From the NCBI GenBank assembly GCA_963835065.1, contig CAWIEK010000046.1:64001-128000 (forward strand): a stretch of DNA of 64,000 nt. Reading direction: 5' to 3'. Under the pieces are notes generated by a model. The model was not told where the DNA came from and searched no databases. It saw nothing but the letters and a program-made list of their open reading frames with translations. Numbering within the stretch: the first letter of the stretch is position 1; every line of letters begins with the position of its first letter. This document shows positions 1 to 64,000 of this stretch, piece by piece. Source of the stretch: an uncultured Chthonomonadaceae bacterium (lineage in GTDB: Bacteria; Armatimonadota; Chthonomonadetes; Chthonomonadales; Chthonomonadaceae). The position numbers were made by a program, and so were the translations under genes.

Positions 1-280
1 GTGCTGGCCCTGACCACCAAACTGATACAGGACTCCAATGTCGCTCCGGCAACAAAAGGCGTTCTGGTCAAATCCATTGATCCCGAAACCGCCATTTCCG
101 AGACGCGCGGCCTGTCACACGGCGACATTATCCTGCGCGTCAACGGCAAAGACACGCCCAACGGTACAAGCCTTTCAAGCCGCTGTCGGCAATGTAAAAT
201 CCGGCGACCAGATCACAGTCGTCTATCTGCAAGCCAGCAGTGATATGTTGAAGCGGTTTGCGATTGTTTCAGTAGAGTAG
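1..280 (+). CDS. 3' end of a PDZ-domain protein (probably S1C/HtrA-type protease), partial, apparent frameshift near 170
   Basis: GVLVKSIDP...GLSHGDIILRVNGK in one frame continues as VQAFQAAVGNVKSGDQITVVY in another; together they give a PDZ pattern. Confidence 0.6.
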
Positions 281-397
281 GCATCAGGCATTAGGCATTA
301 GGCATTAGGAAAGTTGGCTGACAGGTTGTCTTTCCGCAAAGACATGGCTCAATCTGTGAATTTTTTTCTTAATGCCTAATGCCTAATGCCTGATGCC
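280..397. repeat. Tandem-heptamer hairpin element (GGCATTA)n ... (TAATGCC)n
   Basis: 4 units at 280-307 and their reverse complement at 370-397. Confidence 0.9.
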
Positions 398-408
398 TGG
401 AGAATTCC

Positions 409-1515
409 ATGCCCCCCGAAGTTCTGCCCCTGCGCGGCATAGACCATTTGCGCTTTTTCGTCGGCAACGCGCGGCAATCTGCGTACTTTTATCGCAATGC
501 GTTCGGCTTTGAAGTGGCGGCGTATGCGGGACTGGAAACCGGTTCGCGCAACGAAGCCGCTTATGTGCTGAAACAGGGCGAGATTACCTTTGTTCTCGCC
601 TCGCCGCTGTCGGGCAGCCACCCGGACAATGCGCGGCTTGCGCTGCATGGGGATGGCGTTCAGGACATTGCGCTGGAAGTGGACGACGTGACGCAGGCGT
701 ACACGGAAGCCACCCGGCGCGGCGCGATTGGCGTCACGCCGCCCACGCAACTAACCGATGAACACGGCATTTACGAGTTCGCCACCATTCGGGCTTATGG
801 CGACACAACCCACAGCTTTGTCAACCGTGACCGCTATAAGGGCGTGTTCCTTCCCGGCTATCAGCCTTTGGAACCGGAGCGCTACGGGCCGCGCCACTTC
901 AAGCCTGCCGGACTGAAAATCATTGACCATCTCGTCGGCAACGTAGAATTGGGCAAAATGGACGAGTGGGTCGGCTTTTACGAAAACATCATGGGCTTTT
1001 CGCAGTTGATCCACTTTGACGACAAGGACATCAGCACGGAATACAGCGCCTTGATGTCCAAAGTGGTGCAGGGCGGGCGGGGGCGAATTAAATTTCCGCT
1101 CAACGAGCCGGCGGAAGGGCGCAAAAAGTCGCAGATTGAGGAGTATCTGGAGTTTTATGGCGGGCCGGGCGTTCAGCATATTGCGCTGGCAACGGAAAAC
1201 ATCATTGAAACCGTGCAGGCATTGCGCTACAACGACGTGTCTTTCCTGACCGTGCCGCCCGCGTATTACGATGCCCTGCCCGAACGAGTCGGCGCAATCA
1301 AGGAAGACCTGCGCGAACTCGCCAAGTTGGGCATCCTGGTAGACCGCGACGAGGAGGGCTACCTGCTGCAAATCTTTACCAAGCCCGTGGAAGACCGCCC
1401 AACCCTGTTTTTCGAGATCATCGAGCGGCACGGCTCGCAGAGTTTCGGCAAAGGCAACTTCAAAGCCCTCTTCGAGGCCATCGAGCGTGAGCAAGAGAAG
1501 CGCGGGACTTTGTGA
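409..1515 (+). CDS. hppD: 4-hydroxyphenylpyruvate dioxygenase
   Basis: IDHLVGNV, GPGVQHIAL, LLQIFTKP, FFEIIER and FGKGNFKALFEAIE motifs. Confidence 0.95.
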   Translation: MPPEVLPLRGIDHLRFFVGNARQSAYFYRNAFGFEVAAYAGLETGSRNEAAYVLKQGEITFVLASPLSGSHPDNARLALHGDGVQDIALEVDDVTQAYTEATRRGAIGVTPPTQLTDEHGIYEFATIRAYGDTTHSFVNRDRYKGVFLPGYQPLEPERYGPRHFKPAGLKIIDHLVGNVELGKMDEWVGFYENIMGFSQLIHFDDKDISTEYSALMSKVVQGGRGRIKFPLNEPAEGRKKSQIEEYLEFYGGPGVQHIALATENIIETVQALRYNDVSFLTVPPAYYDALPERVGAIKEDLRELAKLGILVDRDEEGYLLQIFTKPVEDRPTLFFEIIERHGSQSFGKGNFKALFEAIEREQEKRGTL

Positions 1516-1527
1516 CCTCAAGCAAAT

Positions 1528-1929
1528 ATGAGAAGCAAAGAAGAGGTAATGTTGATGTCTTTGCCTGATTTCATTCCTGTTCATCCACACTGGCTTTCTG
1601 TGCTGCTGTCTTCGCTCACCTGTCTTGTCGGCTTGGGAGCAGGAGTTTGCTTCAGCATGAGTGATGGCAGCGAGTTTTCAGACTTTCGCAATTCGGTAGG
1701 CGTTCTTTTGCTGCTCCTGAGTTTTCTGGTTATTGGTTTAATTGCCGGCTTGATTTTTATAACCATCGCCGGGCCAACGTTGTGGCTTTACAACTATCTG
1801 CACTGGCCGGGTTATGCTGCTATCCTGGTGGGCTTGCCGAGTGGCTTGTTCTGCGCTTTTGGAAGCGTATTTGCATTAGAGGCTTACGGCAGCAGAAAAT
1901 CAGCAGCCAAACCAGGACCGCAGGACTGA
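1528..1929 (+). CDS. Hypothetical membrane protein (about 3 TM helices)
   Basis: Hydrophobic segments; co-oriented with neighbours. Confidence 0.6.
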   Translation: MRSKEEVMLMSLPDFIPVHPHWLSVLLSSLTCLVGLGAGVCFSMSDGSEFSDFRNSVGVLLLLLSFLVIGLIAGLIFITIAGPTLWLYNYLHWPGYAAILVGLPSGLFCAFGSVFALEAYGSRKSAAKPGPQD

Positions 1930-1947
1930 ACAGCAAGGGTAGGCCGC

Positions 1948-2706
1948 ATGGAAGCAGAAATTGTGAAGGGCAAAATAACAATCATAATCGGTGTGCCGGG
2001 AATGTGGGCGGATCGCAGCGCCATTGTTCAGGCGGTGACGAAGAACAATATGAACCGGCTGATGATGATGGGCAAGATGATTTTCCATGTGCCGACGCAG
2101 AACGGGTTTGAGTTTGAGATTTATCCGCACGACGCGAACCTGCGCCGCGCGTTTATGTATGCGGGGCAGGATTGGATTACCGAGCCGGAACTGGCGCAGA
2201 TTGACGCGCACCGGCATACGGTTTACGTTCTCGGACCGGGTGGCAATCTGGACAACGCCCGCGAAATGATGCTGATTACCAACGGCCTGCTCAACGCGGG
2301 CGGGCTTGCCGTCAAGGTGGAAAGTACGGGCAAGGCGTTTCGGCGCGAGGATTGGGCGCGGATGTGCGAGGGCAAAGGCCCGCTTGTGCTGTACGATGCG
2401 TATGTCGTGTTCAGCGTGGATCGGGACGGGGAGCAGTCTACCGTTTACTCGTGCGGGATGCACAACCTGGGCTATCACGACGCGATTATGACAGGTGACT
2501 TGCCGCCGCAGGAGGCCGTTGCCCTGCTGGACACGTTTCTCAAGTATTTGTTGGTGGAGCAGCCAGCGATTGGCGACGGACACACGTTTTCGCTTGCGCC
2601 GGATGCGCCCACTTACCGCCTGCATCTGGAACCCTGCGCCCTGTACCCCGCCGAAGACCCGTTTTTCAATCCGTTCGGGATGTGGCGGTTGGAAAAGCAA
2701 GGATGA
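1948..2706 (+). CDS. DUF4261-like hypothetical protein
   Basis: C-terminal YSCGMHNLGYHD...YLLVEQPAIGDGHTF pattern. Confidence 0.6.
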   Translation: MEAEIVKGKITIIIGVPGMWADRSAIVQAVTKNNMNRLMMMGKMIFHVPTQNGFEFEIYPHDANLRRAFMYAGQDWITEPELAQIDAHRHTVYVLGPGGNLDNAREMMLITNGLLNAGGLAVKVESTGKAFRREDWARMCEGKGPLVLYDAYVVFSVDRDGEQSTVYSCGMHNLGYHDAIMTGDLPPQEAVALLDTFLKYLLVEQPAIGDGHTFSLAPDAPTYRLHLEPCALYPAEDPFFNPFGMWRLEKQG

Positions 2707-2728
2707 AGGATGAAGGATGAAGGATGAA
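2701..2728. repeat. Tandem heptamer (GGATGAA)4
   Basis: Seen directly; contains the upstream stop codon. Confidence 0.9.
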
Positions 2729-2737
2729 AAGTAACGT

Positions 2738-3721
2738 ATGAAATTGGTGCGGGTTGCGGGGAATGAGCCGTTTTATTCGGTTGTGGTTGAGCGGGCGGGG
2801 GAGGGGGAGCAGAGCGAACTGTTTGACTTCAATATCGTTGTGCCCAACGATCTGCGCCCGCGTATGCCGATGCGCCATCTGGAATTTTTGCCCGTGCTGA
2901 TGCAGATGCAGGAGCGTCCGGGCGTTTTGTCACGTCTGGCTCAGCGGCTGCAAAACGCGCCGGACGATGAGTACGCGCATTTCCGCCGCCCGCTTGCCGG
3001 GGAAACGCTGCTTGCCCCGGTGGAACCGCCCTCCTTCCGCGATTTCTATGCCTTTGAGCAGCATGTCCGCAATGCGCGGGGCAATCGCGGCCTGGACATG
3101 GTTCCCGAATGGTACGACGCGCCCGTGTTTTACTTTTCCAACGTGGCCGGGATTGTCGGGCCGAATGTTCCGGTTCGCAAGCCACGGGAAAGCCGCGAAC
3201 TGGATTTTGAACTTGAAATCGCCGTTGTCATTGGCAAAATGGGGCGCGACATTGCCGTATCCGAAGCGGACGGTTACATTGCCGGGTTTACCATTTGCAA
3301 CGATTGGAGCCTGCGCGACATTCAGCGGCAGGAAATGAAAGTGGGTCTCGGCCCCGCCAAAGGCAAGGACTTCGCCACCAGCATCGGCCCCTATCTGGTC
3401 ACGCCGGATGAACTTGCCGACCGCCTTCTGCCCGATACCAGCCGGGGCAACTCCTACGATCTGACTATGACTGCAACGGTCAACGGACAGGAAATCTCAC
3501 GCGGCAATCTGCGCGATATGCACTGGACATTCGCCGAACTGATCGCGCAAGCCTCCCGCAACACCGTTCTCAATCCCGGCGACCTTCTAGGTTCCGGCAC
3601 GGTAGGAACCGGCTGCCTCACCGAATTTCCGCCCGGAACGTATGAGTGGCTCCAGCCCGGTGACGTAGTGCGTTTAGAAATTGAGCGGCTGGGAGTTCTG
3701 GAAAATACAGTTTGCACCTAA
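2738..3721 (+). CDS. Fumarylacetoacetate hydrolase family protein
   Basis: RDFYAFEQH, ELDFELE, NDWSLRDIQ, KGKDFATSIGP and GSGTVGTG motifs; near hppD. Confidence 0.9.
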   Translation: MKLVRVAGNEPFYSVVVERAGEGEQSELFDFNIVVPNDLRPRMPMRHLEFLPVLMQMQERPGVLSRLAQRLQNAPDDEYAHFRRPLAGETLLAPVEPPSFRDFYAFEQHVRNARGNRGLDMVPEWYDAPVFYFSNVAGIVGPNVPVRKPRESRELDFELEIAVVIGKMGRDIAVSEADGYIAGFTICNDWSLRDIQRQEMKVGLGPAKGKDFATSIGPYLVTPDELADRLLPDTSRGNSYDLTMTATVNGQEISRGNLRDMHWTFAELIAQASRNTVLNPGDLLGSGTVGTGCLTEFPPGTYEWLQPGDVVRLEIERLGVLENTVCT

Positions 3722-3767
3722 AACCATAGAACCCTAAAACCTTAAAACCCTAACCCGAGGAGCAACG

Positions 3768-5030
3768 ATGCGACTGCGCGTGAGTGACAACAAGCGTTTT
3801 CTCGTCTATGAAAACAATACGCCTTTCTTTTACCTGGGGGATACCGCCTGGGAACTGTTTCATCGCTTGAACCGCGAACAGGCCGACCATTACCTGCAAA
3901 CGCGGGCGAAACAGGGCTTTACGGTGATACAGGCGGTTGTACTGGCGGAGCATGGGTACGACAGGCCCAATCCTTACGGGCATCTGCCGCTTGTCAACAA
4001 CGACGTGGCGCAGCCGGTGGAGGCGTACTTTCAGCATGTGGATTATATCGTAGACAAAGCCGCGTCGCATAAGATGTGGACGGGGATGCTGCCGACATGG
4101 GGCGACAAGTGGAACCAGAAATGGGGCGCGGGACCGGAACTGTTCACGCCCGACAACGCCTTTGCGTGGGGCGAGTTTCTGGGCAAGCGGTATCGGGACA
4201 AGCCCATAATCTGGATTCTGGGCGGGGATCGCCCGGTTGAAAACGACGCGCACAGGGCTATTATACGCAATATGGCGGCGGGGTTGAAGGCGGGCGACGG
4301 CGGGGCGCATTTGAAAACGTTTCATCCGCAGGGACAGCAAACCTCGTCGCAATACTTTCACACTGCAGACTGGCTGGACTTCAATATGTACCAGACCGGG
4401 CACACGCGCAACCGGGACTGCTATAATTCTATCGCCCACGATTATGCCCTCGCGCCCACAAAACCGTGCCTGGATGCGGAACCCGGCTACGAAGACCATC
4501 CGAGCGGCTTCGATCCGAAAAACGGTTTTCTGGACGCGCATGATGTTCGTAAATTCGCGTATTGGGATTTGTTCGCGGGAGCCTGCGGGCATACGTATGG
4601 CTGTCACGACATCTGGCAGTTTTTGGGCGCGGCGGACTTCAAGGCCGTCAGTTCGGCGCGTACCGATTGGAAGGACGCGCTGATATTGCCGGGCGCAAAT
4701 CAAATGCTTCATGTCCGGCACTTGCTGGAATCGCGCCCGTTCCTGTCCCGCATCCCTGACCAATCGCTAATTGTATCCGGGCAGGGCGAAGGCATGGAAC
4801 ACGTACAGGCGACGCGGGACGAACACGGATCCTACGCCTTCGTCTACTTCCCGCTGCACAAAACCGTTGCCGTTGACCTGAGCAAACTGTCGGGCAAATC
4901 GGTACGCGCTTCGTGGTACGACCCGCGCACAGGCAAAGTCACACTCGGCGGCGATTACCCCAATACCGCGCAGGAATTCACGCCCCCGGTTCCGTCGGGT
5001 CCTGATTGGATTTTGATCTTGGACGCATAA
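3768..5030 (+). CDS. Glycoside hydrolase family 140-like protein (DUF4038 plus C-terminal beta domain)
   Basis: PFFYLGDTAW, GFTVIQAVVL, WILGGDR, EPGYE, GHTYG and WYDPRTG motifs. Confidence 0.8.
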   Translation: MRLRVSDNKRFLVYENNTPFFYLGDTAWELFHRLNREQADHYLQTRAKQGFTVIQAVVLAEHGYDRPNPYGHLPLVNNDVAQPVEAYFQHVDYIVDKAASHKMWTGMLPTWGDKWNQKWGAGPELFTPDNAFAWGEFLGKRYRDKPIIWILGGDRPVENDAHRAIIRNMAAGLKAGDGGAHLKTFHPQGQQTSSQYFHTADWLDFNMYQTGHTRNRDCYNSIAHDYALAPTKPCLDAEPGYEDHPSGFDPKNGFLDAHDVRKFAYWDLFAGACGHTYGCHDIWQFLGAADFKAVSSARTDWKDALILPGANQMLHVRHLLESRPFLSRIPDQSLIVSGQGEGMEHVQATRDEHGSYAFVYFPLHKTVAVDLSKLSGKSVRASWYDPRTGKVTLGGDYPNTAQEFTPPVPSGPDWILILDA

Positions 5031-5074
5031 GGTTGTCGTTTAACAGCAAAACGTCCTGAGAGAGCGCCAGGAAA

Positions 5075-5452
5075 AAGAAATATGTAGAGTCATCGTCGAA
5101 ATCTTGGCAATACAGCGCTTTCAGCCCGATGTCTCGTTGTGTCTGGTTGTAGGAGAGAGGCATCATGGCCTCAGCAGCGTCAGGGCGAACGGGGAGAGTG
5201 ACCAGGCATTGTCTCACACCTCCTTTCCGGGTGAGTTGATAGTTGATAGGAACTTCGACTTTCAACGGCCCGCCACCTGGCTGATTAGTAGATATATGTC
5301 TGTATTAGACGGGCGGATGGGGCGGTAGTTTCGTTTTTTTTGCTTTTTTGATCTTTTTTTCTGGTTTCTTGGATTGTTGCTGTTGGGAGAACGATAGGCC
5401 GGGGCTTTGCAATCCCCGGTCGGAAAGCGCAAGCGTCCTGCGGACGCGGATT
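5075..5452 (-). repeat. Dispersed non-coding element with REP-like end; inverted copy at about 43677-43965
   Basis: About 5080-5187 is the near-identical reverse complement of about 43843-43955; GGCCGGGGCTTTGCAATCCCCGGTC...GCGTCCTGCGGACGCGGA at 5397-5450 matches the reverse complement of 43677-43730. Confidence 0.8.
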
Positions 5453-5474
5453 GTGCTATTTGTAAGCGTAGCCT

Positions 5475-6362
5475 TTATAATGCAAGAAGCGCCTGCGTTT
5501 TGGGATTGTCACTAAACGGTTCGTGTTCGGGCAGGTTGAAGTTGGCGATTAGAACTTCACGATTGAGGACGCGCGTGTTGCCGTTCTTTTCCGTGTTCAT
5601 GCCGGACGCCGATTGAACAGCGATTGTAAAGGCGTTTGGGAACAAAGCATGGATTTGGGGCGTGTCGTAGGAGGAATATATCCATTGGCAGGTGGAACGT
5701 CGCAGCCGTGCCGCCAGTTCCTCATGCTCCTCCCATGTTCGCATGTTGTGCTTGTAGTTGCAGCCGTTTTCCGGGTAGGGAGGGTCAACGTACAGGACGG
5801 TTCCGGCGCGGTCATAACGATCAAGGCACTGCCGCCAATCCAGACATTCGATAATAACGGAGCGTAAACGGTTATGCACAGGTTTCAAGCGTTCCTGAAG
5901 CGTCTTCAGTGCGCCGATGAGACGATTGCCGCCGCCACCATCCGTAATACTGGTTTGAAAGCGGGGGTAGTCCAGTTCGCCGCCCCATCCCGCCATGATT
6001 AGGTAGTAAAAACGATGGGCGCGTTGTACTTCATCAAGTTGTATTGGATCAAGACCGGCAAGGCGCTGAAACTCGGCGCGGGCGACAAGTTCCCATTCAA
6101 AGGATTGAAGCAATTTTTCGGGACAGTGTTTTACGATGCGAAAAAAGTTGATGAGTTCCTGGTCAACATCATTGAGGACTTCTACAGGACTCGGCGGCTT
6201 GCCGAACAACACCCACGCGCCCCCGGCAAACGGCTCTACGTAGCAGGTATGCGGAGGAAGCAGGGGAATGATCTGTTTTCGCAAGCGTGATTTGCCGCCG
6301 ACCCATCGAATGGGACTGTTGATGGTTTTGTACTCGGTGGAAGGGGCGTTTTTGGCTGCCAT
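5475..6362 (-). CDS. DNA adenine methyltransferase (D12/Dam-like class), orphan
   Basis: WVGGKS, YVEPFAGG (motif I) and DPPY (motif IV); no adjacent endonuclease. Confidence 0.9.
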   Translation of the reverse strand: MAAKNAPSTEYKTINSPIRWVGGKSRLRKQIIPLLPPHTCYVEPFAGGAWVLFGKPPSPVEVLNDVDQELINFFRIVKHCPEKLLQSFEWELVARAEFQRLAGLDPIQLDEVQRAHRFYYLIMAGWGGELDYPRFQTSITDGGGGNRLIGALKTLQERLKPVHNRLRSVIIECLDWRQCLDRYDRAGTVLYVDPPYPENGCNYKHNMRTWEEHEELAARLRRSTCQWIYSSYDTPQIHALFPNAFTIAVQSASGMNTEKNGNTRVLNREVLIANFNLPEHEPFSDNPKTQALLAL

Positions 6363-6470
6363 GCAAATCCTCTTCTTGAGATATTCTGCTGATAATTGAT
6401 TTTAACACAGTATTCTTAACAAAGTTACAGTCTACTTTCCCGACAAATGGCAAGCCGCATGTGAGAATAC

Positions 6471-6512
6471 GATTTCACCGAGGTAAAAAGTTCTGGGTAT
6501 GTATGACGGGAA
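6471..6512 (+). repeat. Cassette-boundary site A (right half only)
   Basis: GATTTCACC-GA-GGTAAAAAGTTCTGGGTATGTATGACGGGAA aligns without gaps to sites B-D; outer left arm absent. Confidence 0.75.
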
Positions 6513-6543
6513 TCGTTCCGGTTAGTAGAAGGGAGGTGCAGGG

Positions 6544-6996
6544 ATGGAGCCATTTGGAGACGAAATACTTGCAGCACAATTCAAAGACTTCTGTGGTGAG
6601 AAACGCTTTCGTAAATTTTTGGATGAACTGAATACAACATGTCGTGAGAAAGGACGGTTGCTTTTCTGGCAGCAAGACCTTTGGGACGCTTTTGTACTTA
6701 CGCACAACGAGTACGCCTGTATCTCCTTTGAATACCTTGCGGCTCCGATAGTTTCCTGTCCCGTTCATGGCTGCTTCTTCCAACCAGATCGTGTTCCCAT
6801 TTGTTACGGCCTAATAAGATTTACACCGGGCTATTGGGAAACAAGAAACACATATTTCCCATACGCGAATACCCTCATTCTAGGCGGTTGCGAAGTAGAT
6901 GAGCAGAGCGAAGGGGACGTAATGTATTGTCCCGAATGTCGCCGCGCCGAGCAGATATGGGAGCAAGAGCGAATTGCCTCAAGGGGGCCGAAGTAG
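6544..6996 (+). CDS. Hypothetical Cys-rich, probably Zn-binding protein (cassette 1)
   Basis: GGAGG RBS; CPVH, ICYGL, LGGC and YCPEC motifs. Confidence 0.7.
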   Translation: MEPFGDEILAAQFKDFCGEKRFRKFLDELNTTCREKGRLLFWQQDLWDAFVLTHNEYACISFEYLAAPIVSCPVHGCFFQPDRVPICYGLIRFTPGYWETRNTYFPYANTLILGGCEVDEQSEGDVMYCPECRRAEQIWEQERIASRGPK

Positions 6997-7003
6997 GGAA
7001 ACC

Positions 7004-7084
7004 ATGCAGAGATGTGAGGAATCCTTTATACCCGGAACTGATGATTTTACTGACGTGAAATGCCACAGGTATGTGTGACAGGGA
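7004..7084 (+). repeat. Cassette-boundary site B (full)
   Basis: ATGCAGAGATGTGAGGAATCCTTT-ATACCCGGAACTGATGATTTTACT-GA-CGTGAAATGCCACAGGTAT-GTGTGACAGGGA. Confidence 0.85.
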
Positions 7085-7119
7085 GTGTTCTGTGATGCTT
7101 TGCAGAAGGCTGATGGTAA

Positions 7120-7551
7120 ATGGAGAGTATTGGCACTAGCCAGTGTCTCCACAGGACAACCAATATGAAGCCTATTAACCTGATGCTGCCAAAACATCGC
7201 CGCCCAACCATTCATAAACTCATGCAGGGATTGAAGCGCGTCGCCAATGCTGTTTGGCTCGTCATCGTCGTGATTGTTGCAGGCCCTATGTTATTCCCCT
7301 TCTGGTTGCTGGACGAGGTGAAAACGAAACTCACACAATGCCGAAATTGTAGTCGCATAGGAGGCTTACGAAAATACGATCCTGAAAAGTATGGAGCCAC
7401 ATATTATCTTTGTATGCGTTGCAAGACTCGTTATCTGAACTATCGCGGTACATGGCAGGATGCTTCGGCTCCTGAATACGATGATAAATTCGGTAAGCAT
7501 CGGAATGTGCGCCCCCTACTTCGCGCCGAAAAAGACCAGAAGAGAGCCTGA
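7120..7551 (+). CDS. Hypothetical membrane-anchored zinc-ribbon protein (cassette 2); true start may be downstream
   Basis: TM segment followed by CRNC...CMRC; stop codon overlaps start of site C. Confidence 0.6.
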   Translation: MESIGTSQCLHRTTNMKPINLMLPKHRRPTIHKLMQGLKRVANAVWLVIVVIVAGPMLFPFWLLDEVKTKLTQCRNCSRIGGLRKYDPEKYGATYYLCMRCKTRYLNYRGTWQDASAPEYDDKFGKHRNVRPLLRAEKDQKRA

Positions 7552-7630
7552 TGCAGACATTCGAGGAAAATACATACCCGGAACTTTGCCTTTTCAGGAC
7601 GGTAAATATCACAAGTATATTTGACAGGGA
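7551..7630 (+). repeat. Cassette-boundary site C (full)
   Basis: ATGCAGACATTCGAGGAAAATAC-ATACCCGGAACTTTGCCTTTTCAG-GA-CGGTAAATATCACAAGTAT-ATTTGACAGGGA. Confidence 0.85.
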
Positions 7631-7681
7631 GTGCTTCGAGCCGCTTGCAGGATTCGGGCGGATTATGGCGAATGGGGAAAT

Positions 7682-8539
7682 ATGAAACGTCGTCTGCTAT
7701 TTGTGTCCGTGTTGGTTGTCGCTCTTCTGGTGAGTGGCTGCGGCCTGTCGGTGTGGCAGGCGAAGCGGCAGTATACGCTTAACCGGCAGTTGGTCGCGGC
7801 TCTGCTGAATAACGACAACAAACAGGCAATCGCTCTTGTCAACGCAGGAGCCGACCCGAACACACCCTATGCCACGCCGCCTGCGCCTTCCTTCAAACGG
7901 TTGCTGAATCAGCTGCTGCATCGTTCGTCTCCCCCTCCCCATAACGATCTCTGGGCGTTTTTATTTGTCTGTGGAGAAGGATGGGAACTAGACAATGGCG
8001 TCTTTGCGGATCACCGCACGGAAGATGTATACTTGGTTCAATCCATGCTGGAATATGGCGCGGATTGCAAGGGCGTAGATTCGGAAAATCATTCGGCTCT
8101 ATCTTGGGCCGCTTTACGCAGTCGTATCCATCTCACGCAACTACTGTTGGAACACGGTGCGAACGTCAATCAACAGGATACTTCTGGCAACACTCCCCTG
8201 ATGTATGCAGTTCGACACTTTGATGTAAACATGACACGCCTTCTGCTGGAGCATGGTGCGGATGTTTCCCTCAAAAATAAGTGGGAAGTCACAGCCTTAT
8301 ATGATGTCGTAAGTGAGTGTAGGCACCCCCACAACCACCACAACACAGATATTCTTCATCTTCTGCTGGCACATGGAGCCAACCCAAACCAACCTAGTGT
8401 AGACAACGGGACTCCCCTATGGCTTGCACAAAGTCGAGGAGAGGCCGATATTGTTACTCTGCTGCAAAAAGGCGCAAAACAGCACAAAGGCAGAAGCGGC
8501 AGGAGCAGGAGAGCGCAGGATGGAGCCGATGATGGGTAA
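7682..8539 (+). CDS. Ankyrin repeat protein with N-terminal signal/TM segment (cassette 3)
   Basis: LLLEHGANVN, GNTPLMYA, LLLEHGADV and LLLAHGANPN repeats. Confidence 0.9.
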   Translation: MKRRLLFVSVLVVALLVSGCGLSVWQAKRQYTLNRQLVAALLNNDNKQAIALVNAGADPNTPYATPPAPSFKRLLNQLLHRSSPPPHNDLWAFLFVCGEGWELDNGVFADHRTEDVYLVQSMLEYGADCKGVDSENHSALSWAALRSRIHLTQLLLEHGANVNQQDTSGNTPLMYAVRHFDVNMTRLLLEHGADVSLKNKWEVTALYDVVSECRHPHNHHNTDILHLLLAHGANPNQPSVDNGTPLWLAQSRGEADIVTLLQKGAKQHKGRSGRSRRAQDGADDG

Positions 8540-8596
8540 GCGGATTGTGAGTAGGGGCACATATGTGAACAGGCAGGTACAGGGACAATAAGGCAG

Positions 8597-9256
8597 GTGT
8601 CAATTTCCATGATTACTCCACAAGAATTTGCTCTTCGCTGGCAAGATACGCAGATTGACACTCAAATTGCCCGTTTAGTGGCAGAAAACGCCGATTACAA
8701 CTATGCTGACAACGTGTGGGGTTGTTCACCGCTCGTTCGCTATGAACTCAATGTAGTGAATAATCTGCCACTTTCAGAAGAAGCCAAACACTTCCTTTGC
8801 GAAGCCGGACTGCCTAGCCAGATATTCGATTGGCGTCTTGATCATCTACCTGGAAACCTTCCGCCGCTGCCAAATGCGATGGAGGGATATTATTTTCCAG
8901 AGGGTTATTCCCGTTATCGTGTGCTGGGAGCGGCATTTTGGAAAGAGTTGGAGATATGTTTCGGGTTTCTCTGCCTCGATCTGGAAGCAGACGGTCGTGT
9001 TGTGGCTATCTGGTCAGGATTTGAGGAGGCTCAGTTTCTAAATTCCAGCATTGCTCAGTTTGCCGAGTACGTTTTGCTGTTCCGCGACTTCAATGAATGG
9101 TGTTCCATTCATCATCCCTATCCTCTTTCGGAGCCAGAGGACACAGGTATAAATCAGCATATTGAACAAGTGCTTGAGCAACTCAAGCTCGTTGACCCAC
9201 ATGTGCATGACTACGACTGGTTAAACCAGCCTTGGTCTGTACAAGTGCCTCCATAG
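8597..9256 (+). CDS. SUKH-4-like immunity protein (cassette 3)
   Basis: LSEEAKHFLCEAGLP...LCLDLEADGRVV...FLNSSIAQF pattern. Confidence 0.7.
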   Translation: MSISMITPQEFALRWQDTQIDTQIARLVAENADYNYADNVWGCSPLVRYELNVVNNLPLSEEAKHFLCEAGLPSQIFDWRLDHLPGNLPPLPNAMEGYYFPEGYSRYRVLGAAFWKELEICFGFLCLDLEADGRVVAIWSGFEEAQFLNSSIAQFAEYVLLFRDFNEWCSIHHPYPLSEPEDTGINQHIEQVLEQLKLVDPHVHDYDWLNQPWSVQVPP

Positions 9257-9318
9257 CCTCTCCGCTCCCTGCCTCCACTAGCCTGGTACGTCCCGCAGGA
9301 GGGCCGGAATAGGGAAGG

Positions 9319-9399
9319 GTGCAGACATTTGAGGAAAAATATATACCCGTTAGTGAGGATTCCACCGATGTGAAAGGCCATAGGCATATCTGGCAGGAA
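9319..9399 (+). repeat. Cassette-boundary site D (full)
   Basis: GTGCAGACATTTGAGGAAAAATAT-ATACCCGTTAGTGAGGATTCCACC-GA-TGTGAAAGGCCATAGGCAT-ATCTGGCAGGAA. Confidence 0.85.
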
Positions 9400-9420
9400 C
9401 ATTGGAGGGACTTGTGAAAG

Positions 9421-9720
9421 ATGACGCGGAAATCCAAAAATCCAGAGTCGAATGACGCACAGGCCGAAATAGTAGAGGGTGAAATTGCAGAGATAAAGGT
9501 GAATGGTCACTATACTGTTCGGCTTGACGATGGCATGGTGTTATCGTGCCATCTGTCACGATGGTACTATGGTCGAGATGCAGACTTCACGTTTGTGCGA
9601 TTACAGGTTGGCACTCGCGTCAAGGTCAAGGTACTACCTCATAAGGCTGGTTGGGGGCGAATTATGCCTCCGCAATGGCAGAAGCGCGCAAAGACAATAG
9701 AACCAGATGCAAATACTTGA
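9421..9720 (+). CDS. Divergent IF-1-like (S1/OB-fold) protein (cassette 4)
   Basis: IVEGEIAE..NGHYTVRLDDG..LSCHLS...RLQVGTRVKV...GRI follows the IF-1 pattern; stop lies inside site E. Confidence 0.7.
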   Translation: MTRKSKNPESNDAQAEIVEGEIAEIKVNGHYTVRLDDGMVLSCHLSRWYYGRDADFTFVRLQVGTRVKVKVLPHKAGWGRIMPPQWQKRAKTIEPDANT

Positions 9721-9757
9721 AGAAAGTTTTATACCTGCAACTGAGGATTTTACAGAC
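9707..9757 (+). repeat. Cassette-boundary site E (left half; right half diverged)
   Basis: ATGCAAATACTTGAAGAAAGTTTT-ATACCTGCAACTGAGGATTTTACA-GA-C then departs from consensus. Confidence 0.8.
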
Positions 9758-9903
9758 TACTACACTGCGGTGTAAATATGCAGGTAGTTCTTTTGTCCGT
9801 AGGATAATTGGCCGCAGGCTTACCAACCGGCAAAGAATTTAGATGGTATATGCCGGGGCAACGCGGCAGTATCTTGATAAAGCAGATAAGGCTGAAGACG
9901 AAA

Positions 9904-10668
9904 ATGAACATTGACCTGACGGGCAAAAACGCTCTGATTACGGGCGGCACGAGGGGGATAGGACGCACCATCAGCTTGACGCTGGCGCAGGCGGGGGCGC
10001 GGATTGGCGCGATTTACCGCAGCGACGCGCAGACGGCGGAACAAACGCTTGCCGAACTCCGCGCCCTGCCCGATACGCCCGAACATTTCGCCTTGCAAGC
10101 CGATATTGCGGATGAAACGCAGGCGACTGAGGCGGTGCAGCAGGCGTTGGCGAAATTCGATAACGCGCTGGATGTGTTGGTATTGGATGCGGCGGCGGGC
10201 GCGGGCGGGCCACTCGTCGGCATGACGACGGAGGATTGGAAAAAGCCGTTTGAGGTCAATGTGCATGGCGCGTTTTATGTCGTTCGGGCGGCGGCAAGCG
10301 CCTTGCGTCCGGGCGGCAGTATCATTTTTCTGTCTTCGGGCGCGGGACACGATTATCTGGAAGGCTTGTCGGCGTATGGCGCGAGCAAGGCGGCGGTCAA
10401 TCATATAGCGGGAATTCTGGCGCAGGAACTTGGACCAAAAGGCATCCGCGTCAACGTTGTCAGCCCCGGCCACACCCACAAGGACGGCCCAAACCCGAAC
10501 GCCGACCCCGCCGCGTACACCGCCTCACAGCGCAACATTGCCGACACAACCGCGCTGCGACGATTGGGAACCGCGCAGGATGTGGCAAACGTCGTGCTGT
10601 TCTTTGCCAGTGACCTATCCGGGTTTGTCACGGGGCAATGGCTGCGTGTCAATGGCGGACGTATCTAA
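9904..10668 (+). CDS. SDR family NAD(P)-dependent oxidoreductase
   Basis: TGGTRGIG, YGASK, IRVNVVSPG and VTGQWLRVNGG motifs. Confidence 0.92.
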   Translation: MNIDLTGKNALITGGTRGIGRTISLTLAQAGARIGAIYRSDAQTAEQTLAELRALPDTPEHFALQADIADETQATEAVQQALAKFDNALDVLVLDAAAGAGGPLVGMTTEDWKKPFEVNVHGAFYVVRAAASALRPGGSIIFLSSGAGHDYLEGLSAYGASKAAVNHIAGILAQELGPKGIRVNVVSPGHTHKDGPNPNADPAAYTASQRNIADTTALRRLGTAQDVANVVLFFASDLSGFVTGQWLRVNGGRI

Positions 10669-10696
10669 ACCCCCGCGCTAAAAGTTTCTCCCAATT

Positions 10697-10836
10697 GGCC
10701 GGGTACTGAAAGTACCCGGCAGGAAAGGTCAAGCGTCCTGCGGACGCGGGAATCTTGCATGTAGAAGATCGCGTCCGAAGGACGTTTGTTTTTTGTTGCC
10801 GGGTACTGAAAGTACCCGGCACTGTCCTGCGGACGC
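10697..10836. repeat. REP/BIME-like palindromic element between convergent genes
   Basis: Two GCCGGGTACTGAAAGTACCCGGC hairpins with GTCCTGCGGAC / GTCCGAAGGAC submotifs. Confidence 0.85.
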
Positions 10837-10874
10837 AAATGCCGCGCCTCTTGGAGAGGTTCTAAGCGCCTATC

Positions 10875-12149
10875 TTATTTGCCTTGCGCGGCGTTGTCGG
10901 GCGTGAGCAGATAAATGTGAAGCGCGTTGTTGATGCGGCCTGTTCCGACGATCTGGCCCTGATCGTTGATGGCGCTTGCCGCATACAGCACCCAACCGGA
11001 GTTGGTCGCAATCAGCCCGTTGAGGTTCTGCATCACGCCATTGCGCGGGCGTACAAAGCCGAGATCATAAGCGCCGTTACCATCCGCTGTAGACCCGCCT
11101 ACAATGTCGCCCTGTGTGTTGACGCCAAGCGCAATCGCATGATTGCCGTTGGGCAGCGTACCTAAATCGGTCAGCTTGCCGTTCTGCCACATAACCGCGT
11201 GCTGCTGATAAGTCGGAGTGTCGAGGGGCGCTGTCGCCGACGCGCCGACAATCAAGCCGTTGTTGTTAATGCCGTAAGCGCCGCTGAACGTTCCGCCAAG
11301 CGAAGGCAGGGGAGTGATGACGCCCTGATTGGTCGTGAAGGCGATCAGGGTCGGGGCGGTGACGGCGTTGGCGCGGCCTGCAATCTGGCCGCTGTCATTG
11401 ATGGCGTAAGGAGTGGTGAGAAAACCCTCCATTATGCCTAAATCGCTCATTTTGCCGTTTTGGTAAAGGAACATGTGCGAAGTGGAAGACGAATCCGCGC
11501 CGGCAGGAGGGTTAGTTCCCGTCGCCTGCGTGTCGGAAATGCCGACAATCTGGCCGGTGTTGTTCAGCGCGTACGCCACGCTGGAAGGGCCACCTAACGT
11601 ACCCAAATCCGTCGCTTTGCCCTGTCCGTACAAGCAGGCATGGAGGCCACTGTCACCGGGAAGCGTGGAAGCCCCCGCCGCCTGCCCGGAAGCGTTGACG
11701 CCGAAGCCGTAACTCAGCGAACCGCCCAGCGTTGGAAGCGTCGTCCTGTTTCCCGCCTGGTACAGCACCGCCTGCGCCTGCGTTGGCTGCTGGTCGAAGA
11801 CGTCACCCGCAGTGATAACCACCTGCCCGGCGTTGTTGATGGACGCGCCGTGTAAATCATTGAGCGCGCTGCCCAGGTCCGCCACCGTAATGGCCCTGCT
11901 GCGCGGCAGGAGGCCGTTCGGGCTGAAAGCCGCGCGGGTTTGCGCCGTGCCTGCCGACAAGCGTGGAAGCGGGAAAGCGGATTTCGACGCCGTGTTGGAA
12001 GCAGACGGCAGTGCGCCAAGATCGGTCAGCGTGTAGTGCAGACTCTTTGTGGCAGAAAACCCTGCCCCCATGTCGCCGCCCCCGCTTCCGCCACACCCCG
12101 CAAGAACGCTTAATCCTAGTAAAACCGGCAGTTTGTGTACAATTCGCAT
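10875..12149 (-). CDS. Extracellular HAF-repeat lipoprotein
   Basis: Lipobox LAGC; repeated TDLGTLGG..S.AYALN..GQIVG units. Confidence 0.85.
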   Translation of the reverse strand: MRIVHKLPVLLGLSVLAGCGGSGGGDMGAGFSATKSLHYTLTDLGALPSASNTASKSAFPLPRLSAGTAQTRAAFSPNGLLPRSRAITVADLGSALNDLHGASINNAGQVVITAGDVFDQQPTQAQAVLYQAGNRTTLPTLGGSLSYGFGVNASGQAAGASTLPGDSGLHACLYGQGKATDLGTLGGPSSVAYALNNTGQIVGISDTQATGTNPPAGADSSSTSHMFLYQNGKMSDLGIMEGFLTTPYAINDSGQIAGRANAVTAPTLIAFTTNQGVITPLPSLGGTFSGAYGINNNGLIVGASATAPLDTPTYQQHAVMWQNGKLTDLGTLPNGNHAIALGVNTQGDIVGGSTADGNGAYDLGFVRPRNGVMQNLNGLIATNSGWVLYAASAINDQGQIVGTGRINNALHIYLLTPDNAAQGK

Positions 12150-12319
12150 CTCAAGACTTTCCTTTCAAGCATCAGGGGGATGTTGAGGGGGGCAATCACC
12201 TTACAACGATGTTCTATTCGCCTGCTTTCCTACGAATTCCTGCACAATTAAAAAATATTTACGGAATCGCCCGCCCGCCACCAGCCACCAACCGCCAGCC
12301 ACTTGCGCAGGGAGCGTAC

Positions 12320-12348
12320 TTGCAATTTCACTGTCCGTGTGATATACT
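12320..12348 (+). promoter_or_regulatory. Sigma70-type promoter of the nusA operon
   Basis: TTGCAA-17 nt-TATACT with TG extended -10. Confidence 0.7.
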
Positions 12349-12374
12349 TCCTATACATGGAAACGTCGCCCGAC

Positions 12375-12400
12375 AAAGAGTGGGTTCTGCCCGCTCTTTT
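12375..12400 (+). promoter_or_regulatory. Leader hairpin/attenuator upstream of nusA
   Basis: AAAGAGTGGG-TTCTG-CCCGCTCTTTT, resembling the GAGTGGG...CCCACTC hairpin often found before rimP-nusA. Confidence 0.6.
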
Positions 12401-12433
12401 GCTTTATCAGGGGTAACATGCGGGGAGAGATGC

Positions 12434-13690
12434 ATGAGTGGTGAATTTCTGGAAGCCTTACAGCAGATTGCCAAAGAGAAAGATATACCGCTTGACACGC
12501 TGATTGAAACAGTCGAGTCCGCGCTGGCGACCGCTTACAAAAAGAACAATCCCGTGCCCGGCGAGGTGAAAGTCAGCATTGACAGCAGCCGCGCTTCCAC
12601 TACGCCGTTCAAAGTGTATTCGGAAAAAGTCGTTGTCGAGGAAGTGACCAACGATTACAACGAGATCAGCCTGGCCGATGCCCGCAAGCACGACCCGAAC
12701 ATTCTGGTGGGCGAAGTGCTGGCGCTGGACGTGAAGCAGGGGGATTTTGGCCGGATTGCCGCGCAGACCGCCAAGCAGGTTGTCGTGCAGCGCATCCGCG
12801 AAGCCGAGCGCCGCAAGGTGCTGGACGAATATTCGGAAAAGCAGGGCGAGGTTGTCACGGGCATGGTATCGCGGCGCGAGGGGCGCACCGTGATCATCGG
12901 CATGGGCAAAATAGAAGCCCTGCTGCCCGCCCAAGAGCAGGTGGAAAGCGAACCCTACCGCATCAATGACCGTATAAAGATATATGTGCTGGAAGTGCGC
13001 GACACCAACAAAGGCCCGCAAGTGGTCGTTTCGCGGACACATCCGAGCCTGATTCGGCGCTTGTTTGAATTGGAAGTGCCGGAAATCGCGGACGGCGTTG
13101 TGACGATTAAGAGCGTAGCCCGCGAACCCGGCGCGCGCTCCAAAATCGCCGTGACCAGTCGCGATGAAAAGGTAGACCCGGTAGGCGCGTGCGTGGGGCA
13201 TCGGGGCAGCCGCGTACAGGCCGTTGTCAATGAGCTTTACGACGAAAAGATTGACATCGTGCGCTGGAACGCGGATATGGCAACCTTTATCGGGGAATCC
13301 CTGTCACCTGCCAAAGCCGTGAAAGTCACGGTCAAGGACGATGACAAAAGCGCGTTTGTGGTTGTGCCGGACAATCAGTTGTCGCTTGCCATCGGCAAGG
13401 CCGGCCAGAACGTGCGCCTCGCCGCCCGCTTGACAGGCTGGCGCATTGACATACGCAGCGAGTCGCAAGTGGCCCGCGCCACGTTCATGAAAATGACCGA
13501 GGCCGACGAAGAGGAAGAAGCCGTAACCATCGGCGACAAATCTTCCGATAGTAAGGCGGATACGCATAAGGAAAAAATCGTGATTGGCCGCCCTGCCACC
13601 GATAAGGCGGACAATCTTTCCGAGGAACCCATCGGCACGGCGCACACGGACGCTTCCGAAACTGCCGCCAGTGAGGATTTGTTGATTTAG
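12434..13690 (+). CDS. nusA: Transcription termination factor NusA
   Basis: FGRIAAQTAKQV, AREPGARSKIAV and LSLAIGKAGQNVRLAARLTGW; start placed at ATG 12434. Confidence 0.97.
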   Translation: MSGEFLEALQQIAKEKDIPLDTLIETVESALATAYKKNNPVPGEVKVSIDSSRASTTPFKVYSEKVVVEEVTNDYNEISLADARKHDPNILVGEVLALDVKQGDFGRIAAQTAKQVVVQRIREAERRKVLDEYSEKQGEVVTGMVSRREGRTVIIGMGKIEALLPAQEQVESEPYRINDRIKIYVLEVRDTNKGPQVVVSRTHPSLIRRLFELEVPEIADGVVTIKSVAREPGARSKIAVTSRDEKVDPVGACVGHRGSRVQAVVNELYDEKIDIVRWNADMATFIGESLSPAKAVKVTVKDDDKSAFVVVPDNQLSLAIGKAGQNVRLAARLTGWRIDIRSESQVARATFMKMTEADEEEEAVTIGDKSSDSKADTHKEKIVIGRPATDKADNLSEEPIGTAHTDASETAASEDLLI

Positions 13691-13913
13691 GGAAAAGTTT
13701 CCCGGAGTACGACGCGGTTGAAACGATCATGAAGACAATGGAAACGTCTGATTTGCAGTTCTGCCATGCGCCCGGTTTGACCCGGCGCGGCGGAAATGTG
13801 CTGCACGGCGTGGAAAATAGGGGAGTGGCTATGATGTAGTCGCCTGCTGCCGTTTGTACTCGTGTACGCGCCCTGCGTCACGCCTGCAACCGGCACAAGT
13901 TTGCGCCTGCTTC

Positions 13914-13942
13914 AGCCGCCGCATCCCCGCGTCGGCTTTTTT
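13914..13942 (+). terminator. Possible intrinsic terminator in the nusA-ylxR spacer
   Basis: AGCCGCCGC...GCGTCGGCT followed by a T run. Confidence 0.45.
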
Positions 13943-13959
13943 CATGTCAGGTTTGGTTG

Positions 13960-14062
13960 GGTATTCAGGTGTTCAGGAAGTACGAAAGTACCGAAGTTTA
14001 CTTTGGCATGGCAAGTCTCAGCCTAATACCTGAATACCCGAACACCTGAATACCTGAACACC
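13960..14062. repeat. Tandem-octamer hairpin element GGTRTTCA / TGAAYACC
   Basis: Inverted arms seen directly. Confidence 0.8.
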
Positions 14063-14074
14063 GACCATAAACCT

Positions 14075-14440
14075 ATGAAACCCAAGCACACGCCCATACG
14101 CACCTGCGTTGCCTGCCGCGAAACAGATGAGAAACGCGACTTGCTGCGCATTGTGCGGCAACCCGATGGAATGCTCCGCTATGACCCGAAAGGCAAACTG
14201 TCGGGGCGGGGCGCCTACCTTTGCGCGCGGACAAGCTGCATTACGCTGGCCCGCAAGCAAAAAAAGCTGGAACGCTCGCTCAAAGTGAGCGGCGTCCCGG
14301 CAACCCTGTTCGATGAACTCAACGCACAGGTTGCATTAAACCCTTCGCCGGAAACCATAGCATCCACGCTGCCCCTTCCCACAGCCCCGGCTGAACCGGA
14401 AGGCGCAGATGCCGAAGCGCCATCTGAATTAGGAACTTGA
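14075..14440 (+). CDS. ylxR: YlxR/DUF448 family protein
   Basis: PIRTCVACR...LLRIVR...GRGAYLC motifs; operon position. Confidence 0.9.
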   Translation: MKPKHTPIRTCVACRETDEKRDLLRIVRQPDGMLRYDPKGKLSGRGAYLCARTSCITLARKQKKLERSLKVSGVPATLFDELNAQVALNPSPETIASTLPLPTAPAEPEGADAEAPSELGT

Positions 14441-14567
14441 AACTGAAGTTGTAATTTGAGAAGGACGGCGTTTCACGACCCGAGGAGCGAACCCAATGTA
14501 GCCATATACCAGCCGGTCTGAGACCGGACGCGGCGCGAACGCCGCAGGAAAGCGAGGCCAACAAGGC

Positions 14568-16550
14568 ATGACAGCGATTGCAGGAGTACGTGTTAGCGAT
14601 TTAGCGAGAGAACTGAAAAAGACGCCCGCCGAGATGATGGGCGACTTGACCGATTTGGGCGTGAAAGCGTCCGGGACGAACGCGACCATTGACCTGGAAA
14701 CGGCCAACATGGTGCGCGAAATGCTGGGCAAAGTCGCGCCAACGGGCAAAGTGGCCGAGGTGGGGCCGAACGCGACAGTAAAAGAAATCGCCGAGGCGAT
14801 GGGTGTCGAGCCGACCGTCGCGGTGAAAAAATTGATGGATATGGGCCAGTTGATTGCGCCCAATCAGCGCTTGAAGCCCGAACTTGCGGGCAAACTGGCA
14901 GCCTCGTTCGGCTTCACGCTGGCTCCCAAAATGGAAAAACCGGCGACGCCGAGCGCGCCCGCCGCGCCGGTCGCGCCCAAGCCCGCGCCCAAGCCGAAAC
15001 CATTGGCCGGAGCTATGCAGCCGCGCCCGCCCGTCGTCACCATCATGGGACACGTAGATCACGGCAAAACGTCGCTGCTGGACGCCATTCGCAAGACCCA
15101 TGTGGTCGCAGGCGAGCATGGCGGCATCACGCAGCACATCGGCGCGTATCAGGTGGAAGTGGAGCATAACGGCGCGAAGCGGAAAATTACGTTTCTGGAC
15201 ACGCCCGGCCACGCCGCGTTTACCGAGATGCGGGCGCGCGGAGCCAGCGTGACCGACATCGTGATTCTGGTGGTGGCGGCGGACGACGGCATCATGCCGC
15301 AGACGGTGGAAGCGATCAACCACGCGCTTGCCGCCAAAGTGCCCATCATTGTCGCCATGAACAAGATGGACAAGCCCGACGCCAAGCCGGATCGCATCAA
15401 GCAGCAACTGACCGAACACAATCTGGTTGTGGAAGATTACGGCGGGGATGTGGTTGCCGTGCCTGTGTCGGCAAAAGACGGCAGCGGCCTGAATGACCTG
15501 CTGGAATACATTCTGCTCGTGGCGGAAGTGCAGGAACTGAAAGCCGATCCGAGCGGCCCGGCGATGGGCGCGATTGTGGAAGCGAAAGTGCAGCCCGGAC
15601 GCGGCCCGGTGGCGACGATTCTGGTGCAGTCGGGTACGCTGCGCGTTGGAGATAATATAGTCGCCGGTTCCACGTTCGGCAAAGTGCGCGCCATGACCAA
15701 TGAGCGCGGCGAGCGCCTGCTGAAAGCCACGCCCGCAACGCCCGTCGAGGTCATCGGCCTGAACGGTACGCCCAACGCGGGCGATAAGGTGGAAGTCGCC
15801 AAAAACGAGAAAGAAGCGCGAAGCCAAAGCGATACTAAAATGCAGGAGCAGCGCGACACGCGCCTGAGCGGTACAATCAAGCGGCTGACGCTTGCGGATT
15901 ATGCGCGGGCATCCGCTCTGGTGACGATCAAAGACCTCAATCTCGTCGTCAAGGGCGACGTGCAGGGCAGCGTGGAAGCCGTTGTCGGGCAACTGCACAA
16001 GCTGGAAGAAAACAAGACCGAAGCCGAGGTGCGCCTGAACATCAAGTACAGCGACGTGGGCAACATCACCGACTCGGACGTGCTGTACGCGGAAACCACC
16101 GGCTCGATCATCATCGGCTTCAACGTGCGCGTGGAAGTGGCGGCGCAAAAAACGGCGGATCGCGATGGCGTGGACATTCGCCTGTACAACATCATCTACG
16201 ACCTGACCGAAGACATGGACAAGGCCATGAAGGGCCTGCTCACGCCCATCTACGAGCCGGCGGCGTTGGGCAAAGCCGAAGTGCGGCAGTTGTTCCGAAC
16301 GCCGAAGGGCATTGTCATTGCGGGCAGCTTCGTCACGGAAGGCAAATTGCAGCGCGGAACGGAAGTCAACGTCCGGCGCGGCAAGGACATTATCTTCACG
16401 GGCAAAATTGACACCCTGCGCCGCGTAAAAGACGACGTGCGCGAGGTGGCCCAAGGCTACGAGTGCGGCGTGGTGCTTCAAGACTTCACGGATGCCAAGG
16501 AAGGCGACATTCTGGAGTGCTTTGAAATGCGGCAGGTCGCCCGGTACTAA
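14568..16550 (+). CDS. infB: Translation initiation factor IF-2
   Basis: [32 protein letters not shown] and GYECG motifs. Confidence 0.98.
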
Positions 16551-16553
16551 AAA

Positions 16554-16687
16554 GTTGATAGTTGATAGTTCATAGTTGATAGTCATGCGCTGTTTGCTAA
16601 CTCCTGCGTTCTGAATGTTCGCTATTTCAGCGAGAGCAGCATGTATTCGACTACCAACTATTAACTATCAACTATCAACTATCAACT
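16554..16687. repeat. Tandem-heptamer hairpin (GTTGATA)n ... (TATCAAC)n
   Basis: Inverted arms seen directly. Confidence 0.9.
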
Positions 16688-16690
16688 TCT

Positions 16691-16972
16691 ATGCACATCG
16701 GAACCCTTACCATTGTCGCGCGGATGCGCGATACAGAGTCGCTGAAAGACAAGCGGCAGATTATCAAGAGCGTGATTGAAACCACGCGCCAGAAGTTCAA
16801 CATCTCGATTGCCGAGGTGGACGATCTGGACCAATGGCGCAAGGCAACGCTGGGCGTGGCCTTCGTGTCCAACGACAAACAGCACGTCAACCGCGTTCTG
16901 GACAAGGTTCTGGACACGCTGGAAAGCAACCCGCTGCTGGACGTGGGCGAAGTGGAGATGGAGATTTTGTGA
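16691..16972 (+). CDS. DUF503 (YlxP) family protein
   Basis: SLKDKRQIIKS...KFNISIAEV..D.W...LGVAFVS; lies between infB and rbfA. Confidence 0.9.
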   Translation: MHIGTLTIVARMRDTESLKDKRQIIKSVIETTRQKFNISIAEVDDLDQWRKATLGVAFVSNDKQHVNRVLDKVLDTLESNPLLDVGEVEMEIL

Positions 16973-17090
16973 GGTTTCAGGTTTCAGGTTTCAGGTTTCA
17001 GGGAAATGCTCGTTCCTTCTCAGCTCTTATTGAAACAAGGCTTAGGAAAGGAGGTATTTGCCTGACACCTGACACCTGAAACCTGAAACC
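16973..17090. repeat. Tandem-heptamer hairpin (GGTTTCA)n ... (CCTGACA/CCTGAAA)n
   Basis: Inverted arms seen directly. Confidence 0.9.
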
Positions 17091-17112
17091 TTCCTAGAAC
17101 GGAACAACAGCC

Positions 17113-17529
17113 ATGAGTGTGCGACAGGAAAAAGTGCAGGAGCAGTTGGTGCAGGAGATCAGCGAGATTATCCGGCGCGATTTGAGCGACCCGCGTTTGG
17201 GGTTTATCACGCTGACGGGCGCGGAAATCTCGCGGGACTTGCGCCATGCCAAAGTGTATATCAGCGTGTTGGGAGATGAGGAATCGCGGAAGCAGAGTTT
17301 GATTGCCTTAAACCGGGCGTCGGGGATGCTGCGGGGCGAGTTTGCGCGGCGGGCGCATCTGCGCATTGCGCCGGAATTGGAGTTCCGGTACGATGATGGG
17401 ATCGAGCGGGGTGCGCGTATTTTCGAACTGCTTCATTCCGTGGAAGGCGATCTGAAGCCCAAGCCGGAGGACGCGGCAGGCGTGGACGATGAAACCGACA
17501 AAGCGTCGGGCGCAGAGGAAACGCATTAG
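17113..17529 (+). CDS. rbfA: 30S ribosome-binding factor A
   Basis: DPRLGFITLT...SRDLRHAKVY...LRIAPELEFRYD. Confidence 0.95.
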   Translation: MSVRQEKVQEQLVQEISEIIRRDLSDPRLGFITLTGAEISRDLRHAKVYISVLGDEESRKQSLIALNRASGMLRGEFARRAHLRIAPELEFRYDDGIERGARIFELLHSVEGDLKPKPEDAAGVDDETDKASGAEETH

Positions 17530-17533
17530 CGCT

Positions 17534-18649
17534 ATGACCCCACCCACGCAGGAACAAACAGCGGCAACGGAAGCGGCAGGCAAAGCAACGACACCAGCAA
17601 TTTCTACATCGGAAGTAACAACGTCGGAAAACGCGATACAACGAGCGCCTTCTGAAGCGAAATCTGACGCGATTGCGGAAGCGGTTCTTGCCATCCGTCA
17701 GGCGCGGCGGATTGTGGTCACAAGTCACGTCAACCCCGACGGTGACGCGCTCGGCTCCGTGCTTGCCATGACGCATATTCTGGACGCGCTTGGCAAGGAC
17801 GTGACGCCGCTCATGGCGGACGGCGTTCCCGACATTTACCGCTGGATGCCTGGCGCGGACAGGATTGTGACGCAGACGGAACGGCGCGATTTCGATCTGG
17901 CGATTGTGTGTGACGCGGGCGCGATTGAGCGCGTAGGCAAGTCGGTACGCCCGGTAGTGGAAGAAACGCTGCTCGTAATGGACATTGACCATCATGTGGC
18001 GGACGGGCCGTTTGGTGATATTCGGATTCTGGACGCGACGGCTTCGGCAACGGCGGAATTGGTATGGCAATTGCTGCTGGCCTTGCAGCCTACAACTGCG
18101 CAAAGTTTGGCGACAAAAGAGATCGCCGACTGCCTGCTGACGGGCATTATCACGGACACCGGCTCCTACCGCTATCCCAATACGACGCCATTCACCTTTG
18201 AATTATCCGCGCAATTGCAGAAATTGGGCGCACAACCCGCCATGATTTCCGAACTGGTGTTTGAAAATCGCAGCTACGCAAGCCTTAAACTGCTTGGACG
18301 CGCCCTCGACTCGCTGCAAACCACGCCGGACGGACAAGTTGCCTGGGCGCATGTGACAACGCAGGATTTCGCCGACACGAAGGGCGAGGACGCGGACACG
18401 GAAGGCATTGTCTCGCATGTTCGGGCGGTGCAGGGCGCCCAAATCGGCATTTTGTTTCGGGAAGTGCCGGATAAAAAGGTTCGCATCAGCCTGCGGGCGC
18501 GCGAGGGCGCAAACGTAAACAAAATCGCCAACGTATTCGGCGGCGGCGGCCACAAACTTGCGGCAGGTTGCTCACTCGATCCCCCACTTGCAGATGTAGA
18601 ACAGCAAGTAATCGCCGAAGCCATGCGACAATTAAATTCAGACAGTTGA
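17534..18649 (+). CDS. nrnA: DHH/DHHA1 bifunctional oligoribonuclease/pAp phosphatase (NrnA family)
   Basis: HVNPDGDALGS, DIDHH, TDTG and GGGGHKLAAG motifs. Confidence 0.88.
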   Translation: MTPPTQEQTAATEAAGKATTPAISTSEVTTSENAIQRAPSEAKSDAIAEAVLAIRQARRIVVTSHVNPDGDALGSVLAMTHILDALGKDVTPLMADGVPDIYRWMPGADRIVTQTERRDFDLAIVCDAGAIERVGKSVRPVVEETLLVMDIDHHVADGPFGDIRILDATASATAELVWQLLLALQPTTAQSLATKEIADCLLTGIITDTGSYRYPNTTPFTFELSAQLQKLGAQPAMISELVFENRSYASLKLLGRALDSLQTTPDGQVAWAHVTTQDFADTKGEDADTEGIVSHVRAVQGAQIGILFREVPDKKVRISLRAREGANVNKIANVFGGGGHKLAAGCSLDPPLADVEQQVIAEAMRQLNSDS

Positions 18650-18650
18650 C

Positions 18651-19181
18651 ATGCACACACGCCGACGTTTGATTTTCAATAGCCTGCTGTTGTGCCTGTG
18701 CGCCGAGTTTGTTGGCGAGGGTATCCGTCTTTATCGCCTGCCGCAACAGGCGCTTGGCGCGGAAACGTTGGCGTTGCTGGATAACGTTCAGAAGGTGGAG
18801 ACATTTCGTTTGAGTTCGGATGTGAAAGACGTGGAGCGTCGGCAAATCAGCGACTATCCACTCAAATACAAAGGCAATGCGCAGGGGCAGGCGTTTGCGC
18901 GTAGGATTGCCAACATACTGCGGAAGCCACAAACATATTGGGGCAGCAACGATACCACCTGTATCGTTGATCCGGGAGTGGCGTATCGGCTGTGGAGCGG
19001 CAGGCGGTGCGTTGAGTTGATGATCTGCTTCCATTGCGGGCAAATGCTGATAGCCACGAAAAACGAAACCGGGCAGGTAACGCATTTCGCTTACACAGAA
19101 TTCGCCTCGGTACGGCCTGAACTGATTGAATTGGCAAAGCAGGCGTTTCCAAACGACGCCGACATTGCAGCCCTCCAATAA
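18651..19181 (+). CDS. Hypothetical protein
   Basis: Tightly spaced, co-oriented ORF; ICFHC motif. Confidence 0.6.
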   Translation: MHTRRRLIFNSLLLCLCAEFVGEGIRLYRLPQQALGAETLALLDNVQKVETFRLSSDVKDVERRQISDYPLKYKGNAQGQAFARRIANILRKPQTYWGSNDTTCIVDPGVAYRLWSGRRCVELMICFHCGQMLIATKNETGQVTHFAYTEFASVRPELIELAKQAFPNDADIAALQ

Positions 19182-19210
19182 CCACTCTTCAACAGGATTA
19201 AACCGGAACA

Positions 19211-19702
19211 ATGAAAAACATTCACGTACAACGTATTCAGACATTGCCTGTTGAGGAAGTGACAAGACTGGTTCGGGAGAGCGAGGAACAGGGCTTTGAC
19301 TTCCTCGACAGGCTCATAGACAATTATGAGAACGGCAGCAATCGGTTCGATCAGCCGGGAGAAGGCTTGTTCGGCGTGTACGATGGGGAAGCCCTGATTG
19401 CTATTGGCGGTCTGAACTGCGACCCGTTTTTGTTCGATCCATTCGTCGGGCGGGTACGGCGCGTGTATGTCGCTTCGGCGTATCGGCGGCAGGGCGTGGG
19501 CAAAATGCTGCTTGAGGCAATTATCAGCGCGGCGCGAGGGCATTTCAAGCTGCTTACGCTGCGCGCCGACACGCCGGACGCGGCGGCTTTGTATGAGGGA
19601 TTGGGTTTCCAAACCGAGCCGCGCATCGAAAACGCCACGCACCATTTGCAGCTTACGCGAACTCCCTATTTCCCCGCGCCCGTTATTCGCTACGCTTCGT
19701 GA
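19211..19702 (+). CDS. GNAT family N-acetyltransferase
   Basis: VYVASAYRRQGVGKML and LYEGLGF motifs. Confidence 0.9.
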   Translation: MKNIHVQRIQTLPVEEVTRLVRESEEQGFDFLDRLIDNYENGSNRFDQPGEGLFGVYDGEALIAIGGLNCDPFLFDPFVGRVRRVYVASAYRRQGVGKMLLEAIISAARGHFKLLTLRADTPDAAALYEGLGFQTEPRIENATHHLQLTRTPYFPAPVIRYAS

Positions 19703-19734
19703 TTCCTTCTGCGCTTCCTGACTGCGTGAATACC

Positions 19735-20829
19735 ATGACGGCAAAAATCGGGCTTACTTTGGGCAAATACGCGCCTCTGCATCGGGGGCATCAGCTTGTC
19801 ATTGAAACCGCGCTGACGGAAATGGACGAGCTGTTCATTGTAATTTACGACTGCCCGGAAATTACGCCCGTTCCGCTTCCCGTTCGCGCCGGATGGCTGC
19901 GCCGCCTGTACCCGCAGGCGCATGTAATCGAAGCGTGGGACGGCTCCAACGAAGTCGGCGATACGCCCGAAATCAAGCGGATGCACGAAGCGTACCTGCT
20001 CAACCTGCTTGCCCCTTACGTGTTAAACCCCGATGAACCCGCTTCCGACGTTTCTGCTTCCCACTTGCCTGATGCCGCCTTGCCCAATCAACGGCGAATC
20101 ACGCACTTTTATTGCAGCGAGTTTTACGGCGAACACATCAGTCAGGCATTCAGGTGCGTGAACCGGCTGGTGGATTGTGACCGCAGCGCATTTCCGGTTT
20201 CCGGCACAACCATACGCGCCCATCCTTACGAAAACCGCGCGTATCTGCACCCGCTTGTGTACCGCGACCTGATTACGAACGTTGTCTTTGTGGGCGCTCC
20301 GTCAACCGGAAAATCCACCCTTGCCGAACGCTTGGCACTGGAACTAAACACAGTTTATATGCCGGAATACGGGCGCGAGTATTGGGAAGCGCATCAAAAT
20401 GAACGGCGATTGACGTTGGAGCAGCTAGTCGAGATTGCGGAAGGCCATTTGGAGCGCGAAGAAACCCTGCTGGCGCAGGCAAACGGTGTTTTGTTCACGG
20501 ACACCAACGCCCTGACCACGCGCCTGTTTTCCCTGTATTATCACGGCGCTGTTCATCCCCACTTGGAACAACTGGCGCAGCAGTGCGCGTCTCGCTACGA
20601 TCTGGTATTCGTCTGCGAAGATGATATACCTTATGATGATACATGGGATCGTTCGGGCGACGCCAACCGCCGCGTTTTCCAAAAGCAGATTATCGCCGAC
20701 CTGCTGACCCGCAAAATCCCCTTCTTCACGCTGCGCGGCGATCTGGAAACTCGTGTTGCACAGGTAAAAGCCGTCCTTCAACGCCATCCCAAGTACACGA
20801 GTGTTTGTCTGAACCATGATTTTTCATGA
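19735..20829 (+). CDS. NadR-like protein (HxGH nucleotidyltransferase plus AAA_28 kinase domain)
   Basis: GKYAPLHRGH, GAPSTGKST, EYGREY and FTDT motifs. Confidence 0.85.
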   Translation: MTAKIGLTLGKYAPLHRGHQLVIETALTEMDELFIVIYDCPEITPVPLPVRAGWLRRLYPQAHVIEAWDGSNEVGDTPEIKRMHEAYLLNLLAPYVLNPDEPASDVSASHLPDAALPNQRRITHFYCSEFYGEHISQAFRCVNRLVDCDRSAFPVSGTTIRAHPYENRAYLHPLVYRDLITNVVFVGAPSTGKSTLAERLALELNTVYMPEYGREYWEAHQNERRLTLEQLVEIAEGHLEREETLLAQANGVLFTDTNALTTRLFSLYYHGAVHPHLEQLAQQCASRYDLVFVCEDDIPYDDTWDRSGDANRRVFQKQIIADLLTRKIPFFTLRGDLETRVAQVKAVLQRHPKYTSVCLNHDFS

Positions 20830-20901
20830 TTAAGATGATTACCATGAGGAACGCGCCTCCTCAATCATGCCAATCATATAAATCATGAAAAATCATGGTT
20901 C
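20811..20901. repeat. Nonamer-type hairpin element (CATGATT.. / ..AATCATG) between convergent genes
   Basis: AACCATGATTTTTCATGATT ... AATCATGAAAAATCATGGTT perfect inverted arms. Confidence 0.85.
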
Positions 20902-20908
20902 AAACAGG

Positions 20909-21715
20909 CTATTTCCAATTTTCGCAGCCCCGAAATGCCATGTGCTTGCCTTCCACGTAGCGCGGGTAGGGGTTGTAATCGTTGATGCCTTCCACGGGTT
21001 CGCCGCGCAGCAGAAACGCGCTCGGCCAACGGCCTTCCGGCGTGAGTTGGCCGCGCAGCAGGATTCGCGTTGTCGTGGGAATATAGCGGATGGTCAGGCC
21101 GCAGCGACGATGGGGGGAATGGTTGGCGTTGGAGCCGTGAATGGTGTTGGGATGATGCACAGACACGCCGCCTTTGGGCAGGATGCAGTCTACGGCCTGC
21201 GATTCATCCACAAGCGCGTCGTCCATGCCGGAACCTAATACGCTTGTCACATCGGTGCGCTTCTTCATCTCCTGCAAATCCGTATGCTGCGTTCCCGGAA
21301 TCACTCTCATGCAGCCGTTTTCCGGCGTCGAGTCGTCAACCGCCAGCCACAGCGTCACCACGTCCATCGGATCGAGCGGCCAGTAACTGCCGTCCTGATG
21401 CCACAGCACAGGCTGTCCATCAAAGGGCGGCTTGCTTATGTAGTGGGACGCGAACAGGGCGATGTTCGGCCCGATGAACTGCTGCGCGATGTCAAGCAGG
21501 CGGGGATCGCTGATAAGCCGAACCCAGAACGGATCATCGGTCATCAGCGTGTGGCCGAGTTGTTCCGGGCGCAGTTCGGGATGTTTCTGCTGAAGCCAGT
21601 CTACGTGTTCGCCGGCTTCGGCAATCAAATCCGCGTCCAGAACGCGCGGAAACAGGACATAGCCCTCGCGTTCGAATTGTTCAACCGCTGCACTGCGCGT
21701 TTGCGTTGCTGTCAT
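20909..21715 (-). CDS. Phytanoyl-CoA dioxygenase family (PhyH) protein
   Basis: WHQD, LWLAVDDSTPENGCM and HGS..N motifs. Confidence 0.9.
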   Translation of the reverse strand: MTATQTRSAAVEQFEREGYVLFPRVLDADLIAEAGEHVDWLQQKHPELRPEQLGHTLMTDDPFWVRLISDPRLLDIAQQFIGPNIALFASHYISKPPFDGQPVLWHQDGSYWPLDPMDVVTLWLAVDDSTPENGCMRVIPGTQHTDLQEMKKRTDVTSVLGSGMDDALVDESQAVDCILPKGGVSVHHPNTIHGSNANHSPHRRCGLTIRYIPTTTRILLRGQLTPEGRWPSAFLLRGEPVEGINDYNPYPRYVEGKHMAFRGCENWK

Positions 21716-21769
21716 TGTCGTATTCTCCAGATAGGTGCTGCGTTGGTAACTGCCGTTTGAAAACGAATG

Positions 21770-22807
21770 TTAGCTTTGAGCGTTTAAGCGTTCGATTACA
21801 CGGTCGGCGAGTTCATCGTAGAAGATTAAATCGTGAGCGCCCATGCCGTCTACGCGCTTTGCGCCCCACTGGTTTTTGAAGCGCGAAATGCCCGCGAAGA
21901 GATGGCCGGGCTGCCCGAATGGATCGTAACCATACCAATCGTATTCGATGCAGCCGCGCGTTCGCGCCGCCTGCATTGCCGCCCAATGGAGGGCATAATT
22001 GGGCATCAGGTTGCGGTATCGCGTGGAAGAGCCGCCGTACAGGTACGTTGCCCGCCGCCCGAAGAACACCACCAGAATCGCCGCAAGCGTTTCGCCCTGC
22101 CACTTCGCCAGAAACAGGGACGCGCGGCGGGCGGGAAACAGCATCGCGCCCAAATTAAGAAAGAAGCCATAGGGTTCCGCGAAAAAGCGGCTGCGCAGAC
22201 TGGTTTCCCAGAATACGTCGTAAAACGCGCGCATGTCCGCCATGTCAACGGATTCAACCACTTTCACGCCGTGCCGCAGCGACAGGCCGAGATTATAGCG
22301 GCCCTTTGGGTGCATCCGGGAACGCAGAGCGTCGTCCGGCAGGGTCAAATCCTGCATCAAGGTATGATTGGGCGTCAGGTCAACGGGAGCGCGGTTCCAG
22401 TTGCGCAGCAGGGACGGGCGCGGCGGGGGCAGGTGTGGCTCGATGCGCAATCCCAATGCGCCATGCCGCGCCGCCAGTTCCCGCGCCTGCGCAATCAGCA
22501 GCCGTAAGCCCGAACGCGCAAGAGTTGTAGCGTCCCAGGGCAGAACCGGCCCTTCCGGGCACAGGACAAAGCCCGCGTCATGCCCATGCGGATACAGCAA
22601 CAGGCTTGCGCCACCACGTAATTGCCCATCCAAAAATAAGCCGTAACGGGGCGTCACATACCCTTCCGCCCGCTTGAACGCCGCCCACGCGCTGGACTGC
22701 ATAAAGCCGGAAGCCGTTTCCTGCCCCGCCAGCGCGTCCCATTCTCCATCCCATTCCGCTCCTAATTGGCGCAGTTCCCATGCAGCGCAAGACAAAGACG
22801 CCTCCAA
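21770..22807 (-). CDS. FemAB/FemX-like GNAT aminoacyltransferase (start uncertain)
   Basis: FMQSSAWAAFK, LRIEP, KGRYN, YLYGGS, PNYALHW and GISRFK..WG motifs. Confidence 0.8.
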   Translation of the reverse strand: MEASLSCAAWELRQLGAEWDGEWDALAGQETASGFMQSSAWAAFKRAEGYVTPRYGLFLDGQLRGGASLLLYPHGHDAGFVLCPEGPVLPWDATTLARSGLRLLIAQARELAARHGALGLRIEPHLPPPRPSLLRNWNRAPVDLTPNHTLMQDLTLPDDALRSRMHPKGRYNLGLSLRHGVKVVESVDMADMRAFYDVFWETSLRSRFFAEPYGFFLNLGAMLFPARRASLFLAKWQGETLAAILVVFFGRRATYLYGGSSTRYRNLMPNYALHWAAMQAARTRGCIEYDWYGYDPFGQPGHLFAGISRFKNQWGAKRVDGMGAHDLIFYDELADRVIERLNAQS

Positions 22808-22816
22808 GATATGTGC

Positions 22817-22948
22817 GCGACGGGCTGAACCCCTTCGCTGTATAGCCTACGGCTCAGTGTCCTTCGGACACATCTTCTTGCTTCAAGAGTATTCTGTCCG
22901 AAGGACAGTGGGCGGAACGCCATACAGCGAAGGGGTTCAGCCCGTCGC
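22817..22948. repeat. REP-like long palindromic element
   Basis: GCGACGGGCTGAACCCCTTCGCTGTAT ... ATACAGCGAAGGGGTTCAGCCCGTCGC with internal GTCCTTCGGAC / GTCCGAAGGAC. Confidence 0.85.
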
Positions 22949-22989
22949 CACAACGCGCGCCTGATGTTCCATTCGGATTTACAGCGCTG

Positions 22990-24483
22990 TCATGGCGTTA
23001 AGGATTGCAGCGCTTGCGTTACGCGGGCCAGATCGTTCGGCTTTTTATCACGTTCAGCCTGCGTTTGCGCCGTGTTCGTTTGATTTTCGTTCAGGTCGGC
23101 CTGTGTGCGACTGATGGCGTCGGAAACCGCGATTTCGTCCGTGCCATAATCCACCTGATAGGAGGGATCGTTGCCGTTGCTGGCGTACAGCTGGTTGTAC
23201 TCGGCCAAATCACTTGTCAGCGTAGATTTTTCCTGCGCCAGTTCTTTGAGATCGTTGTCCAGGCTGGCAACGTCGCCCTTAAACTCCGTTTGCAGTTTAA
23301 CCAGAACGCTTTTCAGCACGGCTTTCATTTCAGGCGGGCAGGGCGCGGCAGGTTTGCCCGGCACGAACAGTTTCTTGCCGTCTGTGGAAACCCAATTGTT
23401 GTCTGCGGCGCGAAGGGCGATCTGCCCGTTTTGCAGCAGCAGGCTGTCCACGAACAATTCCACGCCGTTCGCTTCGGGCGCGGGAGCGGGCGTCGTGGTG
23501 GTTGTCGGCGGCTTAATCTGCTGCATTGCGGCGTTCAGGCGGCGCTGAAGGTCTTCCAGATTGCGCAGTTCGGTTTTGTCATCGGCAATCACGCCCGCGA
23601 ACGCGCTTGTCCAGCCGACCCATTCCACCCAATGTCGGCGCGGTTCGATAGCGGCAGTAACCGACGCTTGCTGATCCTGCAATTGCGTGAGGATGCTGTT
23701 GAACAATTCGGGATCGGGGTACAGGTTCAGCAGGGCATCGGGGCTGTTGTTGCTCATCAGGCTGACGGTGGAGCCGGAAATCAGCAGGTAGGCGGTATCC
23801 GAAAGCGTAATCACCACGTCGCCGTTGTCCAGGACGAGCATATCATCATCGGCCACAAAGAACGCTTTATGCGCTTCCCCGCGCCCGGCATTATTGGGAG
23901 CGGAAGTATTGGGATTGTTGCCGTTGCCATAGCCACCGTCGGAGTAGCCTCCGTAAACGGTTGTATGCGAGTAGGGGATGTAGGTAAACGTCCGCGTGGG
24001 ATAAGGGACGCCTTCAATATCGGTGGGCTGTCCCGTGCCGTAACTGCGCCGAAAGCCCGTGCTGCGGATATTCGGGGCGGGCGCGCGGAAACTGCCCGCC
24101 GCCGCGCGACCGCCGCTGCCGAAACTGCCGCCATAACCGGGCTTACCCCCAAAGCTGCTTTCCGTCGCACGGCCCGTTCCACTGCTGAATCCGCTTTCAC
24201 CACGTCCGAAACTGCTGCCGTAACCCCGTGACATGCTGGCATGGCCGAAACTGCCTGTACCCTTGCCGAACGCATTGTCCGGCGCGACGGCGTTTGCCAG
24301 CGTCATCAACACCACGAGAATTACGAACAGCTTGCGCCCCCATCCGCCGATCCATTCCAAACGCGGCAATTTATCCTGCAAAAACGCCTGCAAGCGCGTC
24401 AATTCCGTTTGCAGGGCAAGCGGCAATTTTTGCGCCCGACGCAGCAAGGCGCTGACAAGCCGCTGCACGTCCAGTTTACGCAA
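22990..24483 (-). CDS. Hypothetical protein: TM segment, Gly/Ser-rich tract, coiled coils; probably the C-terminal part of the adjacent spermidine-synthase-like ORF
   Basis: 8-nt overlap; removing one base at GGAACC(G)TTGCGT joins the two frames. Confidence 0.6.
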   Translation of the reverse strand: MRKLDVQRLVSALLRRAQKLPLALQTELTRLQAFLQDKLPRLEWIGGWGRKLFVILVVLMTLANAVAPDNAFGKGTGSFGHASMSRGYGSSFGRGESGFSSGTGRATESSFGGKPGYGGSFGSGGRAAAGSFRAPAPNIRSTGFRRSYGTGQPTDIEGVPYPTRTFTYIPYSHTTVYGGYSDGGYGNGNNPNTSAPNNAGRGEAHKAFFVADDDMLVLDNGDVVITLSDTAYLLISGSTVSLMSNNSPDALLNLYPDPELFNSILTQLQDQQASVTAAIEPRRHWVEWVGWTSAFAGVIADDKTELRNLEDLQRRLNAAMQQIKPPTTTTTPAPAPEANGVELFVDSLLLQNGQIALRAADNNWVSTDGKKLFVPGKPAAPCPPEMKAVLKSVLVKLQTEFKGDVASLDNDLKELAQEKSTLTSDLAEYNQLYASNGNDPSYQVDYGTDEIAVSDAISRTQADLNENQTNTAQTQAERDKKPNDLARVTQALQSLTP

Positions 24484-25609
24484 CGGTTCCGATAACCTGC
24501 TCAGCCAGGCTTTCGATCATCACGCGGGTATGGTACGGGTGCGAAATGGGAATGGCGGCCAGCAGCGCGTTCAAGTCGTAAGGCGGTTCGGCTAACGTGG
24601 AATTTGATTCGGGAATTGGGACGGTATTTGTCGCAGACGGAAAGACGTTATCACCAATGGATATAGCTCTACTGTCACCTTGTAGAGCCACTACTTCCCC
24701 GGCTTCTTGCGCCGAACCTGACGCTTGCGCGTAAGCCGTTTGTTGCCGTTTCGACGGAGCCATACCGGGGTTTAACAGGAGCGGCAGCAGGCGCGGGGAT
24801 TGCAGGGAATGAACGCCGATGCGCCGCGCCATTCGCCGCTCCGCAATAGTGAACTGCGCGCTCGGCCACAGGGCGGCCATGTCATACTGCCGCGTTGGAA
24901 CGGGACAGGCGAGATCGGCAAGGTCATTTCGGCGCAGGCGCGGACCGGCAAGCGTAAACGCCCAGACGCCATAGCCCTGCGCCCGAAACGAGGGCAGGCA
25001 TACGCGGTACGATTGCGGGTTTAAGCCGGCAGCCCGTACAGTACGGTTGACGCACCAGAACGCTTCGGGCGTGGTTTCGGGCGACAGGGCATTGAGCGCC
25101 AGCAGGCCGTCCGAACCCAACACCTGCCGGAGCAACTGATACCATTCCACGCTGTAAACCCGCGCGTCTTCCTCGCGCCGGGGAACCGTGAAATCACACA
25201 AAATAATGTCGTAAGCGTCGGCAGTGGAACTTTCCATTTGAGCAACGCGGTTTTGCAGAAACTCCCAGGCGTCGGCGATGTGGACATGGGCGCGCGGATC
25301 GGTAAACGCCCGTTCGTTCAGATCGGCAAAGCGGGTTTTGCCCCATTCCACAACCTCGGAACTGTAATCTACCAGATCAACATGCGCGACATGCGGGAAG
25401 CGCAGGCACTCGCGCAGGGCAAGGCCATCCCCGCCGCCGCAAATCAAGACTTTCAAATCCGCGTTGGGTTTCTGTAGCGCGGCAAGGCTGAGGGCGGGCA
25501 GGGCTAGGCTTTCATGGTACAGGGCTTCGTCCAGCGTATCGAACTGCAAGTCGCCGTCAATGTAAAACGCGAACGCCTTCTCGCTGCGCTGATCCAGATG
25601 CAGGTTCAT
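24476..25609 (-). CDS. Spermidine synthase-like (polyamine aminopropyltransferase family) protein
   Basis: YIDGDLQF..DE..YHE, VLICGGGDGLALRE and YDIILCD motifs; ATG at 25609 overlaps the upstream stop. Confidence 0.8.
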   Translation of the reverse strand: MNLHLDQRSEKAFAFYIDGDLQFDTLDEALYHESLALPALSLAALQKPNADLKVLICGGGDGLALRECLRFPHVAHVDLVDYSSEVVEWGKTRFADLNERAFTDPRAHVHIADAWEFLQNRVAQMESSTADAYDIILCDFTVPRREEDARVYSVEWYQLLRQVLGSDGLLALNALSPETTPEAFWCVNRTVRAAGLNPQSYRVCLPSFRAQGYGVWAFTLAGPRLRRNDLADLACPVPTRQYDMAALWPSAQFTIAERRMARRIGVHSLQSPRLLPLLLNPGMAPSKRQQTAYAQASGSAQEAGEVVALQGDSRAISIGDNVFPSATNTVPIPESNSTLAEPPYDLNALLAAIPISHPYHTRVMIESLAEQVIGTVA

Positions 25610-26016
25610 GCCGTTCCTCCCTGACGATTGGCTTGCAGATAAAACATGATGCCTGCCAGCCCGGCCACAATGCCCCCAAGCAGGGTATAAACACACGCCA
25701 CAAGCGCGCCGATAAGCAGGGTTCCGCCGGCATTGCTGCTTGGCCCCACTCTGCCATGCGCGACCATCAGGCTGATGGCGACATATACGAACATCGGCAG
25801 GCTGCACGTCCAGAAGCCGCTTGAAAACCGCTGTCCGGGCGTATCAATGCGGCTCGTGCCATTTGCCGCCACTGCGCCCGTGAAAACCGGAACAGCGACA
25901 ACCGCAAGCAGCCACCACGCCGCATGTCCCGGCGTCAGTGACGATAGAAAACCGAGAAAAGTGTAGCCGCAAACAGCCAGCGCAAACCCCGCTTTGCGCG
26001 TATTGTTGGCTTCCAC
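25606..26016 (-). CDS. Hypothetical 4-TM membrane protein (start uncertain)
   Basis: Four hydrophobic segments; translationally coupled to the next gene. Confidence 0.6.
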   Translation of the reverse strand: MEANNTRKAGFALAVCGYTFLGFLSSLTPGHAAWWLLAVVAVPVFTGAVAANGTSRIDTPGQRFSSGFWTCSLPMFVYVAISLMVAHGRVGPSSNAGGTLLIGALVACVYTLLGGIVAGLAGIMFYLQANRQGGTA

Positions 26017-26033
26017 TTTGTGTTTATTTATGT

Positions 26034-26750
26034 TTAGCCGCCATGCCGCATGCTCCTTTGCATATCGCTGCGTTCCTGTTGTTCTTCGCGCAAGTGGAGG
26101 CGCGTGGCTTCGCATAAATCGTGAAATGTGGCGTCGTTGTAATTGCGGAATTTGGCATCGTTCAAGGCGCGGAACGTGGTTTCGCTGCGAACGCCGCAAT
26201 TTTCCTCCGGGTACGTATGAACCGTTTCGATATACAACGCCGTTCCCTCCATCTTCCAGCCTATCCGCGTAACGGGAGAGATTGCTTCAAGAGTAGAAGC
26301 CTTTGTTTCAAAAGCAGCAACGTTTGCGCCGAAAACAGGAGCGTTTGTACTGTAAGCAGGAGCGTTTGCAGCCGAAGCATGAGGAAACGTAAACGCCAGA
26401 GTATTCTCTTCGAGCATGTTGATTTTCAGCGCATCGCCTTCCGACAAAGCAAACCGCGTCAGGGCAATACGGCAGCCAAAGCCCGGAACATCAGGACAAA
26501 GCGCAGCAGGCAATGCCCCACTGCTTTGCGCCAGAACCGGAGCGTCGGTTGTCACCGGCGCACAGGTAAACAGTTCCGTAATGCAAACATCGTCTCGTTC
26601 CAGAGTGACGGCATGACTCGCGCCCAGCACATGAAACGCCACGCGCCAGCCATTCCAGCAAACTTCACGCCGCGCCAGTATGCGCAACGGCTCCAGACAC
26701 ACCCGCCCCTGAACCAGTTGGTAACATAAGTTGTTGATTCTGTGGTGCAT
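26034..26750 (-). CDS. DUF2617-like protein
   Basis: VLGASHAV...ELFTC...VTRI...ETVHTYPE...VRSET pattern. Confidence 0.65.
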   Translation of the reverse strand: MHHRINNLCYQLVQGRVCLEPLRILARREVCWNGWRVAFHVLGASHAVTLERDDVCITELFTCAPVTTDAPVLAQSSGALPAALCPDVPGFGCRIALTRFALSEGDALKINMLEENTLAFTFPHASAANAPAYSTNAPVFGANVAAFETKASTLEAISPVTRIGWKMEGTALYIETVHTYPEENCGVRSETTFRALNDAKFRNYNDATFHDLCEATRLHLREEQQERSDMQRSMRHGG

Positions 26751-26794
26751 GTTGCCTGCTTCCCTGCATACAAGTTCCTATAAGAACGTTGTTA

Positions 26795-27616
26795 TTATAT
26801 CTCTGTAGAGTCTTGAACTTCAGTATTCATTATCTTGATGTACTCAGGCTTGAAAGGTAAGTCAAGCGTCTTGCAAATTGGCTTGTAATCTTTGACATTG
26901 CCGGAGTATATCTCACTTTCGTGATGATGCGCTTCCAGAGCGATAATCGTGTCGGAAAGAGTTCGCCACTTTTTGGGTCCCAACGCATACCTATTTGCAA
27001 GGAGATCAGATAAGGCTTGTTTCAAGCGTACACAATCCGTTACTTTGTTCCATTCTTGGTCGGCTGCATCAATGGCTGCTTCCAGCATCTGCAGAAGCGG
27101 CTGTTTTGCTGCCAGGAATGTGCGCAAGCCGTCTGTCGCCTCTTTTGGCGGAAATGAAGGAAGAGGATCATAGGTTAGGCCATTGTAATGTGGGCGTATA
27201 TGCGCAGGCTGGCAAAGAGTGGTGTCTGTCAGCGTTGGAATGGTCTCCTCAAACCATAGATAGAGCGTACTGTCAATAAATATCCTTAAACGCAGAAGAG
27301 CGTCTTCTTTCGTCTCTTCGTCCTGAATAACCATAAAGAGAATATTGGTGCCAAGTTCTTTGATGCTTCCGGCCCAATGAAGCATCCAGCGTGAACGCGC
27401 ATCTTCCAAGTCTTCGGAATCCACGATGACGTTGTGCAAATCAACTGCGGCGCGAACATAAGTGTTGATGTACTCTGCGCGAACATAAGTTGATGAGATA
27501 GGATGTCGTTCTGAAAGCGTTTTGTCAATGCGCCTTCTAACCTCTTTGGGCATCGTGCGCCGCCAAATGGGAATTGTTGTTTCGACAAAAAGAGGACGCT
27601 CATCTTGTGGGGGCAT
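26795..27616 (-). CDS. Hypothetical protein (lower GC than flanks)
   Basis: 273-aa ORF with no recognised motif. Confidence 0.6.
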   Translation of the reverse strand: MPPQDERPLFVETTIPIWRRTMPKEVRRRIDKTLSERHPISSTYVRAEYINTYVRAAVDLHNVIVDSEDLEDARSRWMLHWAGSIKELGTNILFMVIQDEETKEDALLRLRIFIDSTLYLWFEETIPTLTDTTLCQPAHIRPHYNGLTYDPLPSFPPKEATDGLRTFLAAKQPLLQMLEAAIDAADQEWNKVTDCVRLKQALSDLLANRYALGPKKWRTLSDTIIALEAHHHESEIYSGNVKDYKPICKTLDLPFKPEYIKIMNTEVQDSTEI

Positions 27617-27630
27617 TAGAGCTTCTGTCT

Positions 27631-28188
27631 TTACTTTGAAACCCCATCGCTTTCAATCCTGAAGGTAGGCAGCCAACTCAGCCCTGCGTGAAAAAGAGTT
27701 TTTTCACACACATAGGCATCTGCGTTACTCGCTTGTCCTTCGATTGCCTGCTCACATGCCTTTAAGAAACCTTGCACTTCTGCGTCATCCAGAGCTTCCA
27801 CAGGGTTGTTTTTGAGTGTATCATGCAGTATCGCGGCTACGCGAGACAGCGCCTCATACCCACATCGCCCTGCATCATGCTCCAGCTTTCTCAAAGAAGT
27901 TTTCAATGGGACTGCGGCTGCCAAACGTTCGCTCAGGTCGTCCTCTGCTTGCTGGAGGCGAAGAAGATTACAGCGTATCTCCTCTCGTAATACCTCCATA
28001 GGAGGATGCTCATCAGTCAGTTCCCTGTTTTGCCTGAGCGCCGTTTCATAAGCAACTGAGTCAGCAATTTCAAATTCAGGCGGCGTGGAAGCGCCGGAAA
28101 AGTGAACGCGCAGAAAGCCTTGTGTAAGCCCTTGCTGTACAAAGGCTGCTGCCAGACTATCAAAAGTATCTTCGGTTTTGGCGGTCAT
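27631..28188 (-). CDS. Hypothetical protein (lower GC than flanks)
   Basis: 185-aa ORF with GAGG RBS. Confidence 0.6.
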   Translation of the reverse strand: MTAKTEDTFDSLAAAFVQQGLTQGFLRVHFSGASTPPEFEIADSVAYETALRQNRELTDEHPPMEVLREEIRCNLLRLQQAEDDLSERLAAAVPLKTSLRKLEHDAGRCGYEALSRVAAILHDTLKNNPVEALDDAEVQGFLKACEQAIEGQASNADAYVCEKTLFHAGLSWLPTFRIESDGVSK

Positions 28189-28265
28189 AGTAACCTCAGA
28201 ATAGCAGTTCGAAGCGCGTGTTGTGTTTACTGCGTATTCATTCAGGCAAAAGGAAAGGCTGAAAT

Positions 28266-29942
28266 TTAGAACAGGCCGGTAATCTGGCCGGCTTCATCTA
28301 CGTCTATGGCTTCCGCTGCGGGGTGTTCGGGCAGGCCGGGCATGGTCATGATGTCGCCGGCAAGGGCAACGACGAACCCGGCTCCGGCTGAAGGGCGCAG
28401 ATCGCGGACGTGAATATCAAAGTTGGTGGGCGCTCCCCCGGCTTTGGGGTCGTCGCTGAAGGAGTATTGGGTTTTGGCGACGCATACGCGCAGTTCTCCC
28501 AAACCGTGCGCTTCCAGCCACTTGCGCTGCGCGTCGGCTTCACCCGTCAGAACAACGCCGTTCGCGCCATAAACCCGCGTCGCAACCGCGTTTAATTTGT
28601 CCAGCAGGCTGCTTTCGGCTGTGTAGTTGGGCGCGAATTGCGCGGGCGTTTCGAGGGCTTCCAGAACGGCCTCGCCCAATTCGCGCCCGCCTTCGCCGCC
28701 CCCGCCCCATACGTCGGCAACGGCCACGCGCCAGTTATTGCGTTGGCAAAAGTCGCGTACCACTTTGGTTTCCGCGTCCGAGTCCTTGCTGAAATGGTTG
28801 ATGGCGACCACGAACGGGCTGCCCATTTGCGCCACATTGCGGGCATGGCGTTCCAGGTTCGCCAGTCCTGCCTCTACCGCCCACACATTTTCCCCATCCA
28901 GTCGCTTGCGGGAAACGCCGCCGTGCATTTTCAGGGCGCGAATAGTCGCCACGAGAACAACGGCATCCGGGGGCAAGTCGGCGGACGGCGCGACAATATC
29001 GCAGTATTTTTCAAAGCCCAAATCAGAACCGAAGCCCGCTTCCGTGACCACGATTTCGCCCAACTTACGCGCCACTTTTGTCGCCAGGACGCTGCTGCAT
29101 CCGTGCGCGATATTGCCGAACGGCCCGCCATGCACGAACGCGGGCGTCCCTTCCAATGTCTGCACAAGATTGGGCTTCAGGGCGTCCCGCAAAATCGCCG
29201 CCATCGCGCCATGCGCTTTCAGGTCGGCAGCCGTGACGGGGTTGCCCTCAATGGTGCGCCCGACAAGAATACGCCCCAGGCGTTCTTTCAATTCGGCAAG
29301 CGTATTGCTCAGGCACAAAATCGCCATTACCTCGCTTGCAACCGTGATGCTGAAACCGCCTTCGCGGGGTATGCCGTTGGTACGTCCGCCAAGCCCTAAC
29401 ACCAGAAAACGCAGGGCGCGGTCGTTCATATCCACCACGCGCTGCAGCGTGATTGTGCGCGGGTCAACATTGAGTCGGTTGCCCTGCTGCAAGTGGTTGT
29501 CGAGCATGGCGGCAAGCAGGTTATGCGCCGCGCCGATGGCATGCATGTCCCCCGTAAAGTGCAGGTTGATGTCTTCCATCGGCAGCACTTGCGCATACCC
29601 GCCACCCGCCGCCCCGCCCTTCACGCCGAAGACGGGTCCCATCGAAGGCTCACGGGTCGCCGAGATAGCCTTTTTGCCCAATTTGCACAGCGCCTGCGCC
29701 AGCCCGATGGTGACGGTTGTTTTCCCTTCCCCGGCAGGCGTGGGCGTAATGGCCGTGACCAGCACGATTTTGCCGGTCGGTCGGCTTGTATCGGCCAGCA
29801 GGCGATTGATGAGGTCATACGACAGTTTGGCCTTGTAGCGTCCGTACAATTCCAGATCATCGTCGGCAAGGCCGAGTTCGGAAGCGATGTCGGCGACAGG
29901 GCGCAGGGTGGCGGCCTGGGCAATGGATAGGTCGGTGTTCAT
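28266..29942 (-). CDS. fhs: Formate--tetrahydrofolate ligase
   Basis: PTPAGEGKTT, KGGAAGGGYAQV, HGGPFGNIAHG and IMTMPGL motifs. Confidence 0.97.
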   Translation of the reverse strand: MNTDLSIAQAATLRPVADIASELGLADDDLELYGRYKAKLSYDLINRLLADTSRPTGKIVLVTAITPTPAGEGKTTVTIGLAQALCKLGKKAISATREPSMGPVFGVKGGAAGGGYAQVLPMEDINLHFTGDMHAIGAAHNLLAAMLDNHLQQGNRLNVDPRTITLQRVVDMNDRALRFLVLGLGGRTNGIPREGGFSITVASEVMAILCLSNTLAELKERLGRILVGRTIEGNPVTAADLKAHGAMAAILRDALKPNLVQTLEGTPAFVHGGPFGNIAHGCSSVLATKVARKLGEIVVTEAGFGSDLGFEKYCDIVAPSADLPPDAVVLVATIRALKMHGGVSRKRLDGENVWAVEAGLANLERHARNVAQMGSPFVVAINHFSKDSDAETKVVRDFCQRNNWRVAVADVWGGGGEGGRELGEAVLEALETPAQFAPNYTAESSLLDKLNAVATRVYGANGVVLTGEADAQRKWLEAHGLGELRVCVAKTQYSFSDDPKAGGAPTNFDIHVRDLRPSAGAGFVVALAGDIMTMPGLPEHPAAEAIDVDEAGQITGLF

Positions 29943-29943
29943 A

Positions 29944-30031
29944 AGGTTTCAGGGTTTCAGGGTTCCAGGGTTTCAGGTGGTTAGGGTGTTCAGGTATTCG
30001 GGTGTTCGGGTGTTCAGGTGTTGGGTATTGG
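29944..30031. repeat. Tandem octamer tract (GGGTTTCA / GGTRTTCR)
   Basis: Seen directly. Confidence 0.8.
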
Positions 30032-30076
30032 GCGTATCCGGCATTTATTCGCGTTCATTCGCGGCTGAAGTTGTTT

Positions 30077-30682
30077 TCACGGTTTGCGCAATAAGCGGTG
30101 CAGCAGGCCGCGTTTGGTCGGCGGGTGTTCGGGTTCGATAGTATGGGTTGGCTGGAGCAGGGTGTCCGTGTCGGCTTCGGCTTCGCATGCGGAGCGGAGC
30201 AGTTGATTGGCGGGTTCCGGCGCGCGTTCGGAACCGCGCAGCAGGCTGAAATGGTCTTTCCATGCCTGCAATGCGGCGCGGGCGGCTTCGGCATAAAGCG
30301 CATCGAACGCCTGTACCCACGAACAAAAGTATTCCACGTCAATGTCCGCGTGGCGTAACTGCGTCACCTGCTGCAAGGGCGTCAGCCGGTTGTCCAGCAG
30401 AATGGCGTAGGGCAGAACCCGGTACAGCAAAATCTGGCGCGCGTCCTCATCCAATGTAAAATCCGTGGAAGGCGCTTGTCCGAAAAAGAAATTGGGCAGG
30501 GCGCGGCTACTCTGATTGCGGCGCAGCAGGTGTACGTAATGGCTTTCCAGCGGAAAATCCACCAGCAATTCTTCCAGATCACCCCATTGCGCGTCAGGGT
30601 GCGTGAGCAGTTCGGCAAGGTCGGCGACGATGGCGGGATGCCAAACCGGAGCGTTAGCGGGATTAAAGGAGGGCATTAGCAT
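30077..30682 (-). CDS. Hypothetical protein
   Basis: Protein-like 3' part of ORF 30077..30922; start moved to avoid overlap with the uridine kinase gene. Confidence 0.6.
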   Translation of the reverse strand: MLMPSFNPANAPVWHPAIVADLAELLTHPDAQWGDLEELLVDFPLESHYVHLLRRNQSSRALPNFFFGQAPSTDFTLDEDARQILLYRVLPYAILLDNRLTPLQQVTQLRHADIDVEYFCSWVQAFDALYAEAARAALQAWKDHFSLLRGSERAPEPANQLLRSACEAEADTDTLLQPTHTIEPEHPPTKRGLLHRLLRKP

Positions 30683-30753
30683 AAGATTATCTGGCGCGGC
30701 AGATTGCCGACGCCGGCCTGACGAAAGGCGTGTGTAAGGGCATTGGCATAACA

Positions 30754-31422
30754 TTATCCGGCGCGGGCTGTGACCTGAGCCGCAATCGCGCCGGCAAGCA
30801 GGGGCGCGACGCGGGCAAAATCGGCATCCCCGCGCACAATCAAATCGGCGTAAACGCGGGATGGCTCCACATAAGCGTTGTGCCCGACACGGGCGCACTC
30901 CTGGTAATAGGTGGCGATCCAAAGTGGGTCGGTACTGCCCCGCCCCCCGTTCATATCGCGCAGCAAGCGGCGCAGGGCGCGGACATCGGCTTCCAGTTCG
31001 ATAAACACGCGCATGTCCAGGCGCTTTCGTATCTCTTCGACATGCAGCGCCATCAAGCCTTCCACAATCAACACATGGGGCGTGTCCGAAGCGGCAAGCC
31101 GCGCGTCCAAATCCGCCACAAGCCGCGCATTATCCGCCGAGTTGGGATGGTTGTTATCCGGCAAGTCTTCGCCGGACGAGGGCGACACAAAGCGCGGCCC
31201 GCCCGGCCCGCCCCGATAAAAATACTTGTCCATGCCCATCAACTCGACCCGCAAGTGGGGATACTGCCGCCGCATCACGTCCAGCAGCGCATTGGTAAAC
31301 GTCGTCTTGCCCGACGCCGAGCCGCCGGCGACACCAACGACAAAAGTTGATAGTTGATAGTTGATAGTTGATAGGCCATCCTCTTGTGGCTTGTCTGTTG
31401 TGTTTTGTACGATGTGACTCAT
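30754..31422 (-). CDS. Uridine kinase family protein
   Basis: VGVAGGSASGKTT, MDKYF, LIVEG and YVEPS..YADLIV motifs. Confidence 0.85.
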   Translation of the reverse strand: MSHIVQNTTDKPQEDGLSTINYQLSTFVVGVAGGSASGKTTFTNALLDVMRRQYPHLRVELMGMDKYFYRGGPGGPRFVSPSSGEDLPDNNHPNSADNARLVADLDARLAASDTPHVLIVEGLMALHVEEIRKRLDMRVFIELEADVRALRRLLRDMNGGRGSTDPLWIATYYQECARVGHNAYVEPSRVYADLIVRGDADFARVAPLLAGAIAAQVTARAG

Positions 31423-31462
31423 TGTTACGCTAAATCCTGACTATCAACTATCAACTATCAAC
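31346..31462. repeat. Tandem-heptamer hairpin (GTTGATA)n ... (TATCAAC)n spanning the uridine kinase start
   Basis: One arm translates as LSTINYQLST in the ORF N-terminus. Confidence 0.85.
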
Positions 31463-32563
31463 GAACTCTGCCCGTTGTCGGCGCGAAAAACGTGAGATGG
31501 CGTTCCGCGTTGTTGTTTTCCGACGTGAGGACGAGGATACCGTTTTTGCCTTCGTTTTTGGGGTCGCCGACGCGCACATCCAGGACGCGGCCCGGCAGGG
31601 CGTCGCTTTTCCAGGATTCGTCAAAGTCACTGGAACGGGTCAACTGCCAGAACGATTTGTCGCGGTTGGACAGCTTGGGCGTGTATACGACAATCTTATC
31701 GCCCGTTGTGGCGTTGGGGTCATCGGGCGTGGGCGCGGGCTTGCCGCGCTCCAGGCCGACGATCCAGCGATTGGAACCCTGCCAGAAACTCTGCATGTAG
31801 CGCACATTGGGCAGGAAGTCTTTGCTGCCCTCATACGGCTGTGTGCCGACGGCCATGCGCGCGTAACCGGGATCGGCAACCGCAAGCAGGAACGCGGATT
31901 GGTGCGTATCGGTTTCGCCGGCCTCATACGCAACGCTGGCATCGCCGTTCTTCATCACCATTTGATCGGGAGTGCCGTCCAGCACCAGGGACAGGCGCAG
32001 GTTGGGCGGCGAGGCGAACAGGCGCGTAAACCCGATCCGTTCCACAGGTAAACGCCTTCTGTCGTAACGATTTGCGAGGCGGGAAGGGCTTTCGGCTTTT
32101 TCTTGTCTTTGGACGTTTGGGAAGCGGGCAGAATGGTAGGCTTGGCGGTGGGCCGGAATTTGCCCACGACAAGCGCGTCCAGCGCCGTGCCGATAAATTC
32201 GCTGGTGGCGTCCGTCGTGAACCGGCTGCCATCCCAATGCGTGACGACCAGCTTGCGCTTGTAGTCTGTGGCTTCGCGCCCGCCCTGCAGGAAGATCAGA
32301 TTGTTCCGCTTTTCTTCCGTGACCGGGCCGATTTCGAGGAGTTTCACCGGTTCGCTGAGAACGGCAGTCCAGGCGCGCTGAAAGTTCACATCAAAAGCGT
32401 TGAAAGCGCGGTTGCCGGACAGGTTTTGCGGCTGCCGCGACTGCGGCGGCGACAACTGCGCCTGTACGGGAAGGGAACCTGCCGCCGCGACAAGGGCGAA
32501 CAAAGCCGTTTTCAGGACTGAAGACAGCGATAGTTTGATTGGAAAGGGTGTTGCGTGTTTCAT
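31458..32563 (-). CDS. Secreted hypothetical protein, split by an apparent frameshift near 32040-32050
   Basis: Signal peptide in ORF 31955..32563; ...GVYLWNG continues as FTRLFASPP... in ORF 31458..32237. Confidence 0.6.
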
Positions 32564-32621
32564 AATAGTATGTTTTACCTGAATGGAAAGGATTCCTGCT
32601 TTTCTATCTCGGGTATGAACG

Positions 32622-34340
32622 TTATTGAGGCGGCTTACCCTCGGTGAGCGTCCACTGTTTGTCGGCTTGCAGCGGGCCGAACGTGTCTTTTTGGCCGCTC
32701 GGCCACGACACTTCCAGTTTGTCTACGGTGGCGGAATTGCCCAGGCCGAAATGCAGGCGGCGGTCGGAATGGGAAAGGTAACTGGAACCGCTGCGCGCCA
32801 TATCGGTTTGCGTGACGCCGCCTGCCGTTAAGCGTACTTGCGCGCCATACCCGTCCCGATTGCTGCGGGTTCCGACAAAGGCAAGTGTAATCCAATGTTG
32901 CGTGGACGGCGATTCGTTGTGCAGCAGGTGGGGCGGGCCGGCATTGGGAATAAGCAGCAGGTCGAGTTTGCCGTCGTTGTCGAAATCTCCTGTTGCCATG
33001 CCCCTGCCGACAAGCAGTTGCGCCAATCCCGGTCCCGCCTGCGCGGTCACGTCGGCAAACGTGCCGTCATGCCGGTTCGCAAAAAGCTGCGTGGGCTGCA
33101 AAACGTGCTGCGAGGGCAGGCTGCGCTCGGTCATGTCGTCGGTATGCCCGTTGCTGATTACAATGTCTTTCCAGCCGTCATTGTCGAAATCGCCAAACAA
33201 TGCGCCGAACGTGACGTATGGCATGCTTGGCTGCTGTATGCCCGCCTGCCGGGCCACATCGGCAAACAAGCCCCGTTCAATCTCATGGTGCAGTCCCACG
33301 CCCTGATACGAGAAGTTGCCGATGAGAACGCCTGCCGTGCCGTCGTTTTTGTAGTCCGCCGCGTCTATGCCCATGCCGTTGCGCGGCAGTCCGTTTTCGC
33401 CCAGGGCAAGCCCGCTTTCTACCGATATGTCCTTGAACTTGCCCCCTCCCATGTTTTGATACGCCAGGGTCGGCTGGCTGTCGTTGGCGACAATGATATC
33501 CGGCTTGCCGTCGTGGTTGAAATCCGTCACGGTCACGCCCAATGATTTACCCCGGTCATTGTAAAGGCCGGCTTTTTTGGTAACATCGGTGAAATGCCCG
33601 TTCCCGTCATTGTGGTACAGGCGGCACGACTCGCCGGGATACGCTTCGGGAGTGCAGTAGATTTTCACTTCGCCGCCGCAGTAAATGTCGGTCTTGAGCG
33701 TCCACTTGCAGTAGTGGCAGACGAACAAATCCAGTTTGCCGTCGTTGTCGTAATCCAGCCAGGCCGCGCTCGTACTCCATCCATTGCCGCCCACGCCCGA
33801 CTGCGCGGTGACTTCGGTAAAGCGCCTGCCCTTATCGTTGTGGAACAGGCGGTTTCCGTTGACGCTCGTAATCAGCAGGTCGTCCCACCCGTCATTATCG
33901 TAATCGCCCACAGCCACGCCCATGCCTTGCAGCGAGATATTCAATCCCATTTGCGCGGTCACGTCCGTAAACGTGCCGTCATGGTTGTTGTGATACAGAG
34001 CGAGCGTAGGACGCGGGCCGGGAAGCGGATGGCCGGGCCACCAGTCGCCGTTGACAAGCAGAATGTCCAGAAAGCCGTCGTTGTCGTAATCGAAAAACGC
34101 GCCACCGCCGCCCTCCGCTTCAGGAAACAGTTTGCCGCCATACGACCCGATGGAACGCTGCCAGGTGATACCGGCCTTGTCGGTAACGTCCATAAAATGA
34201 AACGCGGACGCGCTTGCGGAATTGGCAGGAGGCGGGGCAACCGCAACAGCCTTTTTGGTTCCGCAGCCGAACAAAAATCCGGCGAACGAAAATAAAAGAA
34301 TGAGCAAAAATGCTTGGTAAACCGGCGACAGCCTTGTCAT
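32622..34340 (-). CDS. CRTAC1 family lipoprotein (FG-GAP/VCBS repeats plus ASPIC/UnbV domain)
   Basis: Many DYDNDG.LD repeats; SNRDGYGA...SGSSYLS...LHFGLG...VSWPSG. Confidence 0.9.
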   Translation of the reverse strand: MTRLSPVYQAFLLILLFSFAGFLFGCGTKKAVAVAPPPANSASASAFHFMDVTDKAGITWQRSIGSYGGKLFPEAEGGGGAFFDYDNDGFLDILLVNGDWWPGHPLPGPRPTLALYHNNHDGTFTDVTAQMGLNISLQGMGVAVGDYDNDGWDDLLITSVNGNRLFHNDKGRRFTEVTAQSGVGGNGWSTSAAWLDYDNDGKLDLFVCHYCKWTLKTDIYCGGEVKIYCTPEAYPGESCRLYHNDGNGHFTDVTKKAGLYNDRGKSLGVTVTDFNHDGKPDIIVANDSQPTLAYQNMGGGKFKDISVESGLALGENGLPRNGMGIDAADYKNDGTAGVLIGNFSYQGVGLHHEIERGLFADVARQAGIQQPSMPYVTFGALFGDFDNDGWKDIVISNGHTDDMTERSLPSQHVLQPTQLFANRHDGTFADVTAQAGPGLAQLLVGRGMATGDFDNDGKLDLLLIPNAGPPHLLHNESPSTQHWITLAFVGTRSNRDGYGAQVRLTAGGVTQTDMARSGSSYLSHSDRRLHFGLGNSATVDKLEVSWPSGQKDTFGPLQADKQWTLTEGKPPQ

Positions 34341-35608
34341 GGCGATTTAGTTTCCGAATTGTGTTCCGGGCGGCCCCATCCCAACCGGGCGTACAGCCGC
34401 GTCAACTCCGCTTGTATAACCGGGTCTTTGGGCGCGAGTCCGGCTGCCGTCTGGTATTCCGGCACGGCGCGGGCATAATCGCCGCGCGAAACCAGGTAAC
34501 GCGCAAGCGCGGCATGGGCTGCCGAACTTTCCGGCGCGTGCGTGACATCTTCCGAAAGCCGGGTCACATGGCGCTGCTGTTCTTCCAACTGCTTGTACAG
34601 CGCAAGCTGTTGGCGGCTCAAGTCCGGCTTGCCGAGCAGGGCGTATACCTGTCCCAAACCGTAGCGCCCGTCCATGCTGGTGGGATCTAAAATAAGCAGG
34701 GTGTCATACGCCTGCGCCGCCAGGCGATTGAGATGCTGCTGACGATAAATTACGGCCACAGCGCGGTAAATGTCCCTGTCTTTCGGGTTTGTTTCGACCG
34801 CTTTTTCCAGCAGGGCGCGGGCGCGGTTTACATCCGCGTGGGCATTGGTGACATTCATCAGCGCCACTCCCAACAGACGATTCGCCAGGCCGTTGTTGGG
34901 GTCTTTTTGAAGCAAGGCTTCCAGCGTTTGACAGCCTGCCTCCACTTTGCTGCTTTCCACCTGCGCGGAAGCCAATTGCAGGCGGGCGGAAACATCTTCG
35001 GGCGAAACCTGAAGGGCGCGCAGCGCCGTCGCTTCGGCTTTGGGATAGTCTTTCCAGTCCTGATAGCGGTGCGCGAACGTGGTCAGGGCGAGACTGGTTT
35101 GCGCCCCTTCCTGAACCCCGCGCGCCAGCCATGCGAACGCTTCGGGTCTGTGGTTGGCCGCGAATTCCGTATCCGCCATGCCCAAATAAGCGTCCGAATC
35201 CCGATGGTCTTCCTTCAGCAAGGAAAGGTAAATGCGGCGCGCTTCCGCAAAACGCGCCTGTCGGCGCAGGCTTTCCCCCAATCCCAGGCGCGCGGCGCGA
35301 TTGTGGGGCGCTTGCCGCAAAATAGCGCGGGACAGGCTTTCCGCCCGCCACAAATCACCCACATCAAGCGCAAGTTCCGCCATCTGCTGCTGTATCGGAA
35401 GCGCAGCGGCGACAGGCAGGGCGTCGAGTGGCGCATGGGAAGCGCGCAGAGCGGCGGAATTGTCCGGCGGTAGCGGAGGCGGCGACAGGGGCAGTTCCGC
35501 CGCCCCATCATCCATCGCCAGAGGGGGAGAAGCGGGCGGATGAACAGGCGCGCGTCCCTGCCACGCAATCCGAACGCCAAGCGCGGCCAGCACAAGCAGG
35601 CCGAGCAA
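34337..35608 (-). CDS. Tetratricopeptide repeat protein (start uncertain)
   Basis: Repeated TPR-like helices; N-terminal TM segment. Confidence 0.8.
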   Translation of the reverse strand: MLGLLVLAALGVRIAWQGRAPVHPPASPPLAMDDGAAELPLSPPPLPPDNSAALRASHAPLDALPVAAALPIQQQMAELALDVGDLWRAESLSRAILRQAPHNRAARLGLGESLRRQARFAEARRIYLSLLKEDHRDSDAYLGMADTEFAANHRPEAFAWLARGVQEGAQTSLALTTFAHRYQDWKDYPKAEATALRALQVSPEDVSARLQLASAQVESSKVEAGCQTLEALLQKDPNNGLANRLLGVALMNVTNAHADVNRARALLEKAVETNPKDRDIYRAVAVIYRQQHLNRLAAQAYDTLLILDPTSMDGRYGLGQVYALLGKPDLSRQQLALYKQLEEQQRHVTRLSEDVTHAPESSAAHAALARYLVSRGDYARAVPEYQTAAGLAPKDPVIQAELTRLYARLGWGRPEHNSETKSP

Positions 35609-35766
35609 AGCAAAGCGGATTTTATCCCTGTTGGCGGGAACTTCGGGGGGGTTGCTGCGCTGCGATTTTAAGGGTTGTATTTTGCCGCCTCACGCTTCCC
35701 GCCAAAACGGGAGAAAAATCACCAGAGTCCATCGGTCTTCACTTTATTATACAACAGATTAGACGG

Positions 35767-35802
35767 AACAATGGCCTCGACAAAATCGCCGAGGCCATTG
35801 TT
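35767..35802. terminator. Hairpin downstream of the prepilin-type gene
   Basis: AACAATGGCCTCG ... CGAGGCCATTGTT 13-bp stem. Confidence 0.55.
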
Positions 35803-35939
35803 TACAATGCGCTGTCAACCAGCCGCTATCAACTGAGAGCCTAAACCATCAGGTTCCCCTTCCCCATGTTCCGCATTTCCGCTTCGCTTTTGAAATGCGT
35901 TTTGTGGAGAAGGGGTCAGGGATTAGGGCCAACTACGCT

Positions 35940-36716
35940 TTAGTAGAAGTAACCGCCACAGGTGTTGTCCTTGACTATATAGGAGACGGGCTGATCGGCC
36001 AAGACCTTACCGTCCTGCGGTTGAACGCAGCTGGGACTGATCATGTTGGCGAGCTGTCCCCACTTCACCTGCTCCCATCCTATCGTTTTCACATGCCCGT
36101 CTTCAAACAGGAAGTCGTTCTTGCCGGCATGCCATTCGGTCTGCTTGAAGCTCTTGTTAAGATGCCATTGCCAGTCGCGGGTGCGCCAGCCACAGCCACT
36201 TTCGTAACGGCAGTCCCACCACGCGGTTGTGCTGTCGCCCATAATGAGGGAGTTGGCTACGTCCGAAAAGGCGGCTTCCTTCACGCCATAGTCGGATACG
36301 TAGTTGAAGGCATAGCTGAACGCTTCCTTGCCGTTGGTGGTGTCCGTGCCGCCGTTGCTGTACGGATCGTTGAATCCGTTGGAGTTGAGGGACGGGCAGA
36401 TGTAGATCTGCTGGTTCTTGGTGTAGGGCATCAGGGCGTTGGAAACCCAGCCATCGTAGCCGAAATCCCGGCCCGCGCTGCCCAGTTTACCGGCGACGCA
36501 ACACGCCACCGGAGCCGCAGCCGGCCATTTCTCATCGTAATCCTGAACGTACATCTTGAAGGCGATGCCGATCTGCTTGAGGTTGCTTTGGCAACTGGCC
36601 TGGCGGGCTTTTTCGCGCGCCTGCGCGAACACGGGGAACAGAATGGCCGCGAGAATCGCGATAATCGCGATCACGACGAGCAATTCGATCAGAGTAAAAC
36701 CAATTCTACGCTGCAT
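35940..36716 (-). CDS. Prepilin-type N-terminal cleavage/methylation protein with H-X9-DG motif (DUF1559-like)
   Basis: [34 protein letters not shown] and [13 protein letters not shown] motifs. Confidence 0.92.
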
Positions 36717-37193
36717 TGACTTCTCCTGTCAGAGGGTACAAGAATGGCAGCCCGCGTGTAAGGGTGCGGCACGGGTGCGCTGCCGGTTGGAAGGAAAAAG
36801 GGCTGGTAGTATGTAGATTATGACGCTCCCATAAAGATTTATGTTCGCTTATCTACCATAGTACGATTGCCTACCTCGTTGATATTCGGCGGGTAATGTG
36901 TTTTCTCCTCCTTCATTTAAGAAAAAATTTCGTTGTAAGGCAAATATTTGGAAATTTTATTGCACAGCCATGCGAAACAGTGGTTCAGCATTAAACTGCG
37001 CCCTGCTTTTTCGGCACATTCAAAATCATCTTGAAACAAAACTACGCGGCGGTCAGAGAAAAGTTCTTCTAAAAAGACAAAGGAAATGCCGGTTTTTACG
37101 GTGAATGTTCCTTTTGAGAAATGTTCCTCTTCAAGAGGGATGTTCCAGCAAATGAGAAAGAGCTAATTCAGAAAAAGCATAGGAACGTTCATT

Positions 37194-38717
37194 ATGTCAG
37201 ATACGCTTGCCGCCTCGGATACCATGACTGCGCTGAAAACGCGCCTTGCGCAGCTTGCCCGCATCGAGCAGTGCGCGGGACTGCTTGGCTGGGACCAGCA
37301 GACCTACATGCCGCCCGGAGCAGGGCAGGCGCGCGCCGAACAGATGGCCGCGCTCAGTCAACTGCTGCACCAGATGCACACCAGTGACGAGATGGGGAAT
37401 CTGCTTGCCAGAGCCGAAGTGGAAACGCAGGGACAGGATGGCGACAGCGACGACGTTCGCATGTTGGCCCGCCTGCGCCGCAATTATGACCGCGCCACCA
37501 AACTGCCCGAAGCCCTCGTGATTGAACTCGCGCGGCAATCGTCGCTTGGGCAGGAAGTGTGGATACGCGCCCGGCAAATGGCGGACTACGACCAGTTCGC
37601 GCCCAGTCTGGAAACCATGCTGAATCTGGTTCGGCAGGCGACGGAGTATCTGGGTTACGACGCGCACCCCTACGACGCCCTGATTGACCAGTACGAGGCC
37701 GGAACCACGCAGGCCGATGTTGCCGTGATGTTCGCCGACATGAAACCGCATCTTGTGGAACTGATACAGGCGATTGCGCAAAGCAAAGCGCCTGTAGACA
37801 ACAGCCTGCTGCACGGCGATTTCCCCGTTGACGCGCAGCGCAAACTGACGCTCGACATTGTGAAAGCCATCGGGTTTGACATGACGCGGGGGCGGCAGGA
37901 TGTTGCCCCGCACCCGTTTTGCTCCAACTTCGGGCGCGACGACGTGCGTATCACCACGCGCTTCGATCCGCGCTATCTGAGCATGTCCATTTATGCGTCC
38001 ATGCACGAGGCGGGACACGCGATGTACGAGCAGGGTTCTCCGCTTGCGTTCGAGGGGTCGCCGCTTGCCGGTGGAACCAGTTTGGGCGTCCACGAAAGCC
38101 AATCCCGGCTGTGGGAAAACATGGTCGGGCGCAGCCGCGCGTTCACCACGTTCCTGTTCCCGCAGTTGCAGCAGGCGTTCCCGAACGCTTTTGCCCACGC
38201 CGACGCCGATGCGTATTATCGCGCTATTAATAAGGTAACGCCGTCCCTGATTCGCGTGGAAGCGGACGAGGCCACGTACAACCTCCACACCCTGCTGCGC
38301 TTTGAACTGGAGTGCGCCCTGCTGGAAGGCTCGCTGGATGTGGGCGACGTGCCGGACGCCTGGGACGCCAAAATGGAAGAGTATTTAGGCATCACGCCCC
38401 CTTCGGACGCGGACGGCTGCCTGCAGGACGTGCATTGGTCCGCCGGCCTGATCGGTTACTTCCCAACCTATTCCATCGGCAACCTGCTGTCGGCGCAATT
38501 GTGGCATACCATCGGGCAGGCGATCCCCGAACGCGACGCGCAAATGGCCGAAGGCGAGTTTGAACCCATTCTGGATTGGCTGCGCGTTAATGTTCACGAT
38601 CACGGCAGCAAATACCTGCCCCGCGAACTGGTCGTCAAAGCCACCGGCGAACCGCTCACCTCCCGCTACTATGTGGACTACCTGAACACGAAATACCGCG
38701 CAATTTACCAACTGTGA
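37194..38717 (+). CDS. Carboxypeptidase Taq (M32) family metallopeptidase
   Basis: HPF, DVRITT, HEAGH, HESQ, IRVEADE, GCLQDVHW and GYFPTY motifs. Confidence 0.95.
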   Translation: MSDTLAASDTMTALKTRLAQLARIEQCAGLLGWDQQTYMPPGAGQARAEQMAALSQLLHQMHTSDEMGNLLARAEVETQGQDGDSDDVRMLARLRRNYDRATKLPEALVIELARQSSLGQEVWIRARQMADYDQFAPSLETMLNLVRQATEYLGYDAHPYDALIDQYEAGTTQADVAVMFADMKPHLVELIQAIAQSKAPVDNSLLHGDFPVDAQRKLTLDIVKAIGFDMTRGRQDVAPHPFCSNFGRDDVRITTRFDPRYLSMSIYASMHEAGHAMYEQGSPLAFEGSPLAGGTSLGVHESQSRLWENMVGRSRAFTTFLFPQLQQAFPNAFAHADADAYYRAINKVTPSLIRVEADEATYNLHTLLRFELECALLEGSLDVGDVPDAWDAKMEEYLGITPPSDADGCLQDVHWSAGLIGYFPTYSIGNLLSAQLWHTIGQAIPERDAQMAEGEFEPILDWLRVNVHDHGSKYLPRELVVKATGEPLTSRYYVDYLNTKYRAIYQL

Positions 38718-38728
38718 AGGCATATTAA

Positions 38729-39997
38729 ATGTTCAAGTTGCTAAGAAAAATGAGTTTGTGTCTGCTGTTGGTTGTACTGCTGACTTCCGGCACACAAGCA
38801 AAATGGGCAATGGTCGGTACGGACGTTCCGGTTGCCCGCCTGATCGCCAATGTCACGCCGTATGTCAAAGAGCATCCCAACGACGCACAAGGGTATTACG
38901 TGCTGGGACGCATCCATAGCCTTGCCTTTGTGCAAACAGACGCCAATGTGCGCGTTGTCACCAAAGCCGAACGCGCGGCAAGGACAGTTCCCGCCACTCC
39001 GCCGTCCAACGATCCTGCCAATGCGCTGCCCGAATTTCCGCATCAAAGCGTTCTGGTGGGGCAGTACCAGAAAAAAGTGGCGGCGCTCAAGGCCGAAGAG
39101 CGAACGCATTTGCTGGAGTCCATACGTAACTACCAGAAAGCCACGCAGCTTGCGCCCAAAGAGGGGTTGTACTGGCTCGGTTTGGGCTGGATGCTGGAAC
39201 AGGCGACGAACGCGCAGGCAAATAACGGCCCCGCACCCGAAGAAATCACGGCCAATGCTCCCGCATGGCGCTTACAGGCACTTGCCGCGTATCGTCATGC
39301 CTACCAGTTAAACATAAAGGGAGACTTGAAAAAGCCGTACTTTGGCGTCGGCGAGGATACCAACATCAGTCAGGAAGCGGCGGAAGGCAGTTTGCGTCTG
39401 TACAAAGAGCAGTCCTTAACCCCCGAACAAAAGCGGGAACAGCAGGAATTAACCGCCAATGTGCAGAAACTCAGCCACATCGGACACGCGATTACGCCCA
39501 TTATTTTCCCGATGAATGGCGCGGCTTCCCTGTCCCAACTGGTGAATACGCGCCGAACGGTTCGCTTCGATCTGGCCGGGGATGGCAAAAGCCGCGCCTG
39601 GCCCTGGGTCACGCCCGACACCGGATTTCTTGTCTGGGACCCCGCGCATACAGGTCATATAACATCCGGGCGGCAGTTGTTCGGCTCCGCGACGTGGTGG
39701 ATGTTCTGGCGAAACGGCTATCAGGCGCTGCAAGCGTTGGACAACAACCATGACGGTTGGCTGACAGGCCGCGAACTGGAGGGCATTGCCGTATGGCGCG
39801 ACGCCAACAGCAACGGCGTCTGCGACAAAGGCGAAGTGACGCCCCTTGCGCAATTGGGAATCACTTCCATTGCCACGCAAAGCGCGGGAACCGAACAGGG
39901 AATGCCCGCCAATCCCAACGGCCTGCGCCGAACAAATGGAACCTTCCTGCCTACCTACGACTGGACACCGACCTCACTTTCCAACACGCCGAAATAA
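38729..39997 (+). CDS. Secreted protein with TPR-like N-terminal part and C-terminal Ca-binding-type domain
   Basis: Signal peptide; FDLAGDG...GRQLFG...LDNNHDG...WRDANSNG...GITSI. Confidence 0.65.
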   Translation: MFKLLRKMSLCLLLVVLLTSGTQAKWAMVGTDVPVARLIANVTPYVKEHPNDAQGYYVLGRIHSLAFVQTDANVRVVTKAERAARTVPATPPSNDPANALPEFPHQSVLVGQYQKKVAALKAEERTHLLESIRNYQKATQLAPKEGLYWLGLGWMLEQATNAQANNGPAPEEITANAPAWRLQALAAYRHAYQLNIKGDLKKPYFGVGEDTNISQEAAEGSLRLYKEQSLTPEQKREQQELTANVQKLSHIGHAITPIIFPMNGAASLSQLVNTRRTVRFDLAGDGKSRAWPWVTPDTGFLVWDPAHTGHITSGRQLFGSATWWMFWRNGYQALQALDNNHDGWLTGRELEGIAVWRDANSNGVCDKGEVTPLAQLGITSIATQSAGTEQGMPANPNGLRRTNGTFLPTYDWTPTSLSNTPK

Positions 39998-40006
39998 TGA
40001 AACACC

Positions 40007-42328
40007 ATGCCGGATTTTGAACGCAGCCTGCAAGATATAAAAGAAGAAGTCCGCGCCCGCACCGACATTGTAGAGATTGTCGGGCAGTATACCACGCTTA
40101 AAAAAACGGGCAAGAACTTCTCCGGCTTGTGTCCCTTCCACAACGACAAAAAGCCGTCCTTCAGCGTCAGCCCGCAGTTTCAAAGTTATAACTGCTGGTC
40201 GTGCGGGGAAAAGGGCGACATTTTTTCGATTATCCAGAAGAAAGAGAATCTGGAATTCGTGGAAGCGTTGGAATATCTGGCGAAGCGGGCGGGAATCCCG
40301 TTCGAGCGCAAGGCCGGCGATCCGCAAAAGGCGAGTGAGCGCGAACAGGCTTTGGAACTGAACCGGCTGGCGATGGGGTTCTTCAAGGACTGCCTGACGC
40401 GCAGCGCGGAAGGCAAAGAATACCTGGTCAAGCGCGCCCTGCTCAAATCCACGCAGGAGCAGTGGGAAATTGGCTTCGCGCCGCAGGATTGGGATGCCTT
40501 TGTATACCATTTGCAGCGACATAAAGCCGATTTGGAACTCGCTGTCCGCATCGGGTTAATCCGGCAGGGGGACGATGGCAAGTATCGGGACTTTTACCGT
40601 AATCGCTTGATGTTTCCCATCTACGACGGGCAAGGGCGCTTGATTGCGTTCGGCGGGCGGGCAATGGACGACCACCCGGCAAAATATATGAATTCGCCCG
40701 AATCGTTTATATTTCACAAAAGCGAGACGCTGTATGGCCTGTACTTCGCCAAAAAGAAAATCGGCGGCGATACCCCGCCCGTGTTTGTCGAAGGCTACAT
40801 GGACGTAGTTACCACGCATCAGGCGGGATTTACGCAATGCGTGGCAACCCTGGGCACGGCCATGACGCAGGAACATGCGCAGATGTTGAAGCGATACAAT
40901 CCGCGCGTTATTTTGTGTTATGATGCAGACCGCGCGGGTGTAGGCGCGGCTTTGAAAGGCGCGCAAATTTGGGAGGAAATGGGTCTGGAAAAGGCGGAAG
41001 TGCGCGTTGCCCGCCTGCCCAACGGCGACGATCCCGACTCCATCCTGCGCGACCGTCCGAACGGCGCGGCCCTGTTTCAAGCCGCGCTGGACAACGCCAT
41101 CCCTCGCGTGGATTTCCAGATCGAACTCGCCATCCGCCGCCACAACCTGCAAACCGATCAGGGACGCGCCGACGCCCTCGCGGAACTGATTCCCATTCTG
41201 GCGACCGTGCAGCAATCCACGCGCCGGGATATGTACGCGCAGAAATTCGCCTTTCTCAGCCCGCTCCACAATTATGATTTAGGCCGTGCCATTAATTCGA
41301 TTTTGGCGGACGCGGAAATGTACGCCCGCCAAACAAACAACGCCCGCTCGCCCCGCGATCAGGGTTTCCCGCTCACGGAACAGGCCAACCAGCAGCCCTT
41401 GCAGGATACGCCCCCGCCCGCGTTTCGCGGTCCCGACCCGCGACAGGGGGGAAACCTGCCGCCCGGACAATGGCCGAACACGCGCAACACCGTCCGCAAG
41501 GGCGAGTATCCGGGACAAAACGGCAATGGATACGGCAACAACGGCTACGGCGGCAACAGTTATAATGGCGGTAACGGCGGCTATGGGAGAAATAGTGGCG
41601 AACGGAGTGGGTACGGCAGAAGTGGCTACAACGGAAACGGCTACGGCGGGCGCGGCAGAAACCGCAACGGGCCTGTTGGCGACCCAACGCCGCCGTCTAC
41701 GGACACGCCAATTCTCTCCGGCGTGGAAAAAGCGGAGCGGCAACTGCTGCGCGCGGTCTTCAGCCCCGATTGGCGCGTGTTCGTGCTGAGTAACGTCCGC
41801 GCCGAATGGCTCGTCACGCCTTATGGCCGCCGCCTGTTTGAAATCGCTGCCCGCACCCCCTCCAACATGGAAGGCGGCATTGACCCCCTCCCCATTCTCC
41901 ACCGCGCGCAGAATGAAGAGGAAGAAGAGGAGAGACAGGTAACAGGGAACAGGGAACAGGGAACAGCGGGAAATGCTGAACACGGAATGATGAATGATGA
42001 ATACAATGCCGAATCCAATTCATCACTCAGCACTCATCACTCATCACTTTCTAACTCCCCTCGCACAGCAAAGTTTTCTGATTTTATTCGGGAGGTATTG
42101 GAGGATTCGCCGTTCCTGGCGTCGAATGAGCGTCTTAATGAGGCGATCATAACCAACTGCATCGGGCGGCTGAGGAAGCACCGGGCGGAATTGGAACTGC
42201 GGGCGGAAAGCGCGGCCTTACAGCAGTTGGAACATCTCACGCCGGAACAGCAGCGCGCCGCGATTGCGCAGCATCAGGAAAAGATGCGCGAATTGCGCGG
42301 CTCGCCCCCCAAAGACGAGGCCGCATAG
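40007..42328 (+). CDS. dnaG: DNA primase
   Basis: CPFH..KKPSF...CWSC zinc finger, RLMFPI, KYMNSPE, VEGYMD, YDAD and DPD (TOPRIM). Confidence 0.95.
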   Translation: MPDFERSLQDIKEEVRARTDIVEIVGQYTTLKKTGKNFSGLCPFHNDKKPSFSVSPQFQSYNCWSCGEKGDIFSIIQKKENLEFVEALEYLAKRAGIPFERKAGDPQKASEREQALELNRLAMGFFKDCLTRSAEGKEYLVKRALLKSTQEQWEIGFAPQDWDAFVYHLQRHKADLELAVRIGLIRQGDDGKYRDFYRNRLMFPIYDGQGRLIAFGGRAMDDHPAKYMNSPESFIFHKSETLYGLYFAKKKIGGDTPPVFVEGYMDVVTTHQAGFTQCVATLGTAMTQEHAQMLKRYNPRVILCYDADRAGVGAALKGAQIWEEMGLEKAEVRVARLPNGDDPDSILRDRPNGAALFQAALDNAIPRVDFQIELAIRRHNLQTDQGRADALAELIPILATVQQSTRRDMYAQKFAFLSPLHNYDLGRAINSILADAEMYARQTNNARSPRDQGFPLTEQANQQPLQDTPPPAFRGPDPRQGGNLPPGQWPNTRNTVRKGEYPGQNGNGYGNNGYGGNSYNGGNGGYGRNSGERSGYGRSGYNGNGYGGRGRNRNGPVGDPTPPSTDTPILSGVEKAERQLLRAVFSPDWRVFVLSNVRAEWLVTPYGRRLFEIAARTPSNMEGGIDPLPILHRAQNEEEEEERQVTGNREQGTAGNAEHGMMNDEYNAESNSSLSTHHSSLSNSPRTAKFSDFIREVLEDSPFLASNERLNEAIITNCIGRLRKHRAELELRAESAALQQLEHLTPEQQRAAIAQHQEKMRELRGSPPKDEAA

Positions 42329-42442
42329 CACGAACCAAGCGCTCAATCATTGAAGAAGCGCGTAACAAAACCGTTCCCGACAGCTTGCGCTCAGAATAAA
42401 AGTTGTTTCAAAAGAGCAAGCGCGCAAAAGGAGAGTGTCGGA

Positions 42443-43627
42443 GTGGGAAGCACCAGCGTTGCCGTTTCAACGGCTCAGGGCGCGGAGGAACTGCGTCATT
42501 TGCTCCTGCGGGGCAAAGATCGCGGTTTTCTGACCTACGAGGAAATCCACGACAGTTTAGGGGCAAACGTCGGCTATGACAGCCTGAGCCATGAAGACGG
42601 CGACAGCGTCCAGGTGGATGAATTGATTGACCTTCTGGCGCGTGAAGGCATCGAAGTCGTGCCACAGGCGTCCGGCAAGGACTACGCCGCTCCCCTGCAT
42701 TTGACCGACATGCCGCCCCCCCTATCGGGCCGGGAACCCGAATACATCGAAGAAGAGATTGTGCCCCTGGAAGGCTTGCCGATTGACGATAGCGTCCGCT
42801 GCTGGCTGCGCGAAATCGGCAAAACCCCGCTCCTGTCCCTCGCGGATGAGGTTTATCTTGCCAAGCGCATCGAGCGCGAAACCGAAAACCCCCGCGCCGC
42901 CAAACGCGCCAAAGACACGCTCACGCAGGCCAATCTACGCCTGGTTGTCAGCATCGCCAAAAAGTACAGTGGGCGCGGCCTGTCGTTCCCCGACTTGATT
43001 CAGGAAGGCAACCTGGGCCTGATTCGCGCGGTGGAAAAATACGATTACCGGCGCGGCTACAAGTTCAGCACGTATGCGACGTGGTGGATACGGCAGGCGA
43101 TTTCCCGCGCCATCGCCGATCAGGGGCGCACCATTCGCGTCCCCGTTCACATGATCGAAACCATCAACCGCCTGATGAAAACGTCCGGCAATTTAATACA
43201 GGAGCAGGGGCGCGAACCCACCATGGAAGAAATCGCGCAGGCAATGAGCGTGACCGTCGAGCGCGTGTCGGAAATCATTCGCGCCGCGCCCGAACCCCTG
43301 TCCCTGGAAACGCCCATCGGCGAAGAAGACAGCCATCTGTCTGATTTTGTGGAAGACCACGCCGCCCTGCTGCCCCCGGAAGCGGCAGCGCAAATGATCG
43401 TGCGCGAACACATCAACGACATCCTCAACTATCTCACGACGCGGGAAAAGGACGTGCTTGTCATGCGCTTCGGCCTGGAAGACGGCTGCCCGAAAACGCT
43501 GGAAGAAGTCGGGCGCTGCTTCCACGTCACGCGCGAACGCATCCGCCAGATAGAATCCAAAGCCCTCAAAAAACTGCGCAATCCCCGCTGCAACTGCCGC
43601 CTCCGCGCCTGTCTCGAATGGCAGTAA
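42443..43627 (+). CDS. Sigma70 family group 1/2 (RpoD/SigA-like) sigma factor; start uncertain
   Basis: [35 protein letters not shown] and [10 protein letters not shown] motifs; follows dnaG. Confidence 0.9.
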
Positions 43628-43676
43628 GTCACCGCGCAGGCCCTCACCCAAACCCCTTCTCCCAATAGGCATAGCA

Positions 43677-43965
43677 TCCGCGTCCGTAGGACACTTGTAC
43701 TTTCCTGCCGGGTACTTTCAATACCCGGCCTATAAGGAAAAAAAACTGCAACCTTTCCCCTCCACAAGTCGTCTGAATACATATACATACGTCTAGTATA
43801 AAGGAAGGAGAACAGCCGCCTATGCTCTGCCTGCTGCCGTTGCCGCCCTGACGCCGCTGAGGTCACGACGCCTCTCTCCTACAACCAGACACAACGAGAC
43901 ATCGGGCTGGAAGCGCTGCATTGCCAAGATTTCGACGATGACTCTACATACTCTTTTTTCTACCT
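43677..43965 (+). repeat. Second copy of the dispersed REP-ended element (inverted relative to 5075-5452)
   Basis: TCCGCGTCCGTAGGAC...GCCGGGTACTTTCAATACCCGGCC, then CCTCTCTCCTACAACCAGACACAACGAGACATCGGGCTG...GATTTCGACGATGACTCTACATA. Confidence 0.8.
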
Positions 43966-44067
43966 GCCCTTTTTTCCGACGCTTTCATCCTTCATCCTTC
44001 ATCCTTTCCTTGCGCCGGTTCGGCAAGGGATAGATGTACAGACTCTAAAGTGGTTTTACGTAGATTG

Positions 44068-44691
44068 CTACTTGTAGGCGGCTTGCTGTTCCTGAAAGTT
44101 TCCTGCCTCCAAATTGCGCCGCAATAGGACGCGCGCTCGATAGACGCGGGAGCGAATGGTTCCCATCGGGCAGTTGAGCGCGTGGGCGATCTGCTCATAG
44201 GAGCGTTCCTGCGCTATCATCAGCAGGGTCGCTTGGTGCAAGTGGGGCAGGGAACGCAGCGCGGCTTGCAGTTCCCCACTGATTTCTCTTTCCAGCAAGC
44301 GCTCCTGTGGACCACTTGCGCTGTCGGGCAGTTCGGGGCAGCACCCTCCCTCATTCCCGTTCTCGTTCTCGCCGGAACCCATTGTGGGCGCATCCAGCGA
44401 AATTTCCGGCCTGCGCTTGCGCTTGCGGCTTTGGTCTATGATGATGTTGCCCGCGATCCGAAACAGCCAGGCTTCAAAAGAGTAGCGGGGATCGAACGTC
44501 TCGAAATGAGTCCAGGCGCGGGTCAGCGCTTCCTGCGTCACGTCTTCGGCGTCGTGCGCATTGCCGACGGAACGGCGCGCGTAGTTGTACAGCCGTTGGT
44601 GAGTTTGCGTTACGAGGACTTGAAACCGCGCCTGTCGCCGCGCAAGCGCCTGCTCCCCTGTTTCCTTCCAGTTCGCGTTTCCTGCTTTCAT
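44068..44691 (-). CDS. ECF-type sigma70 factor
   Basis: DAEDVTQE, FEAWLFRIA.N and SYEQIA..LNCPMGTIRSRVYRAR motifs. Confidence 0.92.
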   Translation of the reverse strand: MKAGNANWKETGEQALARRQARFQVLVTQTHQRLYNYARRSVGNAHDAEDVTQEALTRAWTHFETFDPRYSFEAWLFRIAGNIIIDQSRKRKRRPEISLDAPTMGSGENENGNEGGCCPELPDSASGPQERLLEREISGELQAALRSLPHLHQATLLMIAQERSYEQIAHALNCPMGTIRSRVYRARVLLRRNLEAGNFQEQQAAYK

Positions 44692-44799
44692 TGCAAATTC
44701 GGGAGCCTAAGTCATTATCGTTTTCCTTCCTAACGTGACACTTTCCTAACGTAGCACTTTTTCAAGTGGGGAGTTTTCGCGTAACGATTGAAACGGCGG

Positions 44800-45774
44800 T
44801 TATGCGGACACCGCCAGGACGATTTTGCCGGGTTTATGGGGCTTGCCGGCCAGCATTTCATGTGCCAGGCGCGCTTGCGCGAGGGGCAGCGTTTCGCCGA
44901 CATGGGTTGTGAGCCGTCCCGCATCGAACATCCCGGCAATCCGGCTCAAGCCTGCGGAGGTGACGCAAACAATAAAGTACGCGCTCCGAACGCGCTTCTG
45001 TGCCGCCTTCTCCTGATCGGGCAGGGATACGACGGACACCACAATGCCACCCGGCTTGAGAACGTCGAAAGATTGGTCAAGAATTTCGCCGCCAATCGTG
45101 TCAATCACGACATCCACCTCTTTCACCTGTTCCGCCAATTTCGATGTTTGCGCGTCAATAATCTGGTTCGCGCCCAGGGCACGGACGTAATCTGCATCCC
45201 GCGTTCGCGCAAGGCCGATAACTTCGGCTCCGGCCTGCTTTGCGAATTGAACCGCATACGCGCCCACGCTGCCGCCCGCGCCAAGCACAAGAACCCGCTT
45301 TCCGGCTTCCACCTGCCCCTTATCGAACACCATCTGCCACGCCGTAATCGCTACGACGGGTACGGAAGCCGCTTCCACATAACTCAGCGACGTGGGTTTG
45401 GGCGCAATCATCCCGGCGTCCGCAACGGCGTACTCGGCATACGCGCCCGTGAACTGCGGATTGGTGACGCCAAACACGTCGTCACCAACCTTCAACCCGC
45501 TCACATCGGAACCAACCGCCGCGACAATTCCGGCAAGATCGGAGCCGGGAGTCAGGGGCAACGCCTGGCGCAGACTGCTCGCCCCGGACCTTACAAGCGC
45601 ATCCCACGGCCCGACTCCCGCCGCCTTAACCTCCACGAGTACCTGCCCGATGCCGGGCGCGGGCCGGGGCGTATTCTCAATCACGATAGTTTCCACGCCG
45701 CCGAACTGATGAACCCGCGCCGCTTGCATCTGCCCTGTCACGACGCTTTTCTGATCTGCCGAATGTTCGTTCAT
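44800..45774 (-). CDS. NADP-dependent oxidoreductase (MDR/quinone reductase-like)
   Basis: PGSDLAG, GAYAEY, GAGGSVG..AVQFAK and GKIVL motifs. Confidence 0.9.
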   Translation of the reverse strand: MNEHSADQKSVVTGQMQAARVHQFGGVETIVIENTPRPAPGIGQVLVEVKAAGVGPWDALVRSGASSLRQALPLTPGSDLAGIVAAVGSDVSGLKVGDDVFGVTNPQFTGAYAEYAVADAGMIAPKPTSLSYVEAASVPVVAITAWQMVFDKGQVEAGKRVLVLGAGGSVGAYAVQFAKQAGAEVIGLARTRDADYVRALGANQIIDAQTSKLAEQVKEVDVVIDTIGGEILDQSFDVLKPGGIVVSVVSLPDQEKAAQKRVRSAYFIVCVTSAGLSRIAGMFDAGRLTTHVGETLPLAQARLAHEMLAGKPHKPGKIVLAVSA

Positions 45775-45903
45775 AATCACCTTCCTGAGCAATCACCTGA
45801 AGCAATCGCGTGAATACCAGGCGGAGGGACGCTGAAAGTTCACAACTTCTGCGTCCCTATCAACTATTAACTATCAACTATCAACTTCTTTGTGGGCGAA
45901 GTT

Positions 45904-46143
45904 TCAGCGCTGCCAGTAGTTGTTGGCGGCGGCAATGGTGGCGAACTCCGTGGCGACAACCTGGGAAATGGCGATCAGCATCATGGCGTCGTTGGCGTAC
46001 ACGGCCCGGAGTTCCTGGCGTTTGTCGGCGTCCGGCTGCGTGAACTTGATGACAAGGCGGGCGATATGGACGGCGAGTTGGCGTCCTTCTTCGGGCGTCG
46101 CCGTAATCAGCGTGTTGTTGGGAATCAGTGTTGGAGTATCCAA
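45904..46143 (-). CDS. Hexameric tyrosine-coordinated heme protein (HTHP) family
   Basis: LITATPEEG..LAV....TQPD....LRAVYANDA..LIA...VVATEF.TIAAANNYW matches the HTHP pattern. Confidence 0.85.
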   Translation of the reverse strand: MDTPTLIPNNTLITATPEEGRQLAVHIARLVIKFTQPDADKRQELRAVYANDAMMLIAISQVVATEFATIAAANNYWQR

Positions 46144-46193
46144 TGTAAATGTCCTTTCATGTCAGGGAATGCGAGGCGTTTTATGCAGTCCTG

Positions 46194-47028
46194 CTACACG
46201 CTCAGGGCGGGTACGCGGGGATGTGTGGCCCATTCGAGGGCATAATCCGCCACTTCTTCCCATCCCGGTTCGCCGAGCGTGTAGTGCGAGCGGTTGGGGA
46301 ACTCTATGAAGTGTGTGATCGCCTGGGAGTTGCAGTACAGGTTATAGTTCGCTCTGGTTACGGAAGCGGGCGCGATGTGGTCCTTGCCGCCGGCAATCAG
46401 CAGCAGCGGCGCGCGGTTATTGTTGTGAAAATTGACGGCGGTTGCCGCGTGTGGGTTGAAGTTGGCAAGGCCGGCCTGAAATAAAACATGGTCGGGACCC
46501 GGCACGGCGTAGCGTTCGTACACCCGGCGCGACTCGGCTTCGCTCAACTGGTTGCCGAAAGCATAATGGAACTGCTCCGGCGTCAACGCCGCCACTTTAT
46601 GAAGATTGAACGGATTGCTGAGGGCGGGAAACGAGAACTCGCAGCGTTGAAAACGGCAGCAGCAAAATGCCTTTGACCGGGGCGGAGTCGAGCGCCACGC
46701 CCGCCGCGCCCAATCCCCTGTCCAGCAAAATCTGCGCGAAAAGCCCGCCGAACGAATGTCCCATGATGATCGGTGGTTTGTCCAGGCCGCGAATGATATG
46801 GTCGTAGTGGTCAACGATTTCGGTCACGCCCAATCCGCCGAGGGAAGCGGGATTACTGCGCAATTCTTCGATGCTTTTGTCCATGCCGGGCCAGGCCGGG
46901 GCGAGGACATTGTAACCTTTGTCCGTATAGCGCTTGATCCAGTGTTCCCAGCTCAGGGGCGTCATCCACAGCCCGTGTATCAGAACGATGGTGTCCGAAG
47001 TCGCCGGGGATGTTGTTTTGCTTGCCAT
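46194..47028 (-). CDS. Alpha/beta hydrolase, split by an apparent frameshift near 46635
   Basis: LIHGLW and GHSFGG in the first frame; LLLIAGGKDH and NRSH in the second. Confidence 0.8.
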
Positions 47029-47413
47029 GCTATTCTCCTCTTCTTTTCAGTGCAATGTTTAATGCTATGTTGATGCCGTTGATTGCGCTTTCCGGTTGAT
47101 TGGGCTTTCCAGCGCAATCGCGTTGTAAAAACAGCAAGGTTGGCAGTACAATAGAAGGTGAGCGTGTATTGTGCTGCCGTCCTCTTTTTCAAAGTTGGCT
47201 TTCCCTTGCTGTTCGTCGCCGTTGACTGGTTTAGTATCCGGGGCCGGTATTGTCCGTAACGTTCCCATTTCGCGGCAAAAGCGTTCCCGCCTTAAATTTT
47301 TTCGCGCGAAATGGCGAAACGCTGAAAGTTCGTAGTTCCTGCCCTATCAACTATCAACTATCAACTATCAACTCGTCCGGCAGATACTGCCGCCCTTATC
47401 TGACCATTCCGCT

Positions 47414-50400
47414 ATGCAGGAAGGAGTGATCCCGTTCATGACGACGCCTGAGACAGCCGACGCTTCGTTCCGCCTGCGTCTTTTCGGCCCGATGCAGGCG
47501 CTGGTGGACGGCAACGCCCTGCCTCCGATGCGTTCGCGCAAAGGCTTGTGGCTGCTGGCTCTGCTGACCCTGCGCCATGATCGCCCGGTGGAGCGCGAAT
47601 GGCTGGCCGGAACCCTCTGGCCGGACGTGGAGCAAAGCCAGGCATTCGCCAATTTGCGCCCGATTTTAAGCGAACTGCGCAACAGTCTGGGCAGCCAGAA
47701 AGAGCGCTTGCAGTCGCCGGACCGCCATACGCTTCGATTAGATTTGGCCGGCGCGGACGTTGACCTGATCGCCTTTGATGCCGCAATTGCCAATAAAAAC
47801 CTGACGGCATTGGAACAGGCAGCAACGCTGTATCAAGGTTCCCTGCTGGAAGGATGCGCGGAAGAGTGGGTGTTTCAGGAGCGTAATCAGCGCGAACAGG
47901 ATTGTTTACACGCCTTGCAGCAGTTGGGGGATGCCGCTCTGACCGCCAGGGAGTATGCCAAAGCGATTCATTATTATCAGAAGGCCGCCGCCATTGATCC
48001 CTTCCTGGAAGTAGCGCGGCGCGGTTGGATGGAAGCGCTTGCGCAAAACGGGGATCGTAACGCCGCGTTACAGGTTTATCGCGAATTTGCCGCATTGCTG
48101 CGCAGTAATCTCCATGCCGCTCCTGACGAACGGACGAACGCTTTGTACGCGCGCCTGCGCGCCGAAGCGCGGCAGCAAGGCAATTCTCCCACTGTGGTTG
48201 CAACGCCGCCCGCGCCTGCGCCGACAGTAACAGGCTACCTCCCGCATCCATTGACTGATCTGGTGGGAAGGGAGGATGAGCGCGCGGAAGTGGCGTCCCG
48301 GTTGCGGCGTTCCCGGCTCGTGACGCTGACGGGTATGGGCGGAATCGGCAAGACCCGGCTTTCTCTTGAAGTTGCCGGGGAAGTCGTCCATGAGTATGCC
48401 GATGGCGTTTGGCTGGTCGCGCTGGACGCGCTTACCGAGGGGAAGCAAGTGCTGCCACAAATCGCTTCCGTTTTGGGCGTGAAAGAAGAAGCGCAGCGGG
48501 AACTAATGCAAAGCCTGGCCGAGCGGCTGCGTAACAAGCGTCTGCTGCTGGTGCTGGACAACTGCGAACACCTGTTGCAGGCAAGCGCCCAGGCTGTCGG
48601 GCCGATTTTGCGGGAAAGTGAGGGGGTACGGGTTTTAGCCACGAGTCGGGAAGCATTGGGCATTACGGGGGAAATTGTTTGGGCCGTGCCTTGCCTTGCC
48701 GTGCCTGACCCGGCGCATCTGCCGCAGGGACAGGCCACCTTGCTGCGGGTGCTGACGGGCTATGAAAGCGTACAATTGTTCGTGGAGCGGGCGCAATCCA
48801 TCCAAAAGACATTTCTGCTGAACGCGGAAAATGCCCGGATGGTTGCGGAAGTGTGCTTTCGCCTGGAAGGTATTCCTCTCGCCATCGAACTGGCCGCCGC
48901 CCGCATCAAAGCCATGACCGTCGAGCAGATCGCGGCGCGTTTGAACAACGAACTGGGGCTGTTGATCGGCGGAAGCCGGACGGCGCAATCGAGGCAATTA
49001 ACGTTGAGAGCGACATTGGACTGGTCGTATGCCCTGTTGAGCGAACCGGAGCGAATCCTGCTGCGGCGATTGTCGGTTTTTGCGGGCGGCTGGGCCTTGG
49101 AAGCGGCGGAACAGGTATGCGGCGAGGAGAGGGAACAGGGAACAGGGAACAGGGTACAGGAAAAAGAAGGAGAGCCGTTACTTTCTCCTTTCTCCTTTCT
49201 CCTTTCTCCTGCCGACGTGCTGAATTTGCTGACTTCCCTTGTGGACAAATCGCTGGTTGCGTTTGGGGATCAGGAAGGAACGATGGGCGGGCGTTACCGT
49301 TTACTGGAACCGGTGCGGCAGTACGCGGCGGAGCAATTACAGGCTGGCGGGGAAGCCGAGCAGGCCAGGGCAAGGCATCGGGACTGGTTTCTGGCATTGG
49401 CGGAGGAGGCCACGCTGCATTTGCGGGGAAGCGGGCAGCGGCAATGGCTGCAGCGGCTGGACAGAGAATACGACAATCTGCGGGCGGCGCTGGCGTGGAG
49501 CGCAGCGGATGCGCAGGGCGCGGAAGTCGGGCTGCGGCTCACGGGCGCGTTGTGGCGGTTCTGGTATGTGCGCGGCGATTACAGTGAAGGACGCCGGTAT
49601 CTGTGGAACGCGCTGGAACGGGAAGGCGCGCAGGAGCGGACGCCGGCACGGGCGCTGGCGCTGAACGGAGCCGGCGCGCTGGCTTACGATCAGGCCGATT
49701 ATATGGCGGCGCGGGCGCTGTTTGAGGAAGGCTTGAGTATTGGCAGGCAATTGGAAGACAGGCGGGGCGTCGCCGGTTCGCTGCGTAATTTGGGCAATGT
49801 GGCCCTGGCATTCAGCGAAAATGCAACAGCGCAGGCGCTGTATGAAGAGAGTTTGGCGTTAAGCAGAAAATTAGAGGATAGGCATAGTATCGCCGTTACC
49901 TTGAGCAACCTGGGCATTGTGGCGCGTCATGAGGGGGATTATGCGGCCTCAAGAACTCTCTTCGAAGAAAGCCTGGGAATTTCTAAAAATTTGGGAGACC
50001 AACTTGGCATGGCGCGGGCGTTTCTGAATCTGGGCAACGTGGCGCGTCAGCAGGGCGATGTTGCCGTTTCACAAAATTTCTACGAGGAGAGCTTGGGGAT
50101 TTACAGAGAATTGGGAGACCGGCAGGGCATCGCGCGGTGTCTCGGCAGTTTGGGCAGTGTGGCTCATGGGGAGGGCAAATACGAGCTGGCGCGAGTTCTG
50201 CAGGAGGAGAGTTTACGCCTCTTTCGGGAGTTGGACGACAGGCAGGCGATTGCTTTAGCGCTCGGCAATTTAGGCGCGGTTGCTTATGAACAGACAGATT
50301 ATGCGTCGGCGCGAAGTTTGTATAAGGAAAGTTTAAGCCTTTTGCAAAAGTTGGGAGACAAGGCGGGGGCAGTGGAAAGCCTGGAAGGATTGGCAGCCGT

Positions 50401-50650
50401 TTTGTCGGCGCAGACCGAAACACAGAAAGCGGCGATGCTATGGGGAGGGGCTGAGATGCAGCGCAAGATGCTTGGTATGCCCTTACCGCTCAATCAGCGC
50501 GAGCAGTACGACAAACAGGTGGCGCAAGCCCGCGCTGTGTTGGGTGAAGAGGCGTTTACGGCTGCCTGGGAAGCAGGCAGCGTTCTGCCCTTGGAGCATG
50601 CCGTAGATTACGCGCTCGGAAATTCATCACTGCCACATCAGAGCCATTGA
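47414..50650 (+). CDS. AfsR/SARP-like regulator (wHTH, BTAD, NB-ARC-like ATPase, TPR repeats)
   Basis: LRLFGP, LYQGSLLEG, TGMGGIGKTRL, LLVLDNCEH and LEGIPLAIELAAAR motifs; C-terminal TPRs. Confidence 0.9.
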   Translation: MQEGVIPFMTTPETADASFRLRLFGPMQALVDGNALPPMRSRKGLWLLALLTLRHDRPVEREWLAGTLWPDVEQSQAFANLRPILSELRNSLGSQKERLQSPDRHTLRLDLAGADVDLIAFDAAIANKNLTALEQAATLYQGSLLEGCAEEWVFQERNQREQDCLHALQQLGDAALTAREYAKAIHYYQKAAAIDPFLEVARRGWMEALAQNGDRNAALQVYREFAALLRSNLHAAPDERTNALYARLRAEARQQGNSPTVVATPPAPAPTVTGYLPHPLTDLVGREDERAEVASRLRRSRLVTLTGMGGIGKTRLSLEVAGEVVHEYADGVWLVALDALTEGKQVLPQIASVLGVKEEAQRELMQSLAERLRNKRLLLVLDNCEHLLQASAQAVGPILRESEGVRVLATSREALGITGEIVWAVPCLAVPDPAHLPQGQATLLRVLTGYESVQLFVERAQSIQKTFLLNAENARMVAEVCFRLEGIPLAIELAAARIKAMTVEQIAARLNNELGLLIGGSRTAQSRQLTLRATLDWSYALLSEPERILLRRLSVFAGGWALEAAEQVCGEEREQGTGNRVQEKEGEPLLSPFSFLLSPADVLNLLTSLVDKSLVAFGDQEGTMGGRYRLLEPVRQYAAEQLQAGGEAEQARARHRDWFLALAEEATLHLRGSGQRQWLQRLDREYDNLRAALAWSAADAQGAEVGLRLTGALWRFWYVRGDYSEGRRYLWNALEREGAQERTPARALALNGAGALAYDQADYMAARALFEEGLSIGRQLEDRRGVAGSLRNLGNVALAFSENATAQALYEESLALSRKLEDRHSIAVTLSNLGIVARHEGDYAASRTLFEESLGISKNLGDQLGMARAFLNLGNVARQQGDVAVSQNFYEESLGIYRELGDRQGIARCLGSLGSVAHGEGKYELARVLQEESLRLFRELDDRQAIALALGNLGAVAYEQTDYASARSLYKESLSLLQKLGDKAGAVESLEGLAAVLSAQTETQKAAMLWGGAEMQRKMLGMPLPLNQREQYDKQVAQARAVLGEEAFTAAWEAGSVLPLEHAVDYALGNSSLPHQSH

Positions 50651-50767
50651 GCCGCAAATACGCGCAAATGGACGCAAATTAAATTCCAGCCGCGCCATGT
50701 GAACGTTAGAAACGTTCCCGCAAGCAGGCAAACCTGGAATATACGGCTGCGCAGGGAACGAGGAGGC

Positions 50768-51124
50768 ATGAGAACGTCGTCCAAACAGTTACGCATCGCG
50801 GGAACGGGAGAGATCATCATACCGCATCTGGAAATAGCCGTTACGCTCCGGCAGCAAACCGTCGGCCTGATTGGACGGCGGGAACTGCCTGCCGACGCAG
50901 GATTGTGGCTGCATCCGTGCAGCGGCATTCACACGTTCGGCGTCCGTTTTCCCATTGACGTTTTGTTTTTAGATAAGGAAGGAATCATTGTACGCGCCGT
51001 TTCTCGCCTAGCGCCCTGCCGCATTTGCGGCCCGGTGTGGAAAGCGAAAACAGTCGTAGAACTCCCCGCCGAAACCCTGTCCCGCTTTGCCCTATCCATA
51101 GGAACGCGCCTGGAAGTTGTGTAA
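50768..51124 (+). CDS. DUF192 family protein
   Basis: GLIGR...IHTFGVRFPIDVLFLD...VVELPA. Confidence 0.85.
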   Translation: MRTSSKQLRIAGTGEIIIPHLEIAVTLRQQTVGLIGRRELPADAGLWLHPCSGIHTFGVRFPIDVLFLDKEGIIVRAVSRLAPCRICGPVWKAKTVVELPAETLSRFALSIGTRLEVV

Positions 51125-51265
51125 AGAAGACAGAAGGCAGAAGACAGAAGACGGAATATAGGAATATGGAATATAGGAAGCCCGAATACCTGAATACCCG
51201 AACACCCGAATAGCCGAATACCAACACCTACAACCCTAGAACCTTAAAACCCTAGAACCCTAACC
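51125..51265. repeat. Composite tract of short tandem units (GAAGACA, GGAATAT, CCGAATAC, AACCCTAG)
   Basis: Seen directly. Confidence 0.8.
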
Positions 51266-51279
51266 CAAAGGATTTTCCC

Positions 51280-52836
51280 ATGTTTACTCCGTTTCAAAAC
51301 GAACCCTACGTGAATTTCAATGAGGAGCGCCCTCGCCGCAAGATGGAGGAAGCGCTGGCGAAAGTGGCGCACGAATTGGGCCGCGCCTACCCGCTGGTGA
51401 TTAACGGCGAACCGCTGGAGACGGAACACAAAACCACAAGCCGTAATCCAGCGCACATGAGCCAGATCATCGGGTACGTGTACGACGGCACGGCGGAAAC
51501 GACGGAACAAGCGATACAGGCAGCAGTGGACGCTTTTCCCGCATGGTCACGAACGCCTGCCGAAGTCCGCGCCCGCTATCTGGTCAAGGCGGCGGCGATT
51601 CTGCGGCGTCGCATTTACGAGTTTTCCGCATGGATGGTGTACGAAGCGAGCAAAAGCTGGAACGAAGCATACGCGGACGCGGCGGAAGCCGTTGATTTTC
51701 TGGAATTTTATGCGCGTGAGGCCGTTCGTTTGGGCGGTTCGCACCCGACAACGCCGTATGCGGGTGAAGAAAACGAAGTCCGTTATCTGTCGCTTGGCGT
51801 GGGCGCGGTGATTGCGCCGTGGAACTTTCCGCTTGCCATTTTGTGCGGTATGACGGCAGCCGCGATTGTCACGGGCAACACGGTGATTATGAAACCGGCG
51901 GAACAAACGCCTGTGATCGGAGCCAAGCTGTTTGAACTGCTGCAATCGGTCAATCTGCCGCATGGCGTTGTCAACTTCGTGCCGGGGCCGGGCGAAATCG
52001 TGGGCGAAATCCTGACCGGACACAAGGACGTGCGCTTTGTGTCGTTTACGGGCAGCCGCGAAGTGGGCCTGCACATCCATGAGCGCATCGCCATCCATCA
52101 GCCGGGGCAGAAGTTCCTTCGGCGCGGAATTCTGGAAATGGGCGGCAAGGACGCTATTATCGTGGATGAGGACGTCAATCTCGACGCGGCGGCAATGGAC
52201 GTGGTCGCGTCCGCGTTCGGGTTTCAGGGGCAGAAGTGTTCCGCGTGTTCCCGCCTGATCGCGCACACGAAAATTTACGACGCCCTGCTTGCCAAAGTAA
52301 TAGACCGGGCTTCCAAATTGACGATTGGCGATCCGAGCCACTTCAACAACTACATGGGCGCGGTGATTGACGAGGGCGCGTACCAGAAAATCCTCAAGTA
52401 CATCGCCATCGGGCGCAACGAGGGGCGGGTTGTCTTAGGCGGCGACGAGTCCGAAGACATGCTGGAAGGCGGGTATTTCATCCATCCGACGATTATTGCG
52501 GACGTGGACGCCCACGCCCGCGTCGCGCAGGAAGAGATTTTCGGCCCGGTTCTGACGGTCATACGGGCGGAAGACTTCGACCACGCGCTGGAAATCGCCA
52601 ACAGCACGGATTACGCCCTGACCGGAGCCGTGTTCAGCTACAACCGTGACCATCTGGAACGCGCCCGCCACGAGTTCCACGTCGGCAACCTGTACCTGAA
52701 CCGCAAATGCACGGGCGCATTGGTAGACGTGCAGCCCTTCGGCGGCTTCAACATGAGCGGCACGGACAGCAAAGCCGGCGGGCGCGACTACTTGGGCTTG
52801 TTCATGCAGGCCAAATCAGTCTGTGAGCGGTGGTAA
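51280..52836 (+). CDS. pruA: L-glutamate gamma-semialdehyde (P5C) dehydrogenase
   Basis: PWNFP, FTGS, EMGGK, GFQGQKCSACS, EEIFGP and QPFGGFNMSGTDSKAGG motifs. Confidence 0.92.
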   Translation: MFTPFQNEPYVNFNEERPRRKMEEALAKVAHELGRAYPLVINGEPLETEHKTTSRNPAHMSQIIGYVYDGTAETTEQAIQAAVDAFPAWSRTPAEVRARYLVKAAAILRRRIYEFSAWMVYEASKSWNEAYADAAEAVDFLEFYAREAVRLGGSHPTTPYAGEENEVRYLSLGVGAVIAPWNFPLAILCGMTAAAIVTGNTVIMKPAEQTPVIGAKLFELLQSVNLPHGVVNFVPGPGEIVGEILTGHKDVRFVSFTGSREVGLHIHERIAIHQPGQKFLRRGILEMGGKDAIIVDEDVNLDAAAMDVVASAFGFQGQKCSACSRLIAHTKIYDALLAKVIDRASKLTIGDPSHFNNYMGAVIDEGAYQKILKYIAIGRNEGRVVLGGDESEDMLEGGYFIHPTIIADVDAHARVAQEEIFGPVLTVIRAEDFDHALEIANSTDYALTGAVFSYNRDHLERARHEFHVGNLYLNRKCTGALVDVQPFGGFNMSGTDSKAGGRDYLGLFMQAKSVCERW

Positions 52837-52866
52837 CAAACTGCTTTCGTGTGAGTTCATCGGCAA

Positions 52867-52893
52867 GTATCCGGCATATAAAATGCCGGATAC
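52867..52893 (+). terminator. Hairpin after pruA
   Basis: GTATCCGGCAT-ATAAA-ATGCCGGATAC. Confidence 0.55.
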
Positions 52894-52978
52894 GCAGGCC
52901 TTCGGCCAATTGTCCTATGGACAGAAGGTTGTGCCGTATTTAATTATTTATCTCTGAGAATGTGAAAACGAGGTTTTT

Positions 52979-54486
52979 ATGCAATCTTCAGATCGAGTTA
53001 CAGAATTCGGGTTAACAAACTTCAAATCCTTTCATTATCTGGAACACATCAAATCTGTGCCCTTAACGGTACTTGTCGGCGCGAACAGCGCGGGCAAAAG
53101 TTCCCTACTGCAAAGTCTGTTGCTGCTGAAACAAACTAACGGAGGTGACCGCTTCAATGGCGTTCTCAAGTTCGATGGCGAGTGGACGCACTTAGGCAGC
53201 TACGCCAACGTCATTTCTGACTTCGATCCACACCGTAAACTTACATCGAGTTCTCTGTTCACGAGTTTACAATTTTTGGCAGAATAGTTGCCATTGAGCT
53301 GCTATCTTCAAGTCGGAGTTTCCTAAAGGAGAGGCTAAAACAGTCATGCTCAGATTTGCGTTACAACTTACGATTAGTGATGAGTTTTAGTATGCCCACG
53401 GCGAGGTGCTAGCATAGAGGTTACTCGTTCATATTTTGCTCGGTTAGTTCGTTCATACCATAATTCATGACGGTCAGAACAAAGTGTGGATTTGCAATGT
53501 AAGTGCAGCGGTAGAGATACATCTCTTCTAAAAATTTACCCCAACATGCCACTATTACCAAGAAACCTGAAATCGAGTTGCACTCATGTAGTAAATGATG
53601 GCTTCCTGACCTATTCGCTTCAACTTGCTTCCACAAAACATGAGTGGTAAGAAGAAAGATCAATCGGCCTTCTATGTTCCCTTTATCTTATGTTCCTGCT
53701 CTTTCTATACCTGTAGGCATTTTGGCTAATACACTTTGTCAGACCGTCTGGAATATCTAGGTCCTTTGCGCGCTGACCCACGTCCGTTTTATCCTGTAGG
53801 AAACTCCTGATGTTGGACTGACAAGGGGAAACCACTGTGCCTTACCTGTTACTGCCACCAAAACGATGTTATTACGTATGTGCCATCTCCCGTGCACGGC
53901 GTTAGGAAGCGACACTATTTAGACGCGACAAACTACTGGCTGAAAGTCATGAAGGTGACGGACTGCCTGAGCATCAATCCTGTTGAGTCTATCGCTTACG
54001 TTGCCGCTATTCAGTCACGGTCTGCGGCAACTAAGTCCGTCAACTTGTCGCAGGTGGGGTTTGGGGTGGGGCAGTTGCTGCCTGTGCTTGTCAGCTGGTT
54101 TGAAAGGGCCTGATAATTCTATGCTGCTGTTGGAGCAGCCGGAGATACATCTGCACCCGCGCTTGCAGGCGATGTTGGCGGAGTTTCTGCTGTGTACGGC
54201 GCAGGTGGGGAAAACCGTGATTGTGGAAACGCATAGCGATCATCTGATAAATCGCTTGCGGCGGTGCATTGCCGAAGATGAAACCGGAACGCTTGCCGAT
54301 ATGGTCAGCATCCTGTTTGTGCATCCCGGCACGGAGGACAATCCGAGTTCCTATGTCGAGGCATTGGAGATAGATGAAACGGGAAACATCGTCAACTGGC
54401 CTCCCGATTTTCTAAGCGAAGCCGCCAACGAGTCGCTTGCCATACTCCGGGCGTCACAGCAGAAAACTACAGCGGCAAAGCCATGA
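52979..54486 (+). pseudogene. ABC-type AAA ATPase with DUF3696-like C-terminus, multiply frameshifted (decay or sequencing error)
   Basis: NFKSF, GANSAGKSS (Walker A), YLGPLR, VGFGVGQLLPVL, LEQPEIHLHP, ETHSDH and IVNWPPDF spread over several frames. Confidence 0.75.
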
Positions 54487-55370
54487 TCTGCCTTTTGGAC
54501 ATGGGGTTACTGGCGCTGGATACGGCGGCGTGGAACACCGACAGGCGCAAGTGTTTGCAGCCCGTGCTGTCAATGGCGCTGCATAGAGATTGGCTGTTGA
54601 AGTACCGCGTTCGCCTGCACTGGTCGGACGAATTTTTCAACGGATTCCCGTGGAACCAGCCGAATGTACCTCCCGAACTGATAGATTACTGTCGCGTCCT
54701 GACGCAGTTTCACAGCCAAATGCAGGCAAATGGCTTGTTGATTACGCAGGGACAGGCGAATGTACCGCCTGCGCTTCCGGCGATTATTCCTGATCTGATT
54801 GCCGAACCGCATCTTGCTCCTTTCCGCGCTACGTGGCTGTCCCTGCTCGGAACAATGGTTTGCGCCACAGAAGCGGTAAACGATGGCGTTGCGGTTCCCA
54901 CGTGGGAACAGCCGCTTACCAGAAATCGGCAGGAAATCATCATTCAGAATATGGCTGAAGTGACCGCTTGCGCCGCGCAGGTTCCGATGCTGAAAGCGGA
55001 AGCGGAATGGCAAGCGTTCATTCAGCAGTACCATAAGCCCGATTTGACGGGAATACGCATTGCCGTTTTGGGAGGCGAACGCGCTTCCTTTGAACGGGCA
55101 AAGCAGCGGCTTATGGAGGCTTACAACGTGGCGGATTGTCGCCGCCTGCCGCCACATTATGAAGAAAACCGGACGCAGCAGCAAACCCAACAACGGTTAA
55201 GCCAAGTTGACCTGCTTGTTATTTGCGCCAATCGGCTGAAACATTCCGATACCGGCCAAATTAGAAACATCGAAGAAGCCGGGAGTTTGTCGTGTGCCGT
55301 CGTGACTATCAACAGCGACAGCGCGGATCAGATTGTTCAGGCAGTAGTCAATCATTACCGCGCCAGTTAA
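54483..55370 (+). CDS. Hypothetical protein with C-terminal DUF2325-like domain
   Basis: Start overlaps the ATPase stop; RIAVLGG...VDLLVICANRLKHS. Confidence 0.6.
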   Translation: MICLLDMGLLALDTAAWNTDRRKCLQPVLSMALHRDWLLKYRVRLHWSDEFFNGFPWNQPNVPPELIDYCRVLTQFHSQMQANGLLITQGQANVPPALPAIIPDLIAEPHLAPFRATWLSLLGTMVCATEAVNDGVAVPTWEQPLTRNRQEIIIQNMAEVTACAAQVPMLKAEAEWQAFIQQYHKPDLTGIRIAVLGGERASFERAKQRLMEAYNVADCRRLPPHYEENRTQQQTQQRLSQVDLLVICANRLKHSDTGQIRNIEEAGSLSCAVVTINSDSADQIVQAVVNHYRAS

Positions 55371-55409
55371 ACATTTGCTCTGAATTATGGACAGGGAAGG
55401 GGATACGCT

Positions 55410-56580
55410 GTGACTGGAAAACGATTGTTGTTCCTGTGGGGAGGCGCAGCTTTGCTCGTCGCTCTGGAAACCAGCCCCGTTCGCGCCGATGAAAAGGCGG
55501 ACGCGCTGCTCAAAGAAGTGGAGCAGACGACCAGGACGATCAAAACGCTTACCGCTGACCTGGTGGTACTAGATTCCAGCACAAGCTTCGACGGCAAAGT
55601 GGGAACGTCCAAAATGGCGGCGACGCTCAAACTCAAAAAGCCCAATCTGGCCCGCATGAACTTCTCTGAGGGAGAGTACGCCAAATCTATCGCGTCCGAC
55701 GGCAAAAATCTGTACACGCTGATGCTCGACAATCAGTACCGAAAAGCCCCCGTTGATCCGATGGGTAAGGGCATTAATACGCTGTGGGTCGCGCCCATAG
55801 GTATGTTCTTCGGTGGTCAGCCTGCCGATATTTTTGGCGCCGGAGGTAAGCCGGAAACGGCCTACATGGGCAGGCAAGTTCTTGATGGCGTGGAATACGA
55901 GGTGGTTCAACTGAAAGGCGAAGCATCCCTTGGCCTTTACGATGAAACTCTATATCGCGCCGAGTAAACTGGCAACACGCATGGACCTGAACTTTCTGGA
56001 TAACCGTACACCGCGCAGGCTGGAAGCCGTGCTGAAAAACGTGAAAACGAATGTGGCTTTACCCGACACGGCGTTTGCCTACGCGCTACCCAAAGACGCA
56101 ACGGTTGACACGCCGCTCACATTAGACGATCACAACAAGAAGCTGCTTCCCGTCGGCAGCGTGGCTCCCCGCTTTGCGCTGTCTGCGCCGACAGGCGGCA
56201 AAACCACGCTTGCGGACGCGCTCAAAGGCAAGAAAGCCGTTCTGGTCAACTTCTGGTTCTACAATTGAGCCGCCTGTCGTAAGGAGTTTCCTCATCTGCA
56301 AACGTTGTACGCCGAACTCAAAGACAAAGGACTCGAACTCGTTGCCCTCAACGGCACGGATAGCGCGGACGTGATTAACAAGTACATCAAGGCGAATAAC
56401 TTCACCTTCTTGATCGGCATGAAGGGCAAGGGCGACAACTACGACGCGGCTTTGCAATATCGCGTACAACTCTATCCCACCAACTACGTGCTGGACAGCG
56501 ACGGCAAAGTAGTTTTCCGCTCTGTGGACTTCGATGAAGCGGGTATTCGCGCCGCATTGGAAAAACTCAGCGTCAAATAA
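55410..56580 (+). CDS. Secreted LolA-like/TlpA-redoxin fusion with in-frame UGA (probable Sec) at 56266-56268 and an apparent frameshift near 55920
   Basis: Signal peptide and LKKPNLAR..SDGK (LolA-like); VGSVAPRF, VLVNFWFYN-UGA-AACRKEFPHL and YPTNYVLDSDGKV (TlpA) in one frame across the UGA. Confidence 0.75.
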
Positions 56581-56719
56581 GCGGTTAGGCGTGGCTGTAA
56601 ATGTCGGGCAAAGCGTCCACCGCGAAACGACAAGACGCTTTCCCGGAGCAAAGGCGGTCATAGCGACGCCTTTGTGCCTGTCCATTTGGTCCAATAAAGG
56701 CCAAATTTGTGTACGCCTG

Positions 56720-56749
56720 TTGACATACAGGCAAACCATGCGGTATATT
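56720..56749 (+). promoter_or_regulatory. Sigma70-type promoter of the str operon
   Basis: TTGACA-18 nt-TATATT upstream of rpsL. Confidence 0.65.
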
Positions 56750-57085
56750 GTAAAGGTTTGCAAAGCGCGATAGGCGTGGGCGACTGCGCATAAGGAGGCG
56801 GGCGGGGCGGACGAGAGTTCTTTTCCCTGGGGATCACCTGGCAAAACGTGCCATAGATGCCATTATGCCGTGTCCTGTCCTGCCGCGCAAGGGCAGGTTT
56901 TTTTACGTCCGGCGCGTTCCATCTGCGCCCGCAGCCTGCGCGTAAGCAGCAAACACCATTTTTCGGAGAGGAAAAAGAAGAAAGGAAAAAGTAACCAATT
57001 ATGGCGCTTTCTCCTTTTTACTTTTCCCTTTCACCTGATTTCAGCGCCGTGTGCGAAACGGAACTCAAAAGGGGATTGGCACAGT

Positions 57086-57457
57086 ATGCCTACGATCAAT
57101 CAGTTGGTCCGCAAGGGCCGCAAGCGTCTGATTAAGAAGACCAAAGCGCCCGCGCTCAAAGGCAATCCGCAACTGCGCGGCGTCTGCCTCGTGGTGAAAA
57201 CGGTCACGCCGAAGAAACCGAACTCCGCGCTGCGTAAAATCGCCCGCGTTCGCCTGACCAACAAAACCGAAGTCACGGCCTACATTCCGGGCATCGGGCA
57301 CAACCTGCAGGAACACTCCGTCGTGATGATTCGCGGCGGGCGCGTCAAGGACCTGCCCGGCGTCCGCTACCATATCGTGCGCGGCACACTCGACACCGCA
57401 GGAACCCGCGACCGCAAATCCAGCCGTTCCAAGTACGGCACGAAGAAGCCGAAGTAG
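57086..57457 (+). CDS. rpsL: 30S ribosomal protein S12
   Basis: [20 protein letters not shown] and [10 protein letters not shown] motifs. Confidence 0.98.
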
Positions 57458-57458
57458 A

Positions 57459-57579
57459 GTAGTCAGTAGTCAGTAGTCAGTAGTCAGTAGAAATGCCTGC
57501 TTCCTCATAGTTTTTGCGACAATAATAGCTTGCAAGAAGAGGTTTTCTACTGACTACTGACTACTGACTACTGACTACT
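57459..57579. repeat. Tandem-heptamer hairpin (GTAGTCA)n ... (TGACTAC)n between rpsL and rpsG
   Basis: Inverted arms seen directly. Confidence 0.9.
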
Positions 57580-57597
57580 CTCCGACAGGAGACAACC

Positions 57598-58068
57598 ATG
57601 CCTCGTAAGGGAAAAAGTGTGCTGCGCGGGATTACGCCGGATCCGGTTTATGGCAACATTTTGGCGCAACGGTTTATCAACCGCCTGATGGTGGACGGCA
57701 AGAAGAGCGTGGCCGAAAAGATTTTCTACTCCGCGCTGGAACAATGCGAAGTTCGCGCCAAGCGTCCCGGAATTGAAGTGTTCGAGCAGGCCATCCGCAA
57801 TGTCGCGCCCGCTGTGGAAGTGCGCCCGCGCCGCGTCGGTGGCTCAACCTATCAGGTTCCGACCGAAGTGCGCCCGGAGCGGAAGTACGCCCTCGCGTTG
57901 CGCTGGCTGGTCACGAACTCGCGCAAGCGGGCCGGACGCACGATGGCCGAAAAGCTGACGGGCGAATTGATGGATGCCGCGAACGGAACCGGCTCGTCCG
58001 TGAAGAAAAAAGAAGACGTGCATCGCATGGCGGACGCGAACAAAGCGTTTGCGCATTATCGGTTTTAG
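57598..58068 (+). CDS. rpsG: 30S ribosomal protein S7
   Basis: MPRKG, GKKSVAE, RRVGGSTYQVP and ANKAFAHYR motifs. Confidence 0.98.
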   Translation: MPRKGKSVLRGITPDPVYGNILAQRFINRLMVDGKKSVAEKIFYSALEQCEVRAKRPGIEVFEQAIRNVAPAVEVRPRRVGGSTYQVPTEVRPERKYALALRWLVTNSRKRAGRTMAEKLTGELMDAANGTGSSVKKKEDVHRMADANKAFAHYRF

Positions 58069-58070
58069 GA

Positions 58071-58194
58071 AGTAGTCAGTAGTCAGTAGTCAGTAGTCAG
58101 TAGAAATACATGCCTACTCAGAACTTTAGTGTGAAAACAAGAGCCAGTGAGCAGGAGATTTCTACTGACTACTGACTACTGACTACTGACTACT
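58071..58194. repeat. Second (GTAGTCA)n hairpin element, downstream of rpsG
   Basis: Same unit and a related spacer as 57459-57579. Confidence 0.9.
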
Positions 58195-58715
58195 TCTTCG
58201 TGCCCAAATTGCTCGGCACGAAGGGGGCTGCATGTTGTACAATAAAACAGCAACTTGTCGTATGGCAGGGCGCGTGTTACGCTGTCGAACGGGGTGTCTT
58301 CGGTAGGCCAATCGGCGGGTTGCGCGCTGGAAGGCTGCATCAACCGTTCACAACAGGGAAAAGCGGGCAAAACAATCCGGGACGGCAAATTGCCGTTCTT
58401 TGTTGCGAAAGCATCGTTTAATTCCGAGTTTAATTTCGGCCTGTTGGGAACGCAGCGTTTCGGTTGCGCTTGGCAGCGATTACGCGCCGCGCGATTGGCA
58501 GTACGGGTTGATTATTCATTGAAATCAATCAGTAACCCCGGTGTTTACGCATCGGAGAAATAATTGGCATTTGAATGATCCTGAGAACCCACATTTCACC
58601 CGTGACACTCGAAGACGGCAGCGAGTGGACATGACTATTCCTTCGGAAACATTCGTAAGCAATTTGAACGCCGCCCGCGTCGGATGACCGGGCGAGGATA
58701 GACAGAAACGAAACT

Positions 58716-60842
58716 ATGGCACGAGAATACCCTTTAGAGAAAATTCGTAACATTGGCATTGCGGCTCATATTGACGCGGGCAAGACCACCTGTACCGAGC
58801 GCATCCTGTTCTACACCGGGCGCACGCACCGCATCGGCGAAGTGCATGAAGGCGCGGCCACAATGGACTGGATGACGCAGGAGCAGGAGCGCGGTATCAC
58901 CATTACGTCTGCGGCGACCACCTGTTTCTGGGGCCTGAACACCGACCCGGCGACAGCCGCGCGTGAGCGTTCGCATCGTATCAATATCATTGACACGCCC
59001 GGCCACGTAGACTTTACCGTCGAAGTGGAGCGTTCTATGCGCGTTCTGGATGGCGTTGTCGCGGTCTTCTGCGCGGTCGGCGGCGTACAGCCGCAGTCGG
59101 AAACCGTGTGGCGGCAGGCCAACAAGTACAAGGTTCCGCGTATCGCGTTCGTCAACAAGATGGATCGCATGGGCGCGAACTTCTTCGGCGTGGTCGAGAA
59201 AATGCGCGAACGGCTGGGCGCAAACGCGGTTCCGATCCAGATTCCTATCGGCGCAGAAGCCGAATTCCTGGGCGTGGTAGACCTCATTACGATGAAGGCC
59301 ATCAAGTACCACGACGATCAGGGCCAGACGTATGACGAAGTGGACATTCCCGCCGACCTGGTGGATGTGGCGAACGAGTACCACACCAAACTGGTGGAAG
59401 CGGCTGCCGAGTCCGACGAAAGCCTGATTGAAAAGTACCTGGAAGGCGAAGCGATTTCCATTGACGAAATCCGCAACGCCCTGCGCATGGGAACCATTGC
59501 CGGCACGGTAATGCCCGTCGTCTGCGGTTCGGCCTACAAGAACAAGGGCGTACAGCAATTGCTGGACGCGGTTCTGTACTACCTGCCGTCACCCCTGGAT
59601 GTGAGCGGCATCCCCGGCATCAACCCGGACAGGGGTACGGAAGAAACGCGGCAGCCTGCCGACGACCAGCCGTTCAGCGCCCTCGCGTTCAAAATCGCGC
59701 AGGATCAGTACGGCGTGTTGACGTTCTTCCGGGTTTATTCGGGAACGCTCAAAACGGGTGAAACCGTGTTGAACTCGACCCGTGACCGCAAGGAGCGCAT
59801 CGGGCGCATCGTGCGGATGCATGCCAACACCCGCGAGGATGTCAGCGAAGTAAACGCGGGCGACATTGCGGCCATCGTGGGCTTGAAGGATACGCGCACC
59901 GGGGATACGCTGTGCGACGACAAGAAGCCGATCATTCTGGAAGCCATTGACTTCCCGGAACCGGTTATCTCCATCGCCATTGAGCCGAAAACCAAAGCGG
60001 ATCAGGACAAACTCTCTTCCGCGCTGGTGAAACTGGCAAGCGAAGACCCGACGTTCCGCGTGTCAACCGACCCGGAAACCGCGCAGACCATTCTGGCGGG
60101 TATGGGCGAACTGCACCTGGACATCAAGGTTGACATTCTGAAGCGCACGTATGGCGTGGAAGCCAACTTCGGCGCTCCGCAGGTGGCGTACCGCGAAACC
60201 ATTGCGCAGCACGCGGTAGCGCGCGTTCCGTTCAAGCGGCAAACGGGCGGTTCCGGTCAGTATGGCGACTGTGAACTGGAAGTGGACCCGCAGGAACCGG
60301 GCAAGGGCTACGAGTTCGTCAACAAGCTGACGGGCGGCTCGATCCCGAAGGAATACGTTCCCGCCATTGAAAAAGGCGTGAAAGAAGCGCTGGAAGCGGG
60401 CGTGATTGCCGGCTATCCGGTCGTGGACGTGAAAGTGTCCGTTACGGACGGCTCGTACCACGAAGTAGACTCCAGCGAAATCGCCTTCAAGGTGGCTGCG
60501 AACCAGACCATGAAGGAAGCCCTGCGCAAAGGCCGCTCGTACATCAAAGAGCCGATTATGGCGATTGAAGTGACGACTCCCGAAGGCAACATGGGCGATG
60601 TGATCGGCGACATCAACCGTCGGCGCGGTCAGGTGGAAGGCATGGAGCCGGAGCCGGGCGGCAAGCAGGTCGTGCGCGCGCAGTGCCCGTTGTCCGAAAT
60701 GTTCGGCTACGTGAACGATCTGCGCGGGTTTACACAGGGCCGCGCGTCCTTCACCATGACGCCCTCGCACTACGCGGAAGTGCCGCGTAACGTGGCGGAA
60801 GAGATCGCCGCCAAGAGCGGCAAGCAGCCTGTCAAGGCGTAG
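58716..60842 (+). CDS. fusA: Elongation factor G
   Basis: [41 protein letters not shown] and [10 protein letters not shown] motifs. Confidence 0.98.
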
Positions 60843-60853
60843 CGCATCAACTC

Positions 60854-60896
60854 CGGGAGTAACGGGCAGACAACTGCCCGTTACTCCCGTTTCTTT
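60854..60896 (+). terminator. Strong intrinsic terminator after fusA
   Basis: 16-bp perfect stem CGGGAGTAACGGGCAG-ACAA-CTGCCCGTTACTCCCG followed by TTTCTTT. Confidence 0.85.
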
Positions 60897-60957
60897 GCCT
60901 GTGCAAGTGTTTGCAGGAAGTTTGTTGGGTGGTACAACGAAGTTGTGGAGTTAAGCC

Positions 60958-61272
60958 ATGCCGGTAATTAGAATTCATCCGACAGTTCCGCAGGCCCCGC
61001 CGGAGTTGGTTGCCGCGCTTGCAGAAGAATTGCGGCGCAATGCGCCCGAAGGGCCGGAAGACGCGCCACGTATAGTTGAGGAAGAAGCCGTGCGCGGCAA
61101 CTACTTCGCGGTTAAAGTAATCTGGGATGCCTGGAAAGGTCTCGCCCCGGAACTGCGCAGTCGCGCGATTATGGACGCCTACAATCAAGTCAGGCCGGAA
61201 GATGTGTCCCATATCAGTCTGGCAATCGGCTTTACCCATGCGGACGCGCAACGCTTCAATCTCACTTCTTGA
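60958..61272 (+). CDS. Hypothetical protein
   Basis: GGAG RBS; clean 104-aa ORF. Confidence 0.65.
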   Translation: MPVIRIHPTVPQAPPELVAALAEELRRNAPEGPEDAPRIVEEEAVRGNYFAVKVIWDAWKGLAPELRSRAIMDAYNQVRPEDVSHISLAIGFTHADAQRFNLTS

Positions 61273-61284
61273 TGCAAAGGCAGC

Positions 61285-61920
61285 ATGATGTCTTATCCTG
61301 AACCAGCCTGCGACCAATCTGCGCCTTTCCTGATGTGGGTAGAAGACGTGTATTTCATCAACAGGAAATGGCACAACGATCACGGGGTATGTTGAGAGGG
61401 GATCGTTCAGGATCAATACGATCAATGTGGAAGTGGTAGGGCTATGATCTGTATGCGCCTTGCCCACGTCCCACAAATGTTACGATGATGGAACAAGGCA
61501 CAAGGTAGCAAAAGACGATAGTTTGTGGAGAACAGGCAGGCATTTTGCTTCGCGCTTGGATAGACGTATTGATGTACAGTTAGGGCAGGTTGTATTGCTG
61601 CGCCGGGCAGTATTCGGGCAGTATAAAGCGATTCCACGGCTAATATACAATGTGCCTGAGCGAAGCAGAAGGCAGTGAAAACATTCGGCCTTTATCGCAG
61701 ATGAAGAAGTCGAATTCTTGTTTTGTAATGTATTATGTTCCGGGAACTTATACGTTCCTTGTCATGAGGTTTGATCTGGCAGCATCCGCGAACAGAGTTA
61801 ACACTGAATTGTACACTTCCTCATCCCATCGCAATGGAAGAAGGACAAGAGTTTACCGTTTACTGCGGCGGGAAAGTTGTTGGAGCAGGTAAGGTTGTCG
61901 AACTGATAATGAAATTTTGA
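61285..61920 (+). pseudogene. Divergent EF-Tu domain II-III homolog lacking the G domain, many indels
   Basis: Across frames: PEPACDQSAPFLMWVEDV, TGYVERG, VEVVGL, GEQAGILLR, DVQLGQV, AAPGSI, LSEAEG and PIAMEEGQEF...GGKVVGAGKV, collinear with EF-Tu. Confidence 0.75.
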
Positions 61921-61982
61921 TAGTGTAACGCGCGACACCGAAACGGTAGAGTAACGGACGCGCACATGCTGTAGCTTTGATT

Positions 61983-62400
61983 ATGGAACCATTGGCAGCA
62001 ACGATGGACAATGGCGCAGGAAGCGTCCGAAACGGCGCGGCTGGCGCAAGGGGATGCGGCTATCGCTCGGCAGCAAGTCGCGTACTATACGCGGCGTATC
62101 AAGCGGCAACGGCGATTATTGCTGTATCGTAAAGCTAGAAACCGCCCGTAACAGCGCGAAGCCTGGAGCCACGCCGAAACACCCGCCATTTCTTGCCACA
62201 AACACCTGCATTCGGTTATTACGTTCAGCGGAGTAAAGCGCTATGACATTGGCGTAAACGGCTGAGGGAACTGTACAAATAACGGGTTACTGCGGATTAT
62301 GTTGGCAGTGTCGATGTGACACCCCTGGCGGCTGCAAACGCCATCAAAGATATGCGCTATATGCTCAACACGCGAAGTTATTTTGCGAAAGAGCAATTCT
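61983..62400 (+). pseudogene. Frameshifted HEPN-domain gene, paralog of 63223-63624
   Basis: WQQ.W.MA, YRSAASR, AYQAA, EAWSHAETP and ELYK*RVTADY fragments. Confidence 0.7.
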
Positions 62401-62426
62401 TATGGCTCTGCCGAAATGGAACAGAA

Positions 62427-62660
62427 ATGGCGGAGCAAGATAATATGGCGGCGGATTGGCTCAAACAAGTTGCCGCTGACGTGAATTGCACCCAATTGTT
62501 ATGTGCCACCTACACTGCGCGCTGATAGAGATGGCTGTACATACACGGTACAACTGCAGTAATGCGGGTGACGCTTCGGAAAGAACCAATGGTGCTGGAG
62601 CCTGGAAGATCTTGGAGTCTCACGAACGCAAAGCCACGCTGGCATTTGATGATAATGCCC
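62427..62660 (+). pseudogene. Frameshifted small protein gene, probable paralog of 63627-63866
   Basis: DWLKQVAA, WLYI and LEDLG/EDSW-like fragments; same position after a HEPN gene. Confidence 0.45.
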
Positions 62661-62782
62661 GCTGGCGCGTAGCAAAAAGCGATTGTTCAAAGCCTTCGCA
62701 ATGCCGAACTGATTACTAAATTTTGAGGTATAATAGCAAGCCGGTCTGCGGACAACGGATGCCCGACCGGTTTTTTCTTGCA

Positions 62783-62872
62783 TCGGTGTTCGGTGTTCGG
62801 TATTGGGTATTCGGAAAGATACGCGCAATCAATCTGAACACCGAACACCGAACACCGAACACCGAACACCGA
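62783..62872. repeat. Tandem-heptamer hairpin (CGGTGTT)n ... (AACACCG)n in the rpsJ leader
   Basis: Inverted arms seen directly. Confidence 0.9.
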
Positions 62873-62889
62873 CACAGAAAGAGGAACCA

Positions 62890-63210
62890 ATGCCACCCCT
62901 CGGACGACAGGACAAGGTTCGCATTCGCTTGCGCGCCTTTGACCACCGCATCCTGGATCAGTCGGCAGAAAAGATCGTGGATACCGCCAAGCGCACGGGA
63001 GCGCGCGTGGCCGGACCCGTTCTCCTGCCAACCGACAAGGTGATTATCTGCGTGAACCGCAGCACGACCATTGACAAAGAAAGCATGGAGCATTTCGAGC
63101 AGCGGACGCACAAGCGCCTGATTGACATTCTCGAACCCGGCCCCAAAACCATTGACGCGCTGATGCGCCTCGACCTGCCCAGCGGCGTTGACATTGAAAT
63201 CAAGCTGTAA
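62890..63210 (+). CDS. rpsJ: 30S ribosomal protein S10
   Basis: [34 protein letters not shown] and GVDIEIKL motifs; ATG 62890 after GAGG. Confidence 0.97.
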
Positions 63211-63222
63211 GGCAAAATACGC

Positions 63223-63624
63223 ATGGAACTCTGGCAGCAATGGTTTGCAATGGCGATTGAATCCAATAATGCGGCAGAAAATGCGCAAAGCGCCCAACAT
63301 TGGCGTTCCAGCGTAAGCCGGTACTATTATTCAGCGTATCAGGCTGTTTCGGCTGTGTTGATTTATCGCGGACTGACGCCGCCACCAGAGGAAGAAGCCT
63401 GGGGACATGCTTCCACGCCGGACATGCTTGTGGAGCATTTCGGAACCTACATTCGCAGCAAGGATGTCAGGCAACGCTACGCAAATCAACTGCGGGAGTT
63501 GTACGCCTGGCGGATCAAAGCGGATTATCGTGGAAACGAGCAACTCCGAGCAAGCATCGGCGTTGTTCGTAAAAATGCCAACAGGTTGGTAGAAATGGCA
63601 GAGGGCATACTGCCGGAGGTATAG
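63223..63624 (+). CDS. HEPN domain protein
   Basis: [14 protein letters not shown]...H...[13 protein letters not shown] (R-x4-Y HEPN motif). Confidence 0.8.
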
Positions 63625-63626
63625 CG

Positions 63627-63866
63627 ATGTACGAAGATATTCGGAATTGGCTATGCACAGAAGCGCAACAACGCAACATCCAGGCTGTTTTTCACATGGA
63701 TCGCGTTGAAACGCACAACGGTTGGATTAAGTTGCCTGTTCGCATTGAGGGCGAGGATTTAGACACCGGTGATCGCGTAGAAATAATGTCGGAATTGGAA
63801 GACTCTTGGAATGACCGGGAGCCAGCGCCTGAACCTCGACTCCATTTGTCACTGACGAAGAGGTAA
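63627..63866 (+). CDS. Small hypothetical protein coupled to the HEPN gene
   Basis: Starts 2 nt after the HEPN stop; GGAGG RBS. Confidence 0.7.
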   Translation: MYEDIRNWLCTEAQQRNIQAVFHMDRVETHNGWIKLPVRIEGEDLDTGDRVEIMSELEDSWNDREPAPEPRLHLSLTKR

Positions 63867-63886
63867 CAAATAGAACTTGTTGCTTA

Positions 63887-64000
63887 ATGGAAGTTGCCTT
63901 GGCTGATTTGTTGGAGAAACCAATTGGTTTGGATTTCGAAGCGTTTCATGCCTGGCTGCAGCAAGAGGCAAAGACGCGAAACATTCAGGCTTATTTCGCT
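63887..64000 (+). CDS. 5' part of a paralog of the preceding small protein (truncated by window end)
   Basis: FHAWLQQEAKTRNIQAYF versus IRNWLCTEAQQRNIQAVF. Confidence 0.65.
   Translation, partial: MEVALADLLEKPIGLDFEAFHAWLQQEAKTRNIQAYFA

Follow-up and report, generated by a model that had tools for sequence, protein, structure and literature searches.

Background

Integrons (IntI, attI, attC) are one-directional arrays of small, promoter-poor accessory genes of lower G+C content with a repeated, imperfectly symmetric site; a conserved 'platform' lies on one side and the content beyond it varies between relatives. Short recombination sites also bound the pdif or Xer-dependent modules of Acinetobacter plasmids, for which the host recombinase is encoded elsewhere. 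Intermediates of the IS30 type contain abutted inverted-repeat junctions with a 2-base spacer. In Bacteroidales, the recombinase-associated acquired interbacterial defence array rAID-1 is described by Ross et al. (bioRxiv 10.1101/471110) as having a conserved XerD-family tyrosine recombinase at its start, as present in over half of sequenced members of the order, and as validated in its protective function. Immunity-gene arrays are also known from the esaG strings of the T7SS (PMC9484751) and the T6SS of Vibrio cholerae (PMC5361080), and these reports attribute them to homologous recombination or sequential displacement.

The locus considered here lies in a window of 64,000 nucleotides (contig CAWIEK010000046.1 of assembly GCA_963835065.1, positions 64,001 to 128,000) from an uncultured Chthonomonadaceae bacterium. 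It shares with integrons all of the general features listed above, but has no integrase, attC cores or hairpin signal; its cassettes share long homologous flanks and the remnants of one progenitor gene, its platform consists of an orphan methyltransferase and a restriction-gene remnant, and its site is found in two genomes only. Furthermore, the point of crossover would be central in the site, and so both ends of the array are half sites, unlike in integrons. The pdif modules are similar in being bounded by short sites with the mover not encoded alongside, but the present site lacks the 11-6-11 layout, and its arrays are chromosomal and confined to one lineage. Compared with rAID-1 as described in the preprint, the array is without a recombinase, belongs to another phylum, is represented by four loci in two genomes, and has a function that is predicted. 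Like the T7SS and T6SS arrays as presented in the two reports, it is a string of small immunity-type genes with conserved junction homology, in which bodies appear to be exchanged within constant flanks. The reported arrays, however, follow toxin or secretion loci on their downstream side and reiterate portions of coding sequence, whereas no toxin gene is nearby here, and the junction is non-coding or barely coding, about 100 bases long and has a defined centre. Finally, tandem head-to-tail non-autonomous inverted-repeat elements offer a parallel in their weakly inverted unit ends, a spacer of 2 (GA) or 4 bases, a catalyst that would act in trans, and the TA-flanked inverted-repeat shells with cargo genes that occur in the same genus. 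They differ in that symmetry is weak here, the site does not occur as scattered solo copies, an autonomous partner with matching ends is lacking, and the spacer is not the TA of the genus shells.

Structure of the repeated site

The preliminary description proposed five same-strand copies of one site, with a central GA at 6480, 7052, 7598, 9367 and 9755, and all were found at these places; the spacings between copy centres (572, 546, 1769 and 388 bases) were also reproduced. A profile was built from copies B, C and D and searched with nhmmer against the 8.0-Mb genome, which recovered the array copies and one extra right half outside the array, on contig C53. Copies B, C and D were full, as claimed (E = 7e-25 to 4e-23). 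Copy E matched only at profile positions 3–54, i.e., the left half (E = 2e-4), and copy A only at positions 41–92, i.e., the right half (E = 0.14, improving to 8e-11 when a right-half profile was used). The left-half pattern had four matches in the window and none in each of 100 shuffles, and a chance origin of the five copies is excluded.

All copies lie on the forward strand. Copy A (6471..6543) comprises the core GATTTCACC-GA-GGTAAAA and a right half of subtype R1, the last ~20 bases of which correspond, by leader comparison, to the 5' leader native to MEPKTGK-family genes. Junction B (6984..7119; E = 7e-25) is complete, with left half L2, a core at 7043–7060 and a right half. Junction C (7536..7665; E = 4e-23) is likewise complete, with a degenerate core (CCTTTTCAG-GA-CGGTAAA) and a right half of subtype R2; homology with native ankyrin-family genes begins just past it, at 7666. 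Junction D (9304..9420; E = 3e-23) is complete, while copy E (9692..9756; left-half profile E = 1.5e-13) is a left half alone, ending ..GATTTTACA-GA. The end copies are therefore half sites, as had been proposed, and both are hybrids: copy A joins a restriction-gene remnant to the core and a right half, while copy E joins a left half, the left of the core and GA to a dispersed repeat.

Three details of the site called for correction. The repeat is real, but the conserved junction is longer than first delimited, at about 110–170 bases, and runs into the ends of the adjoining reading frames. The central GA is present in the window copies but is AA in two of four copies in the relative G002. The inverted-repeat layout was little borne out, since left/right symmetry across 35 pairs was generally weak (mean z = 1.0); the right half of copy A and the left half of copy C did show a remnant of inverted symmetry at their termini (18 bases at 94%). 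Left halves were 58–74% identical to one another and right halves 46–75%, and the core, which is degenerate in copy C, was no better conserved than the outer flanks. The copies are judged to be old.

The suggestion that the site is neither attC nor dif was upheld: no RYYYAAC or GTTRRRY cores were present at the boundaries when the copies were read by eye, and the site has arms of roughly 7 bases around a 4-base centre rather than an 11-6-11 structure. It is consequently most improbable that this array is a chromosomal integron or an attC cluster without its integrase. The likeness is general only (co-oriented, small, low-G+C genes, and repeats with some inverted symmetry), while the last copy is a half site where the last attC of an integron is complete, the cassettes have long homologous flanks in common, no significant single-strand fold or Rfam match (E up to 1) was obtained, and the contig has no tyrosine recombinase. 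The integron was rejected because it failed the defining features tested, these being attC cores, a complete last site, fold and recombinase.

There is a slim chance that the junction is instead a selected expression module, the copies of which double as homology arms for exchange. The module would be a short frame of 13–25 codons (MQ.FEE.FIP.TEDFTD..) that starts 7–10 bases past the upstream stop, behind a GGGAA ribosome-binding-like motif, with a conserved leader of the downstream gene after it. The same frame is open from ATG or GTG in five of six left halves, but copy C is frameshifted. Codon pairs in this frame differed synonymously/non-synonymously at 38/102, against 23/116 and 12/115 in the other two, yet the bias by codon position was weak (0.257, 0.289 and 0.323 differences per position). 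The right half does extend into the following gene's native leader and start codon, but it is conserved at base level across a 1-base indel and so is not coding. Regulatory signals were also wanting: no sigma-70-like promoter or terminator motif occurred in any junction (promoter-like sites numbered 3 in the region, against 4.2 expected, and 0 in junctions), no Rfam family matched the site with E up to 1, and no stable fold was predicted on either strand (z = -1.1 to +0.9). Such a module leaves the half sites unexplained, and this genome has site-free arrays of those gene families, on C42, C45 and C68, that manage without the junction.

Gene units and exchange of gene bodies

Gene calls agreed with the five small, co-oriented genes first described (Cys-rich, transmembrane zinc-ribbon, ankyrin, SUKH-4 and IF-1-like), all on the forward strand. 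The lower G+C content of the units was also evident, at 45–50% compared with mostly 55–65% in flanking genes; the one exception was a 400-base bin within the ankyrin gene, at 54%. The claim that genes end at or inside the next site was true of the stops of genes 2 and 5.

Unit 1 contains a gene for a Cys-rich protein of 150 aa (6544..6996), which could be placed in no family. The first 8 bases of this gene and the last ~15 resemble remnants of MEPKTGK-family genes, while positions 6550–6969, to which outside homology is confined, are 75% identical to its sole outside homologue, a gene at G002:C14 sitting in a TA-flanked inverted-repeat shell without the site. The transmembrane zinc-ribbon protein of unit 2 (143 aa; 7120..7551) also belonged to no family and was dissimilar to the zinc-ribbon proteins encoded at the G002 loci. 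Unit 3 begins with an ankyrin-repeat protein with a lipoprotein-like N-terminus (7682..8539; Pfam Ank_2, 1.7e-22), of a family that is multi-copy here, with paralogues on C9, C42, C44, C45 and other contigs. It continues with a SUKH-4 immunity-type protein (8597..9256; Pfam PF14435, 1.3e-14), which stands between two remnants of a MEPKTGK-family gene in the same orientation. The 5' remnant (8520..8591) reads MEPMMGKRIVSRGTY.. and has BLAST matches on C42, C45, C68, C67 and C12 (E = 2e-16 to 1e-6); the 3' remnant (9270..9313), ..GGTACGTCCCGCAGGAGGGCCGGAATAG, was recognised by sequence match to the 3' ends of the intact gene in the G002 array and of the paralogue C68:109367-109816. The SUKH-4 gene was clearly inserted in place of the MEPKTGK gene body. 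Unit 4 encodes a 99-aa protein with a weak IF-1-like OB fold (9421..9720), for which the matches to Pfam eIF-1a (6e-4) and NCBIfam infA (5.8e-6) are both below cut-offs.

Units 1 and 3 therefore retain remnants of one progenitor gene at both their 5' and 3' ends, which places the breakpoints of gene exchange at the ends of reading frames and not at the core. Gene bodies, and not whole core-to-core cassettes, appear to have been exchanged inside constant flanks in at least two units.

Flanking sequences and comparison loci

The array runs from a 70-base restriction-gene remnant, adjoining a Dam-like methyltransferase, to a dispersed transposon-shell repeat. The methyltransferase, an orphan of the D12 class acting on N6-adenine (5475..6362, reverse strand; Pfam PF02086, 1.6e-22), makes up the left portion of the conserved 'platform' block. 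The remnant, L1, forms the left flank of copy A (6404..6474, forward strand), reads ..YFPDKWQAACENTI.. and derives from the 3' terminus of a deleted type II restriction-enzyme gene. It showed 76% identity over 108 bases to the 3' end of an intact gene on C53 with a PADLOC REase_II match (1.8e-46), and intact relatives end ..AAYYPDKWKEANQS and ..VVAYFPDQW..; by this comparison, L1 is the genuine 3' end of a restriction gene. L1 and the cassette left half L2 have only about 11 bases before the centre in common. On the right, a dispersed-repeat unit (9757..9875, forward strand) starts directly after the GA of copy E. It has 40 BLAST hits in the genome, and the family consensus begins CTAGTACACTGCGG, corresponding to window position 9757; in G002:C14, a gene is enclosed by inverted pairs that have TA at either side, and the repeat is likely to be the inverted-repeat end of a small transposon shell. 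An SDR oxidoreductase (9904..10668, forward strand; Pfam adh_short_C2, 1.2e-53), syntenic in G002:C9, is the conserved right-hand neighbour of the variable region.

A change of flanks at the core had been claimed and was seen in several independent contexts. The block of methyltransferase, L1 and core occurs at three loci: window 5531–6488 is 95.5% identical over 965 bases to C53:417356-418320, and window 5809–6488 matches G002:C9 at 82% identity. In every case the likeness stops no more than about 8 bases from the centre, and the continuations are the cassette array, a truncated controller gene with the restriction gene, and an unrelated TPR gene. On C53, the segment of truncated controller and restriction gene is bounded by two L1+core copies, the second of which is followed by a cassette-type right half. 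The gene content predicted to vary between the methyltransferase and SDR genes does differ in G002, but no sites follow the core there, and both variable regions reach beyond the arrays.

The further arrays predicted in relatives were represented by a second array in G002, of the same genus, with other genes and at another locus. This starts with a short L1-like stretch, core and right half. An ankyrin gene comes next and is separated by a complete site from an intact MEPKTGK gene, after which stand a left half, which breaks about 12 bases before the centre, and a dispersed repeat. Right-half subtypes are common to both species despite different downstream genes: that of copy A matches its counterpart in the complete G002 site at 75% identity, and the R2 half of junction C matches the first right half of that array at 66%.

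Distribution of the site and search for a recombinase

Among 42 genomes of the family, the site was present in two, and the motif occurred at only two loci here and at two more in a single relative. The same L1 remnant lies on the left at all four, and so one ancestral event could underlie them all. A scan of species-representative genomes yielded the site at one of 21 loci; the other 20 were single matches, close to the roughly 17 expected by a hand estimate from the information content of the pattern. After rescoring, the site was found at none of 34 metagenome loci and neither of two viral loci, and nothing matched in the plasmid and phage records searched. Six of six further relatives of the restriction-modification system had no array or site downstream. 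A search for an empty site found none, with pattern counts equal to the control.

The absence of a recombinase from the window, as first reported, was corroborated by 60 scanned reading frames without a match to any recombinase or transposase family, and the predicted co-occurring recombinase gene was not found. Neither C46 nor C53 carried a tyrosine or serine recombinase. Genome-wide, G000 has six and two of these, respectively, all on other contigs; in G002, the recombinase closest to the array lies about 39 kb away.

Origin of the array

The array is tentatively interpreted as the fossil of a head-to-tail insertion of cassettes at one core, later remodelled, and we consider this to be the best explanation while placing it a little short of an even chance. 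Cassettes would have been joined at an 18-base core, GATTTYAC-NGAN-GTRAAA, at the end of the restriction-enzyme gene, by a recombinase or a target-specific transposase acting in trans. The first cassette may have carried a gene of the multi-copy MEPKTGK membrane-protein family and an ankyrin gene in one unit. The integron-like tandem integration at one target that was first proposed is partly supported by the half sites, the core-bounded changes of flank and the second array; on the other side stand the restriction to two genomes, the want of an enzyme or empty site, and exchange at the ends of reading frames.

The main rival is a history without a dedicated enzyme, a possible but somewhat doubtful alternative, in which one unit (right half, MEPKTGK gene, left half) was duplicated in tandem and homologous exchange followed. 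Slippage or unequal crossing-over between the 11–13-base direct repeats (GATTTYACNGA) flanking the progenitor unit would have amplified it; the copies then diverged, and bodies were replaced through homologous or illegitimate recombination with the numerous paralogous small-gene arrays that this genome contains. Since the unit lies between two short direct repeats, its duplication produces half sites at the array ends automatically. The progenitor remnants at both reading-frame ends of units 1 and 3, with the intact gene in the G002 array, agree with this, as do the age of the copies, the enzyme not found, and the confinement of the site to loci sharing one left flank. The units are homologous for about 75 bases to the left and about 85 to the right of the core, far beyond the needs of an enzyme site, and the site-free arrays on C42, C45 and C68 show frequent shuffling of paralogues. 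Growth of immunity-gene arrays through homologous recombination or sequential displacement is, moreover, described in the two reports cited above (PMC9484751, PMC5361080). Yet duplication leaves unexplained the block that ends at the core at three loci with three continuations, one of them recent (95.5%), and the C53 restriction-gene segment bounded by two core copies. In addition, G002 has an extra complete junction between the ankyrin and MEPKTGK genes, families that are adjacent in unit 3 of the window, and the inverted symmetry still left at the ends suggests that at least the first unit came from a mobile element.

In the favoured history of cassette insertion, the Cys-rich and SUKH-4 genes would clearly be later replacements of gene bodies inside constant flanks; the zinc-ribbon and IF-1-like genes are perhaps replacements also, less securely so. 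The system would now be inactive. The structure is restricted to one lineage and apparently inactive, and its SUKH-4 and ankyrin content suggests that its products may be orphan immunity-type proteins.

Repeat copies and gene units

Five copies of one repeat lay in the same direction at 6471–9775, with the central GA at 6480, 7052, 7598, 9367 and 9755. These copies and their centres had been put forward in the preliminary description, together with five small genes, and the repeat and the array proved to be real. A profile was built from the complete copies (B, C and D) and run over the whole 8.0-Mb host genome (G000), where those copies were recovered with E-values of 7e-25 to 4e-23; the first copy (A) aligned with profile positions 41–92 only and the last (E) with positions 3–54 only. 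A pattern for the left half matched four times in the window and in none of 100 shuffles. Beyond the array, the profile search found one additional right half in G000, on contig C53, and separate left-half and right-half profiles produced no extra copies there.

Gene calls returned the five genes as first described: a Cys-rich gene (unit 1), a zinc-ribbon transmembrane gene (unit 2), an ankyrin and SUKH-4 pair (unit 3) and an IF-1-like gene (unit 4). G+C was 45–50% in the units, except for one 54% bin inside the ankyrin gene, and mostly 55–65% in the flanking genes. Only ankyrin (1.7e-22) and SUKH-4 (1.3e-14) were clear family matches, the IF-1 likeness of the unit 4 protein falling under curated cut-offs. 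SUKH-4 was the sole named immunity family among the unit proteins, since ankyrin is generic and three proteins had no family. Neither the unit 1 and unit 2 proteins nor those of the MEPKTGK family (multi-copy membrane-protein genes, named by their protein start) matched Pfam, NCBIfam or PADLOC, and the protein-atlas neighbours of the unit 1 and MEPKTGK proteins were unnamed clusters. Zinc-ribbon proteins at three loci were not homologous to each other. In a public read run (8% of sampled words), one contig spanned junction B unchanged; its contigs, of about 150 bases, held no joints in the array and were uninformative on excision or circles.

Elsewhere in the window, high-copy intergenic repeats occurred at 5070–5380, 5398–5448 and 10698–10820. 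One kind was a family of about 300 bases in very many copies, while others were GC-rich palindromic units (GCCGGG..CCCGGC..GCGTCCTGCGGACGC) downstream of genes. Other defence-like genes, at 47414–50647, 53983–54483 and 63223–63621, encoded a 1078-aa BTAD/NB-ARC/TPR (STAND-type) protein, a 167-aa fragment with AAA_15/AAA_21 (AbiEii-like) matches and a HEPN-domain protein.

Distribution of the site

A covariance model of the complete site identified it in 2 of 42 family genomes, at six places in G000 and two in the same-genus relative G002; no site was found by this model in G001, a 97% complete genome of the same genus. Further arrays had been named at the outset as a finding that would lend support, and a second array was present in G002; the site was found in these two genomes only. 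Copies in G000 were confined to C46, which carries the window at 64001–128000, and C53, and those in G002 comprised C1 and a core-only copy on C9; the same left flank was present at all of them. Among species-representative genomes the left-half pattern matched at 21 loci, twice in G002 only and singly at the 20 others, which is near the approximately 17 single matches expected by hand estimate. Neither the 34 single matches in metagenomes nor the two in viral contigs were confirmed by profile, and plasmid and phage records gave no BLAST match. The site is rare and belongs to a single lineage, as far as a strict left-half pattern reaches, which diverged sites would escape. Two core-like matches with one mismatch were seen in G000, one inside a YajQ-like gene and one beside unrelated sequence, where chance would supply about 0.7 (hand estimate). 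The empty site proposed at the outset did not materialize, the pattern GATTTYACN-GA-CTASTAC being counted as often as its reversed-pattern control in G000, G001 and G002.

The array on G002:C1 began with a short stretch resembling L1 (see below), a core and a right half; these were followed by an ankyrin gene (237 aa), a complete site, a membrane-protein gene (163 aa, starting MEPKTGK), and finally a left half and a dispersed repeat. This last left half did not reach the centre, breaking about 12 bases short of it. The right-half subtypes (R1 and R2) were common to G000 and G002 and the genes behind them differed. The G000 region syntenic to this array, on C24, held a single unrelated membrane-protein gene, and no syntenic empty state was found. 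Conversely, the G002 interval between the methyltransferase and SDR genes, which border the array in the window, kept L1 and the core, followed by a TPR gene and a zinc-ribbon gene without further sites. Both intervals therefore vary beyond their site-bounded part. The apiosidase-methyltransferase neighbourhood was absent from G001.

At the G002:C9 locus that holds the methyltransferase-SDR interval (L011), an inverted repeat of about 16 bases (CCCAAGTTGCTACCTT ... AAGGTAGCAACTTGGG) was observed at ~5560–5640 on the minus strand, its arms about 90 bases apart, directly after the core and upstream of the TPR gene. The syntenic methyltransferase (5732–6475) was apparently broken, with a 247-aa frame diverging after ..DRYDR.

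Breakpoints at the core

The gene to the left of the array encodes a D12-class adenine methyltransferase. It is separated from copy A by 70 bases (6404–6474), termed L1, which belong to a type II restriction-enzyme gene as its 3' end and had 76% identity to the end of an intact restriction gene on C53 that matched PADLOC REase_II (1.8e-46). Relatives with all three genes, G011 (intact) and G024, shared the terminal motif ..AYFPD.W..; in G024 the methyltransferase, controller and restriction genes were all present and the last was broken by a stop. Intact three-gene systems were found in G011 and in 4 of 6 further relatives examined (L080–L083). The window has no complete type II restriction-modification system, only the methyltransferase and the 70 restriction-gene bases. 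On C53, a second methyltransferase copy adjoined the intact restriction gene (C53:417274–419345; 3274–5338 of locus L069), along with a 5'-truncated controller (HTH) gene in frame with it; the first ~23 controller codons were missing, and one 343-aa frame ran through the restriction gene from a start inside the core. The core as an operator of the controller protein was ruled out, because intact relatives have GTCTC-N4-5-GAGAC as this operator, which does not resemble the core. The restriction gene occurred in 11 of 401 phylum genomes. Unrelated genes, without site or array, followed it at all six loci examined in relatives, and the restriction-modification family was rejected as a general platform.

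Eleven copies of the site were compared side by side for their flanks. Left flanks were of two kinds, L1 (five copies) and the cassette left half, L2 (six copies), which had in common only the ~11 bases before the centre (GATTTYACN). Right flanks were of at least four kinds: the cassette right half (seven copies), the truncated controller gene, unrelated sequence on G002:C9, and two dispersed-repeat subfamilies. The block of methyltransferase, L1 and core (window 5531–6488) was 95.5% identical to C53 and 82% identical to the syntenic locus in G002, and each time the similarity ended within ~8 bases of the centre. The truncated controller and intact restriction gene on C53 had a copy of L1 and core at each boundary, and a right half of the cassette type came after the second. 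Where the window array ends on the right, the dispersed repeat started at 9757, immediately after the GA. The strongest evidence obtained that the core is, or formerly was, favoured as a joining point is this gathering of breakpoints. As a caveat, the left part of the core coincides with the region of the restriction gene's stop codon, and similarity breaking off here is partly what would be expected of any gene end.

Probable exchange of gene bodies

The MEPKTGK family was multi-copy in G000, where it also occurred in arrays without the site, alongside ankyrin and other small genes (C42:35900–39550, C45:120000–122400 and C68:106300–110700). Three families recurred in these site-free arrays, none of them a known family: ankyrin lipoproteins, MEPKTGK membrane proteins of ~150–165 aa, and 190–207-aa proteins starting ..RFWYRFKNWFRTKPG..

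In copy A and in the complete site of G002, the right half ended in the native MEPKTGK leader (..gcagggATGGAGCC), and in the window it was the Cys-rich gene that stood behind this leader. The native 3' end (..GGGCCGGAATAG) stood ahead of the left half in both junction B and junction D, and the SUKH-4 gene was bracketed by a 70-base 5' remnant (8520–8591) and a 40-base 3' remnant (9270–9313). Units 1 and 3 at least are probably MEPKTGK units in which the gene body was replaced, because of these leader and 3'-end remnants; units 2 and 4 showed a weaker likeness. Gene 1 had a single outside homologue, at G002:C14, with 75% identity confined to 6550–6969; the dispersed repeat flanked it in inverted copies, with TA on both sides and without the site.

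Constant flanks around a variable body are not predicted by core-to-core cassette mobility, and fit homologous or illegitimate exchange. They would agree with the main rival explanation, in which one unit was duplicated in tandem between short direct repeats and homologous exchange came afterwards; we regard this as possible and somewhat doubtful, given that breakpoints cluster at the core. Our preferred reading, held tentatively and at a little short of even confidence, is an old insertion at one core. Cassettes would have been joined head to tail there, beside the decayed restriction-modification module, by a trans-acting recombinase or a target-specific transposase; gene bodies would afterwards have been replaced inside constant flanks, and the array would have decayed generally.

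The dispersed repeat at 9757–9875 gave 40 BLAST hits in G000, in two subfamilies, and one unit stood at the end of both site-bounded arrays. On G002:C14 (~3985–4690 of locus L013) two inverted units of it, with TA on each outer side, enclosed one 149-aa gene, in a position between genes for a MoxR-like ATPase and a glycosyltransferase. The pair looks like a Tc1/IS630-style transposon shell with cargo genes.

Properties of the site

Identity between copies was 58–74% for left halves and 46–75% for right halves; the core was conserved no better than the outer parts and was degenerate in copy C. Folding of four complete copies on the top strand and three on the bottom (RNA energy parameters) gave z-scores of -1.06 to +0.92 against shuffles, and no compensatory changes were seen by eye in two putative stems. 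Rfam returned no family at E up to 1 across 5000–11000. With fold scores not significant and no promoter or terminator motif in the junctions, the junction as a hairpin or terminator was rejected. A short frame (MQ.FEE.FIP.TEDFTD..) was open in five of six left halves, after a GGGAA motif; that the junction is an expression module is nonetheless improbable, since the coding signal of this frame was weak and the junctions lacked such motifs. Inverted symmetry was upheld in part: it was strong only where the right half of A was paired with the left half of B or C (one pair covering 18 bases at 94%). Over 35 right-half/left-half pairs the mean z was 1.0, with four pairs at 2.9 or more (4.6, 9.2, 2.9 and 3.2).

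Comparison with known systems

The closest described systems are integrons and the rAID-1 immunity arrays of Bacteroidales (10.1101/471110). The preliminary description had likened the array to an integron; the layout was indeed comparable, but the structure is not an integron, because four tested defining features differed. An integron has an IntI-type tyrosine recombinase beside the array, which was absent here, and attC sites with RYYYAAC and GTTRRRY cores, none of which lay at or near the boundaries in any of the 11 copies. attC forms a single-strand hairpin, whereas no fold here was better than shuffles; the last cassette of an integron ends with a complete attC, and here the last copy was a left half only. 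Moreover, attI shares only a short right-hand core, while the first copy here kept the whole right half. Literature searches for integrons in Armatimonadetes yielded nothing relevant.

A recombinase gene co-occurring with the site, which would have lent support, was not found. Six tyrosine recombinase matches (PF00589, on C16, C24, C30, C49 (two) and C63) and two large serine recombinase matches were identified in G000, none on C46 or C53, and no recombinase or transposase family was found among 60 window reading frames. The nearest recombinase in G002 was ~39 kb from its array. Judged by score, candidates for recombinases common to G000 and G002 are G000:C30:1593–2057 with G002:C4:118946–119389, and G000:C49:432742–433284 with G002:C4:226908–227450. 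rAID-1 arrays carry a conserved XerD-family recombinase at their start (10.1101/471110), where the methyltransferase stands here, and repetitive intergenic sequences between orphan immunity genes; repeats were present here, and of the unit proteins only SUKH-4 belongs to a named immunity family. The present array differs from rAID-1, as from integrons, in its site, its anchor and its lack of a recombinase. A Xer/dif module has 11-base arms around a 6-base spacer, whereas the core has arms of ~7 bases (TTTYACN / NGTRAAA) around GA. MITE-like elements have terminal inverted repeats on each unit and are scattered in many copies over unrelated targets, with target-site duplications; here there was one strong inverted pair, and the same left flank throughout.

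A broader proposal, which we consider unlikely, is an undescribed gene-capture system of Armatimonadota. Its platform would be the orphan methyltransferase with the restriction-gene remnant, and its 18-base core (GATTTYAC-NGAN-GTRAAA), unrelated to attC, dif or rAID-1 repeats, would take immunity-type cassettes head to tail using a recombinase or transposase encoded elsewhere.

Should the core be a genuine target of recombination or transposition, cassette capture would have been invented independently once more, apart from integrons and the rAID-1 arrays of Bacteroidales, in a phylum that has received little study and with a decayed restriction-modification module as anchor. Cassettes of such a system would have constant flanks and swapped gene bodies, a point relevant to the open question of how cassettes come by their sites. 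In its present state the structure is rare and old, with no catalyst found. It serves chiefly to illustrate how this genus shuffles small immunity-type genes by way of junction repeats, recombination between paralogues and TA-flanked transposon shells.

Follow-up and report, generated by a model that had tools for sequence, protein, structure and literature searches.

Accretion of cassettes without a recombinase of their own, at the attachment site of a large serine recombinase (LSR), is known already from SCC elements and from Dehalococcoides. In the SCC/SCCmec composites at rlmH, which depend on CcrAB or CcrC, degenerate inverted half-sites surround a central GA, and the tandem cassettes, ccr-less ones included, are separated by internal att sites (available excerpts of PMC13739063). 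The ssrA islands of Dehalococcoides (DsiB) are also tandem and have a short target-gene copy as their boundary; their array begins at the target gene itself, which is intact, and an integrase is present in most of them, while 15 islands without an integration module have been read as cis-mobilizable elements gained by accretion (PMC3146451, in its available parts). Mg-chelatase/comM genes are the commonest class of LSR target, accounting for 12.4% of the predicted site-specific LSRs in the accessible text of PMC10083194. The accessible sections of PMC3783163 place the zinc-ribbon motif of LI integrase at positions 16-24 in attP and 11-19 in attB, describe hybrids of the two as autoinhibited in canonical integrases, with attR x attR preferring an antiparallel alignment, and state that CcrA/B also recombine like sites.

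The window, i.e. the whole stretch of 64,000 nucleotides analysed here, comes from the genome of an uncultured Chthonomonadaceae bacterium (G000) and contains, at 6456-9756, five copies of a repeat, A to E. The copies are 64-71% alike, have a GA dinucleotide at 6480 (A), 7052 (B), 7598 (C), 9367 (D) and 9755 (E), and delimit four same-strand modules of 572, 546, 1769 and 388 bp. On balance, the repeat appears to be the attachment site of an as yet unfound LSR, with attB at an Asp codon of comM, which made joints of the form P-GA-B' and so stacked recombinase-less cassettes. The region is made up of the following features.

5475..6362, minus strand: D12-class adenine methyltransferase of a restriction-modification module (PF02086, E=1.6e-22), the left anchor of the variable slot
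6404..6479, plus strand: left arm (type X) of site A, the remnant of a C-protein/restriction-endonuclease fusion gene, of which it retains the last ~22 codons
6468..6503, plus strand: site A, with a comM-like inner arm, GA at 6480-6481 and a short arm to 6500
6544..6996, plus strand: cargo of cassette 1 (A to B, 572 bp), a 150-aa protein with no Pfam family and 3 homologues
7004..7027, plus strand: conserved extension to the left of the long arm of site B, seen in alignments also at C, D, E and the copies of the congener G002
7028..7072, plus strand: site B, with a P-like long arm at 7028-7051, GA at 7052-7053 and a B'-like short arm at 7054-7072
7120..7551, plus strand: cargo of cassette 2 (B to C, 546 bp), a small protein that has a hydrophobic stretch and faint hints of a zinc ribbon (Pfam matches only at E 0.03 or worse)
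7574..7618, plus strand: site C, GA at 7598-7599
7631..8539, plus strand: cargo of cassette 3, an ankyrin-repeat protein (PF12796, E=1.7e-22) with paralogues, from a family expanded in the genus
8597..9256, plus strand: cargo of cassette 3 (C to D, 1769 bp), a SUKH-4 immunity protein (PF14435, E=1.3e-14)
9343..9387, plus strand: site D, GA at 9367-9368
9421..9720, plus strand: cargo of cassette 4 (D to E, 388 bp), a small OB-fold (IF-1-like) protein (PF01176, E=6e-4, below the family cut-off)
9731..9756, plus strand: site E, long arm and GA only, the right end of the array
9757..9856, plus strand: dispersed REP/MITE-like repeat abutting the GA of E (48 BLAST matches in G000, 37 for its core)

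The array is flanked by the methyltransferase gene and an SDR gene. The methyltransferase has a 95.5% copy on contig C53 of the same genome and an orthologue at the same place in G002. Arm X matches the end of the full fusion gene on C53 at 76% and is kept in G002; its peptide is the shared C-terminal end of the restriction-gene homologues, i.e. native coding sequence at this place, and it has no ATACC outer motif. The comM-like core of site B occupies 7040-7075, and an Rfam search with the repeat gave no match. A 154-nt contig of a soil sequencing run, a sample that may or may not be independent of the source genome, spans site B with one difference; no rearranged joints were seen in that run, which covers a small share of the window and has two contigs on the array.

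By analogy, the array would function like the SCC composites and the ssrA islands, and is a member of neither. It shares with SCC, as the excerpts describe it, the central GA, the inverted half-sites and the internal sites between tandem recombinase-less cassettes. Unlike SCC, it is not integrated at rlmH and its core resembles comM instead, no TATCATAA motif is found in the site sequences, the cassettes are 0.39-1.8 kb long, the array lies away from the presumed target gene, and no ccr-type gene is linked to it. The accretion pattern is like that of the Dehalococcoides islands in the available account, but here a remnant of a restriction gene serves as the anchor, there is no comM, and the modules consist of single genes. 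The target gene class is that of the comM-targeting LSRs in the accessible text of PMC10083194, and LSRs occur beside split comM genes in relatives of G000, yet none of the splits seen is at the GA of Asp-197. Finally, the attL/attR layout, with the outer motif of one arm at 16-24 and that of the opposite arm at 11-19, is that of the LI/A118, phiC31 and Bxb1 integrases as given in the sections of PMC3783163; unlike the sites of canonical phage serine integrases, all full copies here are the same hybrid in direct repeat. What is new, then, is that the cassettes are the size of genes, that the core mimics comM at a position which our searches did not turn up, and that the anchor is not at comM. 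In the literature searched, which lay mostly outside subscription journals, we found no description of a serine-recombinase cassette array or of this comM site.

The geometry of the site is regular. It had been noted from the window that ATACC starts 24 nt left of the GA in B to E and that its inverted partner ends 19 nt right of it in A to D, and both spacings are borne out exactly: ATACC in all four long arms (B, C, D, E; A has CGCAT at this position), and GGTAT, GGTAT, AGTAT and GGCAT in the short arms of A, B, C and D, respectively (E has TGTAA). The inner repeat TTTYAC..GTRAAA, described as symmetric about the GA, was slightly overstated: the symmetry is exact in A and B, D has one mismatch, C is weak, and E is one-sided. 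The GA is not the sole invariant pair: TT at -7/-6 and AA at +7/+8 do not vary either, and they are mirror images about the GA.

We compared seven long arms with five short arms, both read outward from the centre. Identity at positions 1-9 peaks at offset 0 (0.50), and at positions 11-19 it peaks at offset +5 (0.64, with 0.41 for the next best offset). Column shuffles with the geometry fixed beforehand gave p=0.001 for the inner and p=0.00045 for the outer positions; with any window and offset permitted, p was 0.015-0.03, and 0.04-0.06 when site A was left out. The inner inverted repeat about a 2-bp centre (p=0.001) is what is expected of an LSR attachment site, and an attL/attR-type hybrid is expected to have its shared outer motif at 16-24 in one arm but at 11-19 in the second, as seen here; this 24/19 layout coincides with the zinc-ribbon positions of LI integrase in the excerpted PMC3783163. 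The right arm of site A is the inverted left arm of site C at 17 of 18 bases, with an offset of 5, and this 18-mer has just one other match with two mismatches or fewer in the 8-Mb genome. Of the earlier interpretation, which is supported in part overall, the geometry of a P-like/B-like LSR hybrid is supported: it fits the LI positions as available from that source, no 6-8-bp overlap is shared, and the short arm resembles comM, a leading LSR target.

The likeness to comM is confined to the core. Between -12 and +23 the repeat resembles the segment of comM/yifB that codes for D-F-x-D-V-K-G-H, and the GA coincides with the first two bases of the Asp codon. Read in the comM frame, the site gives D-F-T-D/E-V-K-x-H-x-Y/H-V; the right arm of site D, D-V-K-G-H-x-H-I, is closest to comM. 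Identity between sites and comM is 0.52-0.65 at -12..+23, 0.35 at +24..+35 and 0.20-0.21 elsewhere, values that are biased upward by the use of eight comM genes of which six were model-selected. One arm thus matches comM, as expected of an element of a comM-targeting LSR; the long arm beyond -12 is not comM, and bears instead the inverted outer motif of the short arm at the attP position.

Searches with models of the repeat led to comM as well. Model R1 matched the comM/yifB gene of G002, and two of its four weak matches in other genomes were also comM. Model R2 gave 13 matches outside G000 and G002 in 68 genomes, of which five, the best three included, fall on the D-F-x-D-V-K-G-H motif of comM in three genera. 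A PWM of the core from -12 to +23, trained on 11 site copies only, scored five comM genes at 36.9, 32.7, 20.4, 19.0 and 6.2 bits. The best non-training match among 16.0 million positions of G000 was 16.4 bits, so that four of the five comM genes lie above it, with the proviso that three of the five had been found through the model, and that one of the two unselected genes passes. The comM gene is present in 378 of 401 genomes of the phylum (293 of 300 near-complete ones) and was not found in G000, where it is missing mid-contig from the position syntenic to G001 (G000:C63 near 90000); it is lost from this genome.

Twelve copies of the repeat are known overall: the five in the window, two elsewhere in G000, and five in G002. 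Copy F, at G000:C53:419340, came from a half-site scan, and a decayed copy, F0, about 1 kb upstream of it, from BLAST; both lie after the 3' end of a C-protein/restriction-endonuclease fusion gene, beside the 95.5% methyltransferase copy, and it is the end of this same gene whose remnant makes up the left arm of site A. At G000:C53:417356-419400, the N-terminal ~30 residues of the fusion gene are replaced by the decayed F0, and the fusion reading frame begins in the left arm of F0 and passes through its GA. G002 has an array of three copies (G2a-c), a single long arm (G2d), and one copy at the orthologous slot (G2e). At that slot, the flanking genes, the methyltransferase and arm X are kept, and the cargo is different: two unrelated genes, with no further site. 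The cassette 1 gene has a homologue at a different place in G002, without sites and between two dispersed repeats, which counts against a tight link of cargo and site.

Among 101 genomes searched with R1, true copies occur only in G000 and G002, with none in G001; a full-site pattern found, in 401 genomes, G000 itself and a single match with one mismatch in G196. A pattern search of 61 genomes, driven mainly by the outer short arm, gave one outside match, and a metagenome scan with the short arm gave two; all three were judged to be due to chance. A scan of a genome collection with the long arm produced five stretches, four of which belong to one Nitrospirota repeat with no further likeness to ours, the fifth being the known G2b. 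Viral scans for the site returned 0, 0, 74 (11 of them comM, none split at the site) and 1 chance match, and a plasmid search nothing usable.

The prediction of fixed 24/19 spacing and a conserved GA held for part of the additional copies. All seven G000 copies have GA at the centre; the readable G002 copies have GA in two of four cases and AA in the other two (G2b and G2e), one congener copy having 24/18 spacing along with AA. G2a and G2b are each short of one base in the right arm, and these missing bases may, as a guess, be assembly errors, since ordinary genes of G002 have frameshifts too. There are two types of left arm, gene-end X and long, and two or more types of right arm, among them A-type and B/C/F-type. 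All four combinations are present, in A, G2b, F and B/C, which points to exchange within the core that the copies share, somewhere from about -12 to +8 and no finer. In E and G2d, homology is lost within 1-4 nt after the GA. We keep the GA as the centre because it is the axis of symmetry of the invariant TT and AA, because it puts both outer motifs on known positions, and because E and G2d end just after it.

These observations suggest the following scheme, in which the natural attB would be the Asp codon of the D-F-x-D-V-K-G-H motif of comM. The putative LSR would cut at the GA. Each cassette would have a P-type arm at its right end and a copy of the B' arm at its left, so that the joint of the circle would be P-GA-B', the same as the internal joints of the array. 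Insertion at an anchor that mimics attB, such as the restriction-gene end in a genome devoid of comM, would restore an acceptable site, and repeated use of this entry site would push older cassettes to the right, resulting in head-to-tail accretion. The enzyme would act in trans or would have been lost, and the repeat copies may be decaying. The relaxed directionality that had been suggested for such an array of hybrids has a precedent in the Ccr enzymes of SCC. A relaxed, Ccr-like enzyme has to be assumed only for copies that still recombine with one another, because hybrid sites of canonical integrases are autoinhibited; it is just as possible that the array is a stack of end products left as a fossil, for which no such enzyme is needed now, and the 64-71% likeness of the copies does not decide between turnover and stack. 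The stronger version, an integron-like platform under a Ccr-like LSR, in which single-gene circles made of P arm, GA and comM mimic are freely excised and re-stacked by hybrid x hybrid recombination in a genome without comM, from an undescribed attB at the comM Asp codon, seems doubtful to us.

The origin of the site in comM could be granted and the crossover placed elsewhere, at the AA of the Lys codon (+6/+7), with the core being a whole attB copy and the 24/19 layout incidental. In its favour is genome G109, where comM is split in D-F-S-E-V-K-G-Q at the Lys codon AA, 6 bp right of the GA, the two parts being at the end of G109:C94 and the start of G109:C397, short contigs with no recombinase. 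Both arms of the G109 element carry, in inverted orientation, one 11-bp motif at positions 6-16 from the AA, and this split marks the comM motif segment as a recombination target. Moreover, the comM-like stretch from -12 to +23 is centred near +5.5, site A and its orthologue in G002 agree to about +8, and the base at +2 tracks the type of the left arm about as well as that of the right arm (equal parsimony). However, centred on the AA the outer motifs would lie at 30 and 13 bp and form no dyad, it is the GA about which the invariant TT and AA are symmetric, homology in E and G2d ends before +6, and the G109 arms are unlike the long arm of the repeat, so we regard a crossover at AA as quite unlikely. 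(A 13/15 match by eye of arm X to a G109 element arm was set aside, as X is conserved coding sequence there.) Unlikely, too, is that the repeats are inert relics, a comM fragment or a short frame copied along with neighbouring leaders by homologous or illegitimate recombination. The genus does line up small genes on one strand in long arrays that lack such sites, and one array of this kind, at G002:C4 (36000-55000), has genes with leaders in common and just one long arm of the site; G000 is without comM, an orphan comM fragment spanning the D-F-x-D-V-K-G-H motif exists in genome G010, the copies are only 64-71% alike, and one frame gives a similar peptide of 24-30 residues in most of them. But codon periodicity of the repeat is not significant (p=0.21, 0.10, 0.10) and is accounted for by the comM core, which led us to reject a protein-coding origin of the whole repeat; no full-length gene starting with that peptide was found in G000 or in the loci examined, among the matches listed; and a decayed fragment would explain neither why the outer motif recurs inverted at the attP position nor why the comM likeness stops at half-site length.

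The single-gene, same-strand cassettes look integron-like, and G000 has six tyrosine-recombinase matches, which might suggest that a tyrosine recombinase of the integron integrase, Xer or phage type moves them. This is very improbable: no 6-8-nt block is common to more than 14% of site pairs, whereas an identical 6-8-bp overlap is expected of Xer/pdif or phage tyrosine sites. The hallmarks of integrons are also missing, with no attC core motif (RYYYAAC or GTTRRRY) within 80 nt of any of the five sites, no bottom-strand hairpin in six of six folds (z +0.3 to +1.5), and no integron integrase over the TIGR02249 cut-off in three genomes of the genus.

The serine recombinase required by the preferred scheme, with the exchange at the GA of the comM Asp codon, was sought directly. 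G000, which is 92% complete, has two full LSRs, both on other contigs, near contig starts and without the motif nearby. The check proposed originally was for an LSR elsewhere in the genome with this motif at its flanks; neither G000 nor the LSR loci of its relatives yielded one, none of 14 loci having an LSR adjoining the motif. In ~229 kb of LSR-containing loci, the sole match to the core was comM itself. One of the two G000 enzymes (L001, G000:C60:209-2008) overlaps with its 3' end the 3' end of an SDR gene on the opposite strand, and its att site is likely within that gene.

Several split comM genes of relatives have an adjoining LSR gene. The splits fall near residues 199, 215-230, 250, 308 and 355, and none at the GA of Asp-197. 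No comM split at the GA was found in 45 hand-picked candidate genomes, among the matches listed, or in 31 genomes of one class and 11 comM-bearing viral loci; among 29 phage records with a comM match beginning at the D-F motif, the eight examined comprise five whole genes and three split elsewhere. Neither a P' arm nor an attP or attL form was seen, and four spellings of the comM motif are absent from eight supplementary files of PMC10083194, a part of that source. In G002, an island of ~100 kb with two LSR genes sits in comM, split near residue 308 (G002:C2:157300-258300).

If the proposed reading is true, the array displays in nature the structural rule by which LSR half-sites are shifted by 5 bp relative to each other. 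It would also predict a new LSR specificity, both arms of which can already be defined from the 12 copies. An LSR that recombined identical hybrids in direct repeat would test the coiled-coil model of autoinhibition, and would represent a second route, beside integrons, to the stacking of gene-sized cassettes.

Further gene and repeat families were noticed in the two genomes. The small-gene array on G002:C4 contains a gene family with constant N- and C-termini and variable middles, along with ankyrin genes and long palindromic spacers, and has paralogues on many contigs of G000; inside cassette 3, at 8499-8583 and 9283-9312 of the window, lie what is left of a start and an end of this constant-termini family. 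Two more dispersed repeat families with many copies in G000 are located at 5068-5360 and 5394-5450. The REP/MITE-like family closes both arrays: in the window it begins right after the GA of E, and in G002 (G002:C1 near 1143300) it cuts the long arm of G2c near -12 to -17. The same family is found on both sides of the cassette 1 homologue of G002.
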